Assembly: GCF_009914755.1 (NCBI RefSeq)
Contig: NC_060947.1
Strand: one strand, 5' to 3'
Length of the DNA stretch: 64,000 bases
From: the human T2T-CHM13v2.0 reference genome, Homo sapiens
Numbering within the stretch: the first letter of the stretch is position 1; each line of letters opens with the position of its first letter. The notes beneath the pieces were generated by a model. It was not told the origin of the DNA. It ran no database searches and saw only the letters and a list, made by a program, of their open reading frames with translations. This document shows positions 1 through 64,000 of the stretch, one piece after another. The translations under genes were made by a program, and so were the position numbers.

Positions 1-680
1 TTTTCAGTGTATAATTACCAAGCTAACAGAGTAGAGAAATAGAATTTTAACAATACTCAGTTAACCCAAAAGAAGGCAAAGAAGGAGAGAAAAAAAGAAC
101 ATAGTAAAAGCGAGATAAATATGTAAAAATAATAAAATGATAGATTTAACTCCAAATATATCTGATTTATAATAAATATAAGTAGATCATACATTCCACT
201 TAAATAACCAAGGACAGAACAAAACACACTCCACCTATATGCTGATTATAAAAGTCACATAAAAATATCAAGGATGCAGAAAAATTTAAAGTAAAAGGAT
301 GCAAAATGAAACATTATTTAATGCTGGCATATATGTTTTAATAGCAGATAAAGTAGGTTTTAAGGCAAAAGACATTACTAGAGGAAAAGAGACACGTTTC
401 ATAATGGTAAGAGTCAATTCACTGGGTGGACAAAAGAGTCCAAAGTGTTATGCACTTAAATATGGGAAATAAAAATGAATACAGTTAAAAGATGAAAAAG
501 ATAAATTCACAGTTGTATGGAAGATTTTAATGCTCCTCTCAATAGATGACAGAATAAGCTAGCAAAAAGTACATTAGAAAAGATAAAGGAAATGTGAGCA
601 ATATGATTAACACATTTTATAATTGATGTGTGTAGAACTCTGAATACAACAACTGCAGAACAATTCTTTTGATGTACAAA
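1..680 (+). mobile_element. Old L1 (L1M-type) fragment, ORF1 end/ORF2 endonuclease region, decayed
   Basis: A-rich sequence resembling the L1 ORF2 5' region (e.g. ccacctatatgctg...ataaagtaggttttaaggcaaaa...ataatggtaagagtcaattc); no intact frame. Confidence 0.6.
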
Positions 681-786
681 AAGTACTTTAAGTGAAATAT
701 ATTATCTTGCTTGAGGAATTTAATCATTACTTTTATGAATAATGATTGTAATATGGTGATAGATAATTTGTCTATTTGTTTTGTAG

Positions 787-908
787 CTAGCAGTCCTTCA
801 ATTTCAAACCATAGAGAAACATATACTCCCATAAGAAAACGTTCCGGGAATTGGAAAGTATTTATTTTGCTTCAAAACGATTCATCTTTGAGAACCAGAG
901 TTTATTGA
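787..908 (+). CDS. Candidate terminal coding exon of an unidentified upstream gene (SSPSISNHRETYTPIRKRSGNWKVFILLQNDSSLRTRVY*)
   Basis: Acceptor-like tttgtctatttgttttgtag ending 786, open frame to TGA 906-908, several retained CpGs in unique sequence; protein not recognised. Confidence 0.2.
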
Positions 909-1494
909 TCGAGTTACAAAGTACCATTTTGGGAGTGAAAAACTTTGTGGATTTGAATAAGATACTTAAGATCAGTTATTAATGTTGTCACTAGTAGGCC
1001 ATGATATAAGTGTTCATAGAACTCTGTAATTTAAAATGCAAACTCTGCTTCCCTACAGGCTCTGTTGTAGGCAACTTCTTCTATCATTCTTTTGTTTCTA
1101 GTATGTAAGGCACTGTAGTCAAGACTCACACGTAGTACTATTTCAAAGCCTTTGTAATATCTGGTCCCAGTATGGCAAAATGAGTTTTATTTCATAGTAC
1201 AAGCCATTATTACAAAAGAAAATTGCAAGGTAATACATTTTTTTAATTACCAGAACTAATTATCAAAAATAGAACACTAATTTTTAAATTACCTTACTTA
1301 GGATGAATATAGATCTACAATGGGGCAGGGAATAGAAGATATAAATGGAGCGGGAAGTTACTGTGCTGAGATATCCTTTCTTTCATTTCCAAGGAATTGA
1401 TCACTAATGTAGATATTTGAGGAGAAATGTATTGACAATGAGGATTGCTATGCTGTAATACTAGTCTTTGGAGAATTGAAAGGAATAGGATTTT

Positions 1495-1672
1495 AACACT
1501 GGCTGCAAATCAGAAGCACAGGATGAGGTGTTAAAAAAATTTTTGTGCTAGACCCCACCCCCTTGAGATTCTGATTTAATTGTTCTGGAATCAAAACTGG
1601 CATCAGTAGTTTTTCAGAAGCTTCCCCAGGTGGGTGATTATGACATGTAGTCAGTCAGGGTTGAGAACCCTT
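1495..1672. mobile_element. MER5-type hAT-Charlie MITE
   Basis: Typical ccccacccccttgagattctgatttaatt...cccaggtg...gggttgagaacc motifs. Confidence 0.7.
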
Positions 1673-1889
1673 GGTGCAAAATCTTTTCTTCCCCTTCAGA
1701 TGTCATTACAACAAGGTAAATTCACTTTTGCTGGACAGGCTTAAACATAGTTCTGCTGGATGTTAGAACAATACATTCTGCTACTTCTTGGGAATGTTTT
1801 TGTGTCCTATGGGTTTGTCATTTATTCATTCATTCATTCAACAAAGGTTTACTTAGCACTCTCTATTGCCAAACATTGTGTTAGAGAGG

Positions 1890-2113
1890 TAGTCCTTAAC
1901 CAGGGCAGGTTTTTACCATTGCCCCCACCTCCACCCCAGGGAGATTTGGCAATGCCTGGAGACATTTTGATTGTCATAAGCAGGGTGAGACCTACTGGCT
2001 TATAGTAGTTAGAGGCCATGGATGCTGCCAAACTTCCAACAATGCACATGACAGTCCCCTACAGTAAGTTATTTGCCATAAAATGTCAATAATGCTGAGG
2101 TTAAGAAATCCTG
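1890..2113. mobile_element. MER20 hAT DNA transposon
   Basis: ccccagggagatttggcaatgcctggagacattttgattgtca...gatgctgccaaac...aaaatgtcaataatgctgaggttaagaaatcctg matches recalled MER20 consensus. Confidence 0.85.
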
Positions 2114-2292
2114 TATTAGAAGATGGGAATGAACAAGAAAGATTGCCCATCTCTATGGAGTTTATGATCTATTAGGAAAGGCAGACAATACACAAACACT
2201 ATATATATATCATATATATATATATCACATATATTTGTCATATATAGATATATATCATATATACATATGATATGTACATAATGTGTATTATA

Positions 2293-2792
2293 TGACAGCA
2301 GGAACATCGCCATCTTGGGCAAGCCCTTCATTCTAAAGTTCACCTAATAAAAAACTGCCTAAATCCAAAGGGCATCAGCCTAATGGCTAAGGTCAGCAAG
2401 ACCATAAACCACAAATAACATCTCCAACCAGAAACATTCCAAACTCCTCCCCGACGAGAGACATGCTAGCTCCGAGATCACCTCCCTTTGGCCGGAAAGA
2501 TGCCAGCCTCAAGATAAACCCCCTCCAGCCGGAAAGATGTCTGTCCCAAAATAAACTCCCCTCCTCCCAGAGACATTCCAACCCTGCCATAAATCCTCTC
2601 CCTCACACTGAAACATTCCAAGCTAGTGATAAGCCCCCTCACCCTAAAACAAATATATTCTCTTAGTCTGTAAGAGAAAGTGCTCCTGACCAAAATTGGC
2701 CAGAAACCCCTCTCATATTTTATCTAAAGTAAAGGTGTCTTTAACTGCCAATCTGTGTTTCATGTTTCTTTCCTCTTTCTTTAACTCTTACA
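2293..2792 (+). mobile_element. Solo ERV1 LTR (LTR15-like)
   Basis: TG...CA termini, 500 bp, flanked by TTATA on both sides (low-complexity context); internal repeated agaaacattcca/cccctcc units. Confidence 0.75.
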
Positions 2793-3465
2793 TTATATAT
2801 ATATGTGTGTGTGTATATATATATATGTGTGTGTGTGTGTATACACACACATGACGAGGTAGCTGTAAGTGTTATAAAGAAGACGTAAGAAAAGTAAGGG
2901 AATAGAGAGTGACTAGGGTGAGGATACTATAGATAAGGTGAAGAGGGAAGAGTTCTCTGAGAAAATGACATTTAGATAATCACTCAAATAATGTAAAGAA
3001 GTTAGACAAGAATTTGAAAGTTACATTAGAAGTTAGATTTGAAGTTTGACGTTACATGAGAGAGGACGATGGATTTTCTCAGAGTGTGGGGAAGGAAATA
3101 AATTAGAAAAATATGGTAAAATCTCAGGCAACTCAATTGCGTTTTGTGGTCATAATTTTAAAATGAAACCTATCATAGATGTTGCAGCCTCTGGCCATGT
3201 TCAGCTCTTGGAAGCATATGGAGAAGAGTAGGGTTAACCCGGATTGGGGCTTTTCCAAGTGATTTTGACTGAGGAAGAGAGAATCATGGCCTTCAAAGGC
3301 ATTTTCAGGGGAGTGATTGGTCTGATAGCTTGTGGATTCTAAGCTCGGTAAGTAGTGATGGACAGCGAAAAAGTGATAGGATCATTGAACTGTAGGTCAA
3401 AATGGTGTCAGATAATTACTGGGGTGAAGGTTCTAGAAAAAGTGAGATGGAAGCAAAGAGAGTAG

Positions 3466-3813
<348 letters not shown>

Positions 3814-6454
3814 TGAACATAAAATATTTTTGAAGCCAACATCTAAGCAGGAGTGAGGATTCCTCTTCTTCTTGGTGCCTCTTTTATATCCTACTGTGGG
3901 CATTGTAGCCAGGAGAGTGGTACAAGAAGCTTTGTATTATCAGCTGGGGGACGTTATTATCAGGTTCCATGATTTTGACTTGATATCTTTCCTGGCTTTT
4001 TCATATATGGGGTTGTGAGTATGAGTGAATAGGGACAACTGAGTACAAATCCTAGAGTACAGTGCCATGATAAACATACTGGGCAGGGGGAAATAAGCAG
4101 GCACCAAGGAAAAATAGGAAATAAGACTTTTCCATATAGGTTGATCCCTTTTCTCCAGACGTTCATAGATTCTATATGAGACATCTTATATCCCTTCTTT
4201 TTTTTTTGCCTCCTGCCCTTGTTTCTGCCATACAATTTTATTATGCTTTAGTATTTGTTCATGTAAAGATGAAATTACATTTGTGCCTCAGGCATGCTCT
4301 GCCTGCATAATCACAATAAGAATGTTTTTGGCTAAGGTTTGGAAAACTTAGTTTTTTTGTGTTTTGGTCCCTCTTGTGCCCACCATTTCTAGTGAAGGTT
4401 GTGATTTTTTAACCATTTATTTAACTAAAAATTCTACTAGTGTTGTGGCTAATTTATGCCCCACCTCATCCTCATATTACAATCTTTAAACAAATATCAA
4501 ACTGAGAATATTTCCTTCCCTCACAGAGAAAAAATCTGTTTTTTATTTAGTGTCTGTCTTTTAGTGGAAAGAATGCTGACCTTTTGATACAGGGTACATA
4601 ATCTGACCCTGTTGTTTATTATAATGCTTTATTGCACTGAAGGGGCATATGAACTGGATAAGAAAAGCACATGTACTGCATGAATCAGTTCAGTACTGTT
4701 TCAGGGAAAGAACACATGCAAGGAGATCCATTTAGTTATACTCAGCTCTTAATTTCTGTGATCCTTCTAAACCATGTCTCACAAAAGATATTTCCTGGTG
4801 TTTTTGAAGAGCTGGAGTAATGTATTTACTAGCATAAAATGGCTTCATTAGGTATAGCCATTTTGTTCATCAAAAATCTGCAGCTTTATCACAGGGAATC
4901 ATTCATTGTCAAAGTGCATATGCTAATGACCTTCTTCATAGTCAAAGCACATTTTAAGTATTTATTCATAAGCCAGATGAGGACTTTTAAAGTAGTTAAT
5001 TTTAAAACAAAGTGACCTTTGTACAGGGAGGGAAAAAACATTGAATATGAACAAAATGAGCATTTGTGTCATGGTTTTACACATAATAGAGTATTTGCCA
5101 AGCATCAGCACCAATCATGTATACTTATTCAACCCATGATGCAGCCCTGGTTTTCAAAAGCATAATCAAATATAAACATATATAGATTGACCTCAGTTGA
5201 CATTAAGGGATTGTGGATAGTTTTCTCCTTGTAACAATCATAATTATATTCTATTCTCCTTAGGTAAAGACATGGATGATGTAGATGTTGAACAAGGTGC
5301 TGAAGCAACATGATTATACACATTTCTCATTCCTAGTGGGCTGTTTCAAGGTATAAAAATTAGAAATAGGCACTGATTGAAACATTCAAGTCTCAGTTTT
5401 CTCCTTCTAAACACAGACGAAGACTTGGAGAACAATAAAAACTGTTTACAAAGGGTTTTCTATCCACATGGTCTTATCTCCATATTACTCTGAGTTAATG
5501 TTTGATAGAATGGGGGTATTTGGAGCCAAGAGATCGTCAGTCATTATAGTGAGGACATCAGGTCAGTGTGGTGGGATTGTATTTAAATTTGTATGAGGCC
5601 CTCACTGAGGGCTTTTAACTAGGATAATCTCTCCTGGAGTGATTTCGGCATTTGGTTTTTGGCTATTTCTTTCAGGAATTGTCACAAAGTGAAGAAAGCT
5701 GTAATCTTTCTCTGATTCTTTGTTGGTTAAAAAATTAACCCAGCTAAACTCTTGAATTGATCCAATTCATTGACTTTTCTCCACCTAAATCTAGGCTGGT
5801 TGAAAATGTCTCTCAATGAACAGACTAGGGCTCTGTAACTCTGTGGTCTGCATCCACAGTGGGGTTCTCAGAGCAGGAGGGGAAACCTCTGATGATTCTC
5901 TGATCTGTTCAGCTTTGGTTCTCCACCACAGCCATTTCAAACATTTTCCCACTCTCCACCTCTCTGACTCCAGAACATTCCTGTCACTATCAACATATTG
6001 CTTCCCACTTTAGCAAGAAACTGGATCCATCATTTGAGGGCTCCTTTAACTTCTTGTCATTGAATGAAAGAACACACTTGCATGCCTAGCTATTATTTGC
6101 TTCCCTTATAACAGAGTGGTAATTCTTCCACAGGTTCTTTGACATTTGTTCCTTCTATCTTATTCGCAGACCATGGAATGACATTTTTCTTCTTTCTCCT
6201 TTGCTTTTAATCCCACTCCTTCCAGTGTTTATTGTAACTGCCAAACTGCTTATCTTGTATCTCTTACTCAAATGTAAACCCCATAAGAAGCAGGGAACTG
6301 GTCTATCCTGCTCCCCATTGTATTTCTAGTGCAAAGATCTATGCGTGATTCAATAAATGTTTTTGTTTTTAAATTAATGAATGAGAGCTAAGAGGGTTGT
6401 ATGGTGAGGCAAACTGGTATTATAGAACACAAAGTGTTTTAAAGTTCAATTGCA

Positions 6455-6760
6455 GTGGGGTGTGGTTTGTCCCATGTGTAATCCCAGCACTTTGGGAGGC
6501 TGAGGCAGGTGGATCACTTGAGGCCAGGAGTTTGAGACCAGCCTGGCCAACATGGCAAAACTCCGTCTCTACTAAAAATACAAAAATTACATGGGTGTGG
6601 TGGCACACACCTATAATCCCAGCTACTCAGGAGGCTGAGGCATGAGAATTGCTTGAACCTGGGAGGTGGAGATTGCAGTGAGCCAAGATCATGACACTGC
6701 ACTCCAACCTGGGCAACACAGCGAGACTCTTTAAAAAAAAATGTTAAAATTTTTAAAAAA
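6455..6760 (+). mobile_element. AluS
   Basis: Full Alu; TSD AAAGTTCAATTGCA at 6441-6454 and 6762-6775. Confidence 0.95.
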
Positions 6761-7155
6761 TAAAGTTCAATTGCAATAATTTTGGTTTTATTGAGGTCCC
6801 TTATGATGGTCTATACTGATAGGTAGTCTTTGATCAACAAATCAGTGGCACTATTAGAAGATTTATCTGTAGTTGCTTGTTTATTTCTAACTCAACACAG
6901 AGTCTATGTCCTCATCCAGTTGTCCAGTTTATGGCATTCATACTATGCCCTGTTACCCAGAGACTGCTAATGTGTAAATTTCACAGTAAATACTTATCAG
7001 AAAGGTAGGCAATAACACTCAACTTGATAAGGAAAAGCTGCATAAGAAAATGTTTTGATAGAATTATGCTTACTTATTCTATCAAATTTAATGGTGCATT
7101 GCATAATATATGCTAAATACCAATGACATGGTTGAACATAGTGTGCTTTCCCCAC

Positions 7156-9449
7156 TATATTAGCCTGTTCTCACACTGCTACAAAGAACTGTCTGAGATT
7201 GGGTAATTTATAAAGAAAAGAGGCTTAATTGATTCACAGTTCAACATAGCTGGGGAGGCCTTAGGAAACTTATAACCGTGGTGGAATGCACCTCCTCACA
7301 GGGCAGCAGGAGAGAGAATAAGTACAAGCAGGGGAAATGCCAGACACTTATAAAACCATCAGATCTCCTGAGAACCCACTCACTGTCATGAGAACAGCAT
7401 GGGGGAACCACCCCCATGATCCAATCACTTCCTACCTGGTCCCTCCCATGATAAGTGGGGATTATGGGAACTAAAATTCAAGATGAGATTTGGGTTGGGA
7501 CACAACCAAACCATATCATTTCACCCTGGCCCCTCCCAAATCTCATGTCCTCACATAACAAAACACAATCATGCCTTCCCAACAGTCCCCCAAAGTCTTA
7601 ACTCACTCCAGCATTAACTCAAAAGTCCAAGTCCAAAGTCTTATCTGAGACAAGGCGAGTTCCTTTCACCTATGAGCCTGCAAAATCAAAAGCAAGTTAG
7701 TCACTTCCTAGATACAATGGAGGTACAGGCATTAGGCAAATAAATACACCTGTTCCAAATGGGAGAAACTGGCCAAAACAAAGGGGTTACAGGGCCCATG
7801 CAAGTCCGAAATCCAATAGGGCAGTCATTAAACCTTAAAGTTCCAAAATGTTCTCCTTTGACTCGTATCTAGATCATGCTGATGCAAGAGGTGGACTCCC
7901 ATGGCCTTGGGCAACTCCACGCCTGTGGCTTTGCAGGGTACTAAGCCTCCACCCCCCAACCCCCGGCTGCTTTCACAGGCTGGCATTGAGTGTCTGTGGG
8001 TTTTCCAGGTGCATGGCATGACGTGTCAGTGGAGCTACCATTCTGGGGTCTGGAGGATGCTGGCTTTCTTCTCACAGCTCCACTAGGCAGTGCCCCAGTG
8101 GGGACTCTGTGTGGGGGCTCTGACCCCACATTTCCCTTCTGCACTGCCCTAGCAGAGGCTCTCCATGAGGGCTCTGCCCCTGCAGCAGACTTCTGCCTGG
8201 ACATGCAGGTGTTTCATACAACCTCTGAAATCTAGATGGAGGTTCCCAAATCTCAATTCTTTTCTTCTGTGCACCCACAAGACCAACACCACATAGAAGC
8301 TGCAAGGCTTGGGGCTTGCGCCCTCTGAAGCAATGGTGTGAGCTGTACCTTGGCCCCTTTTAGCCATGGCTGGAGTAGCTGAGACACAAGGCACCTAGTA
8401 CCAAGGCTGCACAGAGCAGGGGGGTCCTGGACCTGGCCCAGAAAATGACTTTTCCCTCCTAGGCCTCCAGGCCTGTGATGGGAGGGCCTGCCATGAAGGT
8501 CTCTGACATGCCCTGGAGACATTTTCCTCATTGTCTTGGTGATTAACATTGGGCTCCTCATTACTTATGCAAATTTCTGCAGCCAGCTTGAATTTCTCCT
8601 CAGAAAATGGGGTTTTCTTTTATATCGCATCAGCAGGCTGCAAATTTTTAAAACTTTTATGCTCTGCTTCCTCGTGAATGCTTTGCTGCTTACGAATTTC
8701 TTCCACCAGATACCCTACATCATGTCTCTCTAGTTTAGTTTCACAGATCCCTAGGGCAGGGGCAAAATGCTGCCAGTCTCTTTAGTAAAGCATAGCAAGA
8801 GTTACCTTTGCTCCAGTTCTCAAGAAGTTCTTCTTCTCCATCTCAGACCACCTCAGCCTGGACTTCATTGCCCATATCACTATCAGCATTCTGGTCAAAA
8901 CCATTCAACAAGTCTCCAGGAAGTTCCAAACTTTCTCACATCTTTCTGTCTTCTGAGCCCTCCAAAGTCACTTCCACATTTTTGGGTATACTTAATGCAG
9001 CACTCCACTCCCTGCAGTACTAATTGACTGTATTAATCCATTCTCATGCCGCTATAAAGAAATGCCCAAGACTGGGTAATTAATAAAGAAAAGAAGTTTA
9101 ATTGACTCGCAGTTCCATATAGCTGGGGAGGTCTCAGGAAACTTACAATCCTGGCAGAGGGCACTTCTTCCCTGGGTGGAAGGAGAGAGAATGAGTGCAA
9201 GCAGGGGAAATGCCAGACAGCATGGTGCAAGCTGCCAGTGGATCCGCCATATATGATGCTTATATATCATATGACGCTTATAAAACCATCAGATCTTGTG
9301 AGAATTCACTCACTATCATGCGAACAGCATGGGGGAAACCACCCCCATGATGAAATCACTTCCCACTGAGTCCCTCCTATGACACATGGGGATTATGGGA
9401 ACTACCATTCAAGATGATATTTGGGTGGGGACACAGCCAAGCCATATCA
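7156..9449 (-). mobile_element. Full-length THE1 (THE1D/THE1C-like) MaLR: LTR 7156-7518, internal 7519-9028, LTR 9029-9449
   Basis: Two homologous LTRs ending ccatatca, THE1-int between them, 5-bp TSD CCCAC at 7151-7155 and 9450-9454. Confidence 0.95.
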
Positions 9450-9799
9450 CCCACCAAAAATACATTCAGCCATTTACATATAAAATGAAAGTGAAAGTAC
9501 AAAAGGTCAACTCCAGGAAGCAATGCCATCCACTAAGTGAGAAAACAACTATTTAAGGTCTATCATTTAGAGGTTATATTTCAGGTTCAAATAAAATGAA
9601 TCATTCACTCCCAGCTAGTATGTATCATGTTGTGAATCTTTCTTGAAGAGGAGTAGGAGGAAAAGAGCAGCATAAAATCTGGTTGCATGTCACCTTTCAT
9701 CTTAGTAGTCTAAAACAAATTTTGGTGTTATGTCTTTGCCCAACAGACTATGACTTGCTTAAAATTTTGGAACAAAATGAAATGCATGCTACTTTTATT

Positions 9800-11520
9800 T
9801 TAAATAATTATTTCAATAAATGTTTGTTGATAGCCTGTTATGTTCTAACACTGGCCTGGTCTTTGAAGTAAGAGGAGAAAAGATAAACTGATGCTTCAAC
9901 CGGGCTGATTCTTGGAGAAGCTGTAGATGTGAATGAGGGTAAGGAAGGTGGAACTGCCAGGAAAAAGTAACAGAATGCATGAAGGCATAGAGGCATGAAA
10001 AAGCACGTGTGGAAAATTACAAATGCTTCAATTTGTCTAAAGAAGGGCATATATGGAGATATAAATTTGAGAATCCTTAATATATAGGGGGTAGTTAGAT
10101 CACCCAGGAGGAGTATGCAGAGAGAAAAACAAACACAGAGGCTGACATATTAGGAAACGCTCATATCCAAGGGATGGGATGGGCAGTAGAAGAGTCCTTA
10201 AAAGATAGATAAGAACAATTATAGAAGAAGTGATCACATGCACACATACACACACACACGCACACACACACAGAGAGAGAGAGAGAAACAAAAAAGGTAA
10301 TAGAGTAGGTAAATTGCATTAATGGCTAATTTTTACCCCTCCCTATATTCATTCCCGTTGTCCTGTACATTTTCAGTGCTCTTCTACTCTGACTCTAGGC
10401 TCAATCATACGGCATACTTTAGCCAGTGAAATGCCAGGAAATATGACAAAAACAGAGGTTTGAAAAGCAGCTTGCACAATTTGTCCTGTACTCTTATGTC
10501 TCTGCCATGAGAAGGACAAACCTGGGTAGGTCACTGCCCATAGCAGAATAAGTTATTCTCAGCTGAGCCCAGCCTAGATCAAACAACCCCCACCTAACCC
10601 ACAGACTTGTTTTGTAATAATAAACGATTGTTTTTCATTAGTCACTGAGTTTTGGGGTGGTTTGTTATGCAGCAATAGTTGACTAATCACAGTTTTCAAA
10701 AAGAGAGTGAATGACAAAGAAAGAAAATGAGATAAAGATTGAAAAGAGCACATTTAATTGGGTAATTAGAAGGATTCTGCTTACCTTAATTAGGGCAAAT
10801 TTAATGGAGCAGTGGGTTTGAAACCACAACTGCAGAAGATTTGAAGAGTGTAAAAATAGAATAATCTACTGTTTTGTGGAGACAGACTAAACGCAATGTG
10901 GAGAGGTAGAGGGCGATAGGTAGATGGGTATGAATAAAGAGAAAGTGTGTTGTTTGAAGATTGTGGAGATATAAGTACATTTATATGCTTAGGAGACAAA
11001 ACCAGCAAAGAGAGAGTAGTTGAACAAACAGAAGAAGGAACGACTTAGGCAGAGTGATCTCTGAGCAGGTAGAAGGCAATGAACACTAGGGCACAGAAAA
11101 AGGAATTAGCTTTGCTTAGAAGAAGGGGTATTTCTCCACTGAACTGGGAATGTAAAAATAAGGATGGGAATAGATAAAGATAAGTTTTCAGGAAAGAAGG
11201 GAGTGGGAGAAGAAAAGTGAAATGGAGTTCCCATATTATGGCCTCTATATAAAGTACAAAGTGATATTGGGTAGGGCATTCTGCAAAGTCACATTGCAAA
11301 GAGTAAGAAGAATGATAAACATTAATAGCTGTTACTAAGTGAAGACAGGGAAGATTTACTCTAGTATTGAGGACATACTAAAGCTGGGAATGATAAATTT
11401 GTAGTGGTAAAAATGCATGCTTGTATGATTTCTCTAGAAGGACTTTATAATTCAAGTCTAAGAGAAGATGGGCGATTGCAGAGATTCTAATTTGAAATAT
11501 TTCAGGATAGTGTGATAGAA
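9800..11520 (-). mobile_element. L2 fragments with an embedded MLT1-type LTR (~10310-10690)
   Basis: L2-like purine-rich segments; MLT1 3' end ...gagttttggggtggtttgttatgcagcaatagttgactaatcaca. Confidence 0.55.
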
Positions 11521-11691
11521 GGCAAGAGTTAATAAATATAGAAGGAACAGGTGGGCGCGGTAGCTCACGCCTGTAATCCCAGGACTTTGGGAGGCCGAGG
11601 CGGGTGGATCACAAGGTCAGGAGTTCGAGACTAGCCTGATCAACATGGTGAAACCTCATCTCTACTAAAAATACAAAAATTAGCCAGGTGT

Positions 11692-11716
11692 GTGCTCGCT
11701 TCGGCAGCACATATAG

Positions 11717-11748
<32 letters not shown>

Positions 11749-11798
11749 GTCCCCTGTGCAAGGATGACATGCAAATTCGTGAAGTGTTCCATATTTTT
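11692..11798 (+). pseudogene. RNU6: Full-length U6 snRNA retro-pseudogene (5' part of a U6/L1 chimera)
   Basis: gtgctcgcttcggcagcacatata...acagagaagattagc...gttccatattttt; 5 substitutions versus recalled U6, 3 of them CpG transitions; upstream DNA is Alu, so no PSE/TATA promoter. Confidence 0.97.
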
Positions 11799-12413
11799 TT
11801 TACACTGTTGGTGGGACTGTAAACTAGTTCAACCATTGTGGAAGACAGTGTGGCGATTCCTCAAGGATCTAGAACTAGAAATACCATTTGACCCTGCCAT
11901 CCCATTACTGGGTATATACCCAAAGGATTATAAATCATGCTGCTATAAAGACACATGCACACGTTTATTGCGGCACTATTCACAATAGCAAAGACTTGGA
12001 ACCAACCCAAATGTCCAACAATGATAGACTGGATTAAGAAAATATGGCACATATACACCATGGAATACTATGCAGCCATAAAAAAGGATGAGTTCATGTC
12101 CTTTGTAAGGACATGGATGAAGCTGGAAACCATCATTCTCAGCAAACTATCGCAAGGACAAAAAACCAAACACCGCATGTTCTGACTCATAGGTGGGAAT
12201 TGAACAGTGAGAACACTTGGACACAGGAAGGGGAACATCACACACTGGGGCCTGTTGTGGTGTGGGGGGAGGGGGGAGGGAAAGCATTAGGAGATATACC
12301 TAATGTAAATGATGAGTTAATGGGTGCAGCACACCAACATGGCACATGTATACATATGTAACAAACCTGCACGTTGTGCACATGTACCCTAGAACTAAAA
12401 GTATAATTAAAAA
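11798..12413 (+). mobile_element. 5'-truncated L1PA (L1PA5-like) 3' end fused to U6
   Basis: ORF2 C-terminal motif ([15 protein letters not shown]...), 3'UTR G-tract, poly-A; TSD AAAAATTAGCCAGGTGT at 11675-11691 and 12414-12430 encloses U6 plus L1. Confidence 0.95.
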
Positions 12414-13534
12414 AAAAATTAGCCAGGTGTGGTGGCACGCATCTGTAATCCCAGCTACTCAGGAGGCTGAGGCAGGAGAATCACTTGAACCCAGGAGGTA
12501 GAGGTTGCAGTGAGCCAAGATCAAGCCACTGGACTCCAGCCTGTGAGAAAGAGTGAGACTCCATCTCAAAAACAAAACAAAACAAAAATCCAGAAGGAAC
12601 AAATAGGGAAGGACATTGTATCAATATAACTTTACAGTACATTCGTGAGCAACAGAAAACCTTACCATATGTGATAGGTTAAATAAGAAATTATTTTTCT
12701 CATACAACAAAAATCCTGAAGAAGGGGCTTAGGGTCGTGTTTTGACTCCACAGTAACATCAATATATCATTCTTCTTCCTCATCCTTTTTGCATGGCTTT
12801 TATTTTTGTTGTTGCAATATAGCTGCTGAACAAGGGCATCATCCCGTATGAGTTCCAGGCAGAAAGGAGGAGGAAAGGATCAAAAGCTTTCTCTTAATGA
12901 AGTGTTACTTTGGGAGGGCAGTTTTCCATTAAATCTCCCCTTAACCTCTTTGGACAAAAGTGTATCACATTGCATCTCTTGTTGCAAAGAAGACCAGAAC
13001 TTCAAAGCTTTAATATTCTAGCCACTATAATAGAGGGAGGCCCAGGAAGAGGGGTTTGATGTTGGAGTTAAGTGAGCCAATGATTAGTGTCTATCATATA
13101 AGTGAGACCAACAGGAGCTGACATGTTGCAAAAAATAAAGGAACCAAGGATAGAAACTAAATAAATTTGAAAATCAGATGTGATGAGACATGCGAGGAGG
13201 CTAACAGATGTTGGAGATTATAATTTCTGGTGTGAAGCAATTTAGGCAAGAAGAAATGGTTGTTGAAGAGTCATAGGGTTTAAGTTTCTTGGAATTCAGA
13301 AGGTCAAGAAAACATCAAACTAGAAAGGATCTTCCATATGGATATTGACATTTCTTAAGATGATAGAGGGACTTGCGGTTTTAGTAAAGTAAAAAGTTAG
13401 TCTATAATAAACCATATCCTCTTCTGAAGATTACATCAGAATGAAAACATGTCCTGTTGCACATTCTTAAACCCCAAAAGAAATTAGAATGACTTAAATC
13501 GGGCAGCAGTTCCCAGAGAAAGTTAATATTCACT

Positions 13535-13975
13535 GACATATCAATTACCGATTTCTTTGTAATAAACCAATTCAAAATGTAATGACTTAAAGCAACAACC
13601 ATCTATAATTTTTCAGAAGTCTGTTGGTTAACTGGGTGATTGGAGTCTTGCTAATTTCGGCTGCACTCAGCTGATTTTGGCTTGGCTCATTCACATATCT
13701 ATGTTCAGCTGGTGAGTCAGCTGGTGGCTGGCTGGTCTAGGTTAGCCTCAGCTGGGATGACTAAGCTCTGCTCCTCCTGCTCTATCATCTTTCACCAGGC
13801 TGGCCTAGACTTATACAAAGGAAAGAATCCAAGAGATAAAGCAGAAGTAAGCAAGATTTCTTGCCACCTAGGCTCAGAATTGGAACAACATTACTTCTTT
13901 TGCATTTTGGGCAAAGCAATTCATAAGGTGGTTAGATTCACAAGGTGGTTAGATTCCTCTTGGTGGGAGGAATCT
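13535..13975 (-). mobile_element. MLT1-type MaLR LTR
   Basis: gacttaaagcaacaaccat...ctggctggtctagg...cagctgggatgact motifs typical of old MLT1. Confidence 0.6.
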
Positions 13976-15829
13976 ATCACATTGTTTATTTTCTTGAGTC
14001 ATTATTGTAATTCATGGCCATAGAAAGTCTGACTATTATATATACTTCACGAAAATAAGCATAAATGTTTAGAGCTTGACTAAGTGGCTTCTTTTAGATT
14101 AGTCAGATTGGATTATTTGAAATGTCAGTGGTAACAGTGATAAACATGGATAGACATACCTCATTTAGAATTTTGTATAGTTTTTTTTCTTTTTCAGGTT
14201 GAATTGCTAACCCTAGTAGCTACTATGCATATTGAGCTCTTGACACCTGTTTAATAATAATTTTTTCATCATCTCCCAAGCCATGTAATAAAGTACAAAC
14301 TCATCATTACATTGTTTGGCTACCATGTGCCTGATTTATCAGGCAAATTTTTAGAACACTGGTGAAGCTCGAGCACACAGTAATAGCTTCCTACTATTTC
14401 CATGAGAACGATAAAAGAGAGAGAAAAAATTTTTTGTAAATCCAACGATCCTTCACATGTCTGAAACAAACAACATCAAGCCTGTTTTTCTCAAAGCTGT
14501 GCCTACCAAATGTTCCCCTGACTGTGTTTGCCCCAATCCAGAGCACACACACATCCAACTATGTCCACATGGCTCATCCTCTCCCTGCTTCTTTTTGCCT
14601 TTCCTCTTACCCACCCTCCAAGTTAGCTCTATATGAATGTGGGTTTGGAAGAGAAAGAAAGCAGAACACTCAGCCTGTTTTCTCTGGATGAATGAGTTTC
14701 ACAAACAATGACACTCCCCAATGCCACAAAGAAGCTGTTACCAGGTGTGGGACCTGAGGAGAAATACAACTCCCGTACCAGTTGTTCTTTGATGCACCAC
14801 TTCAGGAGCCATGAAACAGAGGAAATTTAAGATCAATCATAGCTCTTCACACAGTTCCATAAAACATTTTTTCCCTTGAAAGTCACTTTACTTCTAATGA
14901 TACTTACCATGCCAGTGTGTTAAAACTGTCACTGAATCAAGCTTTTTATTAAGTTGTCAGTGTATCCAGTGTTTCACAGAACCTCTGTGGGGGACTTTCT
15001 TGTCTTTTAAACCTACACATCTTTGCCACATAGGCTTTCCTCCATAATTAGCACTGACAGGTTCTCTTTAGAGGAAATATCCCACTCTCAGAGTACAAGA
15101 GGTAGCAGGTGGGTGGAAATAGATTTGAATCATTTATGAGACAGGGAAAGGGAAACCAACAGTTTTCATGGCATATGGCTGTGAAGAGAATATTGAACGA
15201 ATGGGTTCTGGACAAGTGAAGTCATACAAGTCAACAGTGAATTGAAGTAATAACACAGGTTACTTATTCCAAGAGAGCTGCAACATTTTGGAGTGAGATT
15301 TTCCCCAATTCAGGATCACATTGCTGAGTACATAACCTTAGTCTACATTTCTGTGGTCTGAGACTATTCTGGGAACCATAATATTACCCTGTGGCCACCC
15401 ATCTATGGAAGTCTTGGCAAGTCAGAGCCTCTTGGTGTCTGGGTGGTTTCTATAGGATATCTTCTTCCTTGGCTCTACTGATTTTTATGGCACTAAACTC
15501 TGAACACCCATTCAGTTTCCTGTCCCTTTCCCCATCCTAATAGGCTCAAATTTTTAGGAAACCATGAGTCTACCCTCATATCACTAGAAATTCATTCACT
15601 TAGCTTAAGGTAAAATTCAAATTCACTGAATGTCCTTTGACATAAGCCAGGTACATATTTGGTGGTTTTAGTAGAGCCAGCCCAGAAGGTTCCCATCTAT
15701 GTGGCATGATCTGAGATGGTAGACTTTGCCTACAACATCCAGATATTTGTAATTCATGTGAACAGCTTGCCAGGGAATCCAAAGTTCCTACTACTGGAGT
15801 AAATGATCCTTTTCGCCAGATCTAATCTG

Positions 15830-15833
15830 TTTC

Positions 15834-15865
<32 letters not shown>

Positions 15866-16152
15866 GAGATGGAATTTCACTCTTGTCACCCAGGCTGTTG
15901 TGCAATGGCGCTATCTCGGCTCACTGCAACCTCCGCCTCCAGGTTCCAGTGATTCTCCTGTCTCAGCCTCCTGAGTAGCTGGGATTACATACAGACTTCC
16001 GCCACCACGCTCGGCTAATTTTTGTATTTTTAGTAGAGACGGGGTTTTGCCATGTTGAACAGGCTGGTCTCCAAACTCCTGATCTCGGGTTATCTACCCG
16101 CCTCGGCCTCCCAAAGTGTTGGGATTACAGGCATGAGCCACTGCGCCCAGCC
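15830..16152 (-). mobile_element. AluS
   Basis: Full dimeric Alu, reverse strand. Confidence 0.95.
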
Positions 16153-16244
16153 CTAAGTTTCAAATTTAAAAATTCACTTAAAATTTCCATTTAAATTCAA
16201 TATGGTATAGAAACATAATATTATAAGTTAAGATAGCATGCTGT

Positions 16245-17600
16245 GGACTTCTTATTTCAGCGCTAACATGTAAAGAGCTTGGAAAGTTGTCACTCCCATC
16301 CTTATGACAGGAAAAGGTGAACTAAAAATCAATGATTTTTTCTTGGACCCATCAGAGAACTGAAGTACAGGGCAAACCATCACCCTGAAATCTGGAGAGA
16401 TGGGTGAATTAAGAGAGTCACAGATGAGGTCTGTTAACCAGGAGCAGAAGCAGCTAGAGCCATAAAACGGTAGGAATACTTAAATGGCAATAATAAGAAA
16501 TTGCTAGAGGTAGAGCGTGGACTAAAATGAAAGGAAGAAACTTCTGGGATGCAGTCTTATGGCGGGGGGGTGGGATCCATATTTTCTTGAGATTTACCTC
16601 CAGGATCCCCACCACATACTTATGGGAAAAAAATTGAGCATGATCTCCTGGTGGCTCTGGTAGGGTAAAAGGAAGAGCAACCATCTTGAAATATGCCCAG
16701 GGTATTGTATATGACAAAGGCCTAATCTCCAGGGGAAAAGACTTTTAACCAGGATCTTATTCCAAGTTAAGGAAGGGCATTTTTCCTACTCCATTCCCTT
16801 CTAGCATTTCTCTCTCACAAGAGGAGAAAAATAAAGCCAGGAAACACTGGTGATGGTCACAGCACAAAGGTACAGGCCTATTAAAAGATTAAGATTTCAT
16901 CATAAGTTTGTAGAATGCTTTCCCTCCCCAGTACCTTACCACCACACCAATAGGAGTCTAGTAAAATGGCAGTGGATTTTAGCTGAAATAGCAGCAAGAT
17001 GCAGACTCTTTGAGGAGTATTAGGGAAGCCCAAAGTCAACAGGGGAGGCAAAAACAAAAACACTAGAGGAATTTGAAGCCTCAGACACCTATAGCTACAG
17101 CAAACATTAAACACAGACCAACTTCTAGCCAGGTTAACGTGAACATTTACATTAAAGGCCTATTTGACATAATTTCTATTTTCTGATACATTATGTCTGG
17201 CTTTTAACAAAAAAATCAAGCCATTCTAAAAGGCAATAAAAATCACAGAATGTAGAAACAAAACAAACATCAGATCCAGATCTGGTTCTGACAAAGATTT
17301 TAGAATTATCAGACAGTGGATTTAAAATAACTATAATTAATATGTTATGGGTTCTAATAGATTAAAAAAATAGATAAAAACAGACAACACTCAAGAACGG
17401 TTGCATAATTTAAGTAGAGAAGTGGGAACTCTTAGAAAGAATTTTAAAAATGCTAGAGATCAAAACCACTGTAATAGAAATTTAAAAATGCCTTTGATGA
17501 TCTCATTAGTATACTGGACATGGCCAAGAAAAGAATCAGTGAGCTGGAAGATATTGAAATTTCCCAAAATGAAATGCAGAGATATAATGCTATCTGAAAA
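16245..17600 (+). mobile_element. Old L1 (L1MC/L1MD-like) 5' region and ORF1 start, decayed
   Basis: 5'UTR-like start followed by ORF1-like ttagaattatcagacagtggatttaaaataactataattaatatgtt. Confidence 0.6.
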
Positions 17601-17883
17601 CCTTCAATAACATATCAAATAGTAATTTTATCATAATTATACCCATCAAACAGTTAAAACATGTTTTAGGAAGAAATATGAGATTGCATAGGGGCCATGT
17701 CTTTCAACAGAAAAACTATATTGGTCCATAAAATGTTTCAGTAAGTTGATTACTTATAATCAATTATTTCTGAAATAGGAGGAGGGTTCTTAGCAAAAGC
17801 ATTAGGTAGTGTCTTATTTCAGAGAACTGGAATTATTGTTATCAGCTTCTGTATATTGCTTTAGCCGTTTTAGCAGAGAATAA

Positions 17884-18346
<463 letters not shown>

Positions 18347-18740
18347 GATTTGTTTCTCTTTTATATGAATGTCCAAGCTGCTAAGTAGGACAAAAGGATA
18401 AAGAAGCTCTGGTCCATAAAGTCACTAAGAGATTTTCATTTCGTTCTTCTTGTTGCTCTGACATCCTCTACGATGTTTTTCTTATCCTCAAAGTCAAAGG
18501 TGACTCAGCATCATCATATCTGTTTTAACCCATGTAGAAAAAAGGAGAAAAATAAGTAGAGGTCACTCATCTTCCTTTTAAGAAAGTGACCCAAGAGTTG
18601 CACAGACCACTTCTGTTCACATTGCTTTGACCAGAATGTGGTTGCCACACCTAACTGCAAGGGGTCTGGAAAAAGTGGCCTTTAGCTGTGTGCCTAGCTA
18701 CCCAGTTTTAAAATGGAGATTTCTTGTACTAAAAAGGAAA

Positions 18741-18885
18741 GGAAGGAAGGAAGGAAGGAAGGAAGGAAGGAAGGAAGGAAGGAAGGAAGGAAGGGAGGGA
18801 GGGAGGGAGGGAGGGAGAGAGGGAGGCAGGCAGGGAGGGAAAAGGAAAAAAAAAAGAAAAAGGAGAAAAGAAAAGAAAGAAAAAG
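18741..18885 (+). repeat. (GGAA)13 followed by (GGGA)n and an A-rich purine tract
   Basis: 13 consecutive GGAA at 18741-18792. Confidence 0.95.
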
Positions 18886-19059
18886 TGAGTATTAGGGACA
18901 ATTAGCAGTCTGTGCCACAGTGTACCTTCTGAACACCCAAGTATCCATGAATACCACTTTCCTCCAGAATACAATCAAAACAGCAAAGCAGTTACTTTTT
19001 CCAGCTCAAAACATAGCATCTAATATGCCACTGGAGGGGTAAGACACAGATTTCATTCA

Positions 19060-21868
19060 CAGGTGTACCAGAGTTGACTTGCAGCAGCTTGTACCAGTTC
19101 ACAAGAAACGTTTGTTAAAAAGTTTCAATTTTGTGATCCAGTTGTTAAACACAATCATTACTAAAAATTAATTTGTATATAATGTATCATTAAACAAATT
19201 ATATTAAAAATAAGGTAAATATTCAAAACTCATCTTTTGAAAATTATTTTACTATGTTTTACTATTGCCAGGCAGACCTGTGCTTTGCTTTGTTGAACTT
19301 TGCAGATATGTTTTTCACAAATTGAAGGTTTGTGACAATCCTGTGTTGACCAAGTCTGCTAGCACCATTTCTCCAACAGCTTGTGCTCACTTTATGTCTC
19401 TGTGTCACATTTTGGCAATTCTCACAGTATTTCAAACTTTTCATTATTATTATATTCATTATGGTGATCTGTAATCAGTGATCTTTGATGGTACTATTGT
19501 CATTGTTTAGGGGTGCCATGAACCATGCTCATATAAAATAGCGAACATAATTAATAAATGTGCGTGTGTTCTGACTGCTCCACCAACTGGCCATTCCCCT
19601 GTCTCTCTCCCCGTCCTTGGGGCCTCCCTACTCCCTGAGACCCAACAATATTGAAATTAGGCCAATTAATAACCCTACAATGGCCTCTAAATTTTTAAAT
19701 GAAAGAAGGAGTCACATGTCCCTCACTTAAAATCAAAAGCTAAAAATGATTAAGCTTAGTGAGGAAGTCATGTCAAAAACTGAGACAGGCTAAAAGCGAG
19801 GTCTCTTGTGTCAGTCAAGTTGTGAATGCAAAAGAAAAATTCTTGAAAGAAATTAAAAGTGCTACTCCTGTGAACATGCAAATGATAGGAAGATACGGAG
19901 AAAGTTTTAGTGGACAGACAATCAAACCAGCCATAACATTTCCATAAGTCAAAGCCTGATTCAGAACAAGGTTCTAACTCAAATTCTATGAAGGCTGAGA
20001 GAGGAAAGGAAGCTGCAGAAGAAAAGTTTGAAGTTGGTTGGCTCATGGGGTTTAAGGAAAGAAGCTGTCTCCATAACATAAAAGTGCAAGGTGAAGCAGC
20101 AAGTGATGATGTAGAAGCTGAAGCAAGTTATCCAGAAGATCCAGCTAAGATCATTGATAAAAGTTAATACACTAAACAGTAGATTTTCAATGTAGGTAAA
20201 ACAGCCTTCTATTGGAGAAACATGTCATCTAGGACTTTCATAGCTAGAGAGGAGAAATAAATGTCTGGCTTCAAAGCTTCAAAGGACAGACTGTATTGTT
20301 AGGGGTTTAATGCAGCTGCTGACTTTAAGTTGAAGCCAAAGTTCTTTTACCATTCCAACAATCCCAGGGCCCATAAGAATTATGTAAAATTGACTCTGCC
20401 TGTGCTCTATAAATGGAACAACAAAGTCTGGATGACAGGACATCTGTTTACAGCTATTTTACTGATATGTACTAATATTAGTTTACTAATTATTAGTTTG
20501 CTAATTATTTTAAGCCCACTATTGAGACCTCCTGCTTAGGAAAAAAAATATACCTTTCAAAATATTACTGCTCGCTGCTCATAGACAATCCATCTGGTCA
20601 CCCAAGAGCTCTGATGGAGATGTACAAGAAGATTAATGTTGTTTTCACGCCTGTTAACACAACATCCATTCTGCAGCCCATGAATTGACTTTCAGGTCTT
20701 ATTATTTAAAAAATATATTTCAGTAAGGCTATAGCTGCCATACATAGTAAGTCCTCTGATAGATCTGGGCAAAGTAAATCAAAAACTTTCTGGAAAAGAT
20801 TTACCATTTTAGATGCTATTAAGGACATTCATGATTTATTGGAGGAGGTCAAAACATCAACATTGACAGAAGTTTGAGAGAAGTTGATTCTAACCCTTAT
20901 GGATGACTTTGATGGGCTCATGACTTCAATTGAGGAAGCAACTACAGATGTGGTGGAAATAGCAAGAGAACTAGATTTATAAGTGAAGCCTGAGAATGTT
21001 ACTGAATTGTTGCAATCTCATGATAAAATTTTAACAGATCATGGTTGCTTCTTATGGATGAGCAAAAAGTGTGGTTTCTTGAGATGGATTCTAGTCCTGG
21101 TGAAGATGCTGTGAGCATTGTTGAAATAATAACAAAGTATTTAAAACATTACATAAACTTAGTTGATAGAGCAGCAGCAGAGTTTGAGAGGATTGACTCC
21201 AATTTTGAAAGAGTTCTGCTGCAAGTAAAATGTTATCAAACAGCAACATACTACAGAGAAATCTTTCATGAAAGGGAGAGTCAGTCAAAGCAACAAGCTC
21301 TATTGTTGTCTTATTTAAAGAAATTGCCATAGCCACTCCAGCCTTCAGCAGCCACCACCCTGATCAGTCAGTAGCTACTGGTAGAGGCAAAAGCCTCTAC
21401 CAGCAAAAAGATTATGACCTGCTAAAGGCTCAGATGATCGTAAGCATTTTTAGCAATAAAGTGTTTTAAATTACAGTACATGCATTGTTTTTTAAAGACA
21501 TGGCACCATTGAACACTCACTAGACTACAATGTAGTGTAAACATAACTTTTATGTGAGCTGGGAAACAAACTTATTTGTATGACTCACTTTATTGTGATA
21601 ACCATTTTATTGCAGTTGTCTGGAATTGAACATGCAATATTTTTGAGATATGCTTGTATCTAGGCTATTGAGGTTATTTGCATCTATATCATCTATATGA
21701 TGGGAATACTATCTAATGATGTGGAAATCTCTTCCCAACTTTGCATTGTAGCTTGAAATTACACATGATGGGAATATTTACACCACAGAGATCAACACTT
21801 GCTACAAATTAGCTCCCACTTCCCCAGCTGAAAAGCTAGTTGTTAAACATTTAACAGCACGCCATTGT
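19060..21868 (+). mobile_element. MER63-type hAT-Blackjack element split by Tigger1
   Basis: Halves at ~19060-19266 (...ttttactatt) and 21657-21868 (tatctaggctattgaggttattt...gttgttaaacatttaacagcacgccattg) join into a continuous MER63 sequence. Confidence 0.75.
19269..21656 (+). mobile_element. Near full-length Tigger1 (pogo-like) with dead transposase
   Basis: Termini caggcagacct / agatatgcttg followed by TA; transposase start atggcctctaaa at ~19680; fragments in ORFs 19759, 20330 and 21045; many stops and frameshifts. Confidence 0.95.
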
Positions 21869-24156
21869 TTCCATTATATCTCTTTGACTAGAATTTACCC
21901 ACATGGCCGCACCTATCTGCAAAGGAGGCTAGGATATGTAGACTCAAGCTGAGTGGCCATCTAAAATTTGGGAATTCTGTCAGCAGGAAGAGAGAGAGAA
22001 TATATGTTGGCGGATGATTAGCACTCATATTTTAATGTAGAAGAGCAAGATCCGGATAAGTTTCTATACCTGGGATCCACTCTTGTCACTAGTTCGTCTT
22101 TCTGGGGAGGGCAGGTATCTAGTCAGCCATCTTGAACCAAAATTTTGTCATAGGTTCATTAGCAGAGATTATAATAAACTCAAGATAGAGATTTTAGTAC
22201 CTGTCTAGTCCATTATCACAGGGTTAGTGAAAATTCAAGATTTCAATTTATGATAGTAGATTAATCCCATGAAGCAAGCTTTTTTGTCTTATGCCCAGTT
22301 TCTAGAAAATGTAAAAAATAATTATAAATATATAAATAAATCTATAAACATGCTGGCAAACAGGAAAATGAGCCCATTGTAACCCAGAAACTATGAAGAA
22401 TCACTGAGGGGAAGAAAGGTGAGATAGGATTCAATTACGTACCTAAAACCCAAAATGTGCCTAGGTGAATGCGAGCTTTGAAAAGTGGGAGCCACACACA
22501 GAGAGCTCCATACCTGGCTCTGCTTTCAGGAAGATTCAGATGAAGACATTGGATATATACAAGTATAAAAGGAAGTCCGTACTTTTGATTTGCTAAGGAA
22601 CTGGAATATGGGGGTACCTAGCCCCGGGCTCCTCCTTCCTTCCTTAGTGAAGTTCCTATAAAGGTTCATCTTGTTTTAAACTTTTAAGCCTGTGAGTATT
22701 TTCTTTTCAAACGATATAGCAAGCTCTACAATTTAGTGCTCAATAGAAGCTCCTAGGTTAGAAGAGATATGACCGGTGACTGAATGCAATGTTTGTGTGT
22801 TTGTTTACAAAGCAAACATCCACACAAGCTGTTTGCTTTTTCTACATTAAAGTATAATAAGGATATTTGGACCACATAATATGGTCAGAGACTTGTCTTA
22901 TGCATATATGACTTATGTTAAATGAGCATTATACCCAAATATTTTATCTTTCAAAATCACGTTAGAACTGAGAACAAAAATCCAGGAGTAAAACTATTAA
23001 TATTCCCAGGATGATGGATGTTGAAGTACATACTTCTTCCTCACCAAAAAAAAAAAAAAAAAAAAGGCGAGTATCTATTTTTAGCAGTATTTTCCCTCAG
23101 GAGATCAGAAAAGCCATTACAGAGTTATGGATGAATTCTTGGTTCAATAATAAGAATGACTAATGCTTCTACGGATTTAACAGAGCTGGAAAAGGCTCTT
23201 CAGATAAACAACATTTTAGAATGTTGGAAATTTGCATTTTGGAAGGAAGGAAAATGAAATTATAATTTTATTTTTAAATGATTTATCTGTTTCTCATTTT
23301 TGGATCATTAGACACATATCTTGAAATAATAGTAATTCAGCACTTACTATAAGTAAAGTGCCACTAAGCCCTAAAATAAACACAATGATGCCCTCAAGGG
23401 GCTTGCAATTTAGAGAGAAATAAGAAAAAGATATCTTAGCTCAACTTTTTAAAAAAATGTTGAGGCCAAGTACATATTGACTGTTTCATCTTTAAAGCAG
23501 GTTCTGTCTTTCTCAACAAGTTGGGAATGCCCATGCTGTGAGATTTGTAATATTAGGTAAGATATCTGTAATTCCTCAATTTATTCACTAGTTAGAATAT
23601 AGCCTGTGTATCTTAGTTTAGAGAGGAATATAAATCCTTTATAACAAGTCCACCTTTACCCTAAAGGGGATGAATTAGGAGAAGAGGAAGAGAGGACAGG
23701 ACTGAGCTGATAAATTTTCACAAGTGCCTTGAAAGTCTGTTTTTAGCTATAACGATAATTGATTTTAGTAATGTGTACACATTCCCAGCATTTTGCCCTT
23801 TTTCACCTTTTGAGAATCCTTGGTTGTTGGATTACTGATGCTAGGTTATTAAGTGAAGAGAATTAGAGAAAGTGAAAACACTAAGTTGATTTACATATGA
23901 AAGGGTATAGAGTTACTCCCAGAATAGAAAAATCTAGAAAGGCTGGAGATCTATGTGAGAGAGTCATCTGGGAGATTAATGAGAGAAAGGAGAAAGATTG
24001 AGAGATGCTACCATAAATGAATGGGCAGAGTGATACCTAAAAGCGTAATTTCTAGAAGCTTTGCTCCCTGTTGAAGTATAGATCTTCTTTACTGCTCTGT
24101 GAAAGACTTTAGGATATTCTGTAATTCCTTGGTATCTGAGAGGGATTGATTGGTTG

Positions 24157-25054
<898 letters not shown>

Positions 25055-28000
25055 TATTTCCCCCCTTCCTTTTACAAGGGGACCCTTCATTCTAAGGAGC
25101 TTTTTTTCAGGCTGAATAGAGGCAATGATATTCCTGCCTTAACTATTAGGATCTCTTGTATTCATGGTAGAGAGGAATTCAGTCAGAAAGTATCAGTATG
25201 GTGAGGGCCATTTATATAACTCTGGGTCCCAACAAAAAGTGATATTTATTTCTCTTGTTTCTTCGGAGTAGCAGCCAGAGATCACTGGTTGGTTCACAGG
25301 AATAAGCAGGGTCAGTCTAAATTCCAGAAAAAACTCAAATACAATGGATCTAAAAACAAGTGTTCCATAGTTATTTAAAAATATATTCTTTTTCTCTCCA
25401 GTCCCAATTTTTATTAAAAACAAATCATGGTAAGATTGATTTGTTTGCAAAATAAGCTTTAGTATTATTATATTCAGCCTGATTATTTGCATAAAGTGCA
25501 ACAAGAATGATTATTTGCCATGTAGGCTCTTTTTAAAAATTGGCTTTATTGGAATCTCAGGTTAAACTTTTTAAAGCCTTGAGCCCAGCCATGGGTTTAT
25601 CTGTTCCTGAACATACCTGTACAAGTTGGGTGAATTCCTCTCCTTTCAAAGTCCCAAGATAACTTGGGCCTCCTGGGCCTGTCAGGGACCTGTACAGGGA
25701 CTGTGTAGAAAAGGTATGATGCCAGTTTTCCCAAGGGGCTTTTATCAGCCTATGAGTCAAATTTGATTCCTTAAAGCAGTCTATTTATATCTGAAAGCAC
25801 ACCATTCCAGTCAAAGCCTTGGTAAAATAACAAGTGTCTCCAATTGTGTCCTGTTATAAAAGAAAACAGATTCTTATTGCAATTCTTATGCAAATAACTA
25901 TATTGCCATAAATTAACAATGCTCACAGATAGTTTCTAAATTCTGGAGAAATTTGGTAGAGAGAAAGAAATATGCTCCAAATTTTGTTTATAGAAGTGTG
26001 CTTTACTCAATTGTTAAAAGCTGTAAATAGCTCAAAAGAAAAGTCTCCTTGATTCTGAAATGAACCAGAAAGTTTGTCAAATATCAAAGGTTTAAAACAC
26101 TTGATATTATAAAATAGAATCTCAGGTCACCATAAGTCATTTATTAGCCAAAATGATAAAGATTTTAAAAACGCAAAAACCTTTACTTACTGATAAAGGG
26201 AAGACTTAGCTTTCCAAACAATCTTTCTTTTTTTCTCTCTTCTTTTAACAACAATTTTTCATTATCTCTTAATATTACATGAAAATCTTGTTCAAGAGAG
26301 AAAGCCAAATTTCAACTTTGTATTAGTGTACTATTAATGTCAAACCTAATTCTTAATAAAACCTTATAGACAAATCTATCCAATCTTAATCTGTTTGACA
26401 ATAAGGTAATATTTTCAGAAAACTTTCATAACCCTTTACAATGTTCTGCAAAAAAGCACATCAGTGTGCTAAGAAAACCCTGCTGTGCTTTTATTCCAAT
26501 GTTCAAGTTATGGGGAAACTAAATAATATCCCTTTAGCTTTAGCCAATATGTTCACACACAGAATTTCTTTTACAAGATTAACCTTTCAAAAACGTTCCA
26601 CAACATACTCAAACCTTTGGCTTTTTCCTATTTAAATTAAAACAATCCTTTAACCCTCTAAGCTAGGCAAAAATCATGCTCCCGTGCCTTCTTATACTCT
26701 TTTACCAAAAACACATTCTACTTTCCTTATAAACATTGCACATGAAACTGTTTCACCAGTAGTCTCAATTACATATGTTACAATGTTAACTTTTAGCAAC
26801 TTTTATTTTTGGTAAAAAAAAAATCCTGGTAAGTAGGTGATTTTAATTATGTATCAAGTGTGGAGCTTAGGACACCAGACAGAAGTGCAGATAAGGTTTG
26901 ATTCTTTCCAGCATAGCAAGGGGGCATGGCTAACTCTACATGTCCCAAGGCCTTACCTAGAATCTAATGGCTCTAAAGCAGGTAAGTTGAACAATTATCA
27001 AAAGTCAAAGAACCAGACTGTGTAGTTTAGTAAACACAGTATCCGAGCGGCCTAATTTAGATTTTCAAAACATTTTTATGTTACCAATAATCTTTAAAAT
27101 TATCTTTATTTCCCAAAGATTACTAAAGCCATGTGAACTAAAAGGCATTAAAGTTTCTTTTTTCTGGAAAGATATTTAAATGCTTATTACTTTTAAGCCA
27201 ATTAATCAGAGCTTTCATTTATTTTGGTAGCAAGATATCAGACACATACAACACATAAATACACAGATGGACAGGCAGGGCAGATTTGATAGTTAAAGAT
27301 TTTTCATTTGCTAGATTTTAAGTTTTTCTTTCACATTTTTATGCCAAATTCTGGGTCATTAAAAAGAGGGAAATGCTATAGGACCAGACAGTGCAATGCT
27401 TTTACCACAAATTTTACTGCAAGGACATTTCCCTGAAGCTGATGGGCAATCCAAAACCAATCAGCCCATCTCCTGTGAGAGTTTTAAATTTTGAGGGAGG
27501 GGGTGGTGGTGGACATTTTCATATTTTGCAGGTGGCTAAAACCATGCTTCTCTGATTCAAACATGCAAGTAGTGGACTATTTCTCCCCCATAACTGCCAT
27601 TAGCCATCCCCAAAAGTGTATTTCTTATCTAGTTATTACAAGCCAAGGTTAAAAGCTCTTTAATAATGCAAAGTAATTTTTGATATCCCCAAAAGTCAAA
27701 AAGTCAGGTAATGCAGTGCAAAATGGAGGACAGCCTTAGATTTTTACAGGGATCTATTCACTTACAATTCCTGGGGCTTTATGAGGAAAACAGAGGTTTC
27801 TCTCAAAAAAGGGTCTGTGGTGCCTTATCTGTATTTTTCCAAGGAGTGCCAGGCTGTCAAAAATCATTTTAGGCCCTTTCATTTGGGCATTGAGGGCAAG
27901 AAAACAGACTGGGGAAATAATTCAGTCAATTGATGAGAACAAAACAAAAAACATTTTATCAAACAAACAAGACCCAAGAAGAGAAAAAGCATAAAGGTCT

Positions 28001-29599
28001 TTTAAGTAAGTTTACAGATAGGTCGTATGCTTTTAATTAAGCTGATTTTTAGCCAAATCTCTTTTAACAGACTCTAGCCAGGACAAACAGCCAATATTTC
28101 TGGGTTTTGAATTTTACCAAAGGTAACCTCCCAGGTGAAACCAGTAAGCCTTAACTAAGGGTATGACTTAACCATGAACACACAAGGTGTCTTCAAAGAA
28201 ATGGCAAGCAGTTTTACAAGTTTTAGAGTATCCAAAGTATCAGAGAAAAGAAAATTTGAGACAGGAAGTCAGAAGTTGTTCATGGAGGGGTAAATAATCA
28301 GTAAATGGCAAAGGTCACACAAACATAAAACCAGAAGGGACTCATTACCTAAGCTGGGAATTGAACATGAGCTACCATTGTAAAGAGATAAAGCCTTAGC
28401 TACTGGGCTATAGCATGGAGCAGTCTCAGGTGCTCTTCCCAGAAGGAGCCTAGAGCAGCCAATTTTGAGTTTTCAAATGCTTTTAACTACTCATGATAAT
28501 TTTTAGGGCTAACTATGACATGAACCTCAAAATTCCCACACCCCAGATGGTGGATACCAAGAGAAAGTACCCCCAAATGGTCACAAGGTTAAGCTCCCAA
28601 GGACATAAAACAAGACAAGGGGTAAACCTCATCTAGTTCTTGCTTCAGGTATCTGTAGCAAACTTTATACCTGACCAGTTTGTTAAGCCAGCTTGAATAG
28701 TGGGCTTAAAGGGGTCCTAGGCCCACATTTTATTCTATGGTACCCCTTTTTATGACAGAATGACACAGAAAGGCAAATTCATAGCACAAAATACACTCGA
28801 TTCACTATAGCCTAAGACTAGCCTCACAAATCCTTTTTCCAGTTAATCAAAACCTTGCAGAGGAGACAAATAGTGATTTTTACCGTTTATTCAACTGGTT
28901 TACACAGAAAGAGAGAGACCAGAATCCTGACTGCTAAGAAATTCTTACTCTTTTGCTGGCATGCCAGGTTTCTGGACTTCCTTTCTCTGGGTGGTTTGAT
29001 GGCCCTGCTTACTGTGCCATAGCTTTGTGGGCCAAGACACATTACAAAAGAAAATCATGTTTTTCCAACTTTGCAAGATGCTGCCCAATGAGCTGCATGT
29101 GGGAGCCAAATTAACATTTTGCACTCTGGCTGGGGCAAAGTACATGTGACAAAACATAGACTTTAGCCATCCCACTCAGCACCTAATATCAACCTGGCAT
29201 GGCTCAAATTTGCCCTCATTGGCCCTTGTTGTCTTTGATCCACTCAAAGTGGGGTGGAATGTTGAAACCAGGAGTTTCAACACAGGGTCTCTAGGCAAGA
29301 TGGAAGAACAGACAGTCGCCCTGAGTGATAGAAAAGATAGGAAAGGGAAAAGAGAGAAAGATAACAAGAAAAACATTGCTTACAGCAGAGTGGGGGAAAG
29401 TGAGGAGCTCAGGGAAACCAGAAAAAGACTCACCCATTGCGGCGACACTGAATCAAAAGTTCAGGCGGTTGCTTGTCAGTCACGAAGGGATCTTTAGCAT
29501 CAATCCTATTAGCTCTCAAGTTTCCCACTTTGGGGGAGAAAGAAAAGTTCCCCATGTCCCATAATTTTGCACGTGCCTAGTCCTGTCACCCACAACCAT
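25055..29599 (-). mobile_element. MER41/MER4-group non-autonomous ERV internal region, 5'-truncated
   Basis: Continuous MER4-group internal-like sequence abutting the PPT; stops at ...cctgtcacccacaaccat with no PBS or 5' LTR visible. Confidence 0.8.
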
Positions 29600-30063
29600 G
29601 AGATACCAAATTTCAATAGACAATCTTAGGGATTGAGCTTTAAAATGAAACTAAATTCTTCAGTGCCTTTTTGTCCCCAGTGTTTCTCAGCTTTGTGACG
29701 GAGCCAACAAGCAAACAGATGGAAATCAGGTGGTGCATGGGGTAAGGGAAAGTTAAAATTCCCAGAACCAATTAAGCGAGGTCTCCTGAAAGTGGCAGTG
29801 AGCCACCGCACCAGGCCACACTGGAGTAGATTTTGAAGTCTGAAACCTAGAACTTGTCAAATAAACCGCCCTAATAAAAACACCCCTGTCAACAAAGGGC
29901 AGTTCTAAGGCTTGAAGTCAGATCTGACCCTCGAAGTTGACACTCCAGCCTCTTTGACTCTCAGGTCTTTGAAAGAAAAGGGAAAGGTCCATCATGACTT
30001 TATTCCAGAGTGAATTTCTTTAGTTTTCAGAAGCCACTTTACCATAAATAGATGTGCCTTGGG

Positions 30064-30575
<512 letters not shown>

Positions 30576-31518
30576 TTATTGCAAAAATTGTGGGCATCTA
30601 GGAGAACTGGAGTTGTGAGCAGGTCAGAAGAGAAACTTTGCTGCTTCCTTTGTCAATGCTGTATGGAGAGAAATTTGAGATGCTTTGGATATTAAAAGAA
30701 AGACTGGAAGGCAGAAGATACTGAATTAACCACACCAATGAAGAGCGGTAAGCAGACCATGCGAGTAGCAAGACTATTTCTGCAGAGTTCATAACAGGAG
30801 CTGTAAGTGACCCAGAGAATACTCACTGTGGAAAGTTGAGATATCATTAGGCTCTATGAGACTTCAGGTTGTAGCATTTTACTTGTTGCAAATTATGTAG
30901 TGGAATTATACTTCTTTATCATAAAAATCTCTTGCGTCGTGGTGTGGCCAGGGCTCTTTCATATATGGGAGTTGGTATCAGTCTACTAAACAGTCCAGTG
31001 GAGACAGCTCTTTTTGTTTCCTATTGAAGTCTCATACTAAAAAATAAAAGCTGACTATTTTACTACAAATATCATTAATCCTAAAGATAGTTTTAGATGG
31101 TACACAGGTTTTAATGTTTTTACAATAAGGTCATATGAAGCCAAAATAACTCCTGGATGTGGGATGGGCTTGAGTGGGGGGGATAATCATACAAAGAGTT
31201 TTTATTAGATACATTGAAAAGCAAAGTAAAATTTACCTAATAATAGCCCACCCAGTGGAAAATAATTGCTTTAACTTCTCTTGGATATTTTAATCTCAAT
31301 TCTGACAAAATGAAGGCCTCTTGGCAATTTAACAGTTCTTTGGCTTTTAGCTGAAAGAAAATAAAAAAAAAAAGGAAGTGCCACTAATGCTTGAGATAAA
31401 TACTAAGTCTTACAGGACTGGAGTTAAGTTGTTTTCCAAACAGATAAAAACATATCACAATTATGCTTCATTTAGGTTTTATTCCCTGCATTATTTTATC
31501 TTCATTGTGTCATACTAA

Positions 31519-32177
31519 TGTGGCAGACCAGGACTCACTAACACAGGCCTCCATAACAACTGTTTCAGCACTGACTGAGTGGTAAAGTTAAATATTAAAA
31601 GCTGATAGAGCCAGTGCCCTTATACAAAGGCTGGAAGGTAACAAAAGCCCACCAAGAGTTTTGCCCAGGCCTTTCCTGGGCCCTGAAGCATGGCAAGATA
31701 ACGAAGGAATTCTTAACAGGACCTTTTTAGGATTAAAAAATTTTATTGGGGGTCTGAAGAAACTCCCCAGGCCTCCACAAGCAAGCTTTATTGGGGACTA
31801 AAGGAACTCCCCAAACCTCCATGACCTACCAGGAGACAAGATAAAGGTAATCACTCCAGCACCAGGACCCATTTAGATTAAGTACATTTACTGAGGCTTC
31901 AGAGGAAGGTCTTCAGGACTCAGATCTTAGTTATAGATTAAAAGAAGTTAATCACTTCTGTCTTTAGATGAATGCACACTTACATCTAGACATATAGCTT
32001 AGAAGGTATATAAGCTCTGAAAAACATTGTAATTTTGGATTGGTCTGGCAATAATATCCAGGCCTTCTCCCTGTAACTGGTTACAGAAATAAAAACTCCC
32101 TTCTCTCCTAGTTCATCTGCATCTCATTATTGGGCCGCAAGGATCAGCAGCCCGACCCTTGGTTTGGTCCGGGAACA
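31519..32177 (+). mobile_element. Solo ERV LTR (LTR66/LTR62-like; exact family uncertain)
   Basis: TG...CA termini, 659 bp, TSD CTAA, TATA-like gtatataag at ~32006 and AATAAA at ~32088. Confidence 0.8.
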
Positions 32178-32309
32178 CTAATACCTAATATTCCCAAATG
32201 TATGTTGGCCTTGCCACTGTGAAGGAAAATTAAATGGGAGTCACATGTCCTCTTATGTTTTGCATTTGTGTTTTGCTCTGCGTAAAAATCATGCAAACAC
32301 ACTCCAGTT

Positions 32310-33238
32310 GAAAATGGATACAGAATCGAAATAGACATTTCTCTGAAAAAGACATATAAATGGCCAATAAGCACACGAAAAGATGCTCAACATAACCAAT
32401 TATTAGGAAAATGCAAATCAACGTAACAGCTGAGAGACCAACCTACTAGGATGGCTATAATAATAATTTTAAAAAACAGGCTAGGTGTGGTGGCCTATAT
32501 CTGTAATCCCAGTACTTTGGGAGGCCAAGACAGGAGGATCACTTGAAACCAGGAATTCAAGACCAGCTGGGCAACAAAGCAAGACCTGTCTCTACAAAAT
32601 AATAAAATAAAAATGTAAAAAGTAGATAATAATGAATGTTGATGAGGAGGTGGAGAAATGGGAGCCTTATAGTTTAAACATAGAGTACCATATGATCCAT
32701 CAATTTCACTCCTCAGTATATATCCAAGAAAAATGAAAACAAATGTCCACACAAAAGCTGATACATGAATGTTCATAGGAGCATTATTCAAAATAGTCAA
32801 AAAGTGGAAACAACCAAAATGTCCATCAATTCATTAATGTATAAATAAAATGTGCAATGTCCATACAATGAAATATTACTCAACAAAATAAACGAACTAA
32901 GTATGGATACATGCTACAGCATATATGAACCTTGACAGCATGCTAAGTGAAGGAAGCCAATGACAAAAGATCACACATTGTTGATTCGATATATGTAAAA
33001 TGTCCAGAATAGGCAACTCGGTAGAGGTAGAAAGTAGATTAGTGCTTGCCTAAGGCTGGAGGATTGGAAAAATGAGAGGTAACTGCTGATAGTTACAGGG
33101 TTTCTTTCTGGGGTGATGAAAATATTGTAAAATTGATTGTGGTGATGGCTGTACAACTCTGTGAATATACTACTATTGAATTGTACACTTTAAATGGGTG
33201 AATTGCGTGTTATGTAAATTATATCTCAATAAAGCTGA
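32310..33238 (+). mobile_element. L1MB 3' end containing a FLAM/Alu left monomer (32479-32612)
   Basis: ORF2 tail motifs (agacatttctc...aaatgcaaatc) and 3' end ...ttatatctcaataaagctg. Confidence 0.85.
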
Positions 33239-34020
33239 TATACACACATACATACGTGTGTGTGTGTATGTGTGTATGTGAGTATGAATTATCCAAAGGA
33301 TTTCATATGAGTGTTTGTGTTTTCAGGCAAATATCATAGGTATACTTATAAAGAAACAAACATGGTTCTCTTTATCTTCTGTAGGCCTCTTGGCAATGCT
33401 TTGCAACTCTCTTTTTACAATAACCTTACATTCTCTGGGCATCTCTGATAGATGTATGGAAAAGCAAATCTGGGAGCAAGGAATTCTTAGGGAAAAAAGC
33501 TTGCATCCTACTTCTGCCCCAAATTGTTCATCTCCTTGGAAAACTAGATGTGGATGAAATATGTAAAGCAACTTATTCTGTGGTTTAATTCAAAAACTAT
33601 ATTGAAGTTCCTTAGTTGGCTTTGCACTGAGGCAGGAACTCTGGGAAAACAAAGACACGTGAAACAGAGAGATTACTGGGTAATGGGATAACAGTGCATG
33701 AATAAATAGGTCAACTACTAACCTGAGAGATAAATGTAATACAAGCCATAGGTATACCTGGGATAAAGAAGGCTTTTAAGTAGAGCAGTAAATAATAGGC
33801 TGCCTTCTGGCTAGATAGATAACAGTAAAGGGGCATAATTTTATCCAGTGAATGTAAAGCACACGACATTGGAGCCAAACACATATTAAAGCAACTTCTC
33901 AGAAAATTGATTTCTAGTATATGTCAAAGGTTTTATTTATTTATTTATATATAATATATATAATACTTCAAGAAAGTTAAGAATAATCCTATTCAAGAAA
34001 GATTCTTTACCTTCATTTGC

Positions 34021-35430
34021 TATAAGTTTGAATAACACCTTTGACATATACTACATATGTGTATATGTGTATATACATATATATGTATATAGTATAGTAT
34101 GTTATATATACATATATAGTATATGTATATATGTATGTTATATATACATATATTGTATATACGTATATATACCAATATTAGTATGTATGTATATAATTGT
34201 ATATACATATATACATATATTAGTATATATGTATATATTAGTATATATACATATATTAGTATATATGTATATATTAGTATATATACATATATTAGTATAT
34301 ATGTATATATTAGTATATATACGTATATTAGTATATATGTATATAATTGTATATACAGATATACATATATTGTGTATATACATATATACAATATATGTAT
34401 GTATAATATATACACATATACTATATATGTATATATAACATACCACACTCTATACTATATATGTATATATAACATACCACACTCTATACTATATATGTAT
34501 ATATAACATACCACACTCTATACTATATATGTATATATAACATACCACACTCTATACTATATATGTATATATAACATACCACACTCTATACTATATATGT
34601 ATATATAACATACCACACTCTATACTATATATGTATATATAACATACCACACTCTATACTATATATGTATATATAACATACCACACTCTATACTATATAT
34701 GTATATATAACATACCACACTCTATACTATATATGTATATATAACATACCACACTCTATACTATATATGTATATATAACATACCACACTCTATACTATAT
34801 ATGTATATATAACATACCACAATCTATACTATATATGTATATATAACATACCACAATCTATATATGTATATATAACATACCACACTATATACTATATATG
34901 TATATATAACATACTACACTATATACTATATAGTATATATAACATACTACACTATATAGTATATATAAGTTTGAATAAAACCTTTGACATATACTATATA
35001 TAGTATATATCATCTATATATAATACATAGATTGTATATATAATCTATATATAATATATAGTTAGTATATATAATCTATAGATAATCTATAGATTGTATA
35101 TATAATCTATAATCTATCTATAGATAATATATAATCTATAGATTATAGATTATATATACAATCTATATATAATCTATATATTATCTATAGATTATATATA
35201 CAATCTATATATAATCTATATATATAATTATATATAATTATATATAAAATCTATATATATAATCTATAGATAAACTATAGATTATATATAATCTATAGAT
35301 AAACTATAGATTATATATAATCTATAGATAAACTATAGATTATATATAATCTATAGATAAACTATAGATTATATAGAGATTAGTATATATAATCTATATA
35401 TTATATAGAGATTAGTATATATAATATATA
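34021..35430. repeat. Compound TA-rich tandem region: ~36-bp units (34200-34340), 34-bp minisatellite (~34427-34960), 29-bp units (35262-35377)
   Basis: taccacactctatactatatatgtatatataaca recurs with exact 34-bp period from 34441 to 34781 (11 copies), then about 5 variant copies. Confidence 0.95.
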
Positions 35431-35439
35431 ATTAAGTAT

Positions 35440-36020
35440 GTTAATCTTAATTGCTTGATAAATTTTTAAACCTATGTAACCACAATTCACAATTCAGGTT
35501 ATGGTAGAGAACATTCCCATCTCCCCAAGTTGCTCCCTTGTGCCACTTCCCAATCAGTACTACTTTATCTTACCCAGGTAACCATTTACAAGTTTTGCCT
35601 TTTCTTGAACTTCATATAAATGATATTACACTATATGTCCTCTTTTGTGCCTAGTCTTCTCTTGCCCTACAAAAAAATGTCTGTGAGCATCACCCATGCT
35701 TTTGCATGTAGCAGTAGTTCATTCCTTTCAATTACTGTGTACGTATATTTATGACTATATCACAGTTTACTTGTCTATTTACCTGTTGTTGGACATTAGA
35801 GTTGCTTCCAGTGTTTGGCTATTATAATTAAAGCATCTGTGATCCTTATTGTTTAAAGCTTTTGGCAGAACATGCACTAATTTCTTTTGGGTATATACTC
35901 AGGAGTAGAATTGTTGGGTCATTGAGTTTGTATAAATTAGCATTTGGAAATACTGCCAAACAGTTTTCCAAAGGAGTGGAAGTGTACATATTTACACTCC
36001 ACCAAGCAATGCATTGGAGT
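35440..36020 (-). mobile_element. Old L1 (L1M) 3' fragment
   Basis: Reverse L1 3' motifs (gaacttcatataaatg...gggtatatactcaggagtagaattgttgggtca). Confidence 0.75.
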
Positions 36021-36180
36021 GCCAGTAGAATATATTTTTTAAATAAGATGAGAGTATGGCTAGATACTACTGTTAAACTGGATAATAGAAAGAAGGTCTG
36101 GTTCTGGAATCCAAACCAAAAAATGACTGGGTGAGTCGTTAATGCATTGTGAGCATAGATTTAACTTCCCAGACAGGTCT

Positions 36181-36712
36181 TCTGATGGCTGATTTTATGT
36201 GTCTATTTCACTGGTCTAAGGGATAACCAGACAATTGGTAAAACTTTATTTCTGCAAGTGTATGTGAGTTTTCTGGAAGAGATTAGCAATTTGAATTGGT
36301 AGACTGAGTAGGGAAGCTTGCTCTCACCAATGTGGGTGGGCATCAGCAAATACATTGAAGGCCTGAATAGAACAAAAAGGTGGAGGAAGGGTGAATTTCC
36401 TCCCTGTTTGAGCTGAGACATGCATTCATCTTCTCTTGCCCGATTAGTGACACTCCTGCTTGTGTCTGCATCACTACTCCCTCTTTACTGACCCCATCCC
36501 CACTTGTTTTCAGTCCTTTGGATTCTGACTGAGTTATACCACCAGCTTTCCTGGTGCTCCAGCTTGCAAAGGGCAGATCATGAGACTTCTCAGCCTCTAT
36601 AATTGCGTGAGCCAATTCCTGTAATAAATCAATCTCTCTCTCTTTACCTATGTCTATGTCTACATCTATGTCTATCACCTTTGACTCTGTTTCTCTGGAG
36701 AATCCCGACAGA
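36181..36712 (+). mobile_element. MLT2-type ERVL LTR
   Basis: tgatggctgattttatgtgtc...aatagaacaaaaaggtggaggaagggtgaattt...tctgtttctctggagaatcccgac. Confidence 0.8.
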
Positions 36713-36997
36713 GCTGTAAATCTAAACATCTATTAGAAAAACGCTCAAACATTTTTATCAGAAATGCAAAATACTTCCAGGAGTGGTTGTTAATTACATC
36801 CTCAAAAAGCCCTGCTCAAAGACTTAAGTTCAAAGCTAGATATACCATTTAATAATTGTATGATCTTTGGTAAATTACTTAACTTCTTTGTGCCTTTCTT
36901 TCCTTAGCTGTAAGCTGGGGACAATAATATCTACCTCATAGGATTAGTCTAGGGTTTTAGTGTCTGGCACAGAGTAAGTGTTCGATTAGTTTTTCTT

Positions 36998-37142
36998 TTC
37001 CTTCCTTCCTTCCTTCCTTCCTTCCTTCCTTCCTTCCTTCCTTCCCTCCCTCCCTCCCTCCCTCTCTCTCTCTTTTTTTCTTTCTTTCTTTCTTTTTCTT
37101 TTCTTTTCTTTCTCTCTCCTCTCTCCTTCCTTCCTTCCTTCT
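36998..37142 (-). repeat. (TTCC)12 plus pyrimidine tract, i.e. (GGAA)12 on the minus strand
   Basis: 12 consecutive TTCC at 36998-37045, directly after a MIR (~36820-36990). Confidence 0.95.
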
Positions 37143-37911
37143 TCTGAGGTCAAGTGTAAATTGCAAAAGAGTAATGCCATTTTGAACTCTTAAAATTATC
37201 TTAACAAACAAAATTATAGGGCAACATTGAGAAAAGTGGGATGGTGGAGGATGGTTAGGGAAAAGAAAAGAAAAAAACGTAGGAAGGCAAGACATTATGT
37301 CCCCATCCTTAAAATAATGTTCTCTCTCGGAGGTGGTTAAGTAATGTGCAGAATAGAACACCTGATATTCTAAAAATTAAACTTCATTGTCTATATCAAT
37401 ATTAAGCACATTAGAAAATAGACTGATTCAGCTTTAATGATATATTACAAGTGGATTTGCATTGAATTGAAGCTAGGTCCATGTGAAAGTGTATCAAAAT
37501 TAAAATCTCATTTGCATATATAGCATCAGTTAGTACAAATGTTTTTTGCATGATTATGCTCCCTCTAGGAGAGGCCATTAGGTTGATTTGCATTCATTTA
37601 AATGTTCATGTGGGATGTTGATTTTGTCTGTGCAATTACTAGGGTAGTTAATACATTGTTCTATTAAAACAGCTAAAAGACTGCACAGATGCTGTAACAT
37701 ACAAATGTAGCAATTGATGGGTTGATTGGAAGGAAACCTTCTCACATAAACAGTCATCTTTTCTTCAGTGTGAGCAAAATAACTGAAACTGATTCTTCTA
37801 CACAAATCCCTCTCAACCAGTGTTATTCTTGTGTCCTGGATTCACAAATGAATGGAGAGTCTTTTTTTCAATATGCAAAATAAATAAGTAAATTACATGG
37901 TATGCTAGAAG

Positions 37912-38478
37912 GTGTGGTAGCTTGCAAATATGGCCACAAATTCTTCTTATCCCTCTTTGCACATCTGTTTATCATGTTTCCTTGCAGCATGTCTTTGCAG
38001 CTCTTCTCACCAAGAATTGGAGTCTATTTTCTCAACTCATTAAATCTGAGCTGGCTGTGTGACTTGCTTTGGCCAAAAAGACTTTAGCAAATAAGATATA
38101 AGCACAAGCAGAGGTTTGAAAAGTGCTGGTTCGCTGGGGCTTACTGTATTACTGCTCTTGAAATGCTGAGATGACCATGTGAATGAATCCAAGGAAGCCT
38201 CCTGGAAGATGAGAATGCTGCATAGAAGAAAACAGAGGTCTCCAGCTGACAGCCTGCCAAACACTAGAAATGTGAATGAGGCCATTCTGGATCATCTTGT
38301 CACCAGCTGACCTCCCAGCTGACTATCAGTGCATGAGCAAACCCAGAAAAGATGAGCTGAGCCAGTCCAGTGTAGAAGAATTGCCCAGCCAACCCACAGA
38401 ATAATGAGCTGAATAAAATGTTGTTTTAAGCCATTAAGTTTGTGATGTTTTATTACTCAGTAATAGCTAACTGGTACT
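37912..38478 (+). mobile_element. MLT1 (G/H-like) LTR
   Basis: tgtggtag...ggctgtgtgacttgctttggccaa...tttaagccattaagtttg...aatagctaactg. Confidence 0.7.
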
Positions 38479-38790
38479 GAATGTTATAATTACTGCAGAG
38501 AAAAATAGAGCACAGAGGGAGGAAGTAGAAGTGTATATGTGTATGCATGTGTGTAGAGGAGGGGCTGTTGAAATTTTAAATAACTTTGTCAGGGAAGGCC
38601 TTGTTGAGAAGATACATTTGAACAAACATTTGAAGGAGATTTAAGTAATTCATGTGGTTATTTAAGAGAAGAACATGGTAGGCAAAAGGAATGGCAAGTG
38701 GAAATTTCCTGAGCCATAGCATGTCTGGCTCTTTTTGAAGGAAAGCAAAGAAGTCAGAGTGCTGGAGCACTATAAAAGATGAGGGCAGAG

Positions 38791-39105
<315 letters not shown>

Positions 39106-39275
39106 TTAACAAGGGGCCAAATACATGTCTCATGTGAGAGTATGACAATTAATCAACATGGAAGTAAAAAACTGACATGAGCTGAACCGATCAGTTTCTC
39201 CCTCCTGAAACTGTGAAACTTGAGACACAGAGCCCCAGAGACTGGGAGATGTTGGAGCTGAAGTCACCTTACTGG

Positions 39276-39937
39276 CTGTCATAGCCTGCTCAGTCTGCTA
39301 CACCATAAGTACTATAAACTGGGTAGCTTATAAACAACAGGAATTTATTGTTCACAGTTCTGGAGGCTGCAAAGTCAAGGTGCTGCCAAATTTGGTGTCT
39401 GGAGGCCGGGCACGGTGGCTCACGCCTGTAATCCTAACACTTTGGGAGGCCAAGACAGGCAGATTGCCTGAGCTCAGGAGTTTGAGACCAGCCTGGGCAA
39501 GATGGTGAAACCCCATCTCCACTAAAATACAAAAAATCAACTGTGTGTGGAGGTGGGTACCCGTAATCTCAGCTACTCAGGAGGCTGAGGCAAGAGAATT
39601 GCTTGAACCCGGGAGGCGGAGGTTGCAGTGAGCCAAGATCACGCGCCACTGCACTGCAGCCTGGACAACAAAGTGAAACTCTGTCTCAAAAAAAAAAATC
39701 TGGTCTCTGGCAAGGGCCTTCTTCCTCAGAGATAGTGCCTTCAAGTTGTGTCCTCACGTGGGGGAAGGGGCAAGGCAACTCTCTAGGGTCTCTTTTGTAA
39801 GGTACTGATCCCATTCAAGAGGGCTCCACCCTCATAGCCTAATCACCTCCCAATTGCCCCACCTCCTAATACTATCACATGGGGTATTAGGTTTCAACAT
39901 ATGAATGTGGGGGGACACAAACATTCAGACTTTAGCA
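39276..39937 (-). mobile_element. MST/MLT1A-type MaLR LTR containing an AluS (39404-39698, + strand)
   Basis: cttataaacaacaggaatttattg...cacagttctggaggctg...gggggacacaaacattcagactttagca; Alu TSD aaat(t/c)tggt(g/c)tctgg. Confidence 0.8.
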
Positions 39938-40771
39938 CTGCCTGAACTCAGGGGGCCATAGAATTCATACTTTGTTCTAGTTGCCAAATTTCAGGAGCTG
40001 ACTTGCTTCTTGTCCTTGTCAAGGTTCGATGGTTGAACTTGTTTTTTGAGTCTGTGGAACCCTCCTGAATCATTAAAATGAATTTGTTCCAGCACTCAAT
40101 CTTTTTTTCTTAAATAAAGCAAAGTTAATTTCTGTTGCTTGCAAATAAAAACGCTTAACTAATATAATTATCTTGTGATTTCTCTCTAGTTCTTTAATAT
40201 AGTCCTTTTCTTCTGAAATAGATTATTAGTTTCTTAGAGACAGGAATAATTCTTTCCATTTATTTTATATCCTTCCTCTATGCAGCTATACTTATAGGAC
40301 AAGATAATAACAGCTAGGCATTCATTCAATGATTATAATGTGTCAAGCACTGTGCTAAGTACTTATGTAGATTATCTTATTTAAACTTCATGAGAATTCT
40401 GTGAATAATTACTCTGATTATTTCTCTTTTTTATAGATGAGGAATCAGAAACCAGAGATGGGACATGGCTAATAAATAGTGGAGTGGAGACTCAATCCTG
40501 GGCAATCTCACCTAAGAGCCCACATTCTTTCAGGACCCAGCACTTAGTAGGTACTTAAAAATACTTGTGTATCGATATATTGAAAAGTACTAAGTATCCA
40601 CAAAATCACATTCATTAAAACTTTGGTTTGCAGTAAGAATACTTGAGACAACGTAGAATTTTGAATAAGAATCTTATAACATACCAAGGAAGAAAATATA
40701 AGAAGTATTATTTGTAGAAAAATTCAATTATTCCCAGTAATAAAGAAAAAGCATTAATCTATTATACATCA

Positions 40772-40960
40772 TTTATTATTATTAATCTTTATTATTATTG
40801 TTATTTTAGAGACGGGCCTTATTAGGTCGCCCAGGGTACAGTGCAGTGGCGCAATCATAGCTCATTGCAGCCCTGAACTCCTCAGCTCAAGCATCCTCCT
40901 GCCTCAGCCTCCTGATTAGCTGAGCTAATGAGGCTCAGGCTTGAGCTACCATGCCCAGCC
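40772..40960 (-). mobile_element. Free right Alu monomer (FRAM/AluJ-like)
   Basis: Single right arm with (TTA)n tail. Confidence 0.8.
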
Positions 40961-42085
40961 TACATAAATCTTTGATATTTCTTCTAACAGCCCTAAAAGA
41001 TAAGGTAGGTATTATCATGCTCACTTAACTGATTAGGAAACTTAGGCTCAGAAATTTAAGTGCTTTGTTCCAATCTGTTAACACCCAACCCTAAAGGTGC
41101 TAGATTCAGTGAGCTGAAAATGCTCACTGAAAACGCAAAATGCAAAATGCCTAATCCTTAGAACCAGACACTCCAGTCACCATTTATTTGTCCATGTCTG
41201 AGTTCACAACACATCCTCTCTCCCTATTTCATTTGCCATTTAATTATGTGCTGCCCCATGACACTGGTGTGCTACTTCATAATTATGATCGTGTTATTTT
41301 AGTGCCATGCAGCTTCATTGTAATTTTACTTGTGAGACCTTTTTTTAATATATTGGGTACCTATAAGAATGAAATATTTCCATAACAAAACAGATTTACA
41401 GTCAGCTTGTAATGGTTTAATGCCAAGATGTTATAGAACTATCTACCAATGAAGAAAGGGTTGAATTGAATCAGATAATGATTATATGGGCTTTTCAAAT
41501 TTAAAAAAAACAAGCAACACTTCAGAGAGAATTTATATAATTTGCAAATATAGGTAAATATGTAAGCAAATCTTCATTATATCATATTCAGTATTTGTTC
41601 TCTTAAGCATAAGAGTTGTGCTTGTCCGTATAGAATAGGCTGAATGAAACTGAAACAAGTCTTGCTTTCTATAAGTTAATATTTGGGGATTGGTCACACA
41701 CAAAGACACACACACACACACACACACACAATGGTGAGGGAGGGGCTTACCTCTTTTATTTACTGTCCCATTCATAATGCCTAGAACAGTGCCTGGTGCA
41801 CAGTAGGCAAATATGCACTCAAATATTTCCTTAGTGCCTACCACAGGCCAGATAGTGTTCTAGGCATTGGGGATACAGCATTGAATAAAACAGAATTCAT
41901 ACTTTCATAGTTTATATTCTACAAATGGGAGACAGAAAATAAAGACATAAATGAATATGATATTTAGTATGTCAGATAGTGATAAGGACAATTGGAAAAA
42001 TTAAGCAGGAATAAGGGATAAGGTGGGAGAGTTGCCATTCAAAATAAAGTAGTAAAAGAAGACCTCAGTAATACATGACTTTTGA

Positions 42086-42450
42086 AGGAGGCAGTCAGGA
42101 AACATTTCACCAGAAGATGACAATTAAACTGAGTCTTGAAAAACAACTAGGAGTTTTCCAGGAAGACAAGAAGGGAGAAATATATAGAAGATGAATAATT
42201 CACTTTGAATTCTAATTTGCATCTCCTTTTACATGTAGTGGCATCATTTTTAAGGCAGATGGTGTATAACTTTGCTCCAGAGTTAAGAATTCTCTTTCCT
42301 GAAAGCTCCAGGGATAATTCTGATTGGTTCTGCTTGGATCATGTGTCCATCTCTGAAACAATTACCATGGCCAGGCAGGTAGTGTATTCTTATTGGCTGG
42401 CCTGGGTCATGTGCCCACTCCTGGGATTTTGTTTTTTTGTGTGTGGAGGG
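42086..42450 (-). repeat. Inverted duplicate (arm A) of 44249-44508 plus 45308-45436 (arm B); composite of MLT1 and L2 sequence
   Basis: Hand alignment of the reverse complement gives about 90% identity across the MLT1/L2 junction. Confidence 0.92.
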
Positions 42451-42881
42451 GGCTTCAGAGCCCCTACTCTGTGTAATCTTCCCCAGGAGATCATCAGTTA
42501 GGGGAGGCAAAGAAAGTAACTTTTCTCTTTTTGATCTATCAGGGTTTGCAAGTTCCTTTGAAAGAAGAGAATTACAGAAGTATTGAGACTGGAAGGAGCA
42601 CTTAGTGCAGGACCACAGGATGACTGACTCCTCAGCACAGCTTAGCATCCTGGTGCCAAAGTGGGTGCTTCACAAAGATTTATTGTATAAATAGAGAGGA
42701 CTATCACAAACCACATGTTGACTGAATGACTCCACCATTGTCTAACCACTGATTTTGAGGGGATCCCTTGGGACTATCCCATAGATCCAAGTTCACCTTA
42801 CCTTGGGAGCAGATGGAACCAGACCCCAGGTGCTCTGCCATGAATCTCCCTCAGGTGATCCGGGCATCCCAAAGATCTTAC

Positions 42882-43053
42882 CTCATAGAAGCTGTTGTAG
42901 AAGCAATTGCAGGAAGAGGCATTGATGCAGCGTTGTCATTAAGCAAAAAGCCAGGACTGCTGACACTACCCTGCCAGCAGACAAGCCTGCAGCTGGGCCT
43001 GAGGCTCTCACAGGATGCAAGGCAAGCACAGGATTCATATGAGGGACAACTAT
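42882..43053 (-). pseudogene. ZAN: Orphan decayed exon homologous to the zonadhesin D0 TIL-domain exon
   Basis: Acceptor ttttgtgttttccggttAG and donor GAG|gtaaga; translates SCPSYESCACLASCESLRPSCRLVCWQGSVSSPGFLLNDN[-1 frameshift]CINASSCNCFYNSFYE versus recalled ZAN SCPPNARYESCACPASCKSPRPSCGPLCREGCVCNPGFLFSDNHCIQASSCNCFYNNDYYE. Confidence 0.85.
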
Positions 43054-43164
43054 CTAACCGGAAAACACAAAACCTCCATTAAGCCTTCGCTCTGCAGCTT
43101 TTCTCAGAGATCCTTCCTGTCTCTCCTCTACACTCCCAAACTGAAGTTCTTCTCTAAGAAGTAG

Positions 43165-43315
43165 GCCCATATTATTCAATCATAAGAAGGAATGAAGTTC
43201 TGATGCATGCTACAACATGGATGACCTTGAAAACATTATGCTCAGTGAAAGAAGCCACACACAAAGGCCCACATATTTTATAATTCCATTTGTGTAAAAT
43301 GTCTAGAATAGGCAA
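43165..43315 (+). mobile_element. L1MB 3' fragment
   Basis: aggaatgaagttctgatgcatgctacaacatggatgaccttgaaaacattatgctcagtgaaagaagcc. Confidence 0.8.
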
Positions 43316-44508
43316 CAAATGAAAGAGTTGAGTATTGTGTAAGGGAAGTTTGAGATTCCTATTGCCATTCAGGTGAGGATGTTGAGCAGGTTGCTCAACA
43401 GGTTGCTTGATAAGTGTCTGGAGTTCAGGAGAAATAACCAGTCCAGAGGCATAAATTTGGGAGTCATTAGCAAATAATTGGAATTTTAAAGCATGAGACT
43501 AGATTAGACTACATGGGCCTGATAAATATTTGATAGGTAATAAACAAATATACACAATATCTTCTGCTATAACACATTATCTATAACAAATAGTATATAT
43601 GTAATAGGAAATAGGGGAAGAATGTCAATACCATGTGGACGTTGGGTTGAAGTAGAATTTTAACCTTCAGCATGAAAGGAAAAATCCCTCAATTTGGCTG
43701 CTGCAGTGTCAAAAGCCCTTTTAGCTTTATTTATGTTTTAAAATTAAAAGTGAGGTTCTACACCCAGGGCTTCCTCTCCAAGGAAGTAGACCCTCAGCCT
43801 TGCATGATTCTTGCCTCAGGCAGAGTGTACTTCTTCCTGTGCGCACCTTAATAGCAGCCTTTCTGTCTTAGACTTCCACTTCCATCTGCATTGTCTCAGC
43901 TCTCTCAAGTAGAATTTCCTCTCTATTGGTTTCTTGCATGTTTAATATCTACTGAGGTGGCCTCTAGCCATAACAAGCTGTGTGTCTGAGCTGTGCACAA
44001 GTCATCACCTGATATATTATTTTAAAAAAATTGTTAATGCTCTGCTTATAAAGGTACATAAGTTTTGAGTGATCTGCCTTAACTCTTATGCCTTGTTAGT
44101 TTTAGTGTGTGATTTTGAAAAATGAGAGATTTTTCAGCCGAGTATGTCATTTTATGTCAGAAATGCTTGTATACATATAATTGACATGCTACTTTTGTTC
44201 ACATCTTTCCTGGCAGGAACTGAAAGGTATTTATATTTATGTTTCTCTCCCTCCGCCAAAATAAAACAAAACAAAACAAAGAACAAAAACCCAGGAATGG
44301 GCACATGACCCAGGCCAGCCAATCAGAATATACTACCTACCTGGCCATGGTAATTGTTTCAGGGATGGACACATGATCCAAGTAGAACCAAGAATTGTCC
44401 CTGGAGTTATCAGGAAAGAGAACTCTTTTAACTCTGGAACAATGTTACACACCATCTGCCTTAATAATGATGCCATTACAAGGGAAAGGAGACTCAAATT
44501 AAAATTCA

Positions 44509-45307
44509 TTTATGCAGCCAAAAAACACACGAAAAAATGCTCACCATCACTGGCCATCAGAGAAATGCAAATCAAAACCACAATGATACACCATCTCACA
44601 TCAGTTAGAATGGCAATCATTAAAAAGTCAGGAAACAACAGGTGCTGGAGAGGATGTGGAGAAATAGGAACACTTTTACACTGTTGGTGGGACTGGAAAC
44701 TAGTTCAACCATTGTGGAAGTCAGTGTGGCGATTCCTCAGGGATCTAGAACTAGAAATACCATTCGACCCCGCCATCCCATTACTGGGTATATACCCAAA
44801 GGATTATAAATCATGCTGCTATAAAGACACATGCACATGTATGTTTATTGCGGCACTATTCACAATAGCAAAGACTTGGAACCAACCCAAATGTCCAACA
44901 ATGATAGACTGGATTAAGAAAATGTGGCACATATACACCATGGAATACTATGCAGCCATAAAAAATGATGAGTTCATGTCCTTTGTAGGGACATGGATGA
45001 AGCTGGAAACCATCATTCTCAGCAAACTATTGCAAGGGCAAAAAACCAAACACTGCATGTTCTCACTCATAGGTGGGAATTGAACAATGAGAACACATGG
45101 ACACAGGAAGGGGAACATCACACACTGGGGCCTGTTGTGGGGTGGGGGGAGGGGGGAGGGATAGCATTAGGAGATATACCTAATGTTAAATGACGAGTTA
45201 ATGGGTGCAGCACACCAACATGGCACATGTATACATATGTAACAAACCTGCACGTTGTGCACATGTACCCTAAAACTTAAAGTATAATAAAAAATAAATA
45301 AAAATAA
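44509..45307 (+). mobile_element. 5'-truncated L1PA (L1PA4-like) with an uninterrupted ORF2 C-terminal frame
   Basis: IYAAKKH...HCWWD...SLIGGN*, 3'UTR, poly-A; TSD TAAAATTCA at 44500-44508 and 45308-45316. Confidence 0.95.
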
Positions 45308-47139
45308 TAAAATTCAAAGTAAATTACTCATCTTGTATATATTTCTCCCTTCTTGTCTTCCTGGAAAACTCCTAATTGTTTTTCAAGACTCAGTTCAATT
45401 GCCGTCTTCTGGTAAAATGTTTCCTGACCACCTCCTGCCTCCTCCATGAAGTACTGTGAGCTTCCTTCTTATTCCCACAGCACCTTTGTACACATTTCTC
45501 TTACAGCATTGTTATGTAACTTTGCTTTATTATCTGCTCTTCCCCTTCCCCCACCCCTCAGTCTGTGGCATTCTTGATGGTAGTCACATTACCTTATCCA
45601 TTTCTATAAACCTAGGACCTAACACAATGTCTAGTATGCATTAGGTGCACAGTAAATGTGAGTTGAATGAATTAATGAAGATATGGCTCTGGTAATATAT
45701 GGCTGATTGCTTTGCGCAAGAAGACACATTGTCTTGGAGGCACACACGCACACACACACACACTCACTCTCTGGGGAATGTAAGATTTTTGATAGGTAAG
45801 AATTTTGATCCAATCTTAAAACAAACAAAAAAGAGGTGTGTGTGGGGTGGTCCGGGGGGGGGGGTGATATTTCCTGCAAGGTAGGGTTCGAGGAAAGGCA
45901 CTTCATTAAAATTAAACTTGAAAATAGGGCATTGGGAGAGAATGCAGAGTGGGGGGGACTTTAGAAAAAGAGAACAAATAAAATTGGAAATGAAACACTG
46001 CCTTATAAAATTAGAAAATAGAGGTAGAAAAACTGAAGGCTGGTATTATTCAGGGAAGTAGGTATAGACAAGCAAGAAAAGTAAAGGTAAAGAAATGGAA
46101 AAAGATGGAAAGTAGAGGTGGGAGCCAGAGACAGGGGGAGGAAGGTCCTGGATAGTAGACTTCTGAGCTTTCAATAAAGCTTTATTTTCCACTATGTGTT
46201 AGGCCATGTGCTGGGTTATTAGTACATTGAAATGAGTAACTTATATTCCCTACGCATCCAATTATGGGGGAGATCTCAGTTTATAATGGTATAAGAAAGC
46301 AATGGGATGACAACAAAGGGCGAGTGTTAGGGGATATTGCCCACTTTTTGAAATTGGACCCCCATCCTTTACCAGAGTTGTAAGAAGTCTGACAGCTGAA
46401 ATGCTGTCCTCAAGTTGAGAAAATGGCCCACCCCTTCCCTATTCTTGTTTCTTTCTCTCTGAACTCTATAATCCCTCACCCTTGCCAGGGCTAAAGGAAC
46501 TCTTTTTATACATTTTCTTCCTTCCAGTTTTGATATGGTGAAGGCAGGACTGAGGGCTCATCACCCCTACCCCTCCTCCTAGCAGAACAAGTTGACCTTT
46601 ACCAGAACACACCAGGTCATGAGTCAGAATTCCCATGCCATGTTTGCTGAAGCTATTAACTCTTCTAAGTCCTGGCACCCCAGGACATCTTGACCGTCCC
46701 AACGAAGCACTGCCACCAAAACCAGTTTGGGTGGAGCCTTGGCTTTTCTTACTCCATGTCAAATTAGGAAGGTGACCCCTGGCACCAGGGTCCCATCATT
46801 CCCCACAGTACTTTTCCAAGACCCAGGGGGGATATGAGAGAGGAGAGACTTGCAGCCTCCTCCACAAGGAAGGGGGCTCCTAGGAGATGAGATGGGAGTA
46901 ACTTGTGCCTTGGCTGTGGTGAGCAGTAGGGGTACTCCTGGTGTAGGTACAAACTGTGGGAGGTTTGGGCATAGCCATATCCACCTTGCAGGTGGATGTG
47001 TCAGATGGGCCATGGTGTGTGTGTGTGGGGGGGGCGTGGGGGGTGACAGTTCCTGCAAGGTAGGGTCCGAGGAAAGGAAAGACCTATGGAAAAGGATACA
47101 CCTGGGATCTTGAGGAGCCAGCTGCACCTGTTTCTGGGC

Positions 47140-47790
47140 TGAGAGGCTTCCGGAGCCACCACAAGGTGGAGACCAAGGATGGCGGGGGTGGGGTCTTTGC
47201 AGACCGGTTGTTAAGTCCTGGGGCTGGCTGTGCATCCTGAAGCCCGTTTGGCACAGCCTGCAGGAGGGACTTTGCAAAGCCGCGTCCAGGTAGTATATGA
47301 AAGGTGTGTTGAGCTCAAATGGTCAGCCCGGGGTCATGGGGTCCTGGGGTGGCGGGGAGCCGAGAAGAGGGAGATCCACGAAGGAGGCTTTCACCCCTTG
47401 GCAGCGGGCGGCTGCCTTGAGGGGCGGGCTGTGCCTGGCGCGACTCTGGCGCCGCCGCCTGGGGGCATCCGGCTGTGAGCCCCGTGGATGGGGCGCCTGG
47501 AGACCGCGTCTCTCGAGGCACTAGGTCCTGGTACTTGCTGGGGGTGGGGAGGGAGAGGGGCGCACAGCGCCGAGAGGCGGACGCCAAGCGCGTGAGTCAC
47601 TCTGCTCCCCTGGGTTAGGAGCGGGACTTTGCCTCCCGCCTGGGGTCTGCATTTCAGCTCCAGCTTCAGTGACTCATCCCAGCAGGCTGACCCCCTCCTG
47701 AGGCTGGACCAGCTGCCTCTCCGTCTAGGTGAGGGCCAGGCAAGTTTCTCGTCTTCTGATGCTTACTGTTTGGGGGACTCGCGGGGAGGG
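47140..47790. promoter_or_regulatory. CpG island, probable promoter and first exon (gene not identified; + strand donors suggest rightward transcription)
   Basis: Densest non-repeat CpG cluster in the window; GC box ggggcggg 47421; CTCF-like cgccgcctgggggcatc 47453-47469; AP-1 TGAGTCA 47593-47599 and TGACTCA 47670-47676; donors gc|gtgagt 47592 and ag|gtgagg 47729. Confidence 0.8.
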
Positions 47791-49529
47791 GGTCTTCCAG
47801 CCTGTGTCTGTCTGCCTTTGCTTCCTCCCTCTGGCTCTCTCCATTGGAGACAGAAAGTTAGATTTAAAAAACGCAACAGAGAATATAAAATCTATGCTCA
47901 GACCCCAGATAAACAAAACTCTGGGGCCATATTCTTAATTTACCGGGTACCTTCACATGTCCGAATGCGGCGTTTATGGAGCTAGGAATGTTTTATTTGT
48001 TTCGTGTATTTCCCTCCTCTCCCCCATTTTCCTCCGGTGTAATTCTTAGAGGTGGGGACAGGAGAGCCAGAGGGCTTAGCTGGGATCCTTTGCCAGAGTG
48101 GCTTCTTCATTCTCTGCGAGGTAGCAGATGTTTTACTGTAGCCTGAGTTGGGATCTTGGAACAACCCTCTCCAGCCCAGGACATGCCAGCGCTTAAGGTA
48201 ACTGCAGTTGTTGCATATCTATCTCGTTATCACTGACTGAATCGAAATGTTCCGGAGGCACAATTAATGTGAATGCCAGAATGTTGAAACAATTCATTGA
48301 AGGACACTATTGAATGTTTTATTTTCAAAGTATCGTATTCCAGGAAAATTTTAGAAGACTATTGCTGGTTTTATTTTCTCTATTTTCAGATATGCTCCAA
48401 AGCCTATTATTCCCTTGCAAGACAACCAGTGAGGACCTATTCTGTTTCTTATAAGGATTTAACAGTGCAAAACTACGTGTTAGTTTCTCCTCTAAGGTTA
48501 GGGACCTCCTTCTGTTAACCTCTTTTAGAAAAATCATTTTGGTGGTGGTGGCGGGGAGATGTTTCCCCTTTCTCTATCATTAAATGCAAAATGTTTCTGT
48601 GACTATTAAGTAAATACTAATTATTGTTATTTTTGCTTAAAAGGAGCAGAGGAGAGCATCTCCCAGAATGCATGAATTTGTGGTTCATATTGATAACTGA
48701 TTGCTTTACCATCAAATTGTTTGGTTTGATGCAATGTTAACAAGTGGTCTTAATTCACAACACAGAAGTATTCTATTCCAGAAAACAACCCTGCTGATAT
48801 GCCTGCCACCCCCACCCCAAAATGCACACACAAAACCATGTTTTTGTCTTGCTTTGTGGGAGAGAAAAATGGATGGGGTATCTTTTCTGGCAGTTGATTA
48901 GTCCCCGATCTTTCTTGAATTGTCATTTGTTTTATAACCTATAATTATAGAAAAGAACCCTCCTTGAAATAAAATTAATAAAACCTTACATGTTTAGTCA
49001 GATCACAGGAATAATTTTTTAGAGTTGAGTGGAAGCTTCCATGATCCTCTTCCAATGTCGTCCCCGGGGAGCCGTTAAGCTTCCCACTTCTCTGATAACA
49101 TAACTCCTCTACTCTACATACCTCTATCTTAGCTCTTACCACCTTATGATTCTAGGTTTACATATCCATCTTGCTTAGAGTAATAAAATTTATTTGGAAG
49201 CAAGGGTAATGCCTTATTAATCTTTGTATCCCTGGAGCCTAGTAAAGTAAGGTCTGTTGAAAAAAAATGAATGAATAAAATAATTTGGCAGTCCAGATTA
49301 GGTTTACCATTCCTTGAAATCCACCTGTGCATTCTTTCTCTTCACTCCTAAAAGATAAGTCATTTAATTCAATGGTACTCAAAGTGTGGATCCTCAGAAT
49401 ACACTGTGTTCTAAATAAATGAGAGTTTTCTATATTTGAAAAAATCTATATATTGTTGTGAACTTTAATATTTAATTTTTTATTTTTTATTTTTTATTTT
49501 TTTGCTGAAAGTAACAGAAAAGCCAACTA

Positions 49530-49735
<206 letters not shown>

Positions 49736-50959
49736 AGAAGGCTGACAGTAGGTAATAACTGGAGTTGATACAGTGACCCAACAATATCAGGGTTCTGAGT
49801 CAGTGTCTTACCCTCATGGCTTCAAGATGGCTCTAACAGCTCAAGACACTCGGTCCTAATCCCATGTTCAATGACAGGAAACGGGGTGGAAAAGGTCAGA
49901 GTATTTTTCCTCATGCAACTTTCTCATCAGAGAAAAAATATCCTTCCCCAAATTTATCTAACAGAATCCTACTTTTATCTCATTGGCAATATCTGGGGCA
50001 CATAGCTGCCCTTAGTGGCAAAGGAGACTGGGAAAGTATCCGTTTTTTCAGCTTCTATAGTGGAAAGGCAGCCAGGGAGAGGCAGGTAGGTGATGTATTT
50101 GGGGAACTGACCAGAAAGTCTTCTAGACTGTCAAGAAAATAAGTCTTTTTGAACCTGTGATCGTATCAATGTTCTGGCCAAGTAAAATACTAAATATTAA
50201 TCAATGTAGCAAAAGCACACATTTAGAGCAGATTTCCCCTCTCCACATGGGTATATGGTATTTTAAGGGTGCCAAATCACTTTTATGGAGTGTGCTAACT
50301 TTTAGAGACTGCACCTTGCCTGTGTGTGTGTGTGTGTAATCTCATAGGGTTTCTATTAAGTATGGATCAAACCCTCAAGTTCCTGGAAAAGAGTAAATAT
50401 TCAGTAAATAGTTGTCCTTTGAGTGGAGTGTTGAGTTTGGGAGCTTCAAAACTTCACAGGGACATGGGAAAGGATTTAGTGAGGAAAAAAAACTGATGAG
50501 TGGTTTGCTGCCAATGCCTTGGAAGGCTGGTTTACAGCATCTGAATGTCTTTAATTTGGATCCTAGGAGCCTGGAGGGAAACTTAACAAGAGGGAAAAGA
50601 AGAACCTAGGGAGAGGTAGTGGCACTGACAACTTGGTTCAACAGATTATCTTTGGGGACCTTCTCTATACCTGTACTGGGGAAGATGTACTACCGCCCCC
50701 CTCCCCCACACACAGTTCAAAATGGTCCCTAGCACACACACACACACTAAAACTTAAAAAGTTGAAGCATGAAAAGAGTGTATATTATTGCCCGCTTTGA
50801 TTTAACTTTCTCTTTTCCAGTAGAATATTCTCTCAAATACTTACAGAAGGTAGTTTTTGGACATCATGGTGGGAGATCAGATAAGCAAGTATCGAGAGAT
50901 TGAAATTTAATGATTACAATTGTCTTAGATTTCTCATCAATGAAAAGAATGGAGTAGAT

Positions 50960-51182
50960 CAAGCTTGTCCAACCTGTGGCTTGCAGGCCACATGCAGCCC
51001 ATGACAGCTTTGAATGTGGCTCAACACAAATTTGTAAACTTTCTTAAAACATTATGAGATTTTTTTTCAATTTTTTTTTTTTAGCTCATCAGCTATCATT
51101 AGTGTTAGTGTATTTTATGTGTGGCCCAAGACAATTCTTCTTCCAGTGTGGCCCAGGTAATCCAAAAGACTGGACACCCCTG
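50960..51182. mobile_element. MER30 hAT MITE
   Basis: Termini caagcttgtccaa / ctggacacccctg; perfect 8-bp TSD GAGTAGAT at 50952-50959 and 51183-51190. Confidence 0.92.
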
Positions 51183-51192
51183 GAGTAGATTA

Positions 51193-52455
<1,263 letters not shown>

Positions 52456-52539
52456 TATCTCTGACATTTTGAGACTTTATGGTATTGGATGAGTCAGGGT
52501 CATTACATACATCATTGTATGTGAAGTTTGTAATTCTAA

Positions 52540-52859
<320 letters not shown>

Positions 52860-54229
52860 AGCATTACATTTTTCTTTTTGCCAAGCATAATTACTTTTTC
52901 TGTTAATAGGACGAAGGATGAGAAAGTGGGAGAAAATGCTGTATTGGGATTTCTTTTAATCTCATACAAATAGAAGTGAATAAATACAGAGGCTACACAT
53001 CAGCCCATTAGTCTCTATTCATGTTTGTTCTCCAATCATAGAGCTATTTTGCAGCTTGCTCTTCTAGAAGCTCAAAGCTGATTTTATGAGATTGGTTGCA
53101 TACTTCTCATATGCGATTTTTAAAGGATTAACCATTCTAGAGATTTCATGGGGCATTGCAAATTTCCCCCCTAAAACATTAATTTTAAATTATTTCTAAT
53201 TTAATCACACAATTGTTTCTACACGAGACCAACAGTGAGCTACATCAAAGAGTATCCCCTCCCCAAAATTATTGGATATGAAGAAAATATTTTACCTGAC
53301 TTCATAGAATTAAATCGGTAAAATTCACATTTTGTTACTGTTATTAGAAAATTTGATATATATATATGTGCTATATATAGGTGATATATATACACACACA
53401 TACATATACGTACATGTATATTGTATACACACAGGTTATGATTTTCTATTTGCTTAATTTAAAGCATTTTATGTTATTTTAAATTGTTCTTAAAGCTCTA
53501 TTTATATCTCCATATGAAACAGTGAAAATATTTCTATTTTAAACTTAAAAAGGTATTCAACTTGTAATCCAATAAGTATTTTAAACAAAGATGTAATCAG
53601 GTTTCTAGCTGCCCCATTTACTCTGGGCCTATTATCTAAAGAATGGGTCTTGCTAAAGTATTTCCCTTACAACTTTTCCAAAGTTATGCCAGATGTATAG
53701 GGCTTCTATTAAGAATAGATTTACTATGCCATAACTGTTTTGAGTTTACCCTCATAGCTTTCCCACATGTTCCACATTCTTGGTGAATTTTTCCAGTAAT
53801 GCACCTCCCAGCACTGTCAATGGGAAGAGGTTACCTGTCATGTTTCTAGCCTGAGCTTCTGACCACCAGATAACAGAAGCCCAATTGTGGAGATGGATAC
53901 AACAAGCCCAATGCCGTTAAAGATCTGAACTGTATAATTAATTCTGTTTCTCCTGACTTCATGCTCAGCAGTCAGCCTTAGGATGCCACATGTTCATTGC
54001 CTTCAGGGTGAGAATAACCTGGTCAGAGTGTCTGGTCTCCCTGACAGTTATATCTCCCATTGTAAATTACTAAGCCGCCACTCTAGCTTTAAACACTTAT
54101 GAGTGTTGTGGGTGTGAGTCAGCACCCAACACCCTCAAACCTAATAAATACAGGGACACTGATAAAGATCAGTTATCTGGGGGTTGGCTCAAAGCTAGGC
54201 CCTGATGCTGATGACTCATCGAAGTGAAT

Positions 54230-55535
54230 TAATACCAGCTAGCATTTATTAAGTATTTTCTGCATACCAGCCACTGTGCAATTTTATTTATATTATCTTA
54301 TTTTTCCTCATAACAACTTTGTGAGGTAGTCATGTTAATTTCCATTTTACAAATAAGAAGACTGATATATGTATATTAAAAACCTGCTCTAAATCAAATG
54401 ACTATTGTGGCAGGGACTTTGAGTTGCCATGCAATATCTATTCCCACCTTCTCCCTTAGTGGCAGAATACCAGTTTTATTACTGGTAATGATGTATCTAG
54501 CAAATAGTTTCTATTTCCTGGCATCCCTTGTATCAAGGTGTGAACCTATGACTGAGTTCCACCAGTGAGAGGTAATTGTGTTGTGTGGTACTTCTAGGAA
54601 GCCTGCTTAAAGGGATTTGACTTGGCTGGGAGGAGGGCCCTTTTGTACCTCCCCCTTCTTCCTCCTGCTGTTAGTCTTGAATGCAGGCATGATGCCTGGA
54701 GCCATCTTGGACCATGGAGTGACTGACTGGATGTAAGCTAGCATTAAAGATGCTGGAACAGAAAGGTAGAAGAAATCTGGGCCTGTGGTGGCACCATGGA
54801 GCTACTGTGCCAGCTCTACCACAGAGATCTTTGTCTGCTATTGAAACCAATTGGCATTCTGTCAGCAGAGATGAAAGGTAGAGTTGGCTATTGGTAGGCA
54901 GTGGACAGTGTTTTCATGCTATATACCAAGTACCTAATATTTGATCTGTGATAGATACATGTGTTTGAGTTTCATCTCTGCCACTTACTAGCTATGTCTA
55001 TTGGACATCTTTTGTGCCTCACTGCACAGCCTTATAGCCTACCATTTAATTAAGCCGTTAGTCCATTAACCAGCTTTATGTGGGTAAAACCAGAGAGTGC
55101 CTTGCCTTAGCCTCACAGCAAATATCTCACTTCTCACTCCAGGACTTCTTTGATGTTTCAACAGGAAGGCCTGTTGGAACACTCTTGTACCCACACATGT
55201 GTGTTATGGAATGTGAGGGAGTTAAAGGCCCAAGAGCCAACCCTTGACCAATGTGAGATGGGAACCTAAGATAAATAGTCCCTCCTCCATCCTTGGCCTG
55301 ATAATTCTCAATTGCCTTTTAATAGTGTTTGTTTCCAAGAGATTCTCAGAGGGTCTAACTAAGTAGGATTACGCCCTAGTTGTTTACAGTTGTGACCAAC
55401 TCAAAAATACACTCCCGTATTGGTTTTCTCTCTTCTTTTCCTTTCCTGAATTTCCTACTTCTATTCCCTAGTATCACTTCCCCAAACAAACTACCTACAT
55501 TGAAACTCTTGTTTCAGCCTCTGTATAACCTTCTG
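54230..55535. mobile_element. MIR, MLT1-type LTR (~54405-54830) and LTR16-like ERVL LTR (~55080-55535) fragments
   Basis: MIR core tccattttacaaataagaagactga; MLT1 gccatcttggaccatggag; LTR16-like end cacttccccaaacaaactacctacattgaaactcttgtttcagcctctg. Confidence 0.55.
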
Positions 55536-55679
55536 TGTAACCTTGAAGTAAGCTATGCTGACAAAACTTTTTAGCACTTGCTGACATTTTTATGTCCCTT
55601 CTATGATGAGGCAAAATACTATCTTTGGTGTACAAAGATGAAAATACATCATGAGATCTGATAATTCCAACTATTGTAT

Positions 55680-56350
55680 GAATGTGGATCAATAGGAACT
55701 CATACTTTATTGATAGGAGTACAAATTGGTACCATTCTGGAAAAGAAAATTTAGTACTGTCTTGTGAAGTTGAACATTTTGCATACCCTATGACCTAGCA
55801 ACTTTATTTCTAGGTATATCACCTAGACAAATACTCCTACATGTGAAGCAGGAACTCTCCTTAGGAATGGCCATAGCAACATGGTTCATAATACAAAAAT
55901 TCTGAAATAATCTAATTGTCCATTGATGGAAAAATGATAAATAAATTTGGTATTAATTATTATTTCAACAGAGTAAAAATGAATTAACCATTTCTCTATG
56001 CAAGAACACAGATGCATATTATTAACAAAATCACCAAAAACTTCATGCAGTTGGGTATCATTTTTATAAAGCCCAAAAAAAAGCAATACTACACAACACA
56101 TTCTTAGGAATCATACACACATGATAGATCCTAAAACAAGGTGAACCCAAAATTCAGAATAGTACTGGGGAGACAGAGATGGGATAAGGTAGGAGCAGAT
56201 AGTAGAGGTACGAACATTGATGATGTTCTGGGTCTTGAATGCGGTGATGGGTTCATAAAGGCTCATTTAGTATTACTCTTTATAACTTATTTAAATTGAT
56301 ACAGATTCTTTTATATACATCAGATTTTATGTAATAATTTAAAGAAATGA
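55680..56350 (+). mobile_element. Old L1 (L1ME-like) 3' fragment
   Basis: ggaactcatactttattgataggagtacaaattggtacc...catacccta tgacctagcaac. Confidence 0.7.
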
Positions 56351-56909
56351 AACCATCACCAACAAAGATGCTGTACTAACAAAGGACAGCCTCAGTGAAA
56401 AGCCTCCTCTAGCCCTCACTCTAAACTAATGGCTCTCAGAGTCAATGTTTCTCATCATGTAATGTGTTTTTTTCTTTTGTGTTGTTAAGTATATTGTAAT
56501 CAACTAGAATGGCAGGGTACAAGATTCCGTTTTTCTTACGGCCCTTCAGGGTCACATCCTCTAGTATATTTAGAAAAACACAGTTTGTTGTGTCCTCTCT
56601 GCGCCTGTGTCCATTTGCCTGTGATTCTTCTATATGTCCTGAAGCTGCCCATTGCTCTTTGCTGTGCACAATCCACCTCTTATTTTACTGCTGTCTCAGC
56701 ACAGCACACAGGGGCTACGTTCCTCCTTGTTTCGTGTGTGTGTGTGCGCGCGCATGCACGTGCACAGGCGTGTGTTGGGTAAAATGGTAGTGAGTAGGGA
56801 GGCAGTTGACATGACCTTTTTCTTTATACTTCCAAACCTACTCCTTGCTTTCCTTAACAATGCCACCAAACAAAGCAGTAAAACTGTACCAGATTTTTGA
56901 ATTTTGGGC

Positions 56910-57422
56910 CAGGATTTGTAATCTTTAAATCATTTGTGCCCTGGAACCTTTGATGAAGTCGGTGACCTCCTTATCAGAATGGTGGCTTAAATACATAAAC
57001 TCAAACTCACTGGATTACAAAGGAAGCAAATTGTATTGAAATACGGTTATCAGAAATTAAAAGCAATTGTGTGGTATAGTACTCTATGTACTTTTTAATT
57101 AAGTTATTAAGCAACAAGATCTAACGGTGGATCTAATGACCTAAATTTTAAAGTAGTAATGATTTTGAAACATATTACATGATATCTACAATAACTGTAA
57201 TATGATATGAAAAATATCTGTTTCTTTAGTGACAGTCACGGGTACTGCTAATACTACTGTGGTTTGTTGCTTACATTCATACTTGCAGGAAATATTAAAT
57301 GTCAGATAAAGATTAGTGAACATAAGGATGTCATTTTTTTTTCCCATCCAAGTTCATGGACTCTTTAAATTCTACTGATATATTCTTGGGGGTTCGTGGA
57401 CCCCAGATTGAGAAACTTGCTC
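56910..57422. mobile_element. hAT-Charlie MITE (Charlie4-like)
   Basis: End ...ccaagttcatggac...ggggttcgtggaccccagattgagaaacttg. Confidence 0.6.
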
Positions 57423-58271
57423 TAAGCAAAGCAAAGGAAACTACAACAGATGTGGGAAATAATTTTAAACTGAATACCAAATATTACCTAACCCACAGCC
57501 TACAGAGAAAGCAGTTACCTCTAACCTTTCATGGAGGGTAGGAGAGCCGTCTCAGTTTCCATTCTTACCTCACAGATCTTTTTTTTTAAATAATAATAAT
57601 AGCTACCATTTATTGAGCACCTACTCTACTGTGTGCCATAAGAGGACTTTACTTTTCAATTTTCTGCAGACAAGTCTCCATACTTCCGTTAGGAACTCCT
57701 GCCTCCTTCTCAAAGGATCTGATCTTGCTCTTGGATTCATCAGTCTTCCTTCTCCACTAAGAGTTGCCCACTTTAGAATAACTCCCTAATGGCTCCCACA
57801 CAACAGCATAAGGTGGGCTTTGGCAAGCTGAGTCTTGTTTCATTTAAGACCTTTACACTGCAGTGAGCTGTAATGAGCGGAGCCCACGCACCCCTCCTAA
57901 CCTTCCACTAAAACACTTACTTTCAGGGATAGCACAATCTTAATACATAAGGAAAAAGAAGCATTTTCCTGACTTCTCCATAAATTAAAAGACTGCTTAA
58001 GCATACAGGAAAGCTAGTACTGTACACTTATTATGCAGATCAGGTATAGTTATTTATTCATACCATAGCTGCTTTCAAATGGGCTCACTACTGAGCTATA
58101 TAGATCTTGTGATGGCTGTTTTCTGAGCTACACAAACACCTGGCTCCAAGTTTGAAGTTTCTGTTTGTATGAGTCTGATTAGGTGTTTAGATAGTGCTAC
58201 TTGTATCTTCTACAATACCTACTGGTTGAATGACTGATTGATTTTAATTATTTTTTCAGAATTAGTAATGG

Positions 58272-58985
58272 ATTTTTAATAAACTTTATTTTTAGAACAG
58301 TTTTGGTTTGCAGAAAAATTTTGAAGATAGTAGAGAGTTACGTATACCTATATCCAGTTTACCCTATTAAAATCTTACATCAGTATGGCACATTTGCTAC
58401 AGCTGATGAAGCAATATTGATACATCATCATTAACTAAGGCTCATGTTTTATTCAGATTTTCGGAATTTTTACCTAATGTCCTTATTCTGTTCCAGGATC
58501 CCACGCAGTCTTCATGTCTCCTTAGGCTCCTTTTGGCTGTAACATTTTTTCAGATTTTCTTTGTTTATGATGATCTTGTCAGTTTTAAAGAGTACTGGTT
58601 GGACATTTCGTAGAAAGTCCATAACTGGGATTTGTCTGATATTTTTTACTGATTAGACTGGGGTTCTGTATTTTTGGGAGGAGTGCCATTCTCATAACAT
58701 CATATAAAGGGTATATACTATCAACATAACTTATCATTGTTGATGTTGACCTTGATCACCTGGCTGAAGTAGTGACTGTCAGATTTCTCCACCATAAAGT
58801 CACATTTTTTTCTCCCTTTCCATACTGCATGCCCATATTTAAGGAATCAGGAATTATGTTCCACCTCCTTGAAGGTATTTACAAAAATTATTTAGAATTT
58901 TTCTGCCCTTTAAGATTTGTCTCTTCCTTCCTTCATTTATGTGTTTATTTATTCAATAATTTATTTGTATTTGTATGGATTCATG
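58272..58985 (-). mobile_element. L1MC 3' end
   Basis: aataaactttatttttagaacagtttt...tcttacatcagtatggcacatttg...gatcacctggctgaagtagtg. Confidence 0.8.
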
Positions 58986-59664
58986 GTAATGAATTTTTAG
59001 CTAAACAGCTCCAATCTTATTTTTGGCCAGTGGCATGAATTTCTGTCACAAACTATGGCTAGCCCTATAGTTCCTAAGCACAGAAAAGAGTAAAACCAAT
59101 AGCTACATACAGAATTTGTTTCACTATTGGTCTATTCATCTATCTCTTTCCATTTCCTTATCTAATTTTTTGTCTAATTTTTCACCAAAAGAATAATTCA
59201 GTAACATTAAAAAATTCAAACATAAAAGAGCACACAGTGAAAATTGCTTTCCACCTTTTCATGTTTTTATATCCCTCTTCAGCGGCAACTCCTGTTAACT
59301 GTTACTGATGTTTTTTTCAGACGTTTTCAATGCATTTATTAGCAAATAGCTATCATTCTGCTTCTTTATACTCTAAGGAAAAAGGCCAGGAAAGGGACAG
59401 CAGGGCAACAAAAGGAAATAAGAAAGGGGAGGGCAGGAGCAAACCAAAGATTATGAGGTTAATCATAGAATTCTTAATTCAGTTACTACATTTGCTTGGC
59501 AAACAATTCACTTTTCCAAGATTTTTTTCTGGTGTAGTTTTCCCACTATTGTGAGTTTCAACCCCTGATGATCAAGCAGTGTGGGTATATTACTTAAGTT
59601 TTTTAGTTGAAAACAAGTAAATCCCCTCTGCCCAGTTTAAGCAGAAGAGTTTATTTGAAGGTAT

Positions 59665-60195
59665 TAGGTGGTATGATTTTTATGGCCCCAATTGTCTCCA
59701 TCCCTAATCTTGTCTTTTGGACATGTGACTTTGTAGTTTCTCTCACTAAGGATAATATCTATATGTCCCTTGATTCTGAGGTTGACTATGTGACTTGCTT
59801 TGGTGAAGGAGATGTTAGTGGATATGAAGCACATAGAGGCTTGAAAAAGCATGTGCACACTTCTACTTCTGTTTTTGTTCCTCTGTCAACTTCAGGAAGA
59901 TGACAAGAGCCAAAGCTAGCCTGCTGGAGGATGAGAGACATGTGGTACAGAGCCAAGTCATGAAAGTTACCCAAGCTGAAGCTATCTTGGATTGTCTAAC
60001 AGCCACTTGATCTCCAGGCATTTAGGCAAGCTGAATTGCAGCTGACTATAGATATATTAGCAAACCCAGCCAAAATCAGCCAAGGCCAGGCCATCTGAAC
60101 TCTGTAGATTTATGGGATAACTAAATGCTTATTTTTGTATGTCACTGAAATTATAGGGCTGTTGTGCATCATTTTATGGCAACAAATAACTGAGG
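59665..60195 (+). mobile_element. MLT1-type LTR
   Basis: tatgtgacttgctttgg...aagctagcctgctggaggatgagagacatgtgg...aaatgcttattttt. Confidence 0.65.
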
Positions 60196-62689
60196 ATGGT
60201 ACTTCAAGGAATTTCTGGGAGAGGCAGAGAACGTGGTTTGGATGCTACATGGCCAGAAGTACCAGTAATCACACTGCAGGATGTTTCTAGCAAACACTTT
60301 GCCCCTGCTGCCTCATGGTGCTCAGCATCTGTCATTCTGGAGAATAGCTATTAGAACCTTCACCAGTGCTCTCCAAATGAACTGAATGCCTTGAACTCAC
60401 TGCTTGAAAGAATCACTGACATCCAGCACAAAGTTCACATTCTCATTCCAGTCATCCCGTGGATGCATCTGACTACTAGATTATAAACCACAATTAGAAC
60501 TCTAGCTGCAAGGGAGTCTGGAAAGTGTGAGTGAGTGTGTGTGTGTGTGTGTGTGTGTTTAGCTTTCTAGCATCTGCAGTACAAGAAGGCCTGCTAGAAG
60601 GGGTTTGGAGAAAGTGTGAGTCATTCTCCAGTATCAGCCATGGAGGCATAGACAAAAGAACTCAACTTCCCGATCCCCTGAGTTTCTTCTATCTCTGCAT
60701 AGAGATGGTCAAGGTGTTGACAGGACTTAGAATCCCGAGGGGAGGACCCCTGGACCCTTTGACTACTCTACACAGAACTTGACATGGCAGTTTTAGCTCT
60801 AGAAAAGCAGTTTCATTCTGATATTAATGACTAGGGGTACTCCTTGTTTTTCCTCCCTTGGCATTTGGCAAAGTGAGTAGCCAGGTGAAACAACACTTTA
60901 TTCTAATTACGTTGGACACTATAAACAAGGAGTTTGACCTCATTTCACGTTCTCTAAAGCTGAGTAAAAGGTTATAGTAAAAACACTTAGAGAAGTATAT
61001 TGTATATTCTTATATAGGGAGAATATAAAGGAAGAAAGAAATCTCTGTCTGCCCCATATTCATATGCCAATTCCCTTTGATCTAAGTATCCTAAATACCT
61101 AAAAGGTGATCATATTAGGCTGATACATTGTAAACTCACCCTTGCTCTTTAACCCTACTCCCACCACAAGCTAGAATGGTTGTCTGCAGTGTCTGGTCTG
61201 GGACACATGTCATTAACTGATTGATAGAAGACATTTCCACAAAACGAAAAGGCTTTGGATATAGATGTATTTATTTGTAAAGTGCCACTTGTAATATTGG
61301 CCACATGAAACCTTTATTTGTTCTCCTCTATTTTTCTTCTGAAGACCTTGTTCTAGCTAAATATTTGCTGAAACATTTTTGTAACCTTTTTGTGTTTTAA
61401 CTTAATAGGCAAAGCCATGCTGTTGTTGACACTAAAAGCACGGAAAAGAATTACATTTGGGCAGTATTTTAAGGGGTGCTTTTAAATTAATCTGGGTGAG
61501 AAATTAAGTATACCTCGTATCTGTATAGATAATATCTGAATCCTTGACTGGTTACCAGTAAAAGTAGGAGAAAATCCACTGGAATATATATATGCTTCTG
61601 AAGAGCATATGGTCTGTGAACATTCCCAACAGTGGAACATGACCAGAGCATTTACTGGGAGGATCAAAAGATATTCTGATGTTGCCAGGATGCTATTTGG
61701 CCCATGTGGATTTGCGCATTCAATCAGTAGGTTTAATATCCTTTGTAATCAATGAAAAAATCTGAATAAGAAATAATAGTCCATTCAGCTCACAGGGAAT
61801 TTGTGATAACCACTCATTATTATTGTTATTTCCTGAAGTAGTTTACCTTGTATTTTACCAAAAATATTTGGGACGAGGTCTGAAACTTCTGCTCACCAAG
61901 GTGCCAAACTGGCATCAAGACTTCAGGCCATGGAAAATCTACCTCCACAGATGGAGTCAAATCTGTGGAGGTAGCTTTTCCTCCTACACCTCTCACTGCA
62001 GCTCCCACTACTCCTCTCCCTGTAGAATCGTCTCCTCCAGCCAATTGGTAGAACTACTGGACTCTAGTGATATCATATACATTTCTATATTTTTTCTGTA
62101 CCCTTTGCCATGCCTAGAGGACCTCCCTGGCTCTCTCTTGGCATCTATGATCTGCCTGGATGAGATCAAGATAAAACTTAGCCATAAATCCAGAATTCTT
62201 GTGGTTTGCTCAGCCTTTGCCCACCATTCTCTTCTCTGAACTTCTACCATGTTTATATCTAGCATCTAGGCTAGCCCTTCTGTGCCCCCAATATGTCTAC
62301 TCATAGCTAAAATGTTAGTTTCTGGAGGATAGACCGATTTGCAATTCTGTGTATCCCCATTCCCTACATCAGTGCCATATGGATACAATAAATACTCAGT
62401 TGATGGAATATGATGCCTAGAACATCTAGCACAAAAACCACAATGTTTAAGGAGCAAAATTCCTTGCATTTACCTGGAGCTTCCTTCACAGGCCCACCTG
62501 ACTACTGACTTCATTCTTATTCTTAAAAGGGTCACATGATCCCTTTCTTACAAAGGTCACATGATTATTTTACTGCTTCCCTCCAGTAATAGAGAGGAAA
62601 GGGCTCTGTATTGGTCTTTCATCTCAATTTTCTCCTTGTGCTTTCTGTGCATGAGGTGCCAAAGCAGTGTGGCCCTTGATCTACTCGCT

Positions 62690-62875
62690 TGACTGATTCT
62701 ATTGTTTAATCGCCACAACAACCCTAAGAGTAAGTGCCATTATTATTCCAATTTGGAGATATGGAAACTGTCATGGAGAAGTTAAGTAACGTATTATCTC
62801 AAGCTATTAACTGGAGGAGCCAAGATTCAAACCAAGACATTACGGCTCCCAGGTCTGTGCTGTTAACTCCTATAT
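62690..62875 (-). mobile_element. MIR
   Basis: tttaatcgccacaacaaccctaagag...tattattccaatttggagatatggaaactg...gagccaagattcaaaccaag. Confidence 0.75.
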
Positions 62876-64000
62876 GAAACTGTCTTTCCTGATGCCCAGG
62901 TATTCCATTAGATGATCCTTGAAACCTCAGAGTTTCTTGGGTCAGAAAGTTTAAGTAAACGGAAGAAATTACAGATCCGGGAACCTCTTCTGTTATTCTC
63001 ATTGTGCTACCAAGAATCCCACAACATCCTCTTGGTGGAAGAAACAAATGATTAGGAATTTAGTATATGATATTCCCTCAAGGCTGCAAAATACAGTACT
63101 TCAGAATTATTCACATCATTAAGATCAAATCTGGTCTATAAGTAAATGCAGATTCAGGATGTGAATTCACACTAAGTAAAGTACAGTGGTTGGAATTCTG
63201 CTATTGCCACTTACCAGTTATAATATGGGTATGTTACTTTACCTCTTTTATCTGGCACTTAGTAAATACTAAATAAGTATTAACTACTATTTCTATACCA
63301 CAATATTTCCCTGTTTCTCTAGCCATCTATGCTTCCTTACAACAAAGCACAGTGTAAAGCTCTTTGCCTCCACCTCATTGGATTAAATAAACAGGTCTGT
63401 AAATATAAGAGGGAACAATAATAGTGAAAAAATTGGATACTCAAGAAGTCTAGATGATCAGAGTGACTTTGTTTCTTTTGTTAATGAAAGGATGAGTTGG
63501 ACGGAAAAGGAGTGAGTCACACTGACAACGAAATGCTACCAATTTAGGATTTGATTCATTATTTTATGACCGTTGCTTGTTTCCTGATGCTATTCATTGC
63601 TTATTCATTGGAGGAACAATAATCCCATTTTGGCTTTTGTGGTTTTATAGCTGAGACATCCACTTTGAAGCACATTAGCTACACCTCTCCCTCTCCCTAC
63701 TACTTCATCACCATCTCAAACATCAGAAAATCAAATTTTGAAAATTGCCCAGAAGTATTGGGTGTACAAAAACATTGGTTTCTCCTTTGGAAGTTCTTCC
63801 TGTGAGGGTTTAAGCATGGGGATTTTATAGAGGAGATGAACATCAGGGATATTTGTGGCAATGTCACTTCCCTTCTCTTAAAATGGTGTTGGATGGAGAG
63901 CCTCCGAGGTAAAGATTCTCAAATTGTCTGCAGTTATAATGTCCAAATATTCGGGAGAAAATCCCATATGGCAAGCAATAAAACAAAATTATTATGACTT

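What the first reader, a model, noticed from the sequence alone, without database searches (positions are those of the whole stretch)
42086..45436. Complex insertion: an inverted copy of nearby DNA plus the ZAN-bearing fragment, dropped into an L2
Seen: 42086-42450 is the reverse complement (about 90% by hand alignment) of 44249-44508 plus 45308-45436. The match crosses an MLT1/L2 junction, so it is a duplication rather than two independent repeat copies. Arm B continues into its own L2 tail (to ~45670). Arm A plus 42451-43315 instead interrupts a different L2 (41845-42085 / 43320-43510). Inference: arm B was the donor, and one repair event with serial template switching (MMBIR/FoSTeS-like) copied local DNA in reverse and then ZAN-derived DNA. 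The arms could still promote inversion of the 1.8-kb spacer or form dsRNA if transcribed.
Basis: partly seen in the sequence, partly recalled or inferred. Interest (0 to 1): 0.75.

Follow-up and report, generated by a model that had tools for sequence, protein, structure and literature searches.

The report
Ancient repair scar in SYTL5 intron
In an intron of human SYTL5, a 365-base stretch copied backwards from DNA 2-3 kb away sits beside a 600-base scrap of the chromosome-7 sperm gene ZAN; it is a real but ordinary fossil of old DNA repair with no sign of function.

Summary
Arm A (42086-42450) is the reverse complement of 44249-44508 plus 45317-45436: 90.1% identity over 362 columns. These are the only two copies in the genome.

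- **Later insertion.** A young L1 3' fragment with a 9-nt target-site duplication split arm B. Arm A keeps the empty site.
- **ZAN piece.** 42718-43316 matches chr7 at 75-79%. It carries a decayed TIL pseudo-exon and an L1 fragment shared with chr7. The chr7 locus has MAM exons upstream of an intact TIL exon.
- **Unplaced DNA.** 267 nt (42451-42717) between arm A and the ZAN piece have no source that I could find.
- **L2 flanks.** The two L2 pieces share strand and order, but about 617 bp of L2 is missing between them. This is a replacement, not a clean insertion.
- **Donor.** Arm B is the donor. Its L2 runs on into its own tail. The arm A junction shows a 6-nt identity plus 18/31 imperfect matches.
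- **One event?** Not refuted. The X-side branch of the ZAN piece (0.059) equals the per-arm divergence (0.054). It is also not proven.

The arms now seem too diverged to drive inversion; a double-stranded RNA in the pre-mRNA is thermodynamically possible. Low interest.

The parts
41819..42085 (-). Left L2 3' piece (L2a), positions 14-314 of my L2 tail profile; it ends exactly at the arm A junction
   Evidence: nhmmer with a profile built from 20 independent genomic L2 copies: E 2e-44, alignment stops at 42085; independent copies align up to 42067-42097
42086..42450 (.). Arm A: inverted copy of arm B. It has an L2-derived part (about 42086-42175) and an LTR-like core (42303-42427; the MLT1/MaLR label is recalled, not tested)
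   Evidence: 90.1% over 362 columns; only arm B matches it in the genome; L2 nature of its left part (1/1000 shuffles)
42086..42091 (.). AGGAGG shared by the left L2 end and the donor: 6-nt microhomology at the entry junction. The 31 nt to its left match the donor flank 18/31 on the same diagonal
   Evidence: 0.1% of 50,504 control window pairs reach 18/31
42451..42717 (.). Orphan segment of 267 nt between arm A and the ZAN piece; no source found
   Evidence: no other genomic match (all 7 candidates scored); no significant match to 4.3 kb of chr7 upstream sequence or to the window
42624..42697 (+). L2/MIR-type 3' tail inside the orphan segment
   Evidence: local alignment to L2 profile consensus positions 3-73, 0 of 500 shuffles as good
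42718..43316 (-). ZAN-derived piece: intron, TIL exon, then intron with an old L1 fragment, copied from chr7
   Evidence: 42718-43197 vs chr7:101995700-101995216 at 74.6% over 493 columns; 43187-43316 vs chr7:101994287-101994132 region at 79.5%
42882..43053 (-). Decayed TIL-domain pseudo-exon; bounds read by eye from AG/GT. Against chr7 it has 9-nt and 3-nt deletions and a 1-nt frameshift, and two cysteines are lost
   Evidence: Pfam TIL E 4e-5, 24.0 bits, just under the 24.5 cut-off; alignment; translations
43165..43316 (+). Old L1 internal fragment that belongs to the ZAN piece and is shared with chr7
   Evidence: 80-87% to 38 other L1 copies; 5 derived sites shared with the chr7 copy
43320..43510 (-). 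Right L2 piece, from about 930-1100 nt upstream of the L2 3' end. It lacks its own 3' side
   Evidence: 7 independent L2 copies match 43322-43522; in the contiguous copy L058 it lies about 617 nt beyond the part that matches 41848-42067, on the same strand
43511..44248 (.). Rest of the spacer between the arms; holds fragments of other old repeats
   Evidence: partial matches at 67-86% to 7 loci
44249..44508 (.). Arm B, left part (donor)
44509..45307 (+). Young L1 3' fragment with an A-rich tail, inserted into arm B after the duplication. The target-site duplication TAAAATTCA lies at 44500-44508 and 45308-45316
   Evidence: 95.7% to 11798-12417; target-site duplication and empty site in arm A
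45317..45436 (.). Arm B, right part (donor), L2-derived
45437..45670 (+). L2 3' tail continuing from arm B (L2b)
   Evidence: profile 127-214 at 45545-45461 (3/500 shuffles); profile 7-78 at 45670-45599 (E 9e-5)

Best explanation
This is a fixed scar of one complex break repair in an ancestral primate germline.

Proposed steps:
1. An old L2 element on the minus strand was broken and lost about 617 bp.
2. Its left end (now 42085/42091) paired imperfectly with a second, oppositely oriented L2 about 3.3 kb downstream, at a nearby but not identical L2 position.
3. That end primed DNA synthesis on a 6-nt identity and copied 365 nt of that region backwards. This made arm A.
4. The new strand then left the template. 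The gap was closed with 267 nt of unknown source and a 599-nt piece of the ZAN gene from chromosome 7 (DNA or unspliced RNA as template). That piece was joined to the right L2 stump at 43320.
5. Later a young L1 fragment landed in the donor arm.

Shown here: the duplication, the donor direction, the homeology and microhomology at the entry junction, the chr7 origin of the ZAN piece, the missing L2 segment, and the equal X-side ages within wide limits.

Inferred: that all pieces arrived in one event, and the enzymology (template-switching replication repair or synthesis-dependent gap repair with patch insertion).

No present function is indicated. The arms lie in one SYTL5 intron and could pair as RNA.
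For: - **Sole pair.** The arms are the only pair in the genome, at 90.1%.
- **Donor is arm B.** Its L2 is collinear into its own tail. The left L2 ends at profile position 314. Arm A restarts at about 275-296, so about 20-40 L2 positions occur twice at the junction.
- **Entry junction.** AGGAGG is shared, and the 31 nt before it match the donor flank 18/31. Only 0.1% of 50,504 control window pairs do as well, and matching falls to 5/31 in the next block, with 7-13/31 in the six blocks beyond. The exit side shows none (6/31).
- **ZAN piece.** chr7 match at 75-79% across intron, exon, intron and a shared L1 fragment. The chr7 exon is an intact TIL (5e-10), with MAM exons 4-18 kb upstream on the same strand.
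- **No leftover L2.** No L2 sequence remains between the two L2 stumps, although about 617 bp should be there.
- **Ages agree on the X side.** X branch of the ZAN piece 0.059 [0.018-0.106] vs per-arm 0.054 [0.037-0.074].
- **No retrotransposition marks.** No target-site duplication or poly(A) at the ends of the block (sequence).
Against: - The age match rests on 130 sites and 19 polarised differences (6 on X, 13 on chr7), so the interval is wide.
- Raw divergence of the ZAN piece from chr7 (K2P 0.268 [0.212-0.328]) is 2.5 times that of the arms (0.108).
- The 267-nt orphan segment separates arm A from the detectable ZAN piece and has no source. It could be older local DNA, which would make two separate insertions.
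- That the two L2 stumps are one element rests only on shared strand and order.
- Arm B's L2 part alone is not significant against the profile (102/1000).
- Microhomology at the other junctions cannot be judged without the donors' ancestral sequence.
- A switch to another chromosome is unusual for replication-based template switching (my knowledge, not tested here).
- No other primate genome could be examined.
Confidence: 0.5

Rival explanations
1. Stepwise origin. The ZAN piece, with or without the orphan segment, was patched into the L2 first as an ordinary templated insertion. A later, separate break at its left edge was repaired by copying arm B in reverse. The L2 loss happened in one of these events or in a third.
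For: The raw divergence of the ZAN piece from chr7 (0.268) exceeds that of the arms (0.108). The orphan segment lies between arm A and the ZAN piece. Single patches from distant transcribed regions are a described class (PMC5110952: abstract and sections 5 and 9 read).
Against: It needs two or three independent events that abut exactly, with no L2 remnant between them. The X-side branch of the ZAN piece equals the per-arm divergence. The chr7 copy carries about twice the private changes (13 vs 6), which explains the raw excess.
Confidence: 0.33
2. Inversion with a duplicated breakpoint. Staggered breaks around the ancestor of arm B, plus a break in the left L2, inverted the 1.8-kb spacer and left the breakpoint sequence at both ends in opposite orientation.
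For: Inverted duplicates flanking a short segment are the predicted product of this mechanism (known from Drosophila inversions; recalled, not read here). The ZAN piece would then simply be older resident DNA.
Against: The model predicts repeat continuity across 42450/42451 and L2 continuing in the reverse complement of 44248 leftwards. Neither was found. The flank of arm A vs three independent LTR copies gave z -0.5 to -0.9. The reverse complement of 44100-44249 vs the L2 profile had 397/500 shuffles as good, and nhmmer found nothing collinear. The right L2 piece is collinear with the left L2 in the present orientation. The homeology at the entry junction is not expected under this model. All of these tests have low power on such old repeats.
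Confidence: 0.07
3. Arm A is the original and arm B is the copy.
For: L2 copies are often 5'-truncated. The left L2 could therefore end naturally at 42085, which would make that junction ancestral.
Against: Arm B's L2 part continues collinearly into its own L2 tail. Arm A's L2 part overlaps the left L2 in L2 coordinates, so the two cannot be one element. The flank homeology ends in a 6-nt identity at arm A's left edge.
Confidence: 0.04
4. Two independent insertions of the same repeat families that only look like a duplication.
For: Both arms are built from repeat-derived sequence.
Against: Identity is 90% across two different repeat pieces in one collinear alignment. Independent copies reach 63-84%. 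Nothing else in the genome has the composite.
Confidence: 0.01

Closest known systems
Complex rearrangements by serial template switching (FoSTeS/MMBIR). The founding papers are recalled and were not read. Related papers were seen only as listing abstracts (PMC11293582, PMC4352052, PMC7954356)
   Same: Several templated segments lie in cis, one of them a nearby segment in reverse orientation. There is a short identity at the entry junction, and recipient sequence was lost.
   Different: One template is on another chromosome and one is unidentified. The event is old and fixed, so a single-generation origin cannot be shown. The segments are far smaller than the disease-associated cases.
Class 2 templated sequence insertions, i.e. 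break repair with a patch from a distant transcribed region (Onozawa and Aplan, PMC5110952; abstract and sections 5 and 9 read)
   Same: The donor locus is intact and the extra copy lies elsewhere. The donor lies inside a gene. There is no target-site duplication, no poly(A) tract and no polyadenylation signal at the ends. Recipient sequence was lost.
   Different: Here the patch is joined to a local inverted copy and to an orphan segment. Whether RNA was the template is unknown: intron and exon are both present, which fits DNA or unspliced RNA.
Fold-back inverted duplications (PMC3907307, listing abstract only)
   Same: A nearby sequence is copied in reverse orientation with a spacer between the copies.
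   Different: Those are large terminal duplications that involve dicentric intermediates. This one is a 365-nt interstitial copy primed from a different, diverged L2.
Inverted repeats that drive recurrent inversion by non-allelic homologous recombination
   Same: Two arms in opposite orientation flank a short spacer.
   Different: The arms are 90% identical, the longest identical run is 39 nt, and one arm is split by 799 nt of L1.

Membership tests
Local inverted segmental duplication | One collinear alignment across pieces of different repeat families | tested here: met
   The L2-derived part and the LTR-like core lie in one alignment
Local inverted segmental duplication | Identity clearly above that of independent family copies, and only two copies in the genome | tested here: met
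   90.1% vs 63-84%; each arm finds only the other
Serial template switching (FoSTeS/MMBIR-type) rearrangement | Two or more templated segments from different places joined in cis | tested here: met
   Arm A derives from arm B and the ZAN piece from chr7; the third segment has no known source
Serial template switching (FoSTeS/MMBIR-type) rearrangement | Microhomology at the junctions | tested here: inconclusive
   The entry junction has 6 nt plus 18/31 flanking homeology. The other three junctions cannot be judged without ancestral donor and recipient sequence
Serial template switching (FoSTeS/MMBIR-type) rearrangement | All junctions formed in a single event | not testable with these tools
   Needs orthologous loci of other primates. 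The indirect age test is compatible but wide
Class 2 templated sequence insertion | Donor intact and an extra copy at a distant site | tested here: met
   The chr7 exon is open and a full TIL match; the X copy is decayed
Class 2 templated sequence insertion | No target-site duplication, poly(A) tract or polyadenylation signal; end-joining features instead | tested here: met
   The ends of the block and of the ZAN piece show none, and about 617 bp of recipient L2 is lost
Class 2 templated sequence insertion | RNA-derived template | not testable with these tools
   The piece holds intron and exon, which fits DNA or unspliced RNA
L1-mediated insertion (class 1 templated insertion, retrocopy) | Target-site duplication, poly(A) tail, loss of introns for a retrocopy | tested here: not met
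   None at 42718 or 43316; intron sequence is kept on both sides of the exon
Zonadhesin (ZAN) as source gene | MAM domains together with von Willebrand D/TIL-type modules in one gene (architecture as stated in the abstract of PMC1325057, listing only) | tested here: met
   MAM exons at chr7:101976862-101977119 and 101990751-101991026 lie upstream of the TIL exon on the same strand. The gene name and 7q22 position are recalled. No ZAN protein sequence was available for comparison (searched only up to 2000 aa and found nothing)
Recombination-competent inverted repeat | Long tract of uninterrupted identity | tested here: not met
   The longest run is 39 nt, within the 20-50 expected for evenly spread mismatches. 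The length threshold itself is recalled

The most novel reading that the evidence does not exclude
The ZAN piece was copied from unspliced ZAN RNA in male germ cells, where this sperm gene is transcribed. It served as a patch in the same repair event in which the broken L2 end primed on an inverted L2 nearby. If so, this would be a dated natural case, tens of millions of years old, in which RNA-templated patching and homeology-primed inverted copying acted on one germline break.
Probability: 0.12. Interest if true: 0.45.

Novelty: new member of a known kind. Interest (0 to 1): 0.22.

Why it matters
The value is modest.
- It is a well-resolved fossil with four features in one scar: a local inverted copy, flanking homeology at its entry junction, a gene fragment from another chromosome, and loss of recipient sequence. 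It could serve as a worked example of how such composite scars look after long decay.
- For annotation, the TIL-like reading frame on the X is a dead scrap of ZAN and not a gene. It lies antisense to SYTL5.
- The two arms sit in one intron of the SYTL5 transcripts that use the exons at 30501-30747 or 40437-40550 (the hub's gene table). They could form an imperfect RNA duplex. That is the only conceivable present-day effect, and it is untested.

Tried and rejected
- **Naive clock.** The arms at 0.108 and the ZAN piece vs chr7 at 0.268 first suggested two events of different age. The three-taxon test on the shared L1 fragment showed the excess lies on the chr7 branch, so I dropped that conclusion.
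- **LTR continuity at arm A's right edge.** I asked whether the LTR-like repeat continues past 42450, which would favour the inversion model. Three independent copies gave no signal for either arm's flank (z -0.1 to -1.1).
- **L2 continuity at arm B's left edge.** I asked whether the left L2 continues in the reverse complement of 44248 leftwards. It does not.
- **Source of the orphan segment.** No hit in the window or the genome. Against chr7 upstream sequence the scores were 15 vs shuffles 12.8 +/- 1.6 and 12 vs 11.9.
- **Protein searches for the pseudo-exon.** The large protein database gave no hit among proteins of 117-2000 aa. I recall ZAN as longer than that, so the search is uninformative. 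Solved structures gave only E 0.2 to a TIL protein.
- **Single-sequence nhmmer and pairwise blastn.** They could not see the L2 nature of the arms. A profile consensus restricted to the expected region could.
- **Literature.** A search for zonadhesin/ZAN with SYTL5/Xp11.4 found 217 papers with at least two terms. None of the 10 listed combines ZAN with SYTL5 or Xp11.4. This does not show that the locus is undescribed.
- **Gene conversion between the arms.** Mismatches are evenly spread, so there is no sign of recent conversion. Old conversion cannot be excluded.


Full report
**Observation**

The repeat finder reports four collinear inverted pairs between 42055-42444 and 44271-45467. blastn gives 91.5% over 129 ungapped columns (42086-42214 vs 45436-45308) and 88.0% over 234 columns (42206-42437 vs 44508-44278). 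A gapped alignment of 42086-42450 against the reverse complement of 44249-44508 plus 45317-45436 has 362 columns, 36 mismatches, three gap blocks and 90.1% identity. K2P distance is 0.108 [0.073-0.148]. Identity falls to background within a few bases outside both ends.

**What splits arm B**

44509-45307 is a young L1 3' fragment with an A-rich tail, 95.7% identical to another copy at 11798-12417. It is flanked by TAAAATTCA on both sides. Arm A has this site once, uninterrupted. The L1 therefore landed in arm B after the duplication.

**Duplication, not family likeness**

The window's own assembly could be searched.
- Arm A plus its right flank (42195-42720) finds itself, arm B at 88%, and five other loci at 73-84% over at most 117 nt. 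All seven candidates were scored.
- The left L2 plus arm A's left part (41735-42205) finds itself, arm B at 92%, and 38 L2 copies at 69-94% that all lie left of 42033. In pairwise blastn these copies are 63-83% identical.
- Arm B's right part with its flank (45308-45700) finds only itself and arm A.

The composite therefore exists exactly twice.

**Repeat content of the arms**

I built a profile from 20 independent genomic L2 3' ends.
- The left L2 is positions 14-314 of this profile at 41819-42085 (E 2e-44). The alignment stops exactly at 42085.
- Arm A's left part aligns to consensus positions 296-384, with 1 of 1000 shuffles as good.
- Arm B's corresponding part aligns to 275-327 but is not significant alone (102 of 1000). 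Three control segments gave 476-547 of 1000.
- Pairwise comparisons with four long L2 copies place both arms in the same L2 region, with 1/300 to 169/300 shuffles as good.
- The core 42303-42427 matches the five independent copies of an LTR-like repeat. I recall this as a MaLR (MLT1-type) LTR; no tool here names repeat families.

The exact boundary, somewhere in 42200-42303, is not fixed.

**Donor direction**

Arm B's right flank is collinear L2. Profile 127-214 lies at 45545-45461 (3 of 500 shuffles) and profile 7-78 at 45670-45599. With the arm at about 275-384, this makes one L2 on the plus strand. At arm A, the left L2 ends at profile 314 and the arm restarts at about 275-296, so 20-40 L2 positions occur twice. 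The left junction of arm A is a true breakpoint and arm B is the original.

**The entry junction**

AGGAGG (42086-42091) is shared by both arms. The L2 consensus has AGGAAG shortly after the point where the left L2 stops. It can therefore be read as 6-nt microhomology.

The 31 nt to its left (42055-42085) match arm B's flank 18/31 on the same ungapped diagonal. Only 0.1% of 50,504 control window pairs between the two L2 regions reach 18, and the maximum is 19. The next blocks outward give 5, 13, 7, 13, 12, 11 and 10 of 31. The other end of the arms shows nothing (6/31).

I read this as a broken end of the left L2 pairing imperfectly with the inverted L2 about 3.3 kb away. It then primed on the terminal identity and copied leftwards through arm B. 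This is an inference from the sequence pattern.

**The ZAN piece**

- 42459-43319 finds chr7:101995216-101995700 at 75%.
- In detail, 42718-43197 matches at 74.6% over 493 columns. 43187-43316 matches at 79.5%, about 930 bp further on in chr7.
- The extra chr7 DNA there, and the DNA just left of the homology, are Alu-like insertions (my label; sequences).
- On the window's minus strand lies a TIL-like pseudo-exon: Pfam TIL E 4e-5, 24.0 bits against a cut-off of 24.5. Against chr7 it has 9-nt and 3-nt deletions and a 1-nt frameshift, and two cysteines are lost.
- The chr7 exon is open and a full TIL domain (5e-10, 39.8 bits).
- MAM-domain exons lie 4 and 18 kb upstream on the same strand. MAM plus von Willebrand D-type modules is the zonadhesin architecture, as stated in the abstract of PMC1325057 (seen only in the listing). 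The gene's name and its 7q22 position are recalled.
- Intron sequence on both sides of the exon rules out a processed retrocopy.
- The old L1 fragment 43165-43316 belongs to the piece. It starts at the same point in chr7 and shares 5 derived sites with the chr7 copy against the majority of 25 other copies. In chr7 the L1 runs on where the X copy stops at 43316.

**The orphan segment**

42451-42717 (267 nt) matches nothing else in the genome or the window. It also does not match 4.3 kb of chr7 sequence upstream of the homology. Its right part (42624-42697) is an L2/MIR-type 3' tail on the plus strand (0 of 500 shuffles). It may be a third template, a part of the ZAN intron since lost from chr7, or older local DNA.

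**"Dropped into an L2"**

43322-43508 matches seven independent L2 copies. In L058, a contiguous L2, the part matching 41848-42067 and the part matching 43333-43508 lie on the same strand, in the same order, about 617 nt apart. The right piece lacks its own 3' side, which L2 copies normally keep (my knowledge), so the left L2 is its natural partner. The 1,234-bp block (42086-43319) stands where about 617 bp of L2 should be. No L2 remnant was detected inside it.

**One event or several**

Raw distances differ: arms 0.108, ZAN piece vs chr7 0.268 [0.212-0.328], or 0.249 without CpG columns. The L1 fragment allows the difference to be split, using the majority of 25 other L1 copies as outgroup over 130 sites.
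- X branch since the split: 0.059 [0.018-0.106].
- chr7 branch: 0.127 [0.065-0.208].
- Shared stem: 0.049.
- Private changes: 6 on X, 13 on chr7.

Per-arm divergence, also on the X at this locus, is 0.054 [0.037-0.074]. The ages agree, with wide limits. A single event also explains why three foreign pieces abut exactly in one L2 gap. Against it stand the unexplained orphan segment and the wide interval. I give one event about 0.5 and stepwise origin about 0.33.

**Rival models**

Inversion with a duplicated breakpoint predicts repeat continuity across 42450/42451 and L2 continuing leftwards from 44248. Neither was found, though these tests are weak on such old repeats. Arm A as the original is contradicted by the L2 coordinates. 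Independent repeat copies are excluded.

**Present-day consequences**

Mismatches between the arms are evenly spread. The longest identical run is 39 nt, where 20-50 is expected for random placement. There is therefore no sign of recent gene conversion and little substrate for recombination-driven inversion.

As RNA on the SYTL5 sense strand the arms would pair strongly. Cofold energies are -370 and -181 kcal/mol, against -130 and -45 with shuffled partners. By the hub's gene table both arms lie in one intron of the transcripts that use the exons at 30501-30747 or 40437-40550. No exon lies between the arms. Whether such a duplex forms or matters is untested.

**Comparison with known kinds**

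The closest described kinds are complex rearrangements by serial template switching and class 2 templated sequence insertions (PMC5110952; abstract and sections 5 and 9 read).

The ZAN piece meets the class 2 features that I could test: the donor is intact, there is no target-site duplication or poly(A), and recipient sequence is lost. Features of L1-mediated insertion are absent.

The locus is a new example of known kinds of repair scar. I found no print record of it in one search, which proves little.

**Age**

From 0.054-0.059 substitutions per site per X copy, and primate rates that I recall (about 0.9 to 2.2 per billion years), the event is roughly 25-65 million years old. This is an inference and is best tested on other primate genomes, which these tools do not hold.

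Noticed in passing
41693-41737 and 45733-45777: Two (CA)n microsatellites in direct orientation bracket the whole structure (family D1). They are direct rather than inverted, so they are not part of a larger palindrome.
   Followed up: partly
41737-41808 and 41819-41894: Two L2/MIR-type 3' tails lie head to head just left of the finding. 41751-41894 matches its own reverse complement, and the L2 profile hits 41808-41737 on the minus strand.
   Followed up: no
L064 (chr7:101990000-101999999), around chr7:101995700 and 101994290-101995216: In the ZAN intron the left edge of homology with the X copy coincides with the poly(A) end of an Alu-like insertion. A further insertion of about 930 bp splits the shared L1 fragment. 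The chr7 copy also carries about twice as many private changes as the X copy.
   Followed up: partly
11798-12417: A second young L1 3' fragment, 95.7% identical to the one inside arm B. It lies next to the annotated RNU6-49P pseudogene at 11692-11797.
   Followed up: no
43654-43970 and 44031-44137: The spacer holds fragments of other old repeat families, with 7 genomic matches at 67-86%. They are not identified.
   Followed up: no
38482-38670, 2128-2204, 2866-2974, 6252-6364: Further L2-type fragments in the window were found with the L2 tail profile.
   Followed up: no
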